Positions 1-42,845 of a stretch of 42,845 nucleotides of DNA are shown here, piece after piece. Source of the DNA: Clostridium sp. (lineage in GTDB: Bacteria > Bacillota > Clostridia > Acetivibrionales > Acetivibrionaceae); assembly GCA_012841175.1 (NCBI GenBank), contig DUVG01000032.1:1-42845 (forward strand), read 5' to 3'. The notes beneath the pieces are model-generated. The model saw nothing but the letters and a program-made list of their open reading frames with translations, ran no database searches and was not told where the DNA came from. Position numbers and translations under genes: made by a program. Every line of letters begins with the position of its first letter. Position 1 is the first letter of the stretch.

Positions 1-1
1 A

Positions 2-280
2 GCTCCATGTCCAAGGGGATGGCAGTATAATACACCTGATCTTATGAAAATAAATAAACTTGCAGTAGAAACCTGCTTCTGGCCTTTATATGAAGTTATT
101 GATGGTAAGTATGTTGTTAACTATAAACCAAAAAATAAACTTCCTGTAGCAGAGTTTTTAAAAGCACAAGGAAGGTTTAAACATCTGTTTAGACCAGGAA
201 ATGAACACATGATAGAAGATGTACAAAATGAAGTAGACAAAAGATGGGAAGCACTTTTAAAACTTGCAGGGGAAGAATAA
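2..280 (+). CDS. porB: Pyruvate/2-oxoacid:ferredoxin oxidoreductase beta subunit, 3' part (5'-truncated by window edge)
   Basis: Frame is open from base 2: APCPRGWQYNTPDLMKINKLAVETCFWPLYEV...FLKAQGRFKHL. PCPxGW, AVxTxxWPLYE and QGRFxHL are typical of the PorB C-terminus. Confidence 0.88.
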   Translation, partial: APCPRGWQYNTPDLMKINKLAVETCFWPLYEVIDGKYVVNYKPKNKLPVAEFLKAQGRFKHLFRPGNEHMIEDVQNEVDKRWEALLKLAGEE

Positions 281-308
281 AAGCTATAAATGATAATAAT
301 TTTAAATG

Positions 309-358
309 TAAACAAAAAGGAATCCTTATAAAATAAAAAAAGGATTCCCTTTTGTTTA
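309..358. terminator. Probable bidirectional intrinsic terminator between porB and agrD
   Basis: Inverted repeat taaacaaaaaggaatcctt...aaggattcccttttgttta between convergent genes. Confidence 0.6.
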
Positions 359-494
359 AAATCATTAAAAAGTCAATAAAAAAAAATAGCTTTTTAAAAA
401 AGTGTGTAATAGTAGAATTTATTATAACTAGCAAAGGAGCATAATATATTGGATATAGTGGTAAAACTAAGTTAACAAAGACAGTAGCAGAGGA

Positions 495-617
495 TTAATT
501 CATTAATGATTTTGGTACTTTAGGCTGGTACAAAAAAATCCAACATGCAGTACTAGTGGACACTATAGATAGCACCGTTAGAAGCATAGCAAAGATGTTT
601 AATAATTTTTTAGACAC
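495..617 (-). CDS. agrD: AgrD-type cyclic lactone autoinducer precursor peptide (40 aa), absent from the ORF track
   Basis: GGAGG 8 nt upstream of a GTG start. Translates to MSKKLLNIFAMLLTVLSIVSTSTACWIFLYQPKVPKSLMN*: hydrophobic leader, C-x4 core (CWIFL) and the clostridial YQPxxP tail. Confidence 0.9.
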   Translation of the reverse strand: MSKKLLNIFAMLLTVLSIVSTSTACWIFLYQPKVPKSLMN

Positions 618-663
618 GATGAATACCTCCTATTATAATAATTTATACGCATAAATTCAAAAT

Positions 664-1509
664 CTAATTTTTAGTTATATGAGATTTTAAATTTTGTAAA
701 GCTTCTTTAGCTTCACGGTAGTTCTCTTGAGTAATCATACTATCTATATATTCTATGCTTTGTATAACTTCGTTATTATTTAACGCACTTTTATTTCTAT
801 AATATATATAAGTACCTCTTACAGCTACAGTTAAGGTAGCAGTTATAAAAAGAGTTATACAGATGTTCATTCCTAGTAGGGATATATTTGAGGAGCTGAT
901 ATCATTGTTAAATAACAAAATTTTAGCCATTACTATTGTTAAAAATCCTAAGGAGAGTATTGAAATCAAATAAACAGCAAGTTGAAGATAAAATTCTTTC
1001 TTTCTAATGTTGGAATTTTCCATATCGAGAACTTTTATGTCAAATTTATAAAGGATAAAAATTACTAGGATTTGCGAAAAACGTACTACAGAAACCCAAG
1101 GTACCAATTTTGTATAGTCATTATATGAATCTGTCTGAGAAGTTATTCCCAATAAACCTTTTAATAATAGAGACAAAGGTATTTCAATAAGTACAATTAA
1201 CAAAAATCCAAATACAGATAGAGCGATAGCTTCATAAAATCTATATTTTAATATGTATATCAGTAGCAATATAAAAACCAATATAGAAAGAATTGTACTT
1301 TCTAGCTCAAAGTTAAGATATTTTCTGGTTAAATAGTTTAGTATACTCATAAAAAGAGATACAAAAACAACTTTTATAATATTTGCAGGGGATTTTAAAA
1401 AGGTCCTTTTTCCAATAAAAAGAGTACCAAGAAAAAAGATAATTAGTTGTTCAGGAAAACTTATTAACATAAAACTAGCAAAAGAAAGATTATTCATAAT
1501 TGACATCAC
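664..1509 (-). CDS. Multi-pass (~7 TM) membrane protein resembling an AgrC-type sensor with a short Spo0B/DHp-like C-terminal hairpin and no ATPase domain
   Basis: Several long hydrophobic segments. C-terminal NNNEVIQSIEYIDSMITQENYREAKEALQNL resembles a DHp hairpin. Lies directly upstream of agrD. True start may be ATG 1506 or 1497. Confidence 0.65.
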   Translation of the reverse strand: MMSIMNNLSFASFMLISFPEQLIIFFLGTLFIGKRTFLKSPANIIKVVFVSLFMSILNYLTRKYLNFELESTILSILVFILLLIYILKYRFYEAIALSVFGFLLIVLIEIPLSLLLKGLLGITSQTDSYNDYTKLVPWVSVVRFSQILVIFILYKFDIKVLDMENSNIRKKEFYLQLAVYLISILSLGFLTIVMAKILLFNNDISSSNISLLGMNICITLFITATLTVAVRGTYIYYRNKSALNNNEVIQSIEYIDSMITQENYREAKEALQNLKSHITKN

Positions 1510-1566
1510 ACTCCCTAATAGGCTTTGATATAGTATTATAAAATAACTGTTATAAACACCAAATAA

Positions 1567-2286
1567 TTACCCCATATTATCCCTTTCGCTTATAATTGTT
1601 GATATAAGTAGTTTTAAAGTATCAGGACTTACCTTGTTTTTTTGTGCTTCCATAGCTACCTCTATATATGGAAGATTATCTTCAAAAATTACAAAATCTT
1701 TTACATCCTTTCGCAGCGTATTAAAAAGAATAAAATCCTTGTTACTTTCTTCTAAAGATTCTTTGTGTAAAGTACTTCTATATTTAATTCTTTCTTTTTC
1801 TAAAGTTTCTGGTGTATTATATTTATACCAAAAATCCAAGGAAACCTCTGCATATTTACAAAGTATATTAAAAGTCCCCGGAAAAGGCTCTATATCTCCG
1901 CTTAAATAACTTTGTATTTGTGAAGCCTTAATGTGATAACCAGTTTTTGTATATATATCTTCAGATAATTTTTCTATGGACATATTTCCTTTTATTAAGT
2001 TAATATTGCTCACAAAAACAGATAAATTAAAAACTTTACCCGAACTAGAGTCCTTTTCTAAATAGCCAGCGGTTTTCATCAATTCTTCGTAGGGGTAGTT
2101 GTATGTTTCAGAAATAATCTTAAGTGTTTCAGGCCTTGGATTAGAAACTTTTCCTGTCCTAGGATCAACACCTTTTTCAAGTATACTAAGATAAGAATAG
2201 CTTATCCCCATTTTGTTAGCTGCTTTTCTTATGGACCAGTTTTTCTTTATTCTTATTTGTCTAAATAAATCACCTAAGTCACTCAT
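1567..2286 (-). CDS. XRE-family transcriptional regulator, probably with two HTH domains
   Basis: LGDLFRQIRIKKNWSIRKAANKMGISYSYLSILEKG...YEELMKTAGYL is a classic HTH_XRE. A second XRE-like unit is NINLIKGNMSIEKLSEDI...ASQIQSYLSGDIEP...LCKYAEVSLDFW. Start set to ATG 2286 behind GGTGG. Confidence 0.85.
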   Translation of the reverse strand: MSDLGDLFRQIRIKKNWSIRKAANKMGISYSYLSILEKGVDPRTGKVSNPRPETLKIISETYNYPYEELMKTAGYLEKDSSSGKVFNLSVFVSNINLIKGNMSIEKLSEDIYTKTGYHIKASQIQSYLSGDIEPFPGTFNILCKYAEVSLDFWYKYNTPETLEKERIKYRSTLHKESLEESNKDFILFNTLRKDVKDFVIFEDNLPYIEVAMEAQKNKVSPDTLKLLISTIISERDNMG

Positions 2287-2603
2287 TATACCACCCATAA
2301 AATAATTTAATAAAAAATCTTAAAAAACAATAAATTTATCTAAATCTTGTATATATATTTATACAAAAACTTTATTTTTAAAGAAACAAATATTTTTAAT
2401 ATAGATTATATCATAATTTTTATAATAAAAGTGTTAAATATAAATTAGTTTAAACTTATGAAAAATACGTTTAAATTTATTTTCAACACATGAGTTATTT
2501 TACAACATATATACCAAAAAATCAAAAATAAATTTCATATAAAAGAATAATATTGGTAAAATTAAATAAATAATATAGTAATGTCTTAAAATTTATTATA
2601 TTG

Positions 2604-2632
2604 TTGACAAATTTAACATGATAGTATAATAT
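2604..2632 (+). promoter_or_regulatory. SigA-type promoter for the 86-aa gene
   Basis: TTGACA (2604-2609), then TAATAT at 17-nt spacing, overlapping a TATAAT at 2625-2630. Confidence 0.6.
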
Positions 2633-2762
2633 TACATACAGGAGTCAATGATTAAATATGGATGAACATAAATAAACAGGAAATCGTTAAAGATTAAACC
2701 ATATATTATATAAAATTTAGATAATTATGAATACATATTTTTTAGAAGGGAGATAACTTAAA

Positions 2763-3023
2763 ATGGATTACATGAAATACAAGTTAATCAAAGAATCAAT
2801 TAGATTTATTGAGCTGTGCCAAATGCATGTTTTAGAAGATGGAATGGAAATTAAGTTGTATAATATGATGGCCAATATTAAAATTAACTTTCTAAAAGAT
2901 ATGATGAAATCAGAAGAAACAAACTTTTTTCTAAAAAGCAGATTTTTTAATAAGATAAATAATATATTAAGAATAGATTCTCTCATTCATTCCTGCTACT
3001 GTTCAAAAAAAGCAAATGTATAG
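2763..3023 (+). CDS. Hypothetical protein (86 aa) divergent from the XRE regulator
   Basis: AGGGAG upstream, own promoter and a strong terminator directly downstream. No family recognised. Confidence 0.65.
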   Translation: MDYMKYKLIKESIRFIELCQMHVLEDGMEIKLYNMMANIKINFLKDMMKSEETNFFLKSRFFNKINNILRIDSLIHSCYCSKKANV

Positions 3024-3032
3024 TGAATTTTG

Positions 3033-3073
3033 GACAAAAAAAGAGGAGGGGATTTTCCCCTCTTTTTTTTGTC
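3033..3073 (+). terminator. Intrinsic terminator
   Basis: gacaaaaaaagaggagggg-atttt-cccctcttttttttgtc: hairpin plus U-tract. Confidence 0.8.
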
Positions 3074-3204
3074 TAAATTAAAAGATTCTTTAAATATTTA
3101 TTTTCAACTTAAAATTCATCTTTAATTCTATAGTTTAGAAGACATGAATATAATTGTTTGTAGATTGTAATTTTAGCTGATTTTAGTCTGGAGGTTATGT
3201 TAAT

Positions 3205-4191
3205 ATGCAGGATATTGAGAAGCAATTAACCAATAGTTATGGATTTGAAATTAAAAAGCTATATAATTATAAAAATAATTTTATTGTAGATACTGAGCTT
3301 GGGAAAAAAGTTGTAAAAAAAATGGGGGTTTCGTCTGAAAGAGTATCATTTATACATGGTGCAAAAGAACATTTATTTAAAAATGATTTTATTAATGTTG
3401 ACAGATATATATGTACAGAAGAAGGAAAGCCTTATGCCCTTATAAATGGTGCTTATTATACGATGACAGATTTAATAAATGGCAGGGAATGTAATTTCGA
3501 TTTAAGAGAAGATGTTATAGAAGCTTCTATAACTCTTGCTAAACTTCATCGGGCATCAAAAGGTTATATTCCTCCTCCAGAGTGTTTAAAAAAAAGTGAA
3601 TTAGGAAAACTGCCTAAATACTATAAAAAAAGATTAGATGAAATAAAAAGAGCAAAAAAGATAGCACAAAGAGAAAAGGGAAAAATTGATTATTTAATCC
3701 TTAAATATATAGATTATTTTTATGAAATGGGAAAAGATGCACTAGATAAAATACATACATCAAAATATGATATCTTAGTTGATAAAGCAAGGAAAGATAA
3801 AGGTATTTGTCATCGTGACTACTCCTACTGCAACATAATATGTGATGATGATAAAATGTCTGTAATAAATTTTGATTACTGCAGTTATGAGCTTAAAATG
3901 TATGATATAGCTAATTTTTTAAGAAGAAAAATGAGGAAATGCCAATGGGATGTGGATGAAGCAAAAATAATAATGGATTCCTACACTGTCATTGAGCCAA
4001 TTAGCAAAGATGAGTTTGTAATTTTATATTTAATGTTGCAATTTCCCCACAAATTTTGGAGAGTTGTAAATAAGTATTACAATAGTAAAAGGACATGGAG
4101 GGAAAAGAAATTCTTAATAAGATGTGAGGAAGTTATAGATGAAATAAAGTATCATGAAAAGTTTTTAAAAGAGTTTAAATTGCTGTTTTAA
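3205..4191 (+). CDS. cotS: CotS/YutH-family spore coat protein (kinase-like fold)
   Basis: LAKLHRASKG, CHRDY..N, INFDY and FPHKFWRVVNKYY motifs of clostridial CotS-like proteins. GGAGG RBS. Confidence 0.85.
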   Translation: MQDIEKQLTNSYGFEIKKLYNYKNNFIVDTELGKKVVKKMGVSSERVSFIHGAKEHLFKNDFINVDRYICTEEGKPYALINGAYYTMTDLINGRECNFDLREDVIEASITLAKLHRASKGYIPPPECLKKSELGKLPKYYKKRLDEIKRAKKIAQREKGKIDYLILKYIDYFYEMGKDALDKIHTSKYDILVDKARKDKGICHRDYSYCNIICDDDKMSVINFDYCSYELKMYDIANFLRRKMRKCQWDVDEAKIIMDSYTVIEPISKDEFVILYLMLQFPHKFWRVVNKYYNSKRTWREKKFLIRCEEVIDEIKYHEKFLKEFKLLF

Positions 4192-4192
4192 A

Positions 4193-4232
4193 GCTTTAAA
4201 AGCTAAAGGAGCTTTGCCCCCCTAGCTTTAGC
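4193..4232. terminator. Hairpin between convergent cotS and fhs
   Basis: gctttaaagctaaagg...cctagctttagc inverted repeat. Confidence 0.55.
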
Positions 4233-4243
4233 ATCAAAAGACT

Positions 4244-5914
4244 TTAAAATAGCCCATAAATAACCCCAGATTTATCTAAATCTATTTTTTCTGCAGCTGG
4301 TGTTTTAGGAAGTCCCGGCATGGTCATGATGTTGCCTGTAATTGCAACAATAAATCCAGCGCCGGAAGAAAGTTTAATTTCTCGGATGGTTATTTTAAAT
4401 CCTTCTGGTCGTCCTAAAAGAGAAGGATTATCAGATATAGAATATTGGGTTTTAGCCATACATATAGGAAGTTTGTCCATTCCAAGGCTTTCTATTTTTT
4501 CAATAGCCTTTAGGGCAGAAGGCATGTATTCGACTCCGGAAGCACCGTAGATTTCCTTGGAAATTATCTGAATTTTTTCTTTAATTTTAAGGTTTGAATC
4601 GTACAAAGGTTTAAAGTTTGATTTAGTAGTTTTTGTAATGTCAACAATTTTTTGAGCTAGGGTTTTTGCACCCTCACCACCTTTGGTAAAAACTTCTGAA
4701 ATGGCACATTCTACATTCATGCTTTTACATCTTTCTTTAACATACTGAATTTCCTCATCTGTATCGGTATGAAAATGATTTATGGCAACCACAACAGGAA
4801 CACCAAATTTACGTATGTTTTCTAAGTGTTTTTCAACATTCAAAAAGCCCTTTTCCAGTGCTTTAATATTTGGAGTATTTAAATTATTTTTATCCACTCC
4901 CCCATTATATTTAATAGCCCTTATTGTAGCAACTAAAACGGTGGCATCAGGTTTTAAACCTGCATATCTGCATTTAATGTTAAAAAACTTTTCAGCACCT
5001 AAATCTGCACCAAATCCTGCCTCGGTAATACAGTAATCAGCAAGCTTTAATCCAAGCTTTGTTGCTACCACACTGTTACATCCGTGGGCTATATTTGCAA
5101 AGGGACCACCATGCATTAGAGCAGGAGTGTTTTCAAGGGTTTGAACTAAATTAGGTTTGATGGCGTCCTTTAAAAGCAGGGCCATGGCACCATTAACTTT
5201 TAAATCTTTAGCATATACAGGAGCACCTTCATAGGTGTATCCTATAATTATTTTTCCTAAACGTTTTTTTAGGTCCTCAATATCTTCAGAAAGACATAGT
5301 ATTGCCATTACTTCTGATGCAACTGTTATTAAAAAGCCATCTTCTCTTGGAATTCCGTTTGTTTTTCCTCCTAACCCAACTACAATATTTCTAAGAGCTC
5401 TATCATTCATATCCATTGCCCTTTTCCATACAATCTGTGTTGGATTTATGCCAAGACTATTTCCTTGGTGTATGTGATTGTCAATTGCAGCTGATAACAA
5501 GTTGTTTGCAGCAGTTAATGCATGCATATCTCCAGTAAAGTGAAGGTTAATGTCTTCCATTGGAACCACTTGAGAAAATCCTCCACCAGCAGCACCACCC
5601 TTAACTCCCATTACAGGTCCTAAAGAGGGTTCTCTTAAAGCAATAATTGCTTTGTGTCCGATTTTGTTCATTGCCTGGCCAATACCAATTGTGGTAGTGG
5701 TTTTTCCTTCTCCTGCCGGAGTTGGATTTATGGCAGTTACAAGAATTAGTTTTCCATCTTGGTTTTTACAAACCCTTTTCCATAAATCAGGTGACAATTT
5801 AGCCTTATACTTTCCATAAAGTTCTAGTTCCTCTTCTAAAATAGCTAAATCATCAGCTATTTGGCTAATTGGCTTCATTTTACAGGATTGCGCTATTTGT
5901 ATATCTGTAAGCAT
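4244..5914 (-). CDS. fhs: Formate--tetrahydrofolate ligase
   Basis: [52 protein letters not shown] and TMPGLP motifs. Confidence 0.98.
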
Positions 5915-5992
5915 AACTTACCTCCTTAGGAAATTAAACTATAAAATATAGTACTATTATAACTATTATTCTTGTTTTTTTTCAACATATAC

Positions 5993-6021
5993 TCACTATA
6001 AACTCATTTAAACATATTATG
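5993..6021 (+). promoter_or_regulatory. Putative SigK promoter of yabG
   Basis: TCAC-N16-CATATTATG matches the SigK consensus; yabG is a known SigK-regulon gene in Firmicutes. Confidence 0.55.
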
Positions 6022-6054
6022 TAACAAGGGATATTATTTTAGGGGTGATTTTAG

Positions 6055-6930
6055 ATGACAACGCTAAAAATTGGAGATATTGTTTCTAGAAAATCCTACG
6101 GCTCTGATATATTGTTTAAAGTGGTTGACATAAAAAAGGATGGAAATAATAAAATAGCCGTATTAAATGGCCTTTGCTTTAGACTAGAAGCTGATGCTCC
6201 TGAAACAGATCTTGTTATTAGAAATGAAGAATATATAAGAAGTTACAATGAAAAGATGAAAAGAAGCATTAATTTAAAAATTCAAGATTTAAACAATTCT
6301 TATACAACAGCAGTAAAAAAAAAATTTTATTATAACAATTGGGCAAGAGATAAAAGAAAGTTTGCAAAGCCTGGTAAAGTGCTTCATATAGATGGGGATA
6401 AAGACTATCTTGAGGCATGTATGGAGCAGTATAAAAAATTTAAAATAGAAGCTATAGGTGTATATGTTAAAGAAAAAGATCAGCCTTCTAGGGTAAGAGA
6501 GCTGTTAGAACAATACAGACCGGATATTTTAGTTTTGACAGGTCATGACGGAGTAATTAAAAAAGATACTGACTATTCAAATATAAACAATTATAGAAAT
6601 TCTAAATACTATATTCAATCGGTGAAAGAAGCAAGGAAATTTGAAAAAGATTTAGACAGTCTTGTTATTTTTGCTGGTGCTTGTCAATCAATGTATGATA
6701 AGCTTATAGAAGCAGGAGCTAATTATGCTAGTGCACCTTATAGAGTACTCATTCATGCACTAGATCCAGTGTTAATTTGTCAAAAAATTGCCTATACAAA
6801 AATAGACAAAGTTGTAAATCCTGAAGAGATAGTAAACAAAACAATTACAGGTAGCAAAGGTATAGGTGGTATAGAAACAAAAGGTAGATATAGGGATGGA
6901 TTTCCGAAAGAGCCTTATAATGATAAATAA
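6055..6930 (+). CDS. yabG: Sporulation peptidase YabG
   Basis: GDIVSRKSYGSDILF, RLEADAP, GKVLHIDGD, LVLTGHDG, FAGACQS and IHALDP motifs; upstream of veg. Confidence 0.95.
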   Translation: MTTLKIGDIVSRKSYGSDILFKVVDIKKDGNNKIAVLNGLCFRLEADAPETDLVIRNEEYIRSYNEKMKRSINLKIQDLNNSYTTAVKKKFYYNNWARDKRKFAKPGKVLHIDGDKDYLEACMEQYKKFKIEAIGVYVKEKDQPSRVRELLEQYRPDILVLTGHDGVIKKDTDYSNINNYRNSKYYIQSVKEARKFEKDLDSLVIFAGACQSMYDKLIEAGANYASAPYRVLIHALDPVLICQKIAYTKIDKVVNPEEIVNKTITGSKGIGGIETKGRYRDGFPKEPYNDK

Positions 6931-6971
6931 GTATTAAATTTTATATTAAAACAGTATATAACACAAACAAC

Positions 6972-7014
6972 ACTAAATATTGTCCATTCATGTTTTGAAT
7001 GGGCTATATTTAGT
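6972..7014 (+). terminator. Hairpin downstream of yabG
   Basis: actaaatattgtccattca...tgaatgggctatatttagt. Confidence 0.5.
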
Positions 7015-7065
7015 AGAAGCTAGGGATACCAAATGATTGTGAAAAAAACTACAAATAAAAAACAC

Positions 7066-7135
7066 TTGACACAAGTAAAAAATACTTGTTATAATATATA
7101 TTTTTTTTGACAAGCTGAATTGTATATGATATAAT
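7066..7135 (+). promoter_or_regulatory. Two tandem consensus SigA promoters of veg
   Basis: TTGACA(7066)-N18-TATAAT(7090) and TTGACA(7107)-N17-TATAAT(7130), both with extended -10 TG. Confidence 0.8.
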
Positions 7136-7166
7136 AATTTCAAACAGAAGATGAGGTGATTGGACT

Positions 7167-7430
7167 ATGGAAAATAATAGCCTGTTTCAAATAAAGAGAG
7201 ATATAGAAACTTGCGTTGGTCAGAAAGTTCAACTCAAGGCTAATAAAGGCAGGAAAAAGGCCTTCATAAAAGAAGGAATACTAGAAAATACCTATCCTAG
7301 CATCTTCGTAGTTAGATTTGAGAATGATTATGAGGCTACAAGAAGAGTGTCTTACAGTTATACTGATGTACTTACTAAAGCAGTTGAAATTGTGGTATGT
7401 AAGGACAATAGAAAGATATGTGCTAGCTAA
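7167..7430 (+). CDS. veg: Veg family protein
   Basis: GQKVQLKANKGRKK...GILENTYPSIFVV...RVSYSYTDVLT. Confidence 0.95.
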   Translation: MENNSLFQIKRDIETCVGQKVQLKANKGRKKAFIKEGILENTYPSIFVVRFENDYEATRRVSYSYTDVLTKAVEIVVCKDNRKICAS

Positions 7431-7485
7431 GGTGTAGTTGTTTTGGGTGCAAAATTGTATAGAGGGTGTATAAGTTTTTTAAGAT

Positions 7486-7528
7486 AAATAAAAAAATCAG
7501 GATTTAAACCTGATTTTTTTATTTTTTT
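7486..7528 (+). terminator. Intrinsic terminator after veg
   Basis: aaataaaaaaatcagg-atttaaa-cctgatttttttattt. Confidence 0.75.
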
Positions 7529-7634
7529 AGAATATTTATTATGTCTTGTCAATATATATTAATAAGTCTTAGTACAAAAATCAAAGGTAGAATAACAAAA
7601 GCCTTGTGATTACTAGAAATAGGAGGAATATGAA

Positions 7635-9197
7635 ATGTCCCTTGAACTTATTAGAGAATCTACAAAAATTAATTATCTTACAGGTGAACAGCTATCCCAA
7701 ACAATTGTTGAGCATGATATAATTGTACCAGACATAAATCCTGATGTTTTGCGTATTCTTTTTCTAGATGGAGAAGTTATTGAAAAAAAAACCGAAGCAC
7801 TGCAGGATAAAGTTTCGGTAAAAGGAATTGTAAGGTATAAAATATTATATGTTTCTGATGACAAGGATCAGTCAATTAAAAGTATAAATACTTCATATGA
7901 TTTTAGCCATATTTTTGATGTAGGAAGTTCCAGTTCTAAAATGAAAGCACGAATTAAAAGTGATATAGAACATATTGACTATGAAATTTTAAACGGTAGA
8001 AAGATAAATGTAAAGACAATTGTAAAATTAAAGGCAAAAATATTTAGTGAAACAGAACAAAACTTTGTCAGTGAATTAAAAGGTGTGGAAGATTTACAGG
8101 TACTTAGGAAAAATGTTGATATATACTGTTATCTAGGAGAAAACACATCAAATTATACACTAGATGAAGCATTAGAAATACCAGCAGGAAAACCATCTAT
8201 AAAAGAAATTTTAAGAACAGATGTAAGAATTACCGGTAAGGACTACAAAATAGCAGATGACAAAATAATTGCAAAAGGTGATATAAATATTCTAACTCTT
8301 TATGTTGGAGATACAGAAGAAAGAAGTATCGAATTTATGGAACATGAAATGTCATTTACTCAAGCTTTAGAGTTTCAGGGAATAGGCGAGGATTCGGAAT
8401 GTGATATAGACTATAACATTGAGGAATTTTTCTTTAGTCCTGAGGAAGATAGTGATGGGGAACTTAGAATTTTAAGAAGTGAAGTCAAAGTTTCTATATG
8501 GGCTCAGGCAAATAATAAGAGGAATTTAGAAATTATATCTGATGCATATAGTATGAATTCAAAAATAGACTTTGAAAACCAATTATTTAAAACAAATAAA
8601 GTTGTATGCCAAGATAAAAGTCAGGTGATATTAAAAGAAGTTGTAAAGATAAATGGAGATAATCCAGATATCTTACAAGTATTTAACGTATTATCTAAAC
8701 CTAATTTATTTGAAAGCACCATTTCAGACAGTGGTGTTTCTATAGAGGGAAGTGTAAATAATGGCATACTGTATGTTGCAAACAATAAGGAACAGCCAGT
8801 TTTTTGCCACTACAGCGAAATACCATTTAAGCACAATGTTGAATTAGAGAATGTAAGGGTAGGAATGAATTGTGAAGTGGATTTAGAAGTAGAACATTGT
8901 AATTTTAGCATGGTTTCAGAAAATGAAGTTGAAGTGAGGGTAATTGTAAACGTTAATACAAAGGTATTAGATGAGGTTCAGTACTCTCTCATAACTGAGG
9001 CTACTGAAAATGAAGAAGACAGAGTAGACAGCGACAGCTTTGCAAGTTTGACAGTGTATTTTTCACAACCTGGAGATGACTTGTGGAAAGTTGCAAAAAA
9101 ATATTTGACTACCGTTGAAGATGTGAAGAAATTTAACAAAATAGAGGAAGAAAAGTTGGAGGTAGGAAAACAAATCATCATTCCACGAAAAATTTAA
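7635..9197 (+). CDS. sipL: Spore coat morphogenetic protein with three SPOCS (DUF3794) repeats and a C-terminal LysM
   Basis: Three repeats of the type DIIVPD..PD...IL...G...Y.ILYV. C-terminal QPGDDLWKVAKKYLTTVE...VGKQIIIP is LysM. Synteny veg-sipL-ispE. Confidence 0.88.
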   Translation: MSLELIRESTKINYLTGEQLSQTIVEHDIIVPDINPDVLRILFLDGEVIEKKTEALQDKVSVKGIVRYKILYVSDDKDQSIKSINTSYDFSHIFDVGSSSSKMKARIKSDIEHIDYEILNGRKINVKTIVKLKAKIFSETEQNFVSELKGVEDLQVLRKNVDIYCYLGENTSNYTLDEALEIPAGKPSIKEILRTDVRITGKDYKIADDKIIAKGDINILTLYVGDTEERSIEFMEHEMSFTQALEFQGIGEDSECDIDYNIEEFFFSPEEDSDGELRILRSEVKVSIWAQANNKRNLEIISDAYSMNSKIDFENQLFKTNKVVCQDKSQVILKEVVKINGDNPDILQVFNVLSKPNLFESTISDSGVSIEGSVNNGILYVANNKEQPVFCHYSEIPFKHNVELENVRVGMNCEVDLEVEHCNFSMVSENEVEVRVIVNVNTKVLDEVQYSLITEATENEEDRVDSDSFASLTVYFSQPGDDLWKVAKKYLTTVEDVKKFNKIEEEKLEVGKQIIIPRKI

Positions 9198-9207
9198 AAA
9201 AATTTCT

Positions 9208-9238
9208 AAAACCCTGTCTCTTGCAAGGCAGGGTTTTA
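9208..9238 (+). terminator. Intrinsic terminator after sipL
   Basis: aaaaccctgtct-cttgca-aggcagggtttt. Confidence 0.75.
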
Positions 9239-9257
9239 AGCTGTACTTTTCGCGTTG

Positions 9258-9286
9258 TTGAAAAAGAAATTCATTTTGTATATAAT
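9258..9286 (+). promoter_or_regulatory. SigA-type promoter of ispE-gntR-NTP transferase
   Basis: TTGAAA-N17-TATAAT. Confidence 0.65.
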
Positions 9287-9348
9287 ATATTGAAGTGCTA
9301 TAAAAGCATATAAAGCAAGAACTGATTAACGAAACGAAATGGTGGAAA

Positions 9349-10212
9349 ATGGATAACATTTATTTAAAAGCTAATGCCAAAATTAATTTATCTCTTGATG
9401 TACTAAGGAAAAGAGATGATGGATATCATGAAGTAAAAATGATTATGCAGTCAATAGATCTTCATGATGATGTGTACATTGAAATTATAGATGAGGGAAT
9501 TTGTGTTAGTTGTAACAAACCCTGGGTTCCTTCGGGAAGTGGCAATATTGCATACAAAGCGGCAGAGCTTCTTAAAAAAACATATGGCATTAAAAAAGGA
9601 ATTAAAATAAAAATAATTAAAAATATTCCCGTTTCAGCAGGACTTGCTGGGGGAAGCACAGATGCGGCAGCTGTCATTAAGGGAATTAATAAATTATTTT
9701 CTCTTAATTTAGATCAAAAAGAGTTGATGAAGCTTGGCAAAACCATTGGTGCAGATGTACCCTTTTGCATAAAGGGTGGAACTATGCTCTCAGAAGGAAT
9801 AGGTGAAATATTAACACCTGTTAAACCTTTTAAGAATGTGAATATACTTCTTGTAAAACCTAAAATATTTGTGTCAACAGTCTGGACTTACAAGAACTTA
9901 GATTTAAACAGTATATTAGAAAGGCCAGATATTCCACTGATTATAGAGGCTATTGGCAAAAAAGATATTGAATATGTGGCAAAAAACATGAAAAATGTGT
10001 TAGAGACAGTTACTGTAAAAGAACACATGATTATTGAGGAAATAAAGCAAAAGCTTATAGAGCTTGGAGCTTTAGGAAGTATGATGAGTGGAAGTGGCCC
10101 AACGGTCTTTGGGATATTTGAGAACAAGGAAAAGGCATACTTTGCATATGAAAAAATAAAAAATAACAAATGGGAATGTTTCATAGCAGAAACACTATGT
10201 GAGGAGATGTAG
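9349..10212 (+). CDS. ispE: 4-diphosphocytidyl-2-C-methyl-D-erythritol kinase
   Basis: AKINLSLDV..KRDDGYHE, KNIPVSAGLAGGSTDAA, GADVPF and MSGSGPTVF motifs. Confidence 0.97.
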   Translation: MDNIYLKANAKINLSLDVLRKRDDGYHEVKMIMQSIDLHDDVYIEIIDEGICVSCNKPWVPSGSGNIAYKAAELLKKTYGIKKGIKIKIIKNIPVSAGLAGGSTDAAAVIKGINKLFSLNLDQKELMKLGKTIGADVPFCIKGGTMLSEGIGEILTPVKPFKNVNILLVKPKIFVSTVWTYKNLDLNSILERPDIPLIIEAIGKKDIEYVAKNMKNVLETVTVKEHMIIEEIKQKLIELGALGSMMSGSGPTVFGIFENKEKAYFAYEKIKNNKWECFIAETLCEEM

Positions 10213-10217
10213 TATTT

Positions 10218-10898
10218 ATGGCAAGCAAACTTTCAAAGATTAATCTTAATGACTATAAACCTTTAAGGGAAGTTATTTTTAATACATTAAAAGAGGCTAT
10301 CATTTCGGGAGAACTAAAACCAGGAGAGCGTCTAATGGAGGTTAAGCTGGCAGAAAAAATGGGAGTCAGTCGTACACCAGTTAGAGAAGCCATTAGAAAG
10401 TTAGAATTAGATGGTTTAGTTGAAATGCTGCCTAGAAAAGGTGCTCATGTGGCAGAACTCTCTGTTAAAAATATAATGGACGTTTTGGAAGTACGTGCGT
10501 CCCTTGATGGTCTTGCTACTTCTCTTGCTGCTAAAAGGATAAAAGATGAAGAAATAAAAAGTTTAGGTCAAATTCTTTGTCAGTTCAAGTCTTATGCAGA
10601 AAAAGACAATTTGCAGGGAACAATAAAAAAAGATGTTGAATTTCATGATTTGATTTATAGTGCTTCAGGAAATGATAAACTTATTCAAATTGCATGTAAG
10701 CTAAGAGAGCAGATTCAACGATTTAGGGTGATATACTTAAAAGACTACAGCAGCCATGAGGCTTTAATTAAAGAGCATCAAGACATATATGAAGCAATTT
10801 CAAAAAGAGATGGAGAGCAGGCTCGGATTTATGCACAAAAACATATAAAAAAACAAGAGGAGATTATTATTAAAGCTCTTAAAAAGATTAGGGAATAA
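10218..10898 (+). CDS. GntR-family (FCD) transcriptional regulator
   Basis: LKPGERLMEVKLAEKMGVSRTPVREAIRKL wHTH and an FCD domain (DVEFHDLIY..SGN, EHQDIY). Confidence 0.93.
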   Translation: MASKLSKINLNDYKPLREVIFNTLKEAIISGELKPGERLMEVKLAEKMGVSRTPVREAIRKLELDGLVEMLPRKGAHVAELSVKNIMDVLEVRASLDGLATSLAAKRIKDEEIKSLGQILCQFKSYAEKDNLQGTIKKDVEFHDLIYSASGNDKLIQIACKLREQIQRFRVIYLKDYSSHEALIKEHQDIYEAISKRDGEQARIYAQKHIKKQEEIIIKALKKIRE

Positions 10899-10944
10899 TA
10901 GATTAATTGAAACTTTATTTTATTAGAGTTAAGAAGGGGAAAGT

Positions 10945-11688
10945 ATGTTAAACGCAATAATTTTAGCAGGCTCACAATCTGATGAAAGTTGGAGCGGCTT
11001 TAAAAATAAATGCCTTATAGAGATTAATAAAAAAACATTGATTGAATATGTCATTGATGCATTAAAAAATGCTGATGATATAGGAAAAATAGTAGTTGTG
11101 GGTCCTAAAGATGATATAGCAGATGCTATTTTGGGGAAAGTTGATGATATAATAGACTCAAAGGGTTCAATTGTTGAAAATCTTATGAAAGGGATAAGTT
11201 ATTTTGATTCAGAGGAGCATTTATTAGTTTGTTCTTCTGATATTCCTTTACTAACACCAGCTACAATAAATGATTTTGTGAATAAATGCAAAGAAGCAAA
11301 GGGTGATTTTTGCTATCCGGTGGTTGAAAAATCCCTTAACATTAAATTGTATCCTGAACTAGAAAGAACCTATGTTAAAGTGAAAGAAGGAACATTTACA
11401 GGTGGGAATGTTTTTTATATTAAGTCGGCAGTTATTAGATCATCTCTGCCTTTAATTGAAAAGCTTGTGGATTCTAGAAAGAATCCTCTTAAAATGGCCC
11501 GTGTATTTGGTTTTTGGTTTTTTATAAAATTATTATTGGGAAAATTGTCTATAGAAGATGCGGAAAAAAAGGTTTTTAATATTTTAAATATAAAAGCAAA
11601 ATGTATAATTTCAGAACATCCGGAAATAGCAAATGATGTTGATAAATTAAATGATGTAATTGCTGTAAATGCCTATCTAAGTAAATAA
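10945..11688 (+). CDS. MobA-like nucleotidyltransferase family protein
   Basis: AIILAG...NKCLIEIN, SSDIP, TGGN and DVDK motifs. Confidence 0.85.
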   Translation: MLNAIILAGSQSDESWSGFKNKCLIEINKKTLIEYVIDALKNADDIGKIVVVGPKDDIADAILGKVDDIIDSKGSIVENLMKGISYFDSEEHLLVCSSDIPLLTPATINDFVNKCKEAKGDFCYPVVEKSLNIKLYPELERTYVKVKEGTFTGGNVFYIKSAVIRSSLPLIEKLVDSRKNPLKMARVFGFWFFIKLLLGKLSIEDAEKKVFNILNIKAKCIISEHPEIANDVDKLNDVIAVNAYLSK

Positions 11689-11699
11689 ATCAGTTAATA

Positions 11700-11742
11700 A
11701 AAATAAAAGTGCAGTATATAAAATTTTCTGCACTTTTATTTT
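11700..11742. terminator. Bidirectional terminator
   Basis: aaaataaaagtgcag...ctgcacttttatttt between convergent genes. Confidence 0.8.
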
Positions 11743-11754
11743 AAAAAAAACAAA

Positions 11755-11961
11755 TTACAAAACTTCATAGCCCATTTTTAATATATGCTTTTTAATTTCT
11801 TCAGGGCTAATATCAGAAGGATTGTATTCCACTTTAAGCTGTTGGCTTTTTAAATCAACTGATGAGTTGGCAATGCCTTTTATTTCTCGCACATTTTCTT
11901 GGATTTTATCAGAACATGCACTACATGATAGTGTAGGAACATTAAAAGCTACTGTCTCCAT
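11755..11961 (-). CDS. copZ: CopZ-like heavy-metal-associated (HMA) chaperone
   Basis: VPTLSCSACSDKI CxxC motif, about 68 aa, ends GYEV. ATG 11961 behind GGGAGG. Confidence 0.85.
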   Translation of the reverse strand: METVAFNVPTLSCSACSDKIQENVREIKGIANSSVDLKSQQLKVEYNPSDISPEEIKKHILKMGYEVL

Positions 11962-12188
11962 AAAAAAACCTCCCATACTGTTTTTAAATACGTTTTTTAG
12001 TATTCACTTTAGAGATTAAAAACATGTATAAAGAATAAACAAACAATAAATGAAACTGTTATGAGTTACAACAATTGTTATTGATATGAATGGTAAATAT
12101 GATAAAATAAAAATAAAATTATTTAAATTATTTTAGTAGGAGGTTTAAACAAGGGAAACATTCCTGTTTTCCCCTGTTATGTTAATTT

Positions 12189-13823
12189 ATGTGGTATGAT
12201 AAATTTTTAAGTATATATAAAGCAGGAATATCCCATGAATTTATTCTCTATTTTAATATAAGAGATGTTGTTGATAACTATAGGTTTATTGACAGATACA
12301 TTTATGAGGAATTCATTAAAAGCAGAAATTTTTCCATTGTGGCATTTTATGACATATCTAAAGGATTGACTTTTTTAGAACCTGAAATGGAAAGAGAATT
12401 TAATAAAATCACTTCAAATGTGGTAAAAGATTATATGCATGCAATGCCTTCTAAATTGTTTTACTACATTGATATGGCATTAAAGAGTACAAAAATGGCT
12501 TTATTTGTAGACCATGTAGAAAAAATAATACCATCAGGTGATGTGGGATCAATGTCCATTGAAGAGAGAATGGCACTTATATGGTTATGTGAGTGGTCAA
12601 ACAGTTCAAAAATATCTTCTGTGGGAAGTACTATATTTTTAATGGCAAACACCCTTGCTGAAGTAAATAGCGAAGTGCTAAAGTCAGCTTATAGAATAGA
12701 ACCTATATTAGTGGAACTGCCCAACGAAAAAGAGCGAATAGACTATATACAGTATCTTTTAAAGGACAAAAGTGTTAAGATGGATATTAGCGTTAGTGAT
12801 TTTGCAAAATTGTCCTCTGGACTTAGTAAAAAAGCAATAAAAGATATAAAACTTAAATCTGAAGCTGAAGATGTGCCTATAAGTTTTGAATTTATTAAAG
12901 ATAAAAAGTACTCTGTTTTAAAAAAGGAATATGGAGATGTTTTGGAGTTTATTTATCCAGAGATAGGATTTGACGATATAGGAGGAATGGAGAAGGCCAA
13001 AAACTATCTTTTAAAAAATATTGTTGAACCTATTAGAAAAGGGGATTTAAGAAGAGTTCCAATGGGAATACTTTTGTGTGGACCTTCTGGTACAGGGAAA
13101 ACACTTTTAGTTAATGCTTTAGCAAAGTCAAGTGGTTTTAATTGTGTTAAAATAGATATGTCTAGGATACTAGGTCAGTATGTTGGTGAGAGTGAGAAAA
13201 ACTTTAAAAAGTGTCTATTAGGTGCACAATCACAAGAGCCTGTGATAGTTTTTGTTGATGAGATAGACACTGTTTTTAAAAGAGGAGAAAGTGGAGATAG
13301 TGGAGTTAGTAGAAATATTTTTAATGAATTTTTGCAATTTACCAGTAATACAAATAATAGAGGAAAAGTTATATTTATTGCAGCAACTAACAGGCCGGAT
13401 CTTTTAGATGCAGCACTAAAAAGAGCGGGAAGATTTGATAAAAAAATACCCATATTGTTACCAGAGGAAAAAGAAAGAGCTGAAATATTTAAAATAATAA
13501 TTAACAGATATGGATTTAGTACTGATGTGGAGGATTTTTCTCCTTTTGCAAAAGAGACGGCAAATTACACAGGAGCAGAGATTGAAACAGTTGTCAGAAA
13601 AGCCTATGAGATAGCAAATGAGGAAGATATCAAAGGAAGTGTGCTTACAGAGTATGTACTAAAAGAAGCTATAATACGCTGTAGGCCTAGTACTCAACAG
13701 GTGGAATTTATGACTATGCTAGCCATTAAAGAATGTGATGACAAAGATTTGCTTCCTGAAAAATATAAAAATGTATTAGATGATAGAGGAATTTTATTAG
13801 ATGGGCACAAAAACTTCAAATAA
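12189..13823 (+). CDS. Classical-clade AAA+ ATPase with a degenerate N-terminal AAA-like module and an intact C-terminal AAA domain
   Basis: FDDIGGME, Walker A GPSGTGKT, pore loop QYVGESEK, Walker B IVFVDEID, SRH AATNRPDLLDAALKRAGRFD. The N-half keeps remnants ALFVDHVEKI / ELPNEKER without a Walker A. Confidence 0.9.
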   Translation: MWYDKFLSIYKAGISHEFILYFNIRDVVDNYRFIDRYIYEEFIKSRNFSIVAFYDISKGLTFLEPEMEREFNKITSNVVKDYMHAMPSKLFYYIDMALKSTKMALFVDHVEKIIPSGDVGSMSIEERMALIWLCEWSNSSKISSVGSTIFLMANTLAEVNSEVLKSAYRIEPILVELPNEKERIDYIQYLLKDKSVKMDISVSDFAKLSSGLSKKAIKDIKLKSEAEDVPISFEFIKDKKYSVLKKEYGDVLEFIYPEIGFDDIGGMEKAKNYLLKNIVEPIRKGDLRRVPMGILLCGPSGTGKTLLVNALAKSSGFNCVKIDMSRILGQYVGESEKNFKKCLLGAQSQEPVIVFVDEIDTVFKRGESGDSGVSRNIFNEFLQFTSNTNNRGKVIFIAATNRPDLLDAALKRAGRFDKKIPILLPEEKERAEIFKIIINRYGFSTDVEDFSPFAKETANYTGAEIETVVRKAYEIANEEDIKGSVLTEYVLKEAIIRCRPSTQQVEFMTMLAIKECDDKDLLPEKYKNVLDDRGILLDGHKNFK

Positions 13824-13897
13824 ATTTACTATTTACAAAGACCAACATTTATTATAAATTAATGAATAGTAAGAACTATTTTTAAGGAGGAGCATAT

Positions 13898-14638
13898 ATG
13901 GGTTTTTTTAGTAGACTAGGGAGTTTGATAAGAGGTTTTTTTGGAGGTTTGCTAGGAGGCTTGGAGGAGAATAATCCAGACCTTTTATTTGAAGATATAA
14001 AAAATCAAATTAAAAAAGCACGTAAGGAAGCTGAACAGCAGATAATAGAAATTCAGACAAATGCAGAGCTGATAAAGATTGAAATGAAAAATGCAGAAAA
14101 AAATTTGGATGCAGTAAAGGCAAGGATTGAAACTGCTAAAAGGCAAGGAGATAGAGAACTTTTAATAGAATTGCTTATGCATGAAGAAGAATATCAAACT
14201 GTGTATGAAACCCATAAAGCTACTCATGATAACGCAATGAGAGAAGTTGAAGCCATACGAGAAAATTACAAAGTATTTGAATCTGAAATGAATTCAAAAC
14301 TAAATGAATTGAAAACTTTAAAGACTCAAGAAAAAATGGCAAAATTAAAGGAAAATATAAATACTGTTAATGCAAAGTATGCATCTAAAAACAATAAAAT
14401 TGGAAACATAAATGAGAATATGGATAGAGCAAGAGAGATAGTTAATAAAAAAATTGCAAGGGCAAATGCTGTGGAAAGCCTTAATGATGCTAATATAGAT
14501 ATGAAATTAAAGAAATTAGATTTAAATTCTGCACGTGAAAGAGCAAGAGCAAGGGCAGAAGCTATATTAGGTGGAGATAGCGGATTTGAAGTGAAAGAAA
14601 AGGCAGAAAACAAAAAGATAGACCTTAATAAAAATTAG
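13898..14638 (+). CDS. pspA: PspA/IM30 (Vipp1, bacterial ESCRT-III-like) family protein
   Basis: N-terminal amphipathic MGFFSRLGSLIRGFF...LEENNP followed by long coiled coil, 246 aa, AGGAGG RBS. Confidence 0.8.
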   Translation: MGFFSRLGSLIRGFFGGLLGGLEENNPDLLFEDIKNQIKKARKEAEQQIIEIQTNAELIKIEMKNAEKNLDAVKARIETAKRQGDRELLIELLMHEEEYQTVYETHKATHDNAMREVEAIRENYKVFESEMNSKLNELKTLKTQEKMAKLKENINTVNAKYASKNNKIGNINENMDRAREIVNKKIARANAVESLNDANIDMKLKKLDLNSARERARARAEAILGGDSGFEVKEKAENKKIDLNKN

Positions 14639-14666
14639 CATTTTACAAAGATTAGCATTTTACAAA
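14634..14666 (+). repeat. Tandem duplication ATTAGCATTTTACAAA x2 (17-bp period)
   Basis: Exact 16-mer at 14634-14649 and 14651-14666, spanning the pspA stop codon. Confidence 0.85.
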
Positions 14667-14709
14667 AAAAAGATTTATCACAAAAACGAGGGTTGTAGGT
14701 ATAATTATC

Positions 14710-15498
14710 ATGAAGTTTAAATTATTTATTAGTTCATTATTTAATAGTAGAAATATAGGAGCGCTTGTTATTCTTATGATAGTTTCGCTAGTAGCAAATT
14801 CTGAAATTAAGGAAGGGTTGCTTCTTCCCTTTAGTGCTACTTCTATTGCTATATATTTAGCATTGGTAATTCAAAGTTTTACCAGCAAAAAATTTCAAGA
14901 TAAATTTATGAGAAAAATGAAACACAAGAAAATAAAAAAACTTGATAAAGCATGTGCAGTACTAGCAGATGATGCAAAAAGGCATACCAATCCAGCATAC
15001 TATAAAAAGCTGTGCTCTATTATGAATGATAAAAAAGAAATAATGAAGTTATATTACAAAGAGGGTCCAAATTTTTTAAATGAAAAGATAACAGAAAAGA
15101 CCTTAGATTTAGTAATTTCATATATAAAACTTTTAAAAAGCTTTTGTATAAGAAGTAAAGAGCTTGGTTCTATAGATGTAAAACCAGTGCAAGAAAAAAT
15201 AGCAAAAAACACTAGGAAATTAAATTTTACTAGTGATCCAAAGGTACGTGAGAATATAGAAAATATAATTAAAATGGATGAAAAAGTATTATCTAGATTA
15301 AAAGATGAAAAGCTAAGTTTAGAGAGAATAGATACCCGTCTTGATTATATAAAAAGTACAGTATATATGCTAAAACAACAAATAAATTTAAAGATTGAAT
15401 CAGAGGATATGCTAGACAAAATTGAAAGTGCTGTAAATGAAGCCATTGCCCTTGAGAATGTTCTAGATGAAAGAAATAAAAGAAGAATTGAAATTTAA
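14710..15498 (+). CDS. Hypothetical protein: two N-terminal TM helices plus a coiled-coil domain
   Basis: IGALVILMIVSLVA and LLLPFSATSIAIYLALVI hydrophobic segments, then a heptad-rich helical region. Confidence 0.75.
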   Translation: MKFKLFISSLFNSRNIGALVILMIVSLVANSEIKEGLLLPFSATSIAIYLALVIQSFTSKKFQDKFMRKMKHKKIKKLDKACAVLADDAKRHTNPAYYKKLCSIMNDKKEIMKLYYKEGPNFLNEKITEKTLDLVISYIKLLKSFCIRSKELGSIDVKPVQEKIAKNTRKLNFTSDPKVRENIENIIKMDEKVLSRLKDEKLSLERIDTRLDYIKSTVYMLKQQINLKIESEDMLDKIESAVNEAIALENVLDERNKRRIEI

Positions 15499-15532
15499 TG
15501 TACAAATATATAAGATGGTTTTGGTGGTTAGA

Positions 15533-16495
15533 ATGATTTATGTTAAAAAAAAAGTAATGTTAATAATAGCAATTTGTTTAATTCAATTTTTGATTGTATC
15601 TTGTATTCAAAAACCAGAGAATAGCGAATTAGAAACAACAATAGATGAGAATTATTATAAAAACAAAGCTGTTGTAATTAGTACAGTAGCAGATGTTTTT
15701 AAAGAAACTGACTTATCATCTGAAAGGCTGACCCAAGCACTATTTAATCAGGAAGTTACCGTTCTTGGAAGTGATGGTGGATGGTCCAAAGTTAGAGCAG
15801 CTGATGGTCATATTGGCTGGATTAGGACAAAGAGCATAGACGAAAACTGCAGAAGTATAATGGACGAGCTTTATACAGATAGAATTGTGGTTACAGGTAA
15901 AACTAAAAAGATTCTTAATAAACCAGATGGCAAAGTTACAGTAAAAGATGTGGTAATGGGGACTGAGCTCTATATAGTAAATGTGAAGGAAAATTATTAC
16001 GAAGTGGCTTTACCGAAAAATACCACTGGGTGGGTTGAAAGAAAAGATACAATTGTAGTGCCTGCAAAACAATCAATAACAAAGACATCTGGTAAAGATT
16101 TAGCTACCACCGTTAATAAGTTTATCAATACTGCCTATCTTTCGGGAGGAATCAGCACCTGGGAAGGTATAGATTCCACAGGTCTTGTGTACATATGCTG
16201 CAAAATAAACGGTATTGAATTTTTAAGAGAAGATTTTTTAGACTATTATAATTTTAAAGGACAAGATATAAGTATTCAAAATATTGAACCTGGGGATTTG
16301 ATTTTTTTAAACAATGGAAAAGACCGTGAAAAGGTTTTTGAAGTTGGTATTTTTATTGGAGAAAATCAATTTGTTTATGCCAGTAAATCCGAGGGAGTTG
16401 TTGTAGATTCTGTACAAAAAGAAAGATTTCAACACAACTTGATGGGTATAAAAAGGATATTTGATTCTAGCAGTGTATCAGAAGAAACTTTTTAA
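15533..16495 (+). CDS. Lipoprotein with two SH3b domains and an NlpC/P60 (C40) domain lacking catalytic residues (YkfC-like architecture)
   Basis: GGTGG RBS before ATG 15533; lipobox LIVS-C. SH3b-like ERLTQALFNQEVTVL...GWSKV...GHIGWI. C40 region GG...GIDSTGLV, PGDLIF, EVGIFIG, FVYAS. Confidence 0.8.
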   Translation: MIYVKKKVMLIIAICLIQFLIVSCIQKPENSELETTIDENYYKNKAVVISTVADVFKETDLSSERLTQALFNQEVTVLGSDGGWSKVRAADGHIGWIRTKSIDENCRSIMDELYTDRIVVTGKTKKILNKPDGKVTVKDVVMGTELYIVNVKENYYEVALPKNTTGWVERKDTIVVPAKQSITKTSGKDLATTVNKFINTAYLSGGISTWEGIDSTGLVYICCKINGIEFLREDFLDYYNFKGQDISIQNIEPGDLIFLNNGKDREKVFEVGIFIGENQFVYASKSEGVVVDSVQKERFQHNLMGIKRIFDSSSVSEETF

Positions 16496-16503
16496 AGTAG
16501 CAA

Positions 16504-17619
16504 TTAAACTTTTATAGAGAGCTTTTCCATTAAATTAAGTATGTTCTTCCCTGAGTAAGGTGCGGAAAGGTTTTTAGCCATTTCTTTCATATGTTCAAAT
16601 CTTAAATGATTATCCATTGTCTGACACAAAATATTTTCTATATCATCATTTTTAGAAATGGTTATTGCAGCCCCTGAAGTTACAAGAAATTTTGCATTTC
16701 TCTCTTCCTGACCAGGTATGGGAGAAATTATAAACATGGGTAATTCCTTTACAAGAGCTTCTGATATAGTCATGCCACCAGGCTTAGTTACAAGAACATC
16801 TGATGCATCCATAAGTTTAGAAATATTATTTGTATATCCAAAAACCCGTACCCTTTTATTAAAAGAGTGAGAAATTCTCTCTAACTTCTTTCTGAGTTTC
16901 TCGTTTTCCCCACATACAACCATTATCTGCATTTCTCTAAAACATTTTCCAAAGTTTATAAAAGTACTTTTTAAATTCCCATAACCCAAACTTCCCCCCA
17001 TAATAAGAACGGTGAATTTGTCCTCTAAGGCTAATTCTTTTCTTGCTAAAGTTTTTTCCTTTTTGTTCAAAAAAACTTGTGAAACTGGTACTCCATATGA
17101 AAATATAGATTCTTTTGGAATGCCGCATCGTACCATATCCTGTTTTATATAGTCATGTCCCACTATAAAAGCTTCAATATTTGTGTGAAACCACGATGGG
17201 TGATTCACATAATCTGTTAAAATTGCAACTGTTGGTGTGGAAATTTTATTTTCTTTTTTCAAATAAGAAACCATTTGCAGTGGAAAAGGATGGGTGCACA
17301 CTATAATAGACGGATTAAATTCTTTAATCAGCCTTTCTATTTTAGGTGACAAAATAATATTCATGGCATTACTTAATTTGTTCAAAATTTTCTTATATTC
17401 AGATAAATTATATAGTTTTCCATATAAATCTGGTTTAATTTTTATTGTTTTTAAATATCCATCCACAATAATTTTATGGGCTAACGGGTTTATAACTTTA
17501 AAAGTATCTACAACTATATTTTTGGAATGAGGATATTTTTTTTCTACATATTCTTTTATGGCATAGGCAGCTTTCAAATGTCCAGCTCCCATTGATATTG
17601 ACAAAAACAAAACATCCAT
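16504..17619 (-). CDS. MGDG synthase / UgtP-like diacylglycerol glycosyltransferase (GT28)
   Basis: GAGHLKAA, CTHPFP, LTDY, MGGSLG, TKPGGMTISEA and PGQEERNA motifs. Confidence 0.92.
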   Translation of the reverse strand: MDVLFLSISMGAGHLKAAYAIKEYVEKKYPHSKNIVVDTFKVINPLAHKIIVDGYLKTIKIKPDLYGKLYNLSEYKKILNKLSNAMNIILSPKIERLIKEFNPSIIVCTHPFPLQMVSYLKKENKISTPTVAILTDYVNHPSWFHTNIEAFIVGHDYIKQDMVRCGIPKESIFSYGVPVSQVFLNKKEKTLARKELALEDKFTVLIMGGSLGYGNLKSTFINFGKCFREMQIMVVCGENEKLRKKLERISHSFNKRVRVFGYTNNISKLMDASDVLVTKPGGMTISEALVKELPMFIISPIPGQEERNAKFLVTSGAAITISKNDDIENILCQTMDNHLRFEHMKEMAKNLSAPYSGKNILNLMEKLSIKV

Positions 17620-17824
17620 AAAGCACCTCGGTAGGGAATTTAATTCTACTTTTATAGTTATTGTTTGGCGAAAAAGTCAATGTTATACCATTAAAAATAG
17701 CATTTAGGTTGTGAATATTTTTTTGTAAAAAAACAAAAAATAGCTTTAAATGTAGATTACTTAACTCATTTATAATTTGTTCCTTAACACATAAAAAAAG
17801 TGCAATTTAGAAAGGAGAGATAAC

Positions 17825-18520
17825 TTGAAAAAAATTAAAATACTAATTATTCTTATTGTTATTTTTTCTATTGCAATACCACTGTACTTTGGAGGAAAAA
17901 GTTTCATTACCCCTATTGTGGACAAATTGGATGTTGGTATGGAAAGCCAGCAGGTAGAACAGGTCCAACAGAGATTAAAAAACTGGGGATATTTCAAAGG
18001 AGAGGTTGATGGGATTTATGACAAAGAAACAAAGATGGCTGTGTTGAATTTTCAAAAGACTCATGGGTTAAAAGAAACAGGGATTGCAGAAGAAGAGACG
18101 CTGACTGCAATGGGACTTACAACCATTTCAAAGTGGGGGGAGGTATATGCTAAGGAGGATGCCATCAGAAATGAGCAGCTTATAGCCAGGGCAATTAATG
18201 GAGAGGCAAGGGGAGAACCCTATGAAGGTCAGGTTGCTGTAGGGGCAGTTATTTTAAATAGAGTAAAAGACTCAAGATTTCCCAATACTATAGCAGGAGT
18301 TATTTATCAGCCTCTTGCATTTACAGCAGTGGCAGATGGGCAGATAAATGTTCCAATAGACCCAAATTCAACGGTTCTAAAGGCAGCAAGAGATGCACTT
18401 AATGGGTGGGATCCTACAAATGGATGTGTGTATTATTGGAATCCAGCAACTGCAACTAGTGACTGGATTTGGAGCAGAACCATTGTAAAGAAAATAGGAA
18501 AGCATAATTTTGGAAAGTAA
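17825..18520 (+). CDS. sleB: Spore cortex-lytic enzyme SleB
   Basis: Signal peptide, PG-binding domain (VQQRLKNWGY..G.VDG) and Hydrolase_2 (GEARGEPYEGQVAVGAVILNRV, GWDPT). Confidence 0.95.
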   Translation: MKKIKILIILIVIFSIAIPLYFGGKSFITPIVDKLDVGMESQQVEQVQQRLKNWGYFKGEVDGIYDKETKMAVLNFQKTHGLKETGIAEEETLTAMGLTTISKWGEVYAKEDAIRNEQLIARAINGEARGEPYEGQVAVGAVILNRVKDSRFPNTIAGVIYQPLAFTAVADGQINVPIDPNSTVLKAARDALNGWDPTNGCVYYWNPATATSDWIWSRTIVKKIGKHNFGK

Positions 18521-18537
18521 AAACAGGAGGTGTAAAT

Positions 18538-19929
18538 TTGAGTATTAGAGGAAAGCTAAAAGATTTTAAAAATAGACTGTCAGACAGGAAAATGTATACC
18601 ATTACAATTGTGGTGGTAGCCTTAGTTGCATCATGGGGAATATATCAGTACAAAAACGCGGCAAATTTACGACAGGAACTGGACAACCAATACAACAGGT
18701 CTTTTTATGACATGGTTGGGTATGTGGATAATGTACAAGCATTATTGATAAAATCTCTTATAACATCTACACCAAATGCCACTGCAACAACTATGCAGGA
18801 AGCTTGGAGACAGGCCAATATGGCTCAGACAAATTTAGGACAATTACCTGTTTCACAGCATGTTTTGGCAAACACGGCTAAATTTTTAAGTCAAGTAGGG
18901 GATTTAGCCTATTCAATAAATCATAAAAATATGGAAGGCAAAAATTTAGATGATAAACAGTACAAAATGATAGAAGACCTTCATGGCTATGCAGTAACTC
19001 TAAATCAAAGTTTAAATGATTTACAAAACCAAATTTCCACAGGAAGAATAAAATGGGGGGAATTAAGTAAAAAAGGGACTCCTTTGTTTCAAAAGACTTC
19101 TGGTGAAATGCCTAAAGAACAATTTGAAAATTTGGATAAGACATTTATAGATTATCCAACTCTTATTTATGATGGCCCCTTTTCTGACCACCTAACAGAA
19201 ATAAAACCAAAAGGCCTTACTGGAGAAGAATTAGATCAAGAAAAGGCAAAAGAATATGTTATTAAATTTTTTGGAAAAGATAAAGTTGAAAGCGTCAACG
19301 AAATAGGAAAAAACGACAATTCTGATATTAAGACATATAGCTATAATGTTGCATTTAAAAATGCTCCAAAAGATGATATTGCCACTATAGATGTTACTCA
19401 AAAAGGTGGACATGTACTTTGGATGCTTCGTAATAAAGAAATAGGAAAACATACAATAGATATAGACAAGGCAAAGGAGCTTGGAAAAAAGTTTTTAGAA
19501 GATAGAGGATATAAAGGAATGGTAGACACCTATTACTTAAAAGAAGATGGCACAGCTACCATAAATTATGCCTATAAGCAGGAAGATGTAACTATATATC
19601 CAGATCTTATTAAAGTAAAAATAGCTTTAGATAATGGTGAAATTGTTGGGTTTGAAAGCAAAGGATACCTTTATGCACATACTGAAAGAAATATACCGGA
19701 ACCTAAAATAACCTTAGAAGAAGCAAAGGATATGATTGGAGACAGAATGGAGATAATTAGTTCAGGTCTTGCAATTATACCTACAGATTATAAAACTGAG
19801 TTATTTACCTATGAGTTTAAAGGAAAATTAAATGATAAAGATTTTCTTGTATATATTAATGCGGAGACAGGAAAAGAAGAGAAGATTTTAATGATAGTAG
19901 ATACTCCAAATGGAATACTAACCATGTAA
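18538..19929 (+). CDS. ypeB: Germination protein YpeB
   Basis: Directly after sleB. YPTLIYDGPFSDH, YPDLIKVKIALDNG and YINAETGKEE motifs. Confidence 0.95.
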   Translation: MSIRGKLKDFKNRLSDRKMYTITIVVVALVASWGIYQYKNAANLRQELDNQYNRSFYDMVGYVDNVQALLIKSLITSTPNATATTMQEAWRQANMAQTNLGQLPVSQHVLANTAKFLSQVGDLAYSINHKNMEGKNLDDKQYKMIEDLHGYAVTLNQSLNDLQNQISTGRIKWGELSKKGTPLFQKTSGEMPKEQFENLDKTFIDYPTLIYDGPFSDHLTEIKPKGLTGEELDQEKAKEYVIKFFGKDKVESVNEIGKNDNSDIKTYSYNVAFKNAPKDDIATIDVTQKGGHVLWMLRNKEIGKHTIDIDKAKELGKKFLEDRGYKGMVDTYYLKEDGTATINYAYKQEDVTIYPDLIKVKIALDNGEIVGFESKGYLYAHTERNIPEPKITLEEAKDMIGDRMEIISSGLAIIPTDYKTELFTYEFKGKLNDKDFLVYINAETGKEEKILMIVDTPNGILTM

Positions 19930-19998
19930 GTTAAATCTAAAGGGAAACTGTGAATTTAAAAATAAAAAATATAAATAAAAAAAATAAACTATAGGGCA

Positions 19999-20043
19999 TA
20001 TAAGCTTCAGATGGATGTAAATAAAATTTCATCTGAAGCTTAT
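19999..20043 (+). terminator. Hairpin downstream of ypeB
   Basis: ataagcttcagatgga...ttcatctgaagcttat. Confidence 0.7.
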
Positions 20044-20226
20044 AATATTTTAATGCTATGTTTTAGAATAGAAGCTAATGTATAAATAAGTCTTTAATAA
20101 TGATATAATATTATAAGTTTAAGGTTTTAGAATATTAGATTTTCAAAAAAAATTATACAAAAATAAATATTTTAAAAGTAAAAAGCCACTGAATTAACTA
20201 TAAATAAAAAACGTGAGGTGTTAACT

Positions 20227-21168
20227 GTGGGGAAAGATTTTAAAAATCCAAGTCCTTTTCATGCAGGATTAATATATTCTATTTGCGTGTGTTTATACTT
20301 TTTTGCTAGTAGACTGTTTAGTAACTTGGGTTTTTATAAAGGAAATTTAATTAATCAGTTTGCATTAATATTACTTCCACCTGTTTTATTTCTAGTTTTA
20401 TTTAAATTTAATGTGAAGAAAGTATTAAGATTAAATAAAATTAAATTTAAAACACTTTTAATAATATTTTTTCTGGTTGCATCTGCAATGCCTTTAGTTG
20501 CTGTATTTAATTTTTTAAATCACTTTCTAGTTAAAATAATTTTTGGAAAATATGAATTTTTTCAGATTCCAGTAGAAAACAATTTACCTAGTATTTTAAT
20601 AAGTGTTTTTATTGTAGGTGTTATGGCAGGAATTTGTGAGGAAGTGCTTTTTAGAGGAGTTATTCAAAGGGGTCTTGAAAGGTATGGAATTAAAAAGGCT
20701 ATTATAATTACCGCACTACTTTTTGGACTAATGCATCTTGATTTTCAAAGACTTTTTGGAACTTTTCTTTTAGGAGCCTTGATGGGGTTTATTGTTTATA
20801 GAACAAATTCTCTATATGGTGGTATATTTGCTCATTTTACAAACAACTCTATAGTACTTCTTTTAGGTTTATATTCACTAAAAGCAGAAAAATTTATAGA
20901 GGATAGTGGAGTGGATAGAGATATTTTTTCACAATTTGAAAATGCATCTATGAGTGAATTGGTAATCATACTAATTGTATGTTTAATAATGTTTATGGTT
21001 TTTGGAGCAATTTTTAAAGTTTTTATGAATTTATTTATTATAAACACAGAAGATATAAAAGTTGATATTGAAGAAAATAAAGAACCTGTTAGGTTTAAAG
21101 ATATCATAACTTTTATTCCTGGACTTTTAGTGGTTGCATTAGTCTATATTATTCAAGGGATTTCTTAA
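20227..21168 (+). CDS. CPBP (CAAX/Abi) family intramembrane glutamic endopeptidase
   Basis: EEVLFRG, FGLMH and HFTNN motifs in a polytopic membrane protein. GTG 20227 behind GAGGTG. 20-nt 3' overlap with the convergent gene. Confidence 0.9.
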   Translation: MGKDFKNPSPFHAGLIYSICVCLYFFASRLFSNLGFYKGNLINQFALILLPPVLFLVLFKFNVKKVLRLNKIKFKTLLIIFFLVASAMPLVAVFNFLNHFLVKIIFGKYEFFQIPVENNLPSILISVFIVGVMAGICEEVLFRGVIQRGLERYGIKKAIIITALLFGLMHLDFQRLFGTFLLGALMGFIVYRTNSLYGGIFAHFTNNSIVLLLGLYSLKAEKFIEDSGVDRDIFSQFENASMSELVIILIVCLIMFMVFGAIFKVFMNLFIINTEDIKVDIEENKEPVRFKDIITFIPGLLVVALVYIIQGIS

Positions 21169-22174
21169 ACATACGTATATCTTGACCGGCAAATTTAAAC
21201 AAATCAAATCCACCTATTATTCTTGAGACAACTCTTTCTCCATAGTATTGGTTTAATTTATTAATTCCAATATTTGTAGAAACAATGGTTTTACATGGAT
21301 GGAGAATGTTGTTTTCTTGACGTATATTTATAATATTTAAAAGCTCTGCATATCTTGCAGCAGTTTGAGATTCTGTACCTAAGTCATCTATTATTAAAAG
21401 CTCTACATTATAAATGTTTTTATATACTGTATCCTCAAAAACTTCCCCTCTTTGAAATTTCAAATTATACTGATTTATGGTGTTAAAAAGAGAAGGAGAG
21501 GACTGATATAAAACAGTTCTTCCCTTTTCTAAAAGCTCTTTTGCAATGCAATTTATCATAAAGGTTTTTCCAACACCAGTTGGACCACTAAAAAAAAGAT
21601 TTTTTTCTTCAGGATTGTCTATATTATCAATAAAAGAAAGAGCCCTGGATTTAATTTTTAATATATTTTCCCGAGGTGTTATTTTAATTCCATATTTAGA
21701 TTGGTCAACAACATCAGGATAATAATTTTCATTAAAGTGAGAAAAATTTTCTTTGTCTAAAAGTTTTAAATTTGACTGATTAAATAGATTGTCAATATAT
21801 TGCTGTTTAAAGCAAAAGCATTTTTTAGTACCATTTGAACTGACAGTAAAACCTGTATCCTGGCATTGCTCACAGTAAAATTTCAATTCTAAAAAATCAG
21901 GGTCATTAAAATACTTTTCAAGAAGCTGTCTTTTTTCTTCTTTAAGATCAGAAATTTTTTTTAACAATTGTTCTATAGCTTTATCAAAAGATACAGATTT
22001 TTGAAGTATCATTTTAGTGTACTTAAGACCACTTACTTTTATTTGCTTGTCAATTTCTTCAATGAGAGGAACTTTAGAATAGGCTAAAGTTCTTCTCTTT
22101 GAAAGCAATTCATATGATTTTTTTTGTCTATTTTCATACTCAGATTTAATTAGGTTGTACACACTTTTGCTCAT
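21149..22174 (-). CDS. DnaC/DnaI-like replication ATPase (helicase loader)
   Basis: CEQCQDTG...CFC Zn motif, GPTGVGKT, LLIIDDLGTE, STN, ERVVSR; paired with a DnaD-domain gene. Confidence 0.88.
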   Translation of the reverse strand: MSKSVYNLIKSEYENRQKKSYELLSKRRTLAYSKVPLIEEIDKQIKVSGLKYTKMILQKSVSFDKAIEQLLKKISDLKEEKRQLLEKYFNDPDFLELKFYCEQCQDTGFTVSSNGTKKCFCFKQQYIDNLFNQSNLKLLDKENFSHFNENYYPDVVDQSKYGIKITPRENILKIKSRALSFIDNIDNPEEKNLFFSGPTGVGKTFMINCIAKELLEKGRTVLYQSSPSLFNTINQYNLKFQRGEVFEDTVYKNIYNVELLIIDDLGTESQTAARYAELLNIINIRQENNILHPCKTIVSTNIGINKLNQYYGERVVSRIIGGFDLFKFAGQDIRMFKKSLE

Positions 22175-22189
22175 ATTACCTCCAGAATT

Positions 22190-23164
22190 TTAAGCATTTT
22201 CATAAAGACTTTCAAGGTAGCCTTCATCATATTGACGCTGTTCAAAATTTTCTTTTTGAGGTATAGGTGGTGTAGATATCTTAGCTTTTTCGGTGGATGG
22301 TTTTTTTCGATTAGCATTATATACAAGAATTTCTTCTATGGTTTTTAGACCATTTTTATACCAATCAGTTATAATGCTGTTTATGTAATTAAAATTAGGG
22401 TTGGTTTTAAAGGTGGTCTTTTTAAGTGCCAACTCTATAATTTCAAAAGAATACTTATAATCCATTACCCAGGTTTCAACATATTTTTCTTCATATTCTG
22501 TAAGGTTTCTATTTAGTTTAAGTTTTTTAACTATAGATTTTCTCACATCTTTAAACTTTTTATATTCTATAGAATAGTTATCTAAGTCGAAAGAATTTTT
22601 TATATTTCTGCTCTTCCAACCTTCTGCAACCTTTTCTATATAAGGCTTTGCCAAGCCCTTTTGATCAAAACAATATTGAAAAAGTGCCAGCATTACATCT
22701 TCATCAAATTTAAACCTGTCAAACCAAGAGTCTATGTCGGTATACCAAGATGGAGACATAACACCTTGAAAAAAAGTATTGTTTATTGTGGATATAATTT
22801 CGTTGCGTCTTTTGTTTTTTTCACTATTTCTAATTGCCTCTTCAGGAGTAGATGTGGTTTTTAAACGGTACATTTTTTTGATTTCTTTTTCTTTTAAATC
22901 ATGAAGGGAAAGACCGTTTTCTTTCCATATTAATACTCCCATATTATCAAGGCAGGTCAAAGATTGCTTAACTGATGCCACATCCATATTAAGATTTTTA
23001 GCAAATTCTTCAGCGGAAGCTCTTTTATTGTGCTTGCTTAAAAACAAACAATACAAATATACCTTTACACAGTTTGAATCCATTAAAGGCATATATTCAG
23101 TAATAAAAATATCCGGTACCAATGTATCCGAATATAAAATTGATTTGTAAGAATCAAATAACAT
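22190..23164 (-). CDS. dnaD: DnaD/DnaB_2 domain replication protein
   Basis: FITEYMP...VKVYLY, YIEKVAEGW, NFNYINSIITDWYKNG and NFEQRQYD motifs. Confidence 0.85.
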   Translation of the reverse strand: MLFDSYKSILYSDTLVPDIFITEYMPLMDSNCVKVYLYCLFLSKHNKRASAEEFAKNLNMDVASVKQSLTCLDNMGVLIWKENGLSLHDLKEKEIKKMYRLKTTSTPEEAIRNSEKNKRRNEIISTINNTFFQGVMSPSWYTDIDSWFDRFKFDEDVMLALFQYCFDQKGLAKPYIEKVAEGWKSRNIKNSFDLDNYSIEYKKFKDVRKSIVKKLKLNRNLTEYEEKYVETWVMDYKYSFEIIELALKKTTFKTNPNFNYINSIITDWYKNGLKTIEEILVYNANRKKPSTEKAKISTPPIPQKENFEQRQYDEGYLESLYENA

Positions 23165-23433
23165 TAAAAACTCAATCCCTTCTTTATTTTTGGGAAAATA
23201 TTCTTATGTAGTGCATAAACATTATATCACATAAGTTTGCTATATTACAGGAATAATAAAACTTATATAATGTATTCTTAGGAAAAAATCTAGGAATTAA
23301 ACCTCTTTTTATGATATATCTTAAGTAATCTAATAATTTTTAAAGTAGAAAAAATACAGTTGATTTTTTTATAGTTTTATATTACTATATAAGATGTTAA
23401 TTAAAAATAGTGGTTAGTAATTTTATTTTTTAT

Positions 23434-23510
23434 GTGCCCATAGCTCAATTGGATAGAGTGCTTGACTACGGATCAAGAGGTTGAGGGTTCGACTCCTTCT
23501 GGGCACGCCA
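23434..23510 (+). tRNA. tRNA-Arg(ACG)
   Basis: GTGCCCA/TGGGCAC acceptor stem, anticodon arm cttga-ctACGga-tcaag, GGTTCGACTCC T-arm, encoded CCA. Confidence 0.97.
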
Positions 23511-23544
23511 AAAATTCCAGAGTTTTTTTAAACTCTGGAATTTT
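23511..23544 (+). terminator. Terminator after tRNA-Arg
   Basis: aaaattccagagttt...aaactctggaatttt. Confidence 0.8.
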
Positions 23545-23735
23545 GTTTTAGGAAATAATTTTTTACATATTTCAAAATACATAAAAATATTATAATTTGG
23601 GAAAAATATTTTTGTAGATATAGAAGGAATTTTAAAAAATATCTAGAATAGATATTAAGTAGTTCTATAATTGGAGTATTTTTGCTAAGGATTTTAGAAC
23701 GGTAAACTTCTTTCTATTCTACTAAAGTAAAAATA

Positions 23736-23791
23736 TTGCATATTATAGGTAAAAATAATCCGTTGCATATTAGCGTGGAAGTGCTTATAAT
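23736..23791 (+). promoter_or_regulatory. SigA-type promoter of the ABC operon with an upstream direct repeat
   Basis: TTGCAT(23763)-N17-TATAAT(23786). TTGCATATTA occurs at 23736 and 23763. Confidence 0.55.
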
Positions 23792-23827
23792 TATGTAGTA
23801 AAAAAAACACACAGGGGGAATCTAAGA

Positions 23828-25156
23828 ATGAAGAAAAAATTAGCAAGTTTGTTAGCATGTGTTATGATGATAGTACTTATTGTTACTGGTTGTGGTGGTA
23901 AAGGCGGAGAAGGTAATGTAGAGCCTACTAAAGCACCAGATACAGCTAATGACGACCAAGGAGATAAAGGTACAGGAACTAAGGATATTGAATTGACTTT
24001 ATGGAGTATTTCAACTGAGAGTGATGCATTTCACAATTCATACACTAAAGCAATTGCAGACTTTGAAGCTGCAAACCCAGGTGTTAAAATTAAACATGAA
24101 ACTTTTGAAAACCAATCATACAAAACAACTATTGCAACATCAGTTACAGGAAATGACCTTCCTGACATATTCTACACTTGGGGAGGAGGATTTTCTGCAC
24201 CATTTATAGACTCAGGTAATGTATTAGCTCTTGATGAGTATTTTACAGATGAGTATAAGTCACAAATAAATGATGCAGCACTAACTTATCAGACATATAA
24301 TGGTAAGGTATACGGTGTAACTTATACAACTCCTATTTCAACACTATTCTATAACAAAAAGATATTTGCTGAAAACAGTGTTGAGCCTCCAACTACTTTT
24401 GATGAGCTTGTTGATGTATGTGAAAAACTTAAAGCAAACGGCATTACTCCAATTGGAATAAGTGCAAAAGATACTTGGGTTCTTGCTATGACTCATGACA
24501 ACTTAGTTTTAAAATCAGCTGGGCATGATAAAGTAGTATCAGCATTAACTGGTGGTGGACAGAGTTATAACGATCCTGATTTCATTAAAGCAGCAGCTAA
24601 TTTCAAAAAGTTAGTTGATATAGGTGCATTTGTTGAAGGTGCAGCAGGAATGTCAAATGACGAAGCTAGTGCTGAGTTTTATGCAGGAAGAGTTGCAATG
24701 TTTGTAACAGGAAGCTGGATGGCAGGTTCAATTCAAAGTGACCCAGAAAACCCAGAAGATTTTGATGCTGTTCCATATCCTGTAGCAGGAAATAATGCAG
24801 CAGCAACTGATTTCATGGGTGGTGCAGCTGATACACTTATGGTAAGTAAATCTTCAAAAGACCCAGAACTTGCAGCAAAAGCAGCAATAGAATTGGCAAG
24901 AAGTATATCTAAGTACTCATACCTTGACGGCGCAGGACTTCCAGTTTGGGAAGTGGATTATGATGACAGTGAAGTAAACCCACTTACTAGAAAGCTTGCA
25001 AGCTTTGTAGAAGGTGCAACATCCTTTACACTTTGGTTTGATACACTTATGGAGTCTGAGTACAAGGATCCTTATTTAAACTTATTACAAGAGCTGTATT
25101 TTGGTCAGATTACACCAGAACAATTTGCAGAGAGAATGGATGAAAACCTTAATTAA
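23828..25156 (+). CDS. Carbohydrate ABC transporter solute-binding lipoprotein (family 1)
   Basis: Lipobox VTG-C, DFEAANPGVKI, LPDIFYTWGG, LFYNKKIF, PPTTFDEL and AMFVTGSW. Confidence 0.93.
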   Translation: MKKKLASLLACVMMIVLIVTGCGGKGGEGNVEPTKAPDTANDDQGDKGTGTKDIELTLWSISTESDAFHNSYTKAIADFEAANPGVKIKHETFENQSYKTTIATSVTGNDLPDIFYTWGGGFSAPFIDSGNVLALDEYFTDEYKSQINDAALTYQTYNGKVYGVTYTTPISTLFYNKKIFAENSVEPPTTFDELVDVCEKLKANGITPIGISAKDTWVLAMTHDNLVLKSAGHDKVVSALTGGGQSYNDPDFIKAAANFKKLVDIGAFVEGAAGMSNDEASAEFYAGRVAMFVTGSWMAGSIQSDPENPEDFDAVPYPVAGNNAAATDFMGGAADTLMVSKSSKDPELAAKAAIELARSISKYSYLDGAGLPVWEVDYDDSEVNPLTRKLASFVEGATSFTLWFDTLMESEYKDPYLNLLQELYFGQITPEQFAERMDENLN

Positions 25157-25191
25157 ATGCTGAATGGATGATTAGTAAGTCTTATATGATG

Positions 25192-25361
25192 TATCTTAGT
25201 GATGATTGCAAAATAGCAGTTTTACTAAGATAAATAGAGAAACTATATTTTCTCAAAAAGAGTTAAAGAAAATGGTTTTTTGAGAAAAATAATGTATAAG
25301 ATATCAAAACCTTTCGAGCAAATGCATAAATATTCAGTATTTGTTAAGAAAGGTTTTGATT
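25192..25361 (+). other. Three tandem stem-loops between the binding-protein gene and the first permease gene
   Basis: tatcttagt...actaagata (25192-25232), ttttctcaaaaa...tttttgagaaaa (about 25248-25289), atcaaaacctttc...gaaaggttttgat (about 25303-25360). Confidence 0.65.
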
Positions 25362-25400
25362 GTTTTTTAAAGGAGTAAGTTTAATAGGAGGGGTCAAAAT

Positions 25401-26279
25401 ATGGACTCTGTAAGAAAAAATAAATTAGCCATATTTTTATTTATGTTTCCTGCAGCAGTACTATTTATTACAGTAATTATCATACCAATTTTTATGTCAG
25501 TGTATTATAGTTTTTTAGACTATGGTATTGCAAAAAGTTCATTTATAGGACTGGGGAACTATAAAGAATTGTTTACAAATGCCACTTTAAAATTTCCAAA
25601 ATCAATTATAAATGCGCTTATTTTAGCGGTATTATCAGTTTTCATTCAATTACCAATATCCCTTGGTTTGGCTTTACTATTGGCAAAGGGGATAAAAGGG
25701 GAAAGATTTTTCTTAGGGGTATTTTTCCTGCCTGTATTGTTATCAACAGTTGTTGTAGGTCAACTTTGGAAAAAAATCTACTTTCCCACATATGGTATTT
25801 TAAATGTTTTGTTAAATTCAATGGGATTAGAGAACCTAACCAAAAATTGGCTTGGAGATCCTAAAGTTGTATTAATTGCAGTTTTTATCCCTTTGCTTTG
25901 GCAGTATGTTGGCTATCACATGCTTTTAATGTATGCAGGTATAAAGTCAATATCTCCAGATTTAAGAGAAGCTGCTCAAATAGATGGGGCAACTGAAGGA
26001 CAGGTGTCAAGGTACATTATAATTCCAATGCTTAAGCCAATTATTAGAGTTTGTTTAATTTTTGCAGTAACAGGTTCTTTAAAAGCATTTGACTTAATAT
26101 ATGTATTGACAGGTGGAGGACCATTAAGAGCTAGCCAGGTGCCTGCTACTTTGATGGTTGAACAGGCTTTTAGCAGTTACCGTTTTGGATTTGGAAGTTC
26201 AATTGCTGTCTCTATAATTTTCTTGTGTTTCTTTTTTGCATTGCTTATAAAAGCCAGTATAAAAACGGAGGAGATGTAA
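25401..26279 (+). CDS. Carbohydrate ABC transporter permease 1
   Basis: FIGLGNY, EAA loop LREAAQIDGA, FDLIYVLTGGGP. Confidence 0.95.
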   Translation: MDSVRKNKLAIFLFMFPAAVLFITVIIIPIFMSVYYSFLDYGIAKSSFIGLGNYKELFTNATLKFPKSIINALILAVLSVFIQLPISLGLALLLAKGIKGERFFLGVFFLPVLLSTVVVGQLWKKIYFPTYGILNVLLNSMGLENLTKNWLGDPKVVLIAVFIPLLWQYVGYHMLLMYAGIKSISPDLREAAQIDGATEGQVSRYIIIPMLKPIIRVCLIFAVTGSLKAFDLIYVLTGGGPLRASQVPATLMVEQAFSSYRFGFGSSIAVSIIFLCFFFALLIKASIKTEEM

Positions 26280-27131
26280 ATGAATAAATTCAAGAAGTAT
26301 ATAAATAAATTCAAAATAAAGTCAATATTTACCTATGTCATTCTAGGTATATGGGCAATTATAAATATATTTCCGTTATACTGGTTGTTTACTTTTTCTC
26401 TAAAGAGTAATAAGGAGATTTTTGGAGGAAATATAATAGGCCTTCCAAAGGAATGGATGTGGTCAAACTTCCATAGAGCTTTGACAATAGGTAGAGTAGG
26501 TAAATATTTTTTAAACAGTGTAATTGTAACGGGAATAACCATATTATTAACAGTGATTTTTGCAGCAATGGCTACTTATGCATTGACAAGACTTGTGTGG
26601 AAGGGAAGAAAAACAGCTAACAATATTTTTATGTTAGGTTTGACAATTCCAATTCATGCGGCAATTTTACCTATTTTCCTTGTATTGAGTAAATTAAAAA
26701 TGCTAAGCTCCTATCAGGCGCTAGTTATTCCTTATGTAGGTTTTGCATTAGCCATGGCTATTTTAATTTTTAGTGGTTTTATGTTGGGCATCCCAAGAGA
26801 ATTAGATGAGGCTGCCTGTATAGATGGATGTAGTGTATATGGAATATTTTTTAGAATTATATTACCCCTTTTAAAACCTGCTATTTCTACAGTGGCTATT
26901 TTTACTTATTTACAAGCGTGGAATGAGTTGATGTTTGCAGTTGTATTTATTAGAGATTCAGACTATAATACACTTACAGTTGGAATTCAGTCCCTTCAAG
27001 GTACTTTTTCTACAGAATGGGGACCTATTGGGGCAGCATTACTTATTACTACAATTCCAACCTTGCTACTATATGCTTTCATGAGTAAGAAAATTCAACA
27101 GAGCCTTATGGCAGGTGCAATTAAAGGTTGA
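26280..27131 (+). CDS. Carbohydrate ABC transporter permease 2
   Basis: FLNSVIVT, IPRELDEAACIDGC, AWNE, GAIKG terminus. Confidence 0.95.
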   Translation: MNKFKKYINKFKIKSIFTYVILGIWAIINIFPLYWLFTFSLKSNKEIFGGNIIGLPKEWMWSNFHRALTIGRVGKYFLNSVIVTGITILLTVIFAAMATYALTRLVWKGRKTANNIFMLGLTIPIHAAILPIFLVLSKLKMLSSYQALVIPYVGFALAMAILIFSGFMLGIPRELDEAACIDGCSVYGIFFRIILPLLKPAISTVAIFTYLQAWNELMFAVVFIRDSDYNTLTVGIQSLQGTFSTEWGPIGAALLITTIPTLLLYAFMSKKIQQSLMAGAIKG

Positions 27132-27144
27132 TGTGAATATTGGT

Positions 27145-27174
27145 GCTTCAGGAGGAATTTTTCCTCCTGAAGTT
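27145..27174 (+). terminator. Terminator after the ABC operon
   Basis: gcttcaggagga-atttt-tcctcctgaagt. Confidence 0.75.
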
Positions 27175-27341
27175 TAATTATTATATTGATTAACAATTCT
27201 AAAAACAAGTCACTTACAATTCTTTTTTTAAAAAATTTCCAACATATTAAATCATATAATTTTTTTAATATAACAAATTTATAAAAAGGCTATTAAAAAG
27301 CGGCGAATATTCTTATTGAGTTGACGAATTTTCTTGATAAG

Positions 27342-27377
27342 TTGAGAAGAAAAAATAAATTTGTTACAATTAACTTA
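27342..27377 (+). promoter_or_regulatory. SigA promoter positioned for a leaderless transcript of the sensor kinase
   Basis: TTGAGA(27342)-N17-TACAAT(27365-27370, with extended -10 TG)-N6-ATG; no SD present. Confidence 0.6.
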
Positions 27378-28369
27378 TGATTCAAAAGATAAAAGAAATA
27401 TTAGAGTGGTTTAATTCTAAAAAGATAAGACAAAAATTAATATTTGTATTATTAAAATTAGTTTTGATACAAGCCATTATGATTTTTATTGCATACTTAG
27501 CTATGCGAGAAAATACAGAGCAAACTACAATATTTATTTTAGCAATTACAATTGTATCTATTATCTCATTATGCTTAATTAGCGTGTTTTCTTATATATA
27601 TATAGTAAAGCCTATAGAAAAGCTTATGCAATATATCAATATGTTAAAATTAGAAGGAGATGGATGTATAGAATTATTTAATCAAAAAAGAAAAGAAATA
27701 CTAAAGGATACTAAACGATTAGTTGAAGTTGATAAAATTATTGATGAAGCTATATGTAAAGAAAGAGAAATAAAAAAACTAAAATTCCATGCTCTTCAAG
27801 AGAGCATAAAACCTCATTTTTTATACAATACATTAAGTTCTATAGCCGCTATTGCATTAGAAAATTCCGATGAAAAAACCTATGATGCTATTATGACCCT
27901 AGGTAACTTTTACAGAGAATTTTTAAGCAAAGGCAAAAAAGAGATATCTCTAAGAGAAGAAATTGAAATGGTAAAGAATTATTTAAAAATTCAAAAGTTG
28001 AGATTTGGTGATATGTTTGAGGCTGAATATGAAATTGATGAAAACTTACTAGATATTATAGTTCCTAAGTTAATTTTGCAGCCTTTAGTTGAAAATAGTT
28101 TATATCATGGTATAAGATTAAAAGGAGAAAAAGGCATTATAAAAATATCTGTTTATAAAGAAAAAAGAATACACTTAGTTGTTTTTGACACAGGAGTGGG
28201 AATGAGTGAAAAACAGTTAAAAGAAATAATGAGTAAAGGAGGGAAAGAGAGTTTTGGGCTTAAAGGCACAATAAATAGAATACAATATTATTATAATGAT
28301 TTGGATTTATATGAAATTACGACAAAGGAGGGTCTTTATTTTAAGATAGATATTAAGATTCCGATGTAG
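27377..28369 (+). CDS. YesM/LytS-type sensor histidine kinase, unusually short (no extracellular Cache domain)
   Basis: H-box IKPHFLYNTL, LREEI...YLKIQKLRF, ILQPLVENSLYHG, DTGVGM, FGL. Two TM helices joined by about 9 aa. Confidence 0.9.
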   Translation: MIQKIKEILEWFNSKKIRQKLIFVLLKLVLIQAIMIFIAYLAMRENTEQTTIFILAITIVSIISLCLISVFSYIYIVKPIEKLMQYINMLKLEGDGCIELFNQKRKEILKDTKRLVEVDKIIDEAICKEREIKKLKFHALQESIKPHFLYNTLSSIAAIALENSDEKTYDAIMTLGNFYREFLSKGKKEISLREEIEMVKNYLKIQKLRFGDMFEAEYEIDENLLDIIVPKLILQPLVENSLYHGIRLKGEKGIIKISVYKEKRIHLVVFDTGVGMSEKQLKEIMSKGGKESFGLKGTINRIQYYYNDLDLYEITTKEGLYFKIDIKIPM

Positions 28370-28380
28370 GGGGAAATTAT

Positions 28381-29139
28381 ATGTATAAAGTGATGATTAT
28401 TGATGATGAAAGACCACTTCGAAACCTATTAAGAAATATTATAGAGAAAGAAGAAGATTTAGATGTAGAAGTGGCTGGAGAGGCAGCAGGTAGCATAGAA
28501 GCTATTAATACTATTGACGAGATAAAGCCTGATATAGCTTTTGTAGACATAAGGATGCCTTTTATGGATGGAATTGAATTTTCTAAAATAGCTATGAGAC
28601 GGTATCCGGATTTAAAAATAATAGTTTTATCAGCTTTTAGTGATTTTGAATGCGCAAGGGAATGTATTGGAATAGGTGTCTGTGATTACTTGCTAAAACC
28701 CATTAATAGTAAAGAGATAAGAAAAACACTATTAAAAGTGATAAATGATATAAATCTAAAAAAGTCATCAGAAGAAAAGTTGTTGACAGATGACGATTAT
28801 CAAATGGTTCATAAAAATGATACCGTTTGCAAAATAAAAAAATATATAGAAGAAAATTATGAACAGCCAGATTTAAATGTTGCATCCATTGCTCAAATCT
28901 TTGGTTTTAATGCAAGTTATTTAAGCAGACTATTTAAGGCAGAAACAGATAGTAACCTTATTGATTATATTAATGAATGCAGAATGAAAAAAGCAATTGA
29001 ATATGCAAAGAAGGGAACTTTGATGTACATAACTGCAAAAAATGTAGGAATTCCTGACCCTAATTATTTTGGTAAGTGTTTTAAGAAATATACTAACAAG
29101 AATTATTCAGAATTTAAAAAATATAAAGATGCAGAGTAA
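28381..29139 (+). CDS. YesN-type response regulator (receiver plus AraC HTH)
   Basis: IIDDE, DIRMPFMDG, YLLKP receiver; YLSRLFK...VGIPDPNYFGKCFKK AraC domain. Confidence 0.93.
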   Translation: MYKVMIIDDERPLRNLLRNIIEKEEDLDVEVAGEAAGSIEAINTIDEIKPDIAFVDIRMPFMDGIEFSKIAMRRYPDLKIIVLSAFSDFECARECIGIGVCDYLLKPINSKEIRKTLLKVINDINLKKSSEEKLLTDDDYQMVHKNDTVCKIKKYIEENYEQPDLNVASIAQIFGFNASYLSRLFKAETDSNLIDYINECRMKKAIEYAKKGTLMYITAKNVGIPDPNYFGKCFKKYTNKNYSEFKKYKDAE

Positions 29140-29165
29140 ACTTCTTTTATAATAATTTAAAAATA

Positions 29166-29200
29166 AAAGCCAGGATAACATGTGTTTTATCCCGGCTTTT
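29166..29200. terminator. Bidirectional terminator
   Basis: aaaagccaggataa...ttatcccggctttt. Confidence 0.7.
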
Positions 29201-29240
29201 AAAAATTACAAGAAGGAGTTTCATTTATCATTTCAAAGAA

Positions 29241-30311
29241 TTAAATGCCTTCTGAGTTATATAGAGTTTCAACAAATAAAGTGTTATTTGTATTAACATC
29301 TATTTTGTATAAATCATACTTTTCTTGAGTTCCTCTTCTCACAGTCAGTATATAATAGATAGACTCTCCATCATATACAAAACCATTTAAATATGAATTT
29401 ACTGGAGTTTCTGATTCAGTATTAGGAGTATGCTCACTTATTAAATTAAGTACATCATTAGCTTTGCTTATTGAGAATATTCTAATGGTTCTTGGTTGTT
29501 CAATACTTTGAGTATCAAAATATAGTGTATCATTTATAAAATATTTTGAAGTTTTAACAATTGTATCAGGATAATCAATGCTTAAAAATGAATCCAGCTC
29601 AGACTGATTATAAGGATATTGTAATATAAATTTACTATGATAATTGTCATTAGTTAATTTTGCAACATCCTTGCCGTCTATAGAAGTTATAATGTAATTT
29701 GTTTCAAAAGAACCTGTAGCCTCACCACGATCATTGGTCTTACCATCTGGTATAAAAACTATTGGTTGATAAAGTACAACATCATTAACTACAAGCATTG
29801 AACTAACTCTTTGACATTCGTAAGAATGAATTTCTTTTTTATTGTCACCATTAAAAGCCATTTTAACAATTTGATGTTTTGCATTACGATTAGTTTTAGT
29901 ATCATCTGTAATGTCAGTCCTAGCATAATATAGTTCACCTTTGTAAACGTTTATATTGGATATTTTTCCTGTATCTAGCTCAAATTTATTAGAACCATCT
30001 TTATTCACTCTGTATAAACCATTGTTGTCAGAATAGAAAAGATATTGATCTGATACTGCTAAAATTTTAGAGTTAGATGCATTCTTGATATCATTGTCAA
30101 CAACAAAAGACTCATTTAGTTTTTCCTCTAACTTATTAGATATATTCCTTCCATCAGATCCATTAGATGATGGACTTGAAGCTAATTTGATAGCAACAAC
30201 AAGAATAAGAATAATAACAGCAATAGATACTACAGTTAATATAATTTTTTTTGGCTGTTTATTGTTGGTATTTGGATTTGAATTTCCAAACAATGGTATT
30301 TCGCTACTCAT
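29241..30311 (-). CDS. Single-TM-anchored DUF5050-like beta-propeller protein
   Basis: N-terminal TM; LFYSDNNGLYRVNKDGS...INVYKGELYY repeats typical of DUF5050. AGGAGG RBS. Confidence 0.7.
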   Translation of the reverse strand: MSSEIPLFGNSNPNTNNKQPKKIILTVVSIAVIILILVVAIKLASSPSSNGSDGRNISNKLEEKLNESFVVDNDIKNASNSKILAVSDQYLFYSDNNGLYRVNKDGSNKFELDTGKISNINVYKGELYYARTDITDDTKTNRNAKHQIVKMAFNGDNKKEIHSYECQRVSSMLVVNDVVLYQPIVFIPDGKTNDRGEATGSFETNYIITSIDGKDVAKLTNDNYHSKFILQYPYNQSELDSFLSIDYPDTIVKTSKYFINDTLYFDTQSIEQPRTIRIFSISKANDVLNLISEHTPNTESETPVNSYLNGFVYDGESIYYILTVRRGTQEKYDLYKIDVNTNNTLFVETLYNSEGI

Positions 30312-30563
30312 TATTAGACCTCCTGGTAAAATTCTTTTGTTTTTTATTTTTTAAATGTACATTATTGTTAGTAAAACAACAATAATTTTAATACTAGATT
30401 ATTATAACACAAAAACAGCGAATATTGTATAGCTTTTATTTAACAAATTTTAATAATAGTACTTTATTAATAAAAATTTAATGTTTAAGTTTTTATAAAA
30501 ATGTGTTATTATATAAAATATCGGATTTTAGAAAAGAATTTATTATAAGTGGAGGGAAATTCG

Positions 30564-32039
30564 GTGAAAAAGATATTTTTTATTACATTATTATTGTGCA
30601 TTGTTTTAATTGGGTGTTCTAAAGAGTTAACAGATCAATATGTTTTGGAGGAAAAAGTTGAAACAGTTCCTTCAGGAGATTCAGAATCAACTATACGTTA
30701 TCCTGTTATAACAGGCTTAAATGACAAAAAGGTTGAAAAAAAAGTAAATGATGATATAGATGAAAGAATCAGTGGATTTAAAAGAGGACTTGAAAACTTT
30801 AAAGAAATTGCTGAGATGGAAAACGATACTATAGATGTAAAATATGAAGTTGCATATAAATCAAAGGAAATATTAAGTATAAAGTTTGAAGTTATATCTT
30901 ATATGAGAAGTTTCGGAGTAGAAGACCATGTTCTTATAGGTAAGAATTACAATTTGAAAACAGGGGAACTTTTAGAATTAAAAGATATTTTAAAAGGAGA
31001 TTATAAAAGCCAATTAGATGCAAAGATAGAATCTAAGTTTTCAGAACTAGATGTGGAGTTGGTAAAAAAGTTTGAAGGAATTAACGAAAAATCAGAGTTT
31101 TATATAAAAGACAATAGTTTAGTATTTTTCTTTAGTGCTGTTGAATATATAAATGAGGTAGGTCAGTCATTGGAAATTGAAATTCCATTTAATGAGATAA
31201 GTGAAGTTTTAAAAGAGCCGCTGGCATTTGGGCGGGATACCAGCCCAGAACTAGACAACTACAACATAGCGATTAATGATAAAACAAAGCCTTTCGAGGC
31301 TTTGTTTTTTATTGGGGAAAATATTAGAAATGTATCAGGAAAAGATTCTACCACAATGATTTTAAGTTTTGAAGAAATACAAGAAAAATATATAGGAATA
31401 TATGAAGAAATTTTAATTGACAGTGAAACACAAGAAAAGCTTTTTGAAGTTTTTGGAAATACATTTGAGAAAGATAAGCTTAATGAATTAGGGGATGATG
31501 ATTTAAAAACATTGTTGACAGAAATAATAAATGGTGGTTATATGATAATAAATTTAGAAGGGTTATTTACTATAGTTCAAGATTATAGAGTTTTAGAGGA
31601 GTACGCTGGATATTTGCCCGATGATATAAAAGATTATATTTACCTTAAAGCAAATGAATCTAAGGATTTACAAGAACTAAAAATAGGAGGAACTTTGTCT
31701 TTTAAGCAAATAAAAGATAGAATAATAAAATATGAAGATTATATAAAAACATATCCTGAGACTATAAAAGAATACGTAGTTAGTAGAGAGCATATGCATC
31801 TTTTACATTCATATTTTTTTGGTTTTGATGGGATGCCAGCTTTTGATTATGCCACAAATAAAATTAATGATGAATTGCTTCAAAGTTATAAAGAGTTTGT
31901 TAGTGTGAATAGCAACTCAGAGACAGCCAAAATAATTGAAGGCTATTTAGAGGTGTTAGAAAGAAATAATTATACTTTGTGTGAAGAAGTAGAAGAGTAT
32001 AGAAAAAGTTTTTCAAGTATAAATGAAAATTATTTTTAA
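30564..32039 (+). CDS. Lipoprotein with DUF4163/DUF3298 (PdaC/RsiV-like) N-domain and an unknown helical C-domain
   Basis: GTG 30564 behind GGAGGG; lipobox LIG-C. IRYPVITG, YNLKTGELLELKDI, FYIKDNSLVFFF and EIPF motifs. Confidence 0.75.
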   Translation: MKKIFFITLLLCIVLIGCSKELTDQYVLEEKVETVPSGDSESTIRYPVITGLNDKKVEKKVNDDIDERISGFKRGLENFKEIAEMENDTIDVKYEVAYKSKEILSIKFEVISYMRSFGVEDHVLIGKNYNLKTGELLELKDILKGDYKSQLDAKIESKFSELDVELVKKFEGINEKSEFYIKDNSLVFFFSAVEYINEVGQSLEIEIPFNEISEVLKEPLAFGRDTSPELDNYNIAINDKTKPFEALFFIGENIRNVSGKDSTTMILSFEEIQEKYIGIYEEILIDSETQEKLFEVFGNTFEKDKLNELGDDDLKTLLTEIINGGYMIINLEGLFTIVQDYRVLEEYAGYLPDDIKDYIYLKANESKDLQELKIGGTLSFKQIKDRIIKYEDYIKTYPETIKEYVVSREHMHLLHSYFFGFDGMPAFDYATNKINDELLQSYKEFVSVNSNSETAKIIEGYLEVLERNNYTLCEEVEEYRKSFSSINENYF

Positions 32040-32067
32040 ATAGAATTATAAAAATCTAGCATGAATT

Positions 32068-34311
32068 TTATTGCATTGTCTTTTTCTTTTTATCTGTTAT
32101 TATTTTATGGATTTTGGGGTAACCTTTAGAGGTATAGACTTTTAATGCTTCATCATAGCTTGCTTTGGCAAGTTTTTTGTTTTCCTTTGTCTTTTGTAGT
32201 TCTCCAAGGTAAACATAGCTGTCACCAAGTTTTATGTGGATATCCCCATAGGATTCAGGAGTTGTATCAATGGAATAATACATCAGAGTATCCTTATAGG
32301 AGTTTATACTTTTTATAATATTTTCTGCTGGATTCTCAATACCAGCTTTAACAAAGTAGGCATCACCAAGGACTGTTTTTATATTGGCAAAATAATAAGG
32401 TGAGGCTTCTAGGGTAAATATCTCTAGTGCAGTCTCACATGCTTCAATGGCCTTGTCTATATTTTCTAATGGTTGGATATCCAATTTAGTAAGTTTTATT
32501 AGTGCGGAAGCAAGGTACCCCTGGACATATGCAAAATAAACCGGATCGGTTTGTGGATTATATACTGTCAATGACGTTTCAAAGCATTTAATAGCTTCGT
32601 TTAAGTTATTTTCAGGTTCACTTATATTGCTAAGGTCCATGTATGTTTTTCCAAGTTCAATGTTTGTGGTGGCAAAATTATCCAGATATTTTTCCGGTGT
32701 AGAAATCTTCAAAGAATTTTCAAAGGACTTTAGTGCCTTAAAATAGTATTCTTCCTCTCCATTTATTTCTGCAATAACTCTATAGGCACCTCCCATATAA
32801 TATTGAAGCTGTGAATAATACAAGGGATATTGCTCAATGGTATATACCTTTGCTGCTTCATTAAGGGCTTCAATAGCTTTTTTAGCAAATTCCGCCGAAT
32901 TTGTAAAATGGGACATCTGTATATATAATACGGACAACTGGGTTTGTACATATGCATAATTTGCTGGGGAGGTATCTAAGCTGCAATATTTTAGAGATTC
33001 ATCAAAGGCAGAAATACTTGCCTCAAAGATTTCATTTGATGGATTAATACTCATGAAATTCTGATAAACAATTCCGATATAGCATTGAATTCGAACATAT
33101 TTGCTAGGGTCATCTTTGGCATCTATGCATTTTAAGGCATCCTGAAAGGCTTCTAAAGAAGTATAAATATCCTTTATGTTGTTAGAACTTGAGAATATAC
33201 GCATATAAATAATTCCCTGAATCTCTTTGGCATCTGCATACTCATAGGGTGTTGTTTCAAAAGTGAATATACTAAGGGCTTCTTCACAGGACTTTAATCC
33301 CTGTTCTAGGTTCTTGTTAGGTTCCTTCACAAGAGCTAATGTGTAATGGTAATATGCTTTATAAATTTGAGTATATGCATAGTCGTAGGAATTCTTTTCT
33401 TTATCATATAATTTCAGGGCTTTATCCATTGCAGCTAGTGACTTGGATAAATTAATTTCCATATTCCTTACGTTTGAGTAATAAGCATAGGCCCTTCCCA
33501 TACCTTTATATGCATGGGCAATGTATAAAGAATACTTTTGGTCTTGTATCTTATCTAATACTTCTTGAAAAATAGATATTGCTTTTAATGAATTTTCTTC
33601 CTTATTAATGATATGAGATAAACTTATATAAGCGTTTGCCATATTAATCATAGTATGGGCATATTCTTCAGGATTTTTTTCACTTGAAATACCTTGTAGT
33701 ATCTCTTCATACCTTTTTATAGCACCCCAATAATTATGGTTTTCTAAGAGGATGTTGGCATTTTCGATTTCCTGATATGCTCCCTTATCATATTTTTTTA
33801 AAACACTTACAATTAGGTTGTTTCCTGCAACAAGAAAATTATTATTACCAGAGACAGAAACATTTGCCTCGTTTTTAGTAACAAAATAAAGGGTTTTTTC
33901 TTTATCTTCAACATCTATACTTATGTTCAAGGTCTCACATATTATCTGGGAAGTTACGTATATTCTTCCGTTGATAATTGAAGGGGGAACTAGAAGGGGC
34001 AACATTTTGCCATTGATCTGTGCGGTTTTGCTTCCCACTTGTATTACTACCTTTTTGTCCGCTTTTGTACATGAAGCTGTCTTATGGGTATTATCCCACT
34101 GTACATGGAATCCAAAAAGCTCATAAATTTCTCTTAGGGGCAATAATAAATTTTCTTGCAACCTTATAGGTGCCATGGTAAATTGCACAGGATGTCCATT
34201 TATTTGTACATTATACTCCTGGGATGCTTCTGCTTTCTGTACATACAGTAAAGACAGTATTAGAATTAGGGATGTAAATAAAACTGGCAAAAATATTTTT
34301 TTCTTTTTCAT
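32068..34311 (-). CDS. Exported protein: signal peptide, copper-amine-oxidase-like N-terminal (stalk) domain, shared 21-aa motif, about 12 TPR-like repeats
   Basis: Signal ending AEA-SQ; LLPLREIYELFGFHVQWD...TAQING...PSIINGRIYV stalk domain; about 47-aa repeats AIxxxExALxxYTxExxPxxYAxxxxxLGxAY. Confidence 0.85.
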   Translation of the reverse strand: MKKKKIFLPVLFTSLILILSLLYVQKAEASQEYNVQINGHPVQFTMAPIRLQENLLLPLREIYELFGFHVQWDNTHKTASCTKADKKVVIQVGSKTAQINGKMLPLLVPPSIINGRIYVTSQIICETLNISIDVEDKEKTLYFVTKNEANVSVSGNNNFLVAGNNLIVSVLKKYDKGAYQEIENANILLENHNYWGAIKRYEEILQGISSEKNPEEYAHTMINMANAYISLSHIINKEENSLKAISIFQEVLDKIQDQKYSLYIAHAYKGMGRAYAYYSNVRNMEINLSKSLAAMDKALKLYDKEKNSYDYAYTQIYKAYYHYTLALVKEPNKNLEQGLKSCEEALSIFTFETTPYEYADAKEIQGIIYMRIFSSSNNIKDIYTSLEAFQDALKCIDAKDDPSKYVRIQCYIGIVYQNFMSINPSNEIFEASISAFDESLKYCSLDTSPANYAYVQTQLSVLYIQMSHFTNSAEFAKKAIEALNEAAKVYTIEQYPLYYSQLQYYMGGAYRVIAEINGEEEYYFKALKSFENSLKISTPEKYLDNFATTNIELGKTYMDLSNISEPENNLNEAIKCFETSLTVYNPQTDPVYFAYVQGYLASALIKLTKLDIQPLENIDKAIEACETALEIFTLEASPYYFANIKTVLGDAYFVKAGIENPAENIIKSINSYKDTLMYYSIDTTPESYGDIHIKLGDSYVYLGELQKTKENKKLAKASYDEALKVYTSKGYPKIHKIITDKKKKTMQ

Positions 34312-35915
34312 TTCTGTTTACCAACTTCCTTTTTGGTTTCAATTTCATATTTATGGGTTTCTAACTTTTCAATGGCCCAAAGGGTTTGCTCATAATGCCT
34401 TGGGTATTCTAAAGGGTTTAAAACTTCAAAGCTGTTTTCATATGCCATAGAGGCTTCATATAAATATTTATCACTGGTTTCCAATAGAGATAAAAGTATT
34501 TTTAAGCTGCCAAGTTCATAATTTGTCACAGCATAGAGGAAAGGGGAGCGTTCTTTTGAATAGAACTGTAAAGTCTCCTCATATTCTTTTTCTGCTCTAA
34601 ATAAATATTCAGCATTTCCAAAAATTTTGTAGCATTTAGTGTACATATCTCCTAAATATTTATGGACCTTTGCATAATTTAAAGGGTAGCTTTCGGCAGT
34701 CCAAACCTTTAATGCCTCATTAAAATTGTTTATTGCTTTTTCTGGAGTATTTATTTTCTGTATGTTCTTTTCCTCTAAAAAGTGTAGTTCTTCAAGGATA
34801 CTGTGGATGGTACCTAAATGAAAGTGTATAGTTGCATAAGAATATGGGGTTTTGTCCAATGAATATTTATCTAGCAGCATTTCAAAAACATCTCTTGATG
34901 CTAAAAAACACTCTTTTGAAAGATCCACTAATCCTAAGTTATAATAAACCTTTCCCATATTATATTGAATTAGAGCATAATCCATAGGGTGGGTAGAAAG
35001 GTTGTAGTACTTCAATGCCTTTTCATAATAAACTGAAGCTTCTACAAGGTATGAATTATTGCCGGTAATATCATATAAATTTTTGTACCCACTTCCTAGA
35101 TTATTAAGTATTATGCTGTAATTTGCAGTATCATCAATATCAATGAAATGTTCCATAGCCTCAAGGTAGGAGCTGATTGCACTTTGGATATTACTTTTAG
35201 TATCCTTGTATTCAGCAAGCTTTTGGTATGCATTTCCACAATTGTTCATTACATGAGCGTAAATGTCTGGCATTTCTTCCTTTGAAAGGTTGTCCAAAAT
35301 ATCATTATACTTGTCCAAAGCTTCTTGTGTATCATTTAAGGAAAGAAGCCGGTCTGCAAAACTAAGCATATCGCTAATAGTATAGATATCCCATGGTTCA
35401 AAAATGTTTATAATCATACTTTCTCCAATTATAACGATGTTACTGCCTCCATTTACTGTGACGCTTGTTGTATCTTTATCTGAAGTGATAATTATATTGT
35501 CTTTTTTATTCCATCTGACTTTAAGACCAAACTCCTTTGTTATAAATTTCTTTGGTACATAGCTCATATTTCTTATAATGGTTAAGGGTTCATCCATTAT
35601 AGAATATTTGCCGTCAATTTCAACCATTGTGCTGTCTAATTTAAAATGAATAACCCTGTTATTATTTGTACAGATAACAGTCTTTAATTGTTCATCCCAA
35701 CTAACTGTCCATCCTAAAGCCTCAAAAATGCTTCTTAAGGGAATATATATAGTGCCATTTATATTTTCTGGACGGGCATTTTTAATATTAAGGCTCTCTG
35801 TAGTTAATTTTATATCTTTTGCAACGACTGTTTTGTTATTTTGTATCAAACAGAAAAATGTAGCAAAAACTGTAAACGCAATCAACAACAGTATTCTTTT
35901 TTTTCTATCTCTCAT
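34308..35915 (-). CDS. Exported paralog: signal peptide, stalk domain, shared 21-aa motif, about 7-8 TPR-like repeats
   Basis: ATG 35915 behind AGGGTG; IYIPLRSIFEALGWTVSWD stalk domain; YAHVMNNCGNAY, YSIILNNLGSGY, YALIQYNMGKVY repeats. ATGA overlap with the next gene. Confidence 0.85.
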   Translation of the reverse strand: MRDRKKRILLLIAFTVFATFFCLIQNNKTVVAKDIKLTTESLNIKNARPENINGTIYIPLRSIFEALGWTVSWDEQLKTVICTNNNRVIHFKLDSTMVEIDGKYSIMDEPLTIIRNMSYVPKKFITKEFGLKVRWNKKDNIIITSDKDTTSVTVNGGSNIVIIGESMIINIFEPWDIYTISDMLSFADRLLSLNDTQEALDKYNDILDNLSKEEMPDIYAHVMNNCGNAYQKLAEYKDTKSNIQSAISSYLEAMEHFIDIDDTANYSIILNNLGSGYKNLYDITGNNSYLVEASVYYEKALKYYNLSTHPMDYALIQYNMGKVYYNLGLVDLSKECFLASRDVFEMLLDKYSLDKTPYSYATIHFHLGTIHSILEELHFLEEKNIQKINTPEKAINNFNEALKVWTAESYPLNYAKVHKYLGDMYTKCYKIFGNAEYLFRAEKEYEETLQFYSKERSPFLYAVTNYELGSLKILLSLLETSDKYLYEASMAYENSFEVLNPLEYPRHYEQTLWAIEKLETHKYEIETKKEVGKQK

Positions 35916-35970
35916 AAATATCACCCTACAAAATATTCTAAATATTCAATACATACCTAAAGTCATAAAA

Positions 35971-37092
35971 TCAATTAGTTTCAATACTGACAGCGTTTTG
36001 CTCCCCCACTATCAAATTAAGGTTTTCACCACTAATTTGAATATTGAAGTTATTCCAGCTGTTGATTTCCGTATTATTTGTTGTAGTTTTCTCAGAGCTG
36101 TTAACAACATTATTTGTTATAGTTTGTTCAAAGTTTTCATTGGTGTTATCTATTTCATTACCAACAGCTTCATTTTCTTTTTGTTTATCTTTCTCCTGAT
36201 TATCTTCTTCCTGATTATCTTCCTCCTGTTTGCCTTCTTCCTTTAGACTGTTAATTTCTTTTGGCTCAGCCTCATATGTAGGAGTAGGTAGTGGCTGAGA
36301 AGCAGATGATTCCATTTCATCTGCAGCAGGTTCATTGTATTCCTGATAGTTTTCCAAAGAATTTAAGTCATTTTCTAAATGGTCGGATTCATCATATACA
36401 TTATGACTTTTTGAAGCATAAGCAAAAGGATTAATTTTTGAAGTATCTACAGAAAAAACAATTAACCCACCTAAAATTACCCATACTAGCAATACTCCTA
36501 AAGCGGTGCTTCCTTTAAAAAAGTTTGCAATTCTTAATGTTTCCCTTTTAGGAAAAAGATTTAATTTTCCCTTGAATTCTATTTCTGAATCGGAAACTAA
36601 TTTTTGCAAATTTATATTATTTCCTTCAGGAAGAATAAAATCAAGATCTACAGTACCGGAATAAGTTTCTTTTCTTTTTGTCTGTGGCTCTTTTTTTACA
36701 ATGCTTGGAGTTCTTTTTTCTTTTTCAGAGCGATAATATATATTCTTTCCATCATAATCTGGCATTGAGACACTTATGGCCTCTTTTAGAAATTCACTGA
36801 AGTCCTGGGTATTGATAATAATATCCTTAATCTTGCTTTTGATTGGTGTATTTTCAAGTAATTGCTCAATATCGTCCCGTATCAATTCTTTTTGGGAAAG
36901 TGTAGCTTCGTTATTTACAAATTCTACAATTCTAATAATATCATCGTTTTTGGGATATGCTACGTTATTTCGCCATTTGGATATAATGGATACATCCTTT
37001 AACAGATATCCGTCAGCAAGAATTCTTGCATTCTTCTTAGTATACTTAAAAATAATTTCTAACAGTGTTTTCATATTATAAATGTTGCTCAT
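35971..37092 (-). CDS. Bitopic membrane protein: N-terminal XRE-like HTH, one TM, acidic low-complexity stalk, C-terminal 21-aa motif
   Basis: ATG 37092 behind GAGGGG. NARILADGYLLKDVSIISKWRNNVAYP is HTH-like; TM ALGVLLVWVILGGLIVFSV; E/N/Q-rich linker. Confidence 0.7.
   Translation of the reverse strand: MSNIYNMKTLLEIIFKYTKKNARILADGYLLKDVSIISKWRNNVAYPKNDDIIRIVEFVNNEATLSQKELIRDDIEQLLENTPIKSKIKDIIINTQDFSEFLKEAISVSMPDYDGKNIYYRSEKEKRTPSIVKKEPQTKRKETYSGTVDLDFILPEGNNINLQKLVSDSEIEFKGKLNLFPKRETLRIANFFKGSTALGVLLVWVILGGLIVFSVDTSKINPFAYASKSHNVYDESDHLENDLNSLENYQEYNEPAADEMESSASQPLPTPTYEAEPKEINSLKEEGKQEEDNQEEDNQEKDKQKENEAVGNEIDNTNENFEQTITNNVVNSSEKTTTNNTEINSWNNFNIQISGENLNLIVGEQNAVSIETN
36181..36232 (-). repeat. 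15-bp coding tandem repeat (QEEDN-like units)
   Basis: Encodes QEEDNQEEDNQEKDKQ within the acidic stalk. Confidence 0.7.
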
Positions 37093-37277
37093 TGTAATCA
37101 CCCCTCGTGAAATACTGGTGTAATTTTCTAATAATAATTCATTGACCTTACTTCAGTGGTTATTTTTGCTTTTCTAAATTTATCATACATATTATACACT
37201 ACATTTATGAAGAAATACATCACAAAATATTAATATTTGTATTTTTTTTAGATAGAAATAAAAAGCCAAAAGGGTAT

Positions 37278-37300
37278 AGGCTGGAGATTTTCTCCAGCCT
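37278..37300 (-). terminator. Hairpin downstream of the S8 peptidase gene
   Basis: aggctggaga-ttt-tctccagcct perfect 10-bp stem. Confidence 0.65.
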
Positions 37301-37358
37301 TCAACAATACTTTATTTGTCTATTAATTTTAAAACAATTCAGCAACCATGCCTTTGAT

Positions 37359-40300
37359 TTACTCTATCTGTGCAGGGAATTTAGAGGTGTTTCCAAGCAT
37401 ATAGATTCTAAATATTGCAAAATCAATGGCATTTATGTCACCGGATGCATCTACATCTCCACTAATTGCTGAATAAGCTCCCGGAAGATTTTTAATCTGT
37501 CCTGTAAGGTACTTATTCATAAAGGCAAAATCGAGAGCATTACATTCACCGTTACCATCTACATCACCATATATAAAGATGTCAACAGCACCATCTATAA
37601 GCTTTAATCCTTTATATTCGTAGGAATTTACGCCATAGACCTTAGAGTTGCCTTTGACGAAGGACAAAGGACTAGTCTTTGTAGTAGTAACACTTTGAAG
37701 CACATCAAACTCTATATTAGCTAAAATTCCATTGTTGCTTATTGCTTGCTGTGTTCCGTTATAACAGATGTTTATGGTACCAAGAGTATTATCAATATTG
37801 TAGGAAAAAGCATTACTATCAGCTATAACGCTTCCAGAAGTTATAGTGGTTACTGAAAGAGTGGATGGATCGTACTCTAGAGTTACATCCACTTCATATA
37901 TTCCTTTTGCAGGTACATTGGATATTGACAGAGGAAGAATTTTGGTTCCTGCTTTTGGCTCCATTAAGCCACTTCCCATGTCTAATTTTATAATGTTTTC
38001 ATCTGAAGGTGAATATGAGTACATGGTATCAATTACGTCAATATCAATAATGAGATCCAGCATTCCACCCATAGTATATATTTTGTTTCCGTCAAATACC
38101 GAACAATTTCTTGCCATGACTGAAGGCAGGCTATGTTTTTCTGTCCAGGTTTCATTAACAGGATCGTATTCGTAAACACTGCTTAAGTCTATTGAATAAT
38201 CAGACCCACCAATGATATATATTTTATCGTTAATTACAGCAGTTGAGAATTGCATATATCCTTGAGGCATAGGTTCTTTAGCTGCCCAGTTATCAGTTAA
38301 CGGGTCATACTCATAGATGGAATCTAGCACTCCTGTTGAGTTGTTTCCACCTATTACATATATCTTTCCATTTAAGGTAACTAGACCATGATTAACCCTT
38401 GGAATAGGCAGGGAAGCAACTGTAGACCAACTGTTGCTGATTGGGTCATATTTATAAACACTTTGTGAAAGTTCGATACTTGAATCTGGATCGTTTAATT
38501 TTTTTTGCCCACCTACAACATATAGATAACCGTCTAAAGAAACAGCCTTGTGCATGGAAAGACCTTCAGGCATATTTGCCTTTTTAGTCCATGTCCGATT
38601 GGCAGGGTCATATACTTCAAGAACATTAGAATAAGATGTATATAACTTCCAATAATTACCGCCGCATACATAAATCTTACCGTCAATAACTCCGGATGCT
38701 AAATGTAGCTTTTCTTCGGACATTGAAGGGCATAAAGACCATGTACCTGTAGATATATCATATTCTTCTACAGTTTTTACAGGACTAAAATTCCTATTTT
38801 GTCCTCCGATGGTATATATTTTTCCATCCACAATTTCTGCAGTAAAGAAGGCTTTTTCATTAATCAAGGAAGGCTCTTGGCTCCAGCCGTCTTTTTGAGG
38901 CATATAGCAAAGATTTTGATCACTGTATGATGAGTCAACAAAACCACCTAGAATATATATATTTCCATTCTGAGTAGCAGTAGCATGCCCATAAACCTCT
39001 GAAGGCAATTCAACTCTTTTAACCTCTGAACAAGTTAGAGTATCATATTCTATAATTTGAGTTGAATTTTTTCCACCAAAGATATAGAGTTTTCCATTTG
39101 ATTCAGACACGCAAAAGTGGCTGTTCCAGTCGCTAAGGTTATTTTTTACTGTCCAATTTCCAGATGAAGGATCAAATTCTTCCACTGTTTTAAGGTTATC
39201 AGTATCGCATACTCCACCCATAACAGTAATTTTGCCATTTACAACTCCTGTGCCAAAGTTACTTCTAGCTGTTGGCATATCATTTGCACTGGTCCATGTA
39301 TCAGTGTTAGGATTATATACTTCGACACTTTTCAATGTAGTTCCGTTGTATCCACCTATTACATAAATCTTGCCATCTACACAGGCAACACCAAAATCAC
39401 TTCTTGGAGTGCTAATGCTACTCTTTACAGTCCAGCTGTCATTAGCAGGATTATATTCCTCAACGGTGTTAAGATAGGAGTTGCCGTCAAATCCACCAAT
39501 TGCATAAATTTTGCCGTTGTCTGCTTCAACCATTCTAAAACCACTTCTGTTTTGTGACATAGGAGTCTTTTGTTCCCAAGTGTCATTGGAAGGATCATAT
39601 GCTTCTACTGTATTTAGATAATTTGAGCCGTTTTTACCACCTGCTATGTAGATTTTTCCATTCTCCGATGCTGTTGCACCAAAATCCATTCTTTTAGTGG
39701 TCATAGGGCTTCTATAGGAAGTTCCTATATCGGGAATGGAGATTTTTAGAATATTGCTAGAATCGCTGTTGTTAAAATCTGTTTTAGCTCTGATGAAAAA
39801 TTCGTAATCTGTTTTTGGCATAGGATCTTTAAATATATATGTATTTGTGTCAGTGGATGTTAAATAGCTATTATTCATATATATTTCGTAGGAGGTTGCG
39901 TTTGAAACAGCATTCCATGTAAGTTTAATTCCTTCATCAGTCCAAGTATTTGTAAGGACAGGTGTGTCTAGTTGTGTAAAGTGTGTAAATGTAGAACTCC
40001 AAGCACTATCAGTTCTGGAATCCTTGGATCTTATTCTGTATGTATGTTCAGAATTATAAGCAAGATTGCTGTGAGTATAGCTTGTTTCGGAAACATTTAC
40101 AATACTCATACCGTCCACTTCTACGTCATAAGTTACTGCACCAGGAACAGCATCCCAGTTAATTGTTATGAAGTCAGTAGTTGCTGTGGCTTTTATAGTT
40201 TTTGGTGTACTGAGAAAATCCGATGAACCTACCAGTGCAAAAGGCTGAGGTCCGTGAGGTACTGAGTAACCCAATACTTCTACTGTGTATTCACCTACAG

Positions 40301-42227
40301 CAGGATTGTTGATTATTACATTCTCTACATTGTTTATTCTGTCAAAATCAGAGTCGTAAGGAAAGGTAAAATCATTTCCGTAATATGCCACTGTACCGCC
40401 TGGAGATGTTACTTTAAGATCTAGATCGTTTACCAATGCACTTGCGTTTTGTGGTGACGCAGGATAATCTGACCAAACCAAGCTTATTTTTAATGGTTTG
40501 TCGGTTGTGGTGCATGATATGGTATAACTTGATTTTTGACCTTCTGATACAGAATCGGTGTCATTGATAATTTGTGCTCCAAAGATTGAATCGTACAGAC
40601 TAACTTTTCCCCAACCTTTATCTTGGCTATATCCATTCTGATCTAAAGCACCGTTGATGACAAATGCCTTTAATAGAGCGGCACTTGGAGTTATATTATA
40701 ATTGTCTATAATATACTCTCTAATTAGGGCTACAGTACCAGAAGTAATAGGAGTAGACATAGATGTACCACTCATAAATTCATAATTTGAGTTGCCTGGA
40801 TAAGGCAAGCAGTATTGCAATAAATCAGGTATTATTGAAGATGACATTGTTGAAGCTATATACGTACCTGGTGCTACAACATCTGGTTTGATTCTTCCGT
40901 CTTGGCATCCCCTGCTCGAGAAAAAAGCTGTTTCGTTTGGATCATCAGATATAGATGAACCACTATACAATTTCATATAAGGTCTAAAATTTTCTGTTGA
41001 ACCCACTGTAAGGCAGTTTTTGGCAGTAGCTGGTGAACCTACAGTACAATCATTCGGACCCTCATTTCCTGAAGCAACCACTATAAGCATGTCTTTATGT
41101 GACCAGACAAAGCTATCTACGTCAGCACTCCATGAACCATAGGAACCAAGTGCAGCATTTCCCCAAGAATTACTGTGAATTCTTACTCCATTATCATAAG
41201 CCTCCTGAAATAGTTCCTCTAAAGAACCAGGCATGACGGAACCATCAGCACTAGCTATTTTTTGAACAACAAGATTTGCCTTAGGAGCCATACCTTTAAT
41301 TTTTCCTTGGGACATTACACCGTTTCCTACAATAGATCCTGCAACATGTGTGCCATGTCCGTTCTCATCAGCACCAGAAGAACCTATTCTGTCAATAATT
41401 TTATTTATCCTTCCAAAAAAGTCTCTATGAAGAGTTCCGTTATTGAAACCTGAGATTCCTTTATCAAGTCCACTATCGGCAACACCTACAATTTGACCTC
41501 TTCCTTCATAGCCAAAAGTTGAAACTAGCTCGGACTGTACAATACCTGAAGCTTTATTGTTATTAATTCTAAACTCAGGTACTTCTTCTATGAATTTGAC
41601 AGATTTAAGAGTAGATAGTTCTTCTACTTTATCCAATGAAATTTTAGCATAGAAATCATTTCCGCTTTGGTATACATTGGAAGCACCCAAATCTTCTATT
41701 TCACTTTTCAAATTGGTATCATCAATTCCAAAAGTACTTATTCTAACTTCTAATTCCAAATCAGATACATCAATGGATTTTACAGATTTTGCACCTATAT
41801 TTCCCATTACTTTTGACATTAGTGCAGGGTCAATTTTGTATTGGTTTTCATAGGTAAAAACATCTACAACATGGGAAAGGTTTTTCACTGTTTCTGCAAT
41901 ATCTGCAGTCATATAGCAAAGATACGAATAATCCGGTGTGTAATCTAGAAACTTCACTCCAAGTTTCATTATAGAATTTTTTACTTCATCTGTTATAGGG
42001 CCATCAAAGGATACAATATAGGGTCTTTCTTCATTTGAAAAAGCCCTATATAATGCTTGCATCCTTTTAGATGACCCCTTACCTGGTTCTAGTGTTGCTG
42101 CTTTCAGGTAAACTTTATGACCTTTACCTGAAGAATCTTGTGCTGCCGAGACATTTGTACTTACACTACCGGCAGATAAAACAATCGAAGCCGAGAGTAC
42201 ATATGCCATAAGTTTTTTAAATTTCAT
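37359..42227 (-). CDS. Secreted subtilisin (S8, Kp43-like) - 2x Fn3 - 12 Kelch repeats - cohesin - type I dockerin (1622 aa)
   Basis: Signal peptide; triad VADSG, HGTHVAG, GTSMSTP; LVWSD/LVNDLDL C-domain; 12 GG-containing Kelch repeats; cohesin-like LPLSISNVPAKGI...YDPSTL...GILANIEF; dockerin GDVDGNGECNALD / GDVDASGDINAID. Confidence 0.9.
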   Translation of the reverse strand: MKFKKLMAYVLSASIVLSAGSVSTNVSAAQDSSGKGHKVYLKAATLEPGKGSSKRMQALYRAFSNEERPYIVSFDGPITDEVKNSIMKLGVKFLDYTPDYSYLCYMTADIAETVKNLSHVVDVFTYENQYKIDPALMSKVMGNIGAKSVKSIDVSDLELEVRISTFGIDDTNLKSEIEDLGASNVYQSGNDFYAKISLDKVEELSTLKSVKFIEEVPEFRINNNKASGIVQSELVSTFGYEGRGQIVGVADSGLDKGISGFNNGTLHRDFFGRINKIIDRIGSSGADENGHGTHVAGSIVGNGVMSQGKIKGMAPKANLVVQKIASADGSVMPGSLEELFQEAYDNGVRIHSNSWGNAALGSYGSWSADVDSFVWSHKDMLIVVASGNEGPNDCTVGSPATAKNCLTVGSTENFRPYMKLYSGSSISDDPNETAFFSSRGCQDGRIKPDVVAPGTYIASTMSSSIIPDLLQYCLPYPGNSNYEFMSGTSMSTPITSGTVALIREYIIDNYNITPSAALLKAFVINGALDQNGYSQDKGWGKVSLYDSIFGAQIINDTDSVSEGQKSSYTISCTTTDKPLKISLVWSDYPASPQNASALVNDLDLKVTSPGGTVAYYGNDFTFPYDSDFDRINNVENVIINNPAVGEYTVEVLGYSVPHGPQPFALVGSSDFLSTPKTIKATATTDFITINWDAVPGAVTYDVEVDGMSIVNVSETSYTHSNLAYNSEHTYRIRSKDSRTDSAWSSTFTHFTQLDTPVLTNTWTDEGIKLTWNAVSNATSYEIYMNNSYLTSTDTNTYIFKDPMPKTDYEFFIRAKTDFNNSDSSNILKISIPDIGTSYRSPMTTKRMDFGATASENGKIYIAGGKNGSNYLNTVEAYDPSNDTWEQKTPMSQNRSGFRMVEADNGKIYAIGGFDGNSYLNTVEEYNPANDSWTVKSSISTPRSDFGVACVDGKIYVIGGYNGTTLKSVEVYNPNTDTWTSANDMPTARSNFGTGVVNGKITVMGGVCDTDNLKTVEEFDPSSGNWTVKNNLSDWNSHFCVSESNGKLYIFGGKNSTQIIEYDTLTCSEVKRVELPSEVYGHATATQNGNIYILGGFVDSSYSDQNLCYMPQKDGWSQEPSLINEKAFFTAEIVDGKIYTIGGQNRNFSPVKTVEEYDISTGTWSLCPSMSEEKLHLASGVIDGKIYVCGGNYWKLYTSYSNVLEVYDPANRTWTKKANMPEGLSMHKAVSLDGYLYVVGGQKKLNDPDSSIELSQSVYKYDPISNSWSTVASLPIPRVNHGLVTLNGKIYVIGGNNSTGVLDSIYEYDPLTDNWAAKEPMPQGYMQFSTAVINDKIYIIGGSDYSIDLSSVYEYDPVNETWTEKHSLPSVMARNCSVFDGNKIYTMGGMLDLIIDIDVIDTMYSYSPSDENIIKLDMGSGLMEPKAGTKILPLSISNVPAKGIYEVDVTLEYDPSTLSVTTITSGSVIADSNAFSYNIDNTLGTINICYNGTQQAISNNGILANIEFDVLQSVTTTKTSPLSFVKGNSKVYGVNSYEYKGLKLIDGAVDIFIYGDVDGNGECNALDFAFMNKYLTGQIKNLPGAYSAISGDVDASGDINAIDFAIFRIYMLGNTSKFPAQIE

Positions 42228-42372
42228 AAAATTAATCCCCCTAACATTTTGATAATAGTTTGTTGTACATGTACAATTCTATTTGGATTATATAGCAAGC
42301 TTGGTTGAGGGTGGATGAAAATTTGTGAAATTTTTGTGAAAAAAATTGAAATAATTTTATATCCATTTGCCA

Positions 42373-42401
42373 TTGACAAAAGGCATACATTTTTCTATAA
42401 T
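42373..42401 (+). promoter_or_regulatory. Consensus SigA promoter of tRNA-Ser
   Basis: TTGACA-N17-TATAAT, perfect match. Confidence 0.85.
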
Positions 42402-42428
42402 GTAATAGTCGCTGAAAATAAAATATTT

Positions 42429-42520
42429 GGAGAGATGGCTGAGCTGGTCTAAGGCGCACGACTGGAAATCGTGTGTACGTTAATAGCGTACCGAGGGTTC
42501 GAATCCCTCTCTCTCCGCCA
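42429..42520 (+). tRNA. tRNA-Ser(GGA)
   Basis: GGAGAGA/TCTCTCC acceptor stem, cacga-ctGGAaa-tcgtg anticodon arm, long variable arm, GGTTCGAATCC, encoded CCA. Confidence 0.97.
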
Positions 42521-42522
42521 AA

Positions 42523-42569
42523 GCAAAAAGCCAAGTACTTCAAGGATTTTGAGATACCTGGCTTTTTGC
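42523..42569. terminator. Hairpin after tRNA-Ser
   Basis: gcaaaaagccaagta...tacctggctttttgc. Confidence 0.7.
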
Positions 42570-42621
42570 GTGTGCCAAAATTCAATACGCCTATTTTTTA
42601 AGGAATGATAAAATTAAAGAA

Positions 42622-42845
42622 TTATATAGCCCTATAAAATTTCACACTTATGCCTTTATCTGTACTAATAACTTCACCTGTTATTAATTCCTGATTTAAA
42701 AAACTCAACCCATTGCTATCTGTGATAACTTTAGGATAAGTTCTAAACAGCACATTATTAGGGTTTTTTATAGCATAGCCGTTATTTTCAATATAAATTT
42801 TACAGTCATCACCTTTAAAATCTTTTCCTTCAAGAATATATCTAG
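42622..42845 (-). CDS. 3' part of a DUF3237-like protein (5'-truncated by window edge; not in the ORF track)
   Basis: Open frame RYILEGKDFKGDDCKIYIENNG...FRTYPKVITDS..LSFLNQELITGEVISTDKGISVKFYRAI*. Confidence 0.65.
   Translation of the reverse strand, partial: RYILEGKDFKGDDCKIYIENNGYAIKNPNNVLFRTYPKVITDSNGLSFLNQELITGEVISTDKGISVKFYRAI

What the first reader, a model, noticed from the sequence alone, without database searches (positions are those of the whole stretch)
32068..37092. Candidate new system: a shared amyloid-like motif links a membrane-anchored HTH protein to two exported TPR proteins
Seen: three consecutive co-oriented genes (55-nt gap, then ATGA overlap) share a 21-aa segment that aligns without gaps, although the HTH protein is otherwise unrelated to the TPR pair. 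HTH-TM protein, extreme C-terminus (36045-35983): NIQISGENLNLIVGEQNAVSI. TPR-A (35465-35403): SVTVNGGSNIVIIGESMIINI. TPR-B (33864-33802): NVSVSGNNNFLVAGNNLIVSV. Both glycines are invariant (G-x7-G), I/V/L positions 2, 4, 11, 12, 19 and 21 are shared, and the rest is N/S/Q-rich with no Pro, Lys or Arg: a strand-turn-strand-turn-strand pattern. In both TPR proteins the motif lies immediately N-terminal to the repeat array; in the HTH protein it caps a disordered stalk. Known: this placement (motif N-terminal to a repeat sensor, C-terminal on an adjacently encoded effector) is the hallmark of amyloid signalling pairs such as fungal NWD2/HET-s and bacterial NLR/Bell BASS motifs. The composition is RHIM-like, though the canonical (I/V)Q(I/V)G core is not matched exactly. 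Differences: no NB-ARC/NACHT domain, the TPR proteins have signal peptides, and the effector looks like a transcription factor. Inference: extracellular TPR sensors co-assemble through the motif (cross-beta or hetero beta-solenoid) with the receptor tail, clustering the cytoplasmic HTH domains in a ToxR-like manner. I know of no described system of this form.
Basis: partly seen in the sequence, partly recalled or inferred. Interest (0 to 1): 0.92.

Follow-up and report, generated by a model that had tools for sequence, protein, structure and literature searches.

The report
Three-protein regulator joined by shared motif
In cellulose-degrading clostridia, three neighbouring genes encode a predicted membrane-anchored DNA-binding regulator and two predicted exported repeat proteins that share a co-evolving 21-residue segment, which likely stacks them together outside the cell to control gene expression, an arrangement our literature searches did not find.

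Summary
A profile built only from the TPR-side motifs of other loci ranks the three window segments 1-3 of 501,672 21-mers in this genome. The cassette (XRE-fold HTH, one TM helix, disordered stalk and motif; plus two signal-peptide/CAO-N/motif/TPR proteins, A and B) recurs across one clostridial order. Of 65 loci, 53 of 54 HTH proteins with the motif have such TPR neighbours, and 0 of 11 without it do. HTH and TPR-B motifs co-vary within loci, in register only (16 clades, p 5e-5), without raised codon identity. A and B are fused in some loci. Two loci lost the TM helix and normal signal peptides together while keeping the motifs. The amyloid reading is only partly supported: there is no NLR domain or RHIM core, and in the TPR proteins the motif sits between two folded domains with about 5-residue linkers. 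Most likely it forms a short, finite heteromeric beta-stack that clusters the HTH domains. Binding, ligand and target genes are untested. I found no description of it in the searched literature.

The parts
35971..37092 (-). Gene H: 373-aa predicted single-pass transmembrane regulator (XRE-fold HTH, conserved juxtamembrane segment, TM helix, disordered stalk, C-terminal motif)
   Evidence: homologues in 38 of 149 genomes of the order
36757..37086 (-). XRE/Cro-fold helix-turn-helix domain, residues 3-112
   Evidence: AlphaFold2 helices 7-109; VIA-align Z 6.7-6.9, rmsd 1.8-1.9 to ImmR and P22 c2; no Pfam hit
36547..36666 (-). Conserved cytoplasmic segment before the TM helix (residues ~143-182), function unknown
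   Evidence: Y144 and G146 invariant; low pLDDT
36451..36504 (-). Predicted TM helix (residues ~197-214), N-in/C-out
   Evidence: K/R before > after in 42 of 44 homologues
36046..36450 (-). Predicted disordered extracellular stalk, E/N/T-rich, 72-198 aa across loci
   Evidence: pLDDT below 50; lengths
35983..36045 (-). Shared motif, H copy (residues 350-370), three residues from the C-terminus
   Evidence: beta strands 342-346, 349-353, 358-362, 367-371 at pLDDT about 52-75
34308..35915 (-). Gene A: 535-aa predicted exported protein (signal peptide, CAO-N, motif, TPR superhelix)
35487..35780 (-). CAO-N (PF07833) domain of A
   Evidence: Pfam E 3.3e-24
35403..35465 (-). Shared motif, A copy (residues 151-171); the most conserved of the three
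   Evidence: pLDDT 84-88 with only two short strands assigned in the monomer
34311..35387 (-). TPR superhelix of A
   Evidence: TPR_12; Z 24.4 to LGN, 20.4 to NprR, 19.7 to Rap
32068..34311 (-). Gene B: 747-aa predicted exported protein (signal peptide, CAO-N, motif, longer TPR array); paralogue of A, 25% identical
33886..34206 (-). CAO-N (PF07833) domain of B
   Evidence: Pfam E 3.2e-25
33802..33864 (-). Shared motif, B copy (residues 150-170); co-varies most strongly with the H copy
37191..37201 (-). Conserved TAGTGTATAAT element upstream of H, a -10-like box; likely the cassette's own promoter
   Evidence: seen by eye in the window and L029-L031, with variants in L088, L089, L090, L126; not picked by the consensus scan
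37278..37300 (-). Hairpin followed by T-runs between the upstream protease gene and H; likely a terminator
   Evidence: similar hairpin in L029-L031; not listed by the scan
37359..42227 (-). Secreted S8 peptidase-fn3-Kelch-cohesin-dockerin protein; recurrent neighbour and candidate regulated gene
   Evidence: same family beside the cassette in L029-L031, L088, L089, L093; L135 and L138 carry Kelch-cohesin-dockerin neighbours

Best explanation
This is a conserved three-gene cassette whose products likely form a transmembrane regulatory complex: the predicted exported proteins A and B would pair and stack their 21-residue motifs in register, and the predicted extracellular tails of the XRE-fold HTH protein H would add on as further beta-rungs. 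The stack would be short and finite, because the A and B rungs carry folded domains on both sides. A long disordered stalk cannot easily pass a conformational change, so the signal is likely clustering: two or more H tails on one A-B seed (for example H-A-B-H) would bring the cytoplasmic HTH domains together for DNA binding. The TPR grooves likely bind a peptide or protein ligand that gates this step. The likely targets are the adjacent secreted-protein, RiPP or NRPS genes. Shown: motif, gene order, co-occurrence, co-loss, in-register co-variation, A-B fusions. Predicted: folds and topology. Inferred: binding, stoichiometry, ligand, DNA binding and targets. I put mutual binding through the motif at about 0.85 and the finite clustering mechanism at about 0.5.
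For: (1) Co-occurrence: 53 of 54 motif-bearing H proteins have a CAO-N/TPR neighbour and 0 of 11 motif-less ones do (65 loci). The no-neighbour state needs 10 changes on the HTH tree, at least 6 forced by well-supported branches. The exception, L045, has A and B on another contig of the same genome (L132), and a close relative has all three adjacent (L155). (2) Co-variation at clade level (16 clades): H-B identities 7.71 vs 6.08 for non-cognate pairs (p 5e-5), shared non-consensus residues 1.88 vs 1.09 (p 5e-5), H-A 6.64 vs 5.86 (p 8e-4), A-B 8.46 vs 7.74 (p 0.007); longer Gly spacing in both H and B in 4 clades vs 1.5 expected (p 0.009). In L052/L053 all three motifs lose the second Gly and gain a residue. 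(3) Register: the H-B excess is at offset 0 (z 5.2-5.4), all other offsets at or below 2.1. (4) No sign of recent DNA copying: identical codons at identical residues 155/373 = 0.42 in cognate vs 0.44 in non-cognate H-B pairs. (5) A-B fusions keep both motifs (L032, L034; a 1231-aa protein of the same kind in L147). (6) L113 and L114: H has lost TM and stalk but kept the motif, B has lost its signal peptide, and the usual ATG of A is out of frame with its signal peptide; dN/dS 0.37-0.47. (7) A TIR domain is inserted between HTH and TM in L115 and L119; TIR domains act by self-association (recalled). (8) Predicted beta strands in the H tail and a confident extended segment in A.
Against: No structure or experiment shows the geometry. 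The co-variation fits any in-register assembly, including a fibril or a three-fold beta-helix. Length changes are shared by H and B but not A in three clades, and by H alone in L093 and L110, so matching is not strict. The H-A and A-B signals are weaker, with off-register values of similar size (z up to 2.7), and A-B shared non-consensus residues miss significance at 23 clades (p 0.07). Clades are not fully independent, so p-values are optimistic. L113/L114 are two close relatives with higher dN/dS than most other pairs (0.14-0.42) and may be decaying; L113 A could still use a TTG start giving a short signal peptide. Several loci carry split or stopped genes (L029 B, L035 H, L038 A and B, L052 A, L133 B). 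No operator, ligand or cognate peptide gene was identified. DNA binding rests on fold only.
Confidence: 0.5

Rival explanations
1. A fixed 1:1:1 heterotrimer, possibly a short triple-stranded beta-helix with one chain from each gene, holds H at the cell surface. The output is control of H stability: the partners shield the tail from proteolysis, and ligand releases or exposes it, as for TcpP/TcpH-type regulators.
For: Three genes and three copies of the motif. Gly spacing of 8 in 107 of 138 motifs, [VI]xG at positions 4-6 in 110 and at 12-14 in 74 of 138, like the VxGxxxxx repeat of the T4 gp5 triple beta-helix (PMC4576200, passages). Partners of transmembrane regulators often inhibit proteolysis (PMC10269533, passages). 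All three pairs co-vary.
Against: Only two such repeats, and the third strand is out of step with an 8-residue period. Length changes shared by only two of three chains. The TM-less form in L113/L114 and the TIR insertion fit clustering better than intramembrane cleavage. Some loci have one TPR gene next to H (L119, L134).
Confidence: 0.2
2. True amyloid signalling outside the cell: the A-B pair nucleates a self-propagating cross-beta fibril built mostly of H tails, which clusters many HTH domains.
For: In-register co-variation. Composition I 22%, N 20%, G 13%, V 12%, P 0.1%, K 1.8%, similar to the bias reported for BASS motifs (10.1101/2020.01.06.895854, section 9). The effector motif is C-terminal on an adjacent gene, after a long N/T-rich disordered stalk. 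The same HTH also occurs in all-in-one HTH-NB-ARC-TPR proteins (P0077, P0078, P0102), and a TIR domain occurs on the effector side, both features of BASS systems in that paper.
Against: No NOD domain. RHIM-like core in 1 of 138 motifs. The A and B motifs are internal, about 5 residues from folded domains on either side. The cited paper describes BASS beside cytoplasmic NLRs, and says NLR-like architectures are rare or absent in Firmicutes. An irreversible polymer suits cell death better than transcription control (inference).
Confidence: 0.17
3. The three motifs do not bind each other; each binds a common fourth factor (a chaperone, a protease or a surface polymer) that sorts or anchors them.
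For: A shared motif in co-expressed exported proteins could be a sorting signal. S8 proteases are frequent neighbours.
Against: Locus-specific, in-register co-variation would need a locus-specific fourth partner, but neighbouring genes differ widely (111 clusters among 204 neighbours). No other protein of this 55%-complete genome carries the motif. It is kept in the apparently cytoplasmic form (L113/L114).
Confidence: 0.08
4. The segment is an integral part of the CAO-N/TPR fold, and its likeness to the H tail is a compositional coincidence or a relic of DNA copying.
For: AlphaFold2 models the A segment confidently in the monomer (pLDDT 84-88). Before relatives were used, one unrelated genome segment tied with the H tail.
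Against: Profile ranks; conservation in 46 loci; co-loss; other CAO-N proteins end without it or continue differently; codon identity not raised.
Confidence: 0.03

Closest known systems
Co-component transmembrane regulators (ToxR/ToxS, VtrA/VtrC, TcpP/TcpH); PMC9214523 and PMC10269533, passages read
   Same: Cytoplasmic HTH, one TM helix, and partner genes in the same operon whose products act outside the membrane; VtrA/VtrC also join by extending a beta-sheet.
   Different: XRE-fold HTH; no folded alpha/beta-sandwich outside, only a disordered stalk and a 21-residue motif; two partners, not one; CAO-N/TPR partners instead of lipocalin-like ones; the joining element is the same motif in all three chains; clostridia, not enteric bacteria.
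Bacterial and fungal amyloid signalling motifs (BASS1-10, RHIM/PP, HET-s/NWD2); 10.1101/2020.01.06.895854, abstract, passages and section 9 read
   Same: A short G/N/V/I-rich motif shared by adjacent genes, C-terminal on the effector and upstream of repeats on the sensor; the effector domain also occurs in all-in-one NB-ARC-TPR proteins; TIR can occupy the effector side.
   Different: No NOD domain; two sensors; the sensor motif is internal between folded domains; predicted extracytoplasmic; transcription-factor-type effector; no RHIM core; fibrils untested.
RRNPP peptide-sensing regulators (PlcR, NprR, Rgg/ComR, PrgX, Rap); family features recalled, structures
   Same: XRE-fold HTH paired with a TPR superhelix; NprR (Z 20.4) and Rap (Z 19.7) are among the top TPR matches.
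   Different: RRNPP proteins are single cytoplasmic chains. Here HTH and TPR are separate genes on predicted opposite sides of the membrane. LGN scores higher (Z 24.4), so the TPR match is not specific. No peptide gene identified.
T4 gp5-type triple-stranded beta-helix; PMC4576200, passages read
   Same: 8-residue Gly spacing with a V/I two residues before Gly; assembled from three chains.

Membership tests
BASS / NLR-associated amyloid signalling | Receptor with NB-ARC or NACHT domain | tested here: not met
   Pfam finds only CAO-N and TPR in A and B
BASS / NLR-associated amyloid signalling | Motif at the N-terminus of the receptor | tested here: not met
   Residues 151-171 and 150-170, after signal peptide and CAO-N
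BASS / NLR-associated amyloid signalling | Motif at the C-terminus of an effector encoded by an adjacent gene | tested here: met
   0-7 residues follow the motif in 35 of 44 TM-bearing H proteins, 22-47 in nine
BASS / NLR-associated amyloid signalling | Bell or other death-type effector (hydrolase, TIR, CHAT, cyclase) | tested here: not met
   XRE-fold HTH in the window; a TIR domain is added only in L115 and L119
BASS / NLR-associated amyloid signalling | Composition rich in N, G, V, I and poor in K, P | tested here: met
   against section 9 of the BASS preprint; Q is not enriched (1.5%)
BASS / NLR-associated amyloid signalling | Forms seeded cross-beta fibrils | not testable with these tools
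   Needs ThT, EM and diffraction; ArchCandy not available
RHIM / BASS3 / PP | G-phi-Q-phi-G core | tested here: not met
   [IV]Q[IVL]G in 1 of 138 motifs; signature
ToxRS/VtrAC co-component systems | Cytoplasmic HTH plus one TM helix, partner gene in the same operon | tested here: met
   co-transcription inferred from gene spacing only
ToxRS/VtrAC co-component systems | Lipocalin-like partner | tested here: not met
   Partners are CAO-N plus TPR
ToxRS/VtrAC co-component systems | Alpha/beta-sandwich sensory domain on the regulator | tested here: not met
   Predicted disordered stalk with four terminal strands and no helix
ToxRS/VtrAC co-component systems | Obligate complex of regulator and partner | not testable with these tools
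   Needs biochemistry
RRNPP regulators | XRE-type HTH | tested here: met
   Many XRE/Cro matches, Z 5-8, rmsd about 2; middling Z, fold only
RRNPP regulators | HTH and TPR in one cytoplasmic chain | tested here: not met
   Separate genes; signal peptides on A and B in all examined loci but L113/L114
RRNPP regulators | RRNPP-type peptide-binding TPR | tested here: inconclusive
   NprR Z 20.4 and Rap 19.7, below LGN 24.4
RRNPP regulators | Adjacent pheromone precursor gene | not tested
   ORF lists used cut-offs of 60-90 aa
gp5-type triple beta-helix | VxGxxxxx repeat | tested here: inconclusive
   Two partial repeats (110 and 74 of 138); third strand out of period
gp5-type triple beta-helix | Three interdigitated chains about a three-fold axis | not testable with these tools
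   No coordinates of a complex available

The most novel reading that the evidence does not exclude
An extracytoplasmic, amyloid-motif-type signalling system: a pair of exported TPR sensors forms a two-rung beta seed that templates the tails of a membrane-tethered transcription factor in register, finite or self-propagating, so that beta-stacking outside the cell switches DNA binding inside. Paralogous loci (up to five per genome) are insulated from each other by co-evolved motif sequences, the output domain is swappable (HTH, HTH plus TIR), and the whole device can move into the cytoplasm.
Probability: 0.6. Interest if true: 0.92.

Novelty: categorically new. Interest (0 to 1): 0.82.

Why it matters
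Shared-motif beta-templating is known from cytoplasmic cell-death signalling; transmembrane transcription regulators are known to use folded sensory domains. This cassette appears to combine the two: a 21-residue motif shared by three gene products, co-evolving in register and predicted to act outside the membrane. If true, it is a new way to pass a signal across a Gram-positive membrane and a natural set of matched heteromeric beta-stacking motifs, with many cognate and non-cognate variants for testing specificity. It also points to regulators of secreted cellulosomal proteins and of uncharacterised RiPP and NRPS clusters in biomass-degrading clostridia. Named, cultured carriers exist (Acetivibrio straminisolvens JCM 21531, A. 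mesophilus N2K1, Pseudobacteroides cellulosolvens DSM 2933), so it can be tested directly.

Tried and rejected
Complex prediction (A and B N-terminal parts plus H tail, 46-row alignments): verdict 'no answer'. Scores 0.74, 0.69, 0.81; controls with the partner replaced 0.00 and 0.00; control with B replaced 0.68, so the required margin was missed. An alignment of the natural A-B fusion for folding failed, all rows fell on the B half, so A was folded alone. Foldseek on the H model gave no match at E <= 0.001. Fold searches were filled by the HTH and TPR parts, so the motif's fold was barely tested. PDB sequence search with the H-tail profile gave two weak hits (PycTIR E 0.064, Cry3Bb E 7.4), treated as chance. 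Pfam and NCBIfam name no family for H. Atlas hits for the HTH were 0.84-0.88, leads only. Gene conversion was tested and not supported. The promoter and terminator scan was at chance level (29 vs 29.0; 5 vs 3.0); no operator palindrome was seen by eye in 14 upstream regions. RNA runs: short low-depth contigs lie on all three genes in four metatranscriptomes, which does not show transcription. Phylum sample: 0 of 400 other genomes matched the H profile; this means not found in those searched, and the profile missed divergent H proteins in G030, G032 and G043. Earlier findings: none returned. Literature: searches returned no paper describing this cassette (two returned none at all); most listed papers were seen only as listings. 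PMC12261475 had no occurrence of six terms including Firmicutes, TPR and transmembrane in its main text. Subscription papers, and the supplements of the BASS preprint with its motif tables, were not seen and could bear on the novelty claim. Rows left out: five matches were not fetched (G048:C17, G066:C35, G115:C16, G071:C18, G075:C18). Loci were not counted, as most duplicate G-handle loci. The co-variation set is the window plus the 45 of 65 loci where both A and B were assigned.


Full report
Observation. The three segments are present at the stated coordinates, in three co-oriented genes with a 55-nt gap and an ATGA overlap. I call them H (373 aa), A (535 aa) and B (747 aa). The window is contig C197 of a 55%-complete genome; named relatives are Acetivibrio and Pseudobacteroides. 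With only the two window TPR motifs as query, the H tail tied with one unrelated segment among 501,672 21-mers. With profiles from other loci and the window's clade excluded, the three window motifs rank first to third, whether trained on TPR motifs only or on H tails only. The similarity is real.

Anatomy. H has no Pfam or NCBIfam match. Its AlphaFold2 model has a confident helical domain at residues 7-109 that aligns with many XRE/Cro repressors (ImmR Z 6.9, rmsd 1.8; P22 c2 Z 6.7, rmsd 1.9). These Z values are middling and show fold only. A TM helix follows at about 197-214, then a low-confidence stalk, then four predicted strands at 342-371. Basic residues are more frequent before than after the helix in 42 of 44 homologues, and the stalk is 72-198 residues long. 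In other loci the same HTH-TM ends in NPCBM or CAO-N domains, which supports an outside C-terminus. A and B each have a signal-peptide-like start (judged by a hydrophobicity heuristic and by eye), a CAO-N domain (PF07833), the motif, and TPRs. The motif lies about 5 residues after CAO-N and about 6 before the first TPR helix. In the A monomer model it is confident (pLDDT 84-88) but only two short strands are assigned. The TPR part is a superhelix closest to LGN (Z 24.4), NprR (20.4) and Rap (19.7).

Distribution. The H profile matches 38 of 149 genomes of the order and the A profile 36 of 149, with up to five H matches per genome. None of 400 other genomes sampled from the phylum matched. I examined 65 loci around H homologues (five matches not fetched). 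Of 54 H proteins with the motif, 53 have a CAO-N/TPR neighbour; of 11 without it, none does. Two divergent motifs (L110, L052) score as low as motif-less tails and were called by eye; with a strict score cut of 14 the table is 51 of 52 against 2 of 13. On a tree of the HTH domain the no-neighbour state needs 10 changes, at least 6 forced by well-supported branches, and is no more clustered than shuffled labels, so it arose repeatedly; several of those rows are long branches. The one exception, L045, has A and B on another contig (L132), and a metagenome relative has all three adjacent (L155). A-B pairs in three genomes where the H profile had no match at that place (L129-L131) turned out to have a very divergent H-like gene with TM helix and terminal motif directly upstream. 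Gene order varies (H-A-B, H-B-A, B-H-A), and A and B are fused in L032 and L034 with both motifs kept.

Co-evolution. In 46 loci with all three genes the consensus is N-I-N-V/I-N-G-x-N-N-I-V-I-V-G-N-N-I-I-V-N-I. H and B are unrelated outside the motif, so common descent of loci alone would not make cognate H-B motifs more alike than non-cognate ones. They are more alike: with loci merged into 16 clades, 7.71 against 6.08 identities (p 5e-5) and 1.88 against 1.09 shared non-consensus residues (p 5e-5); 23 clades give the same picture. H-A (p 8e-4) and A-B (p 0.007) are weaker. Length changes are shared too: both H and B have a longer Gly spacing in 4 clades against 1.5 expected (p 0.009), and in L052/L053 all three chains lose the second Gly and gain one residue. 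The H-B excess appears at offset 0 only (z 5.2-5.4; others at most 2.1). Codon identity at identical residues is not raised (0.42 against 0.44), so recent gene conversion is not the cause. Clades are related hierarchically, so the p-values are optimistic. The simplest reading is selection for in-register contact between the motifs, as in stacked beta-rungs (inference).

Natural variants. In L113 and L114, H has lost the TM helix and most of the stalk but keeps the motif; B has lost its signal peptide, and the usual ATG of A is out of frame with its signal peptide. All other A and B proteins examined have normal signal peptides. The three genes show dN/dS 0.37-0.47, against 0.14-0.42 in six other pairs. 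This fits a move of the whole complex into the cytoplasm, but decay in one lineage is not excluded, and L113 A may use a TTG start. In L115 and L119 a TIR domain is inserted between HTH and TM. The HTH also occurs fused to NB-ARC-TPR, Roc-COR-TIR and PDZ domains and to multi-pass membrane regions, so it is a mobile output module.

Mechanism. A fibril containing A and B would have to stack chains about 4.8 A apart (recalled), each with a CAO-N domain and a TPR superhelix within six residues of the rung; this is sterically unlikely. A short stack is not. A disordered stalk of variable length cannot easily transmit a conformational change, and XRE domains usually bind DNA as dimers (recalled), so clustering is the likely signal. 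I therefore favour an A-B seed on which two or more H tails stack, gated by ligand binding in the TPR grooves (0.5). Rivals are a fixed 1:1:1 trimer that controls H proteolysis (0.2), a seeded fibril of H tails (0.17), a shared fourth partner (0.08) and coincidence (0.03). Neighbours suggest targets but do not prove them: the S8-Kelch-dockerin protein in six other loci, an ABC-exporter family in 11 loci with CcpM-type RiPP maturases beside six, a cyclic-peptide exporter with a C45 enzyme in 9, a B12 radical-SAM enzyme or S8 peptidase in 5 each, NRPS genes and dockerin-bearing glycoside hydrolases (44 of 111 neighbour clusters were scanned).

Comparison. It works like a co-component transmembrane regulator (PMC9214523, PMC10269533; passages read) but lacks the lipocalin-like partner and the alpha/beta-sandwich. 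It works like an amyloid signalling pair in motif placement on the effector, composition and all-in-one counterparts (10.1101/2020.01.06.895854; abstract, passages and section 9 read) but has no NOD domain, no N-terminal receptor motif and no RHIM core (1 of 138). It has the domain inventory of RRNPP regulators, split over three genes and a membrane. The 8-residue Gly spacing recalls the gp5 triple beta-helix (PMC4576200; passages read) only in part. It is a member of none of these.

Novelty and verdict. Nine literature searches returned no description, and the scan's earlier findings held nothing; subscription papers and preprint supplements were not seen. The cassette, its co-evolving motif and its co-loss pattern are shown by sequence. 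Topology and folds are predicted. Binding, stoichiometry, ligand and targets are inferred. Interest 0.82; categorically new as an architecture, with the amyloid label unproven.

Noticed in passing
L113:6684-11798 and L114:4288-9119: H lacks TM and stalk, B lacks its signal peptide, and the usual start of A is out of frame; all motifs kept. Possible all-cytoplasmic form beside a CcpM-type RiPP cluster.
   Followed up: partly
L115:6526-8013, L119:6480-8024 (P0064): A TIR domain is inserted between HTH and TM in motif-bearing H proteins; in L115 a two-component pair lies between B and H.
   Followed up: partly
L121:6598-8517 (P0078), P0077, P0102, P0080: The same HTH heads NB-ARC-TPR proteins and a Roc-COR-TIR protein; L121 lies next to a CcpM-type cluster.
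   Followed up: partly
L116:7732-9120, L117:8048-9466, L120:6383-7819: HTH-TM fused to two CAO-N domains, without motif or TPR neighbours; two of the three sit beside CcpM-type RiPP clusters.
   Followed up: partly
L036:5625-6827, L109:8753-10519, L118:6942-8717, L122:6116-7720, L125:6594-7931: HTH with other C-terminal parts (NPCBM, unassigned beta-rich domains, PDZ-like, multi-pass membrane region): a family of undescribed one-component regulators.
   Followed up: no
L129:5799-6956, L130:5559-7028, L131:11207-12367, L134:9457-10392: Very divergent H-like proteins with TM helix and terminal motif; L130 has tandem repeats before the TM helix. In L134 both H and its single TPR neighbour lack the second Gly.
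   Followed up: partly
window 37359-42227: S8 peptidase-fn3-Kelch-cohesin-dockerin protein with both cohesin and dockerin; stays beside the cassette in two families, upstream or convergent downstream.
   Followed up: partly
window 36547-36666: Conserved cytoplasmic segment of H with two similar strand-like stretches before the TM helix; possible dimerisation element; largely absent from the TM-less form.
   Followed up: no
L029 (B), L035 (H), L038 (A, B), L052 (A), L053 (B), L133 (B), L139 (H): Split, stopped or shortened genes are common in the cassette, suggesting frequent decay or assembly errors.
   Followed up: no
L094, L096, L098-L102, L104, L105, L111, L051: H carries a 22-47-residue low-complexity extension after the motif.
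   Followed up: no
window 30549-32039 and 29241-30311: Convergent lipoprotein-like PdaC/DUF3298 gene directly after B, and a DUF5050 protein; not seen as recurrent neighbours.
   Followed up: no
window 12189-14638: AAA ATPase gene followed by a PspA/IM30 family gene.
   Followed up: no
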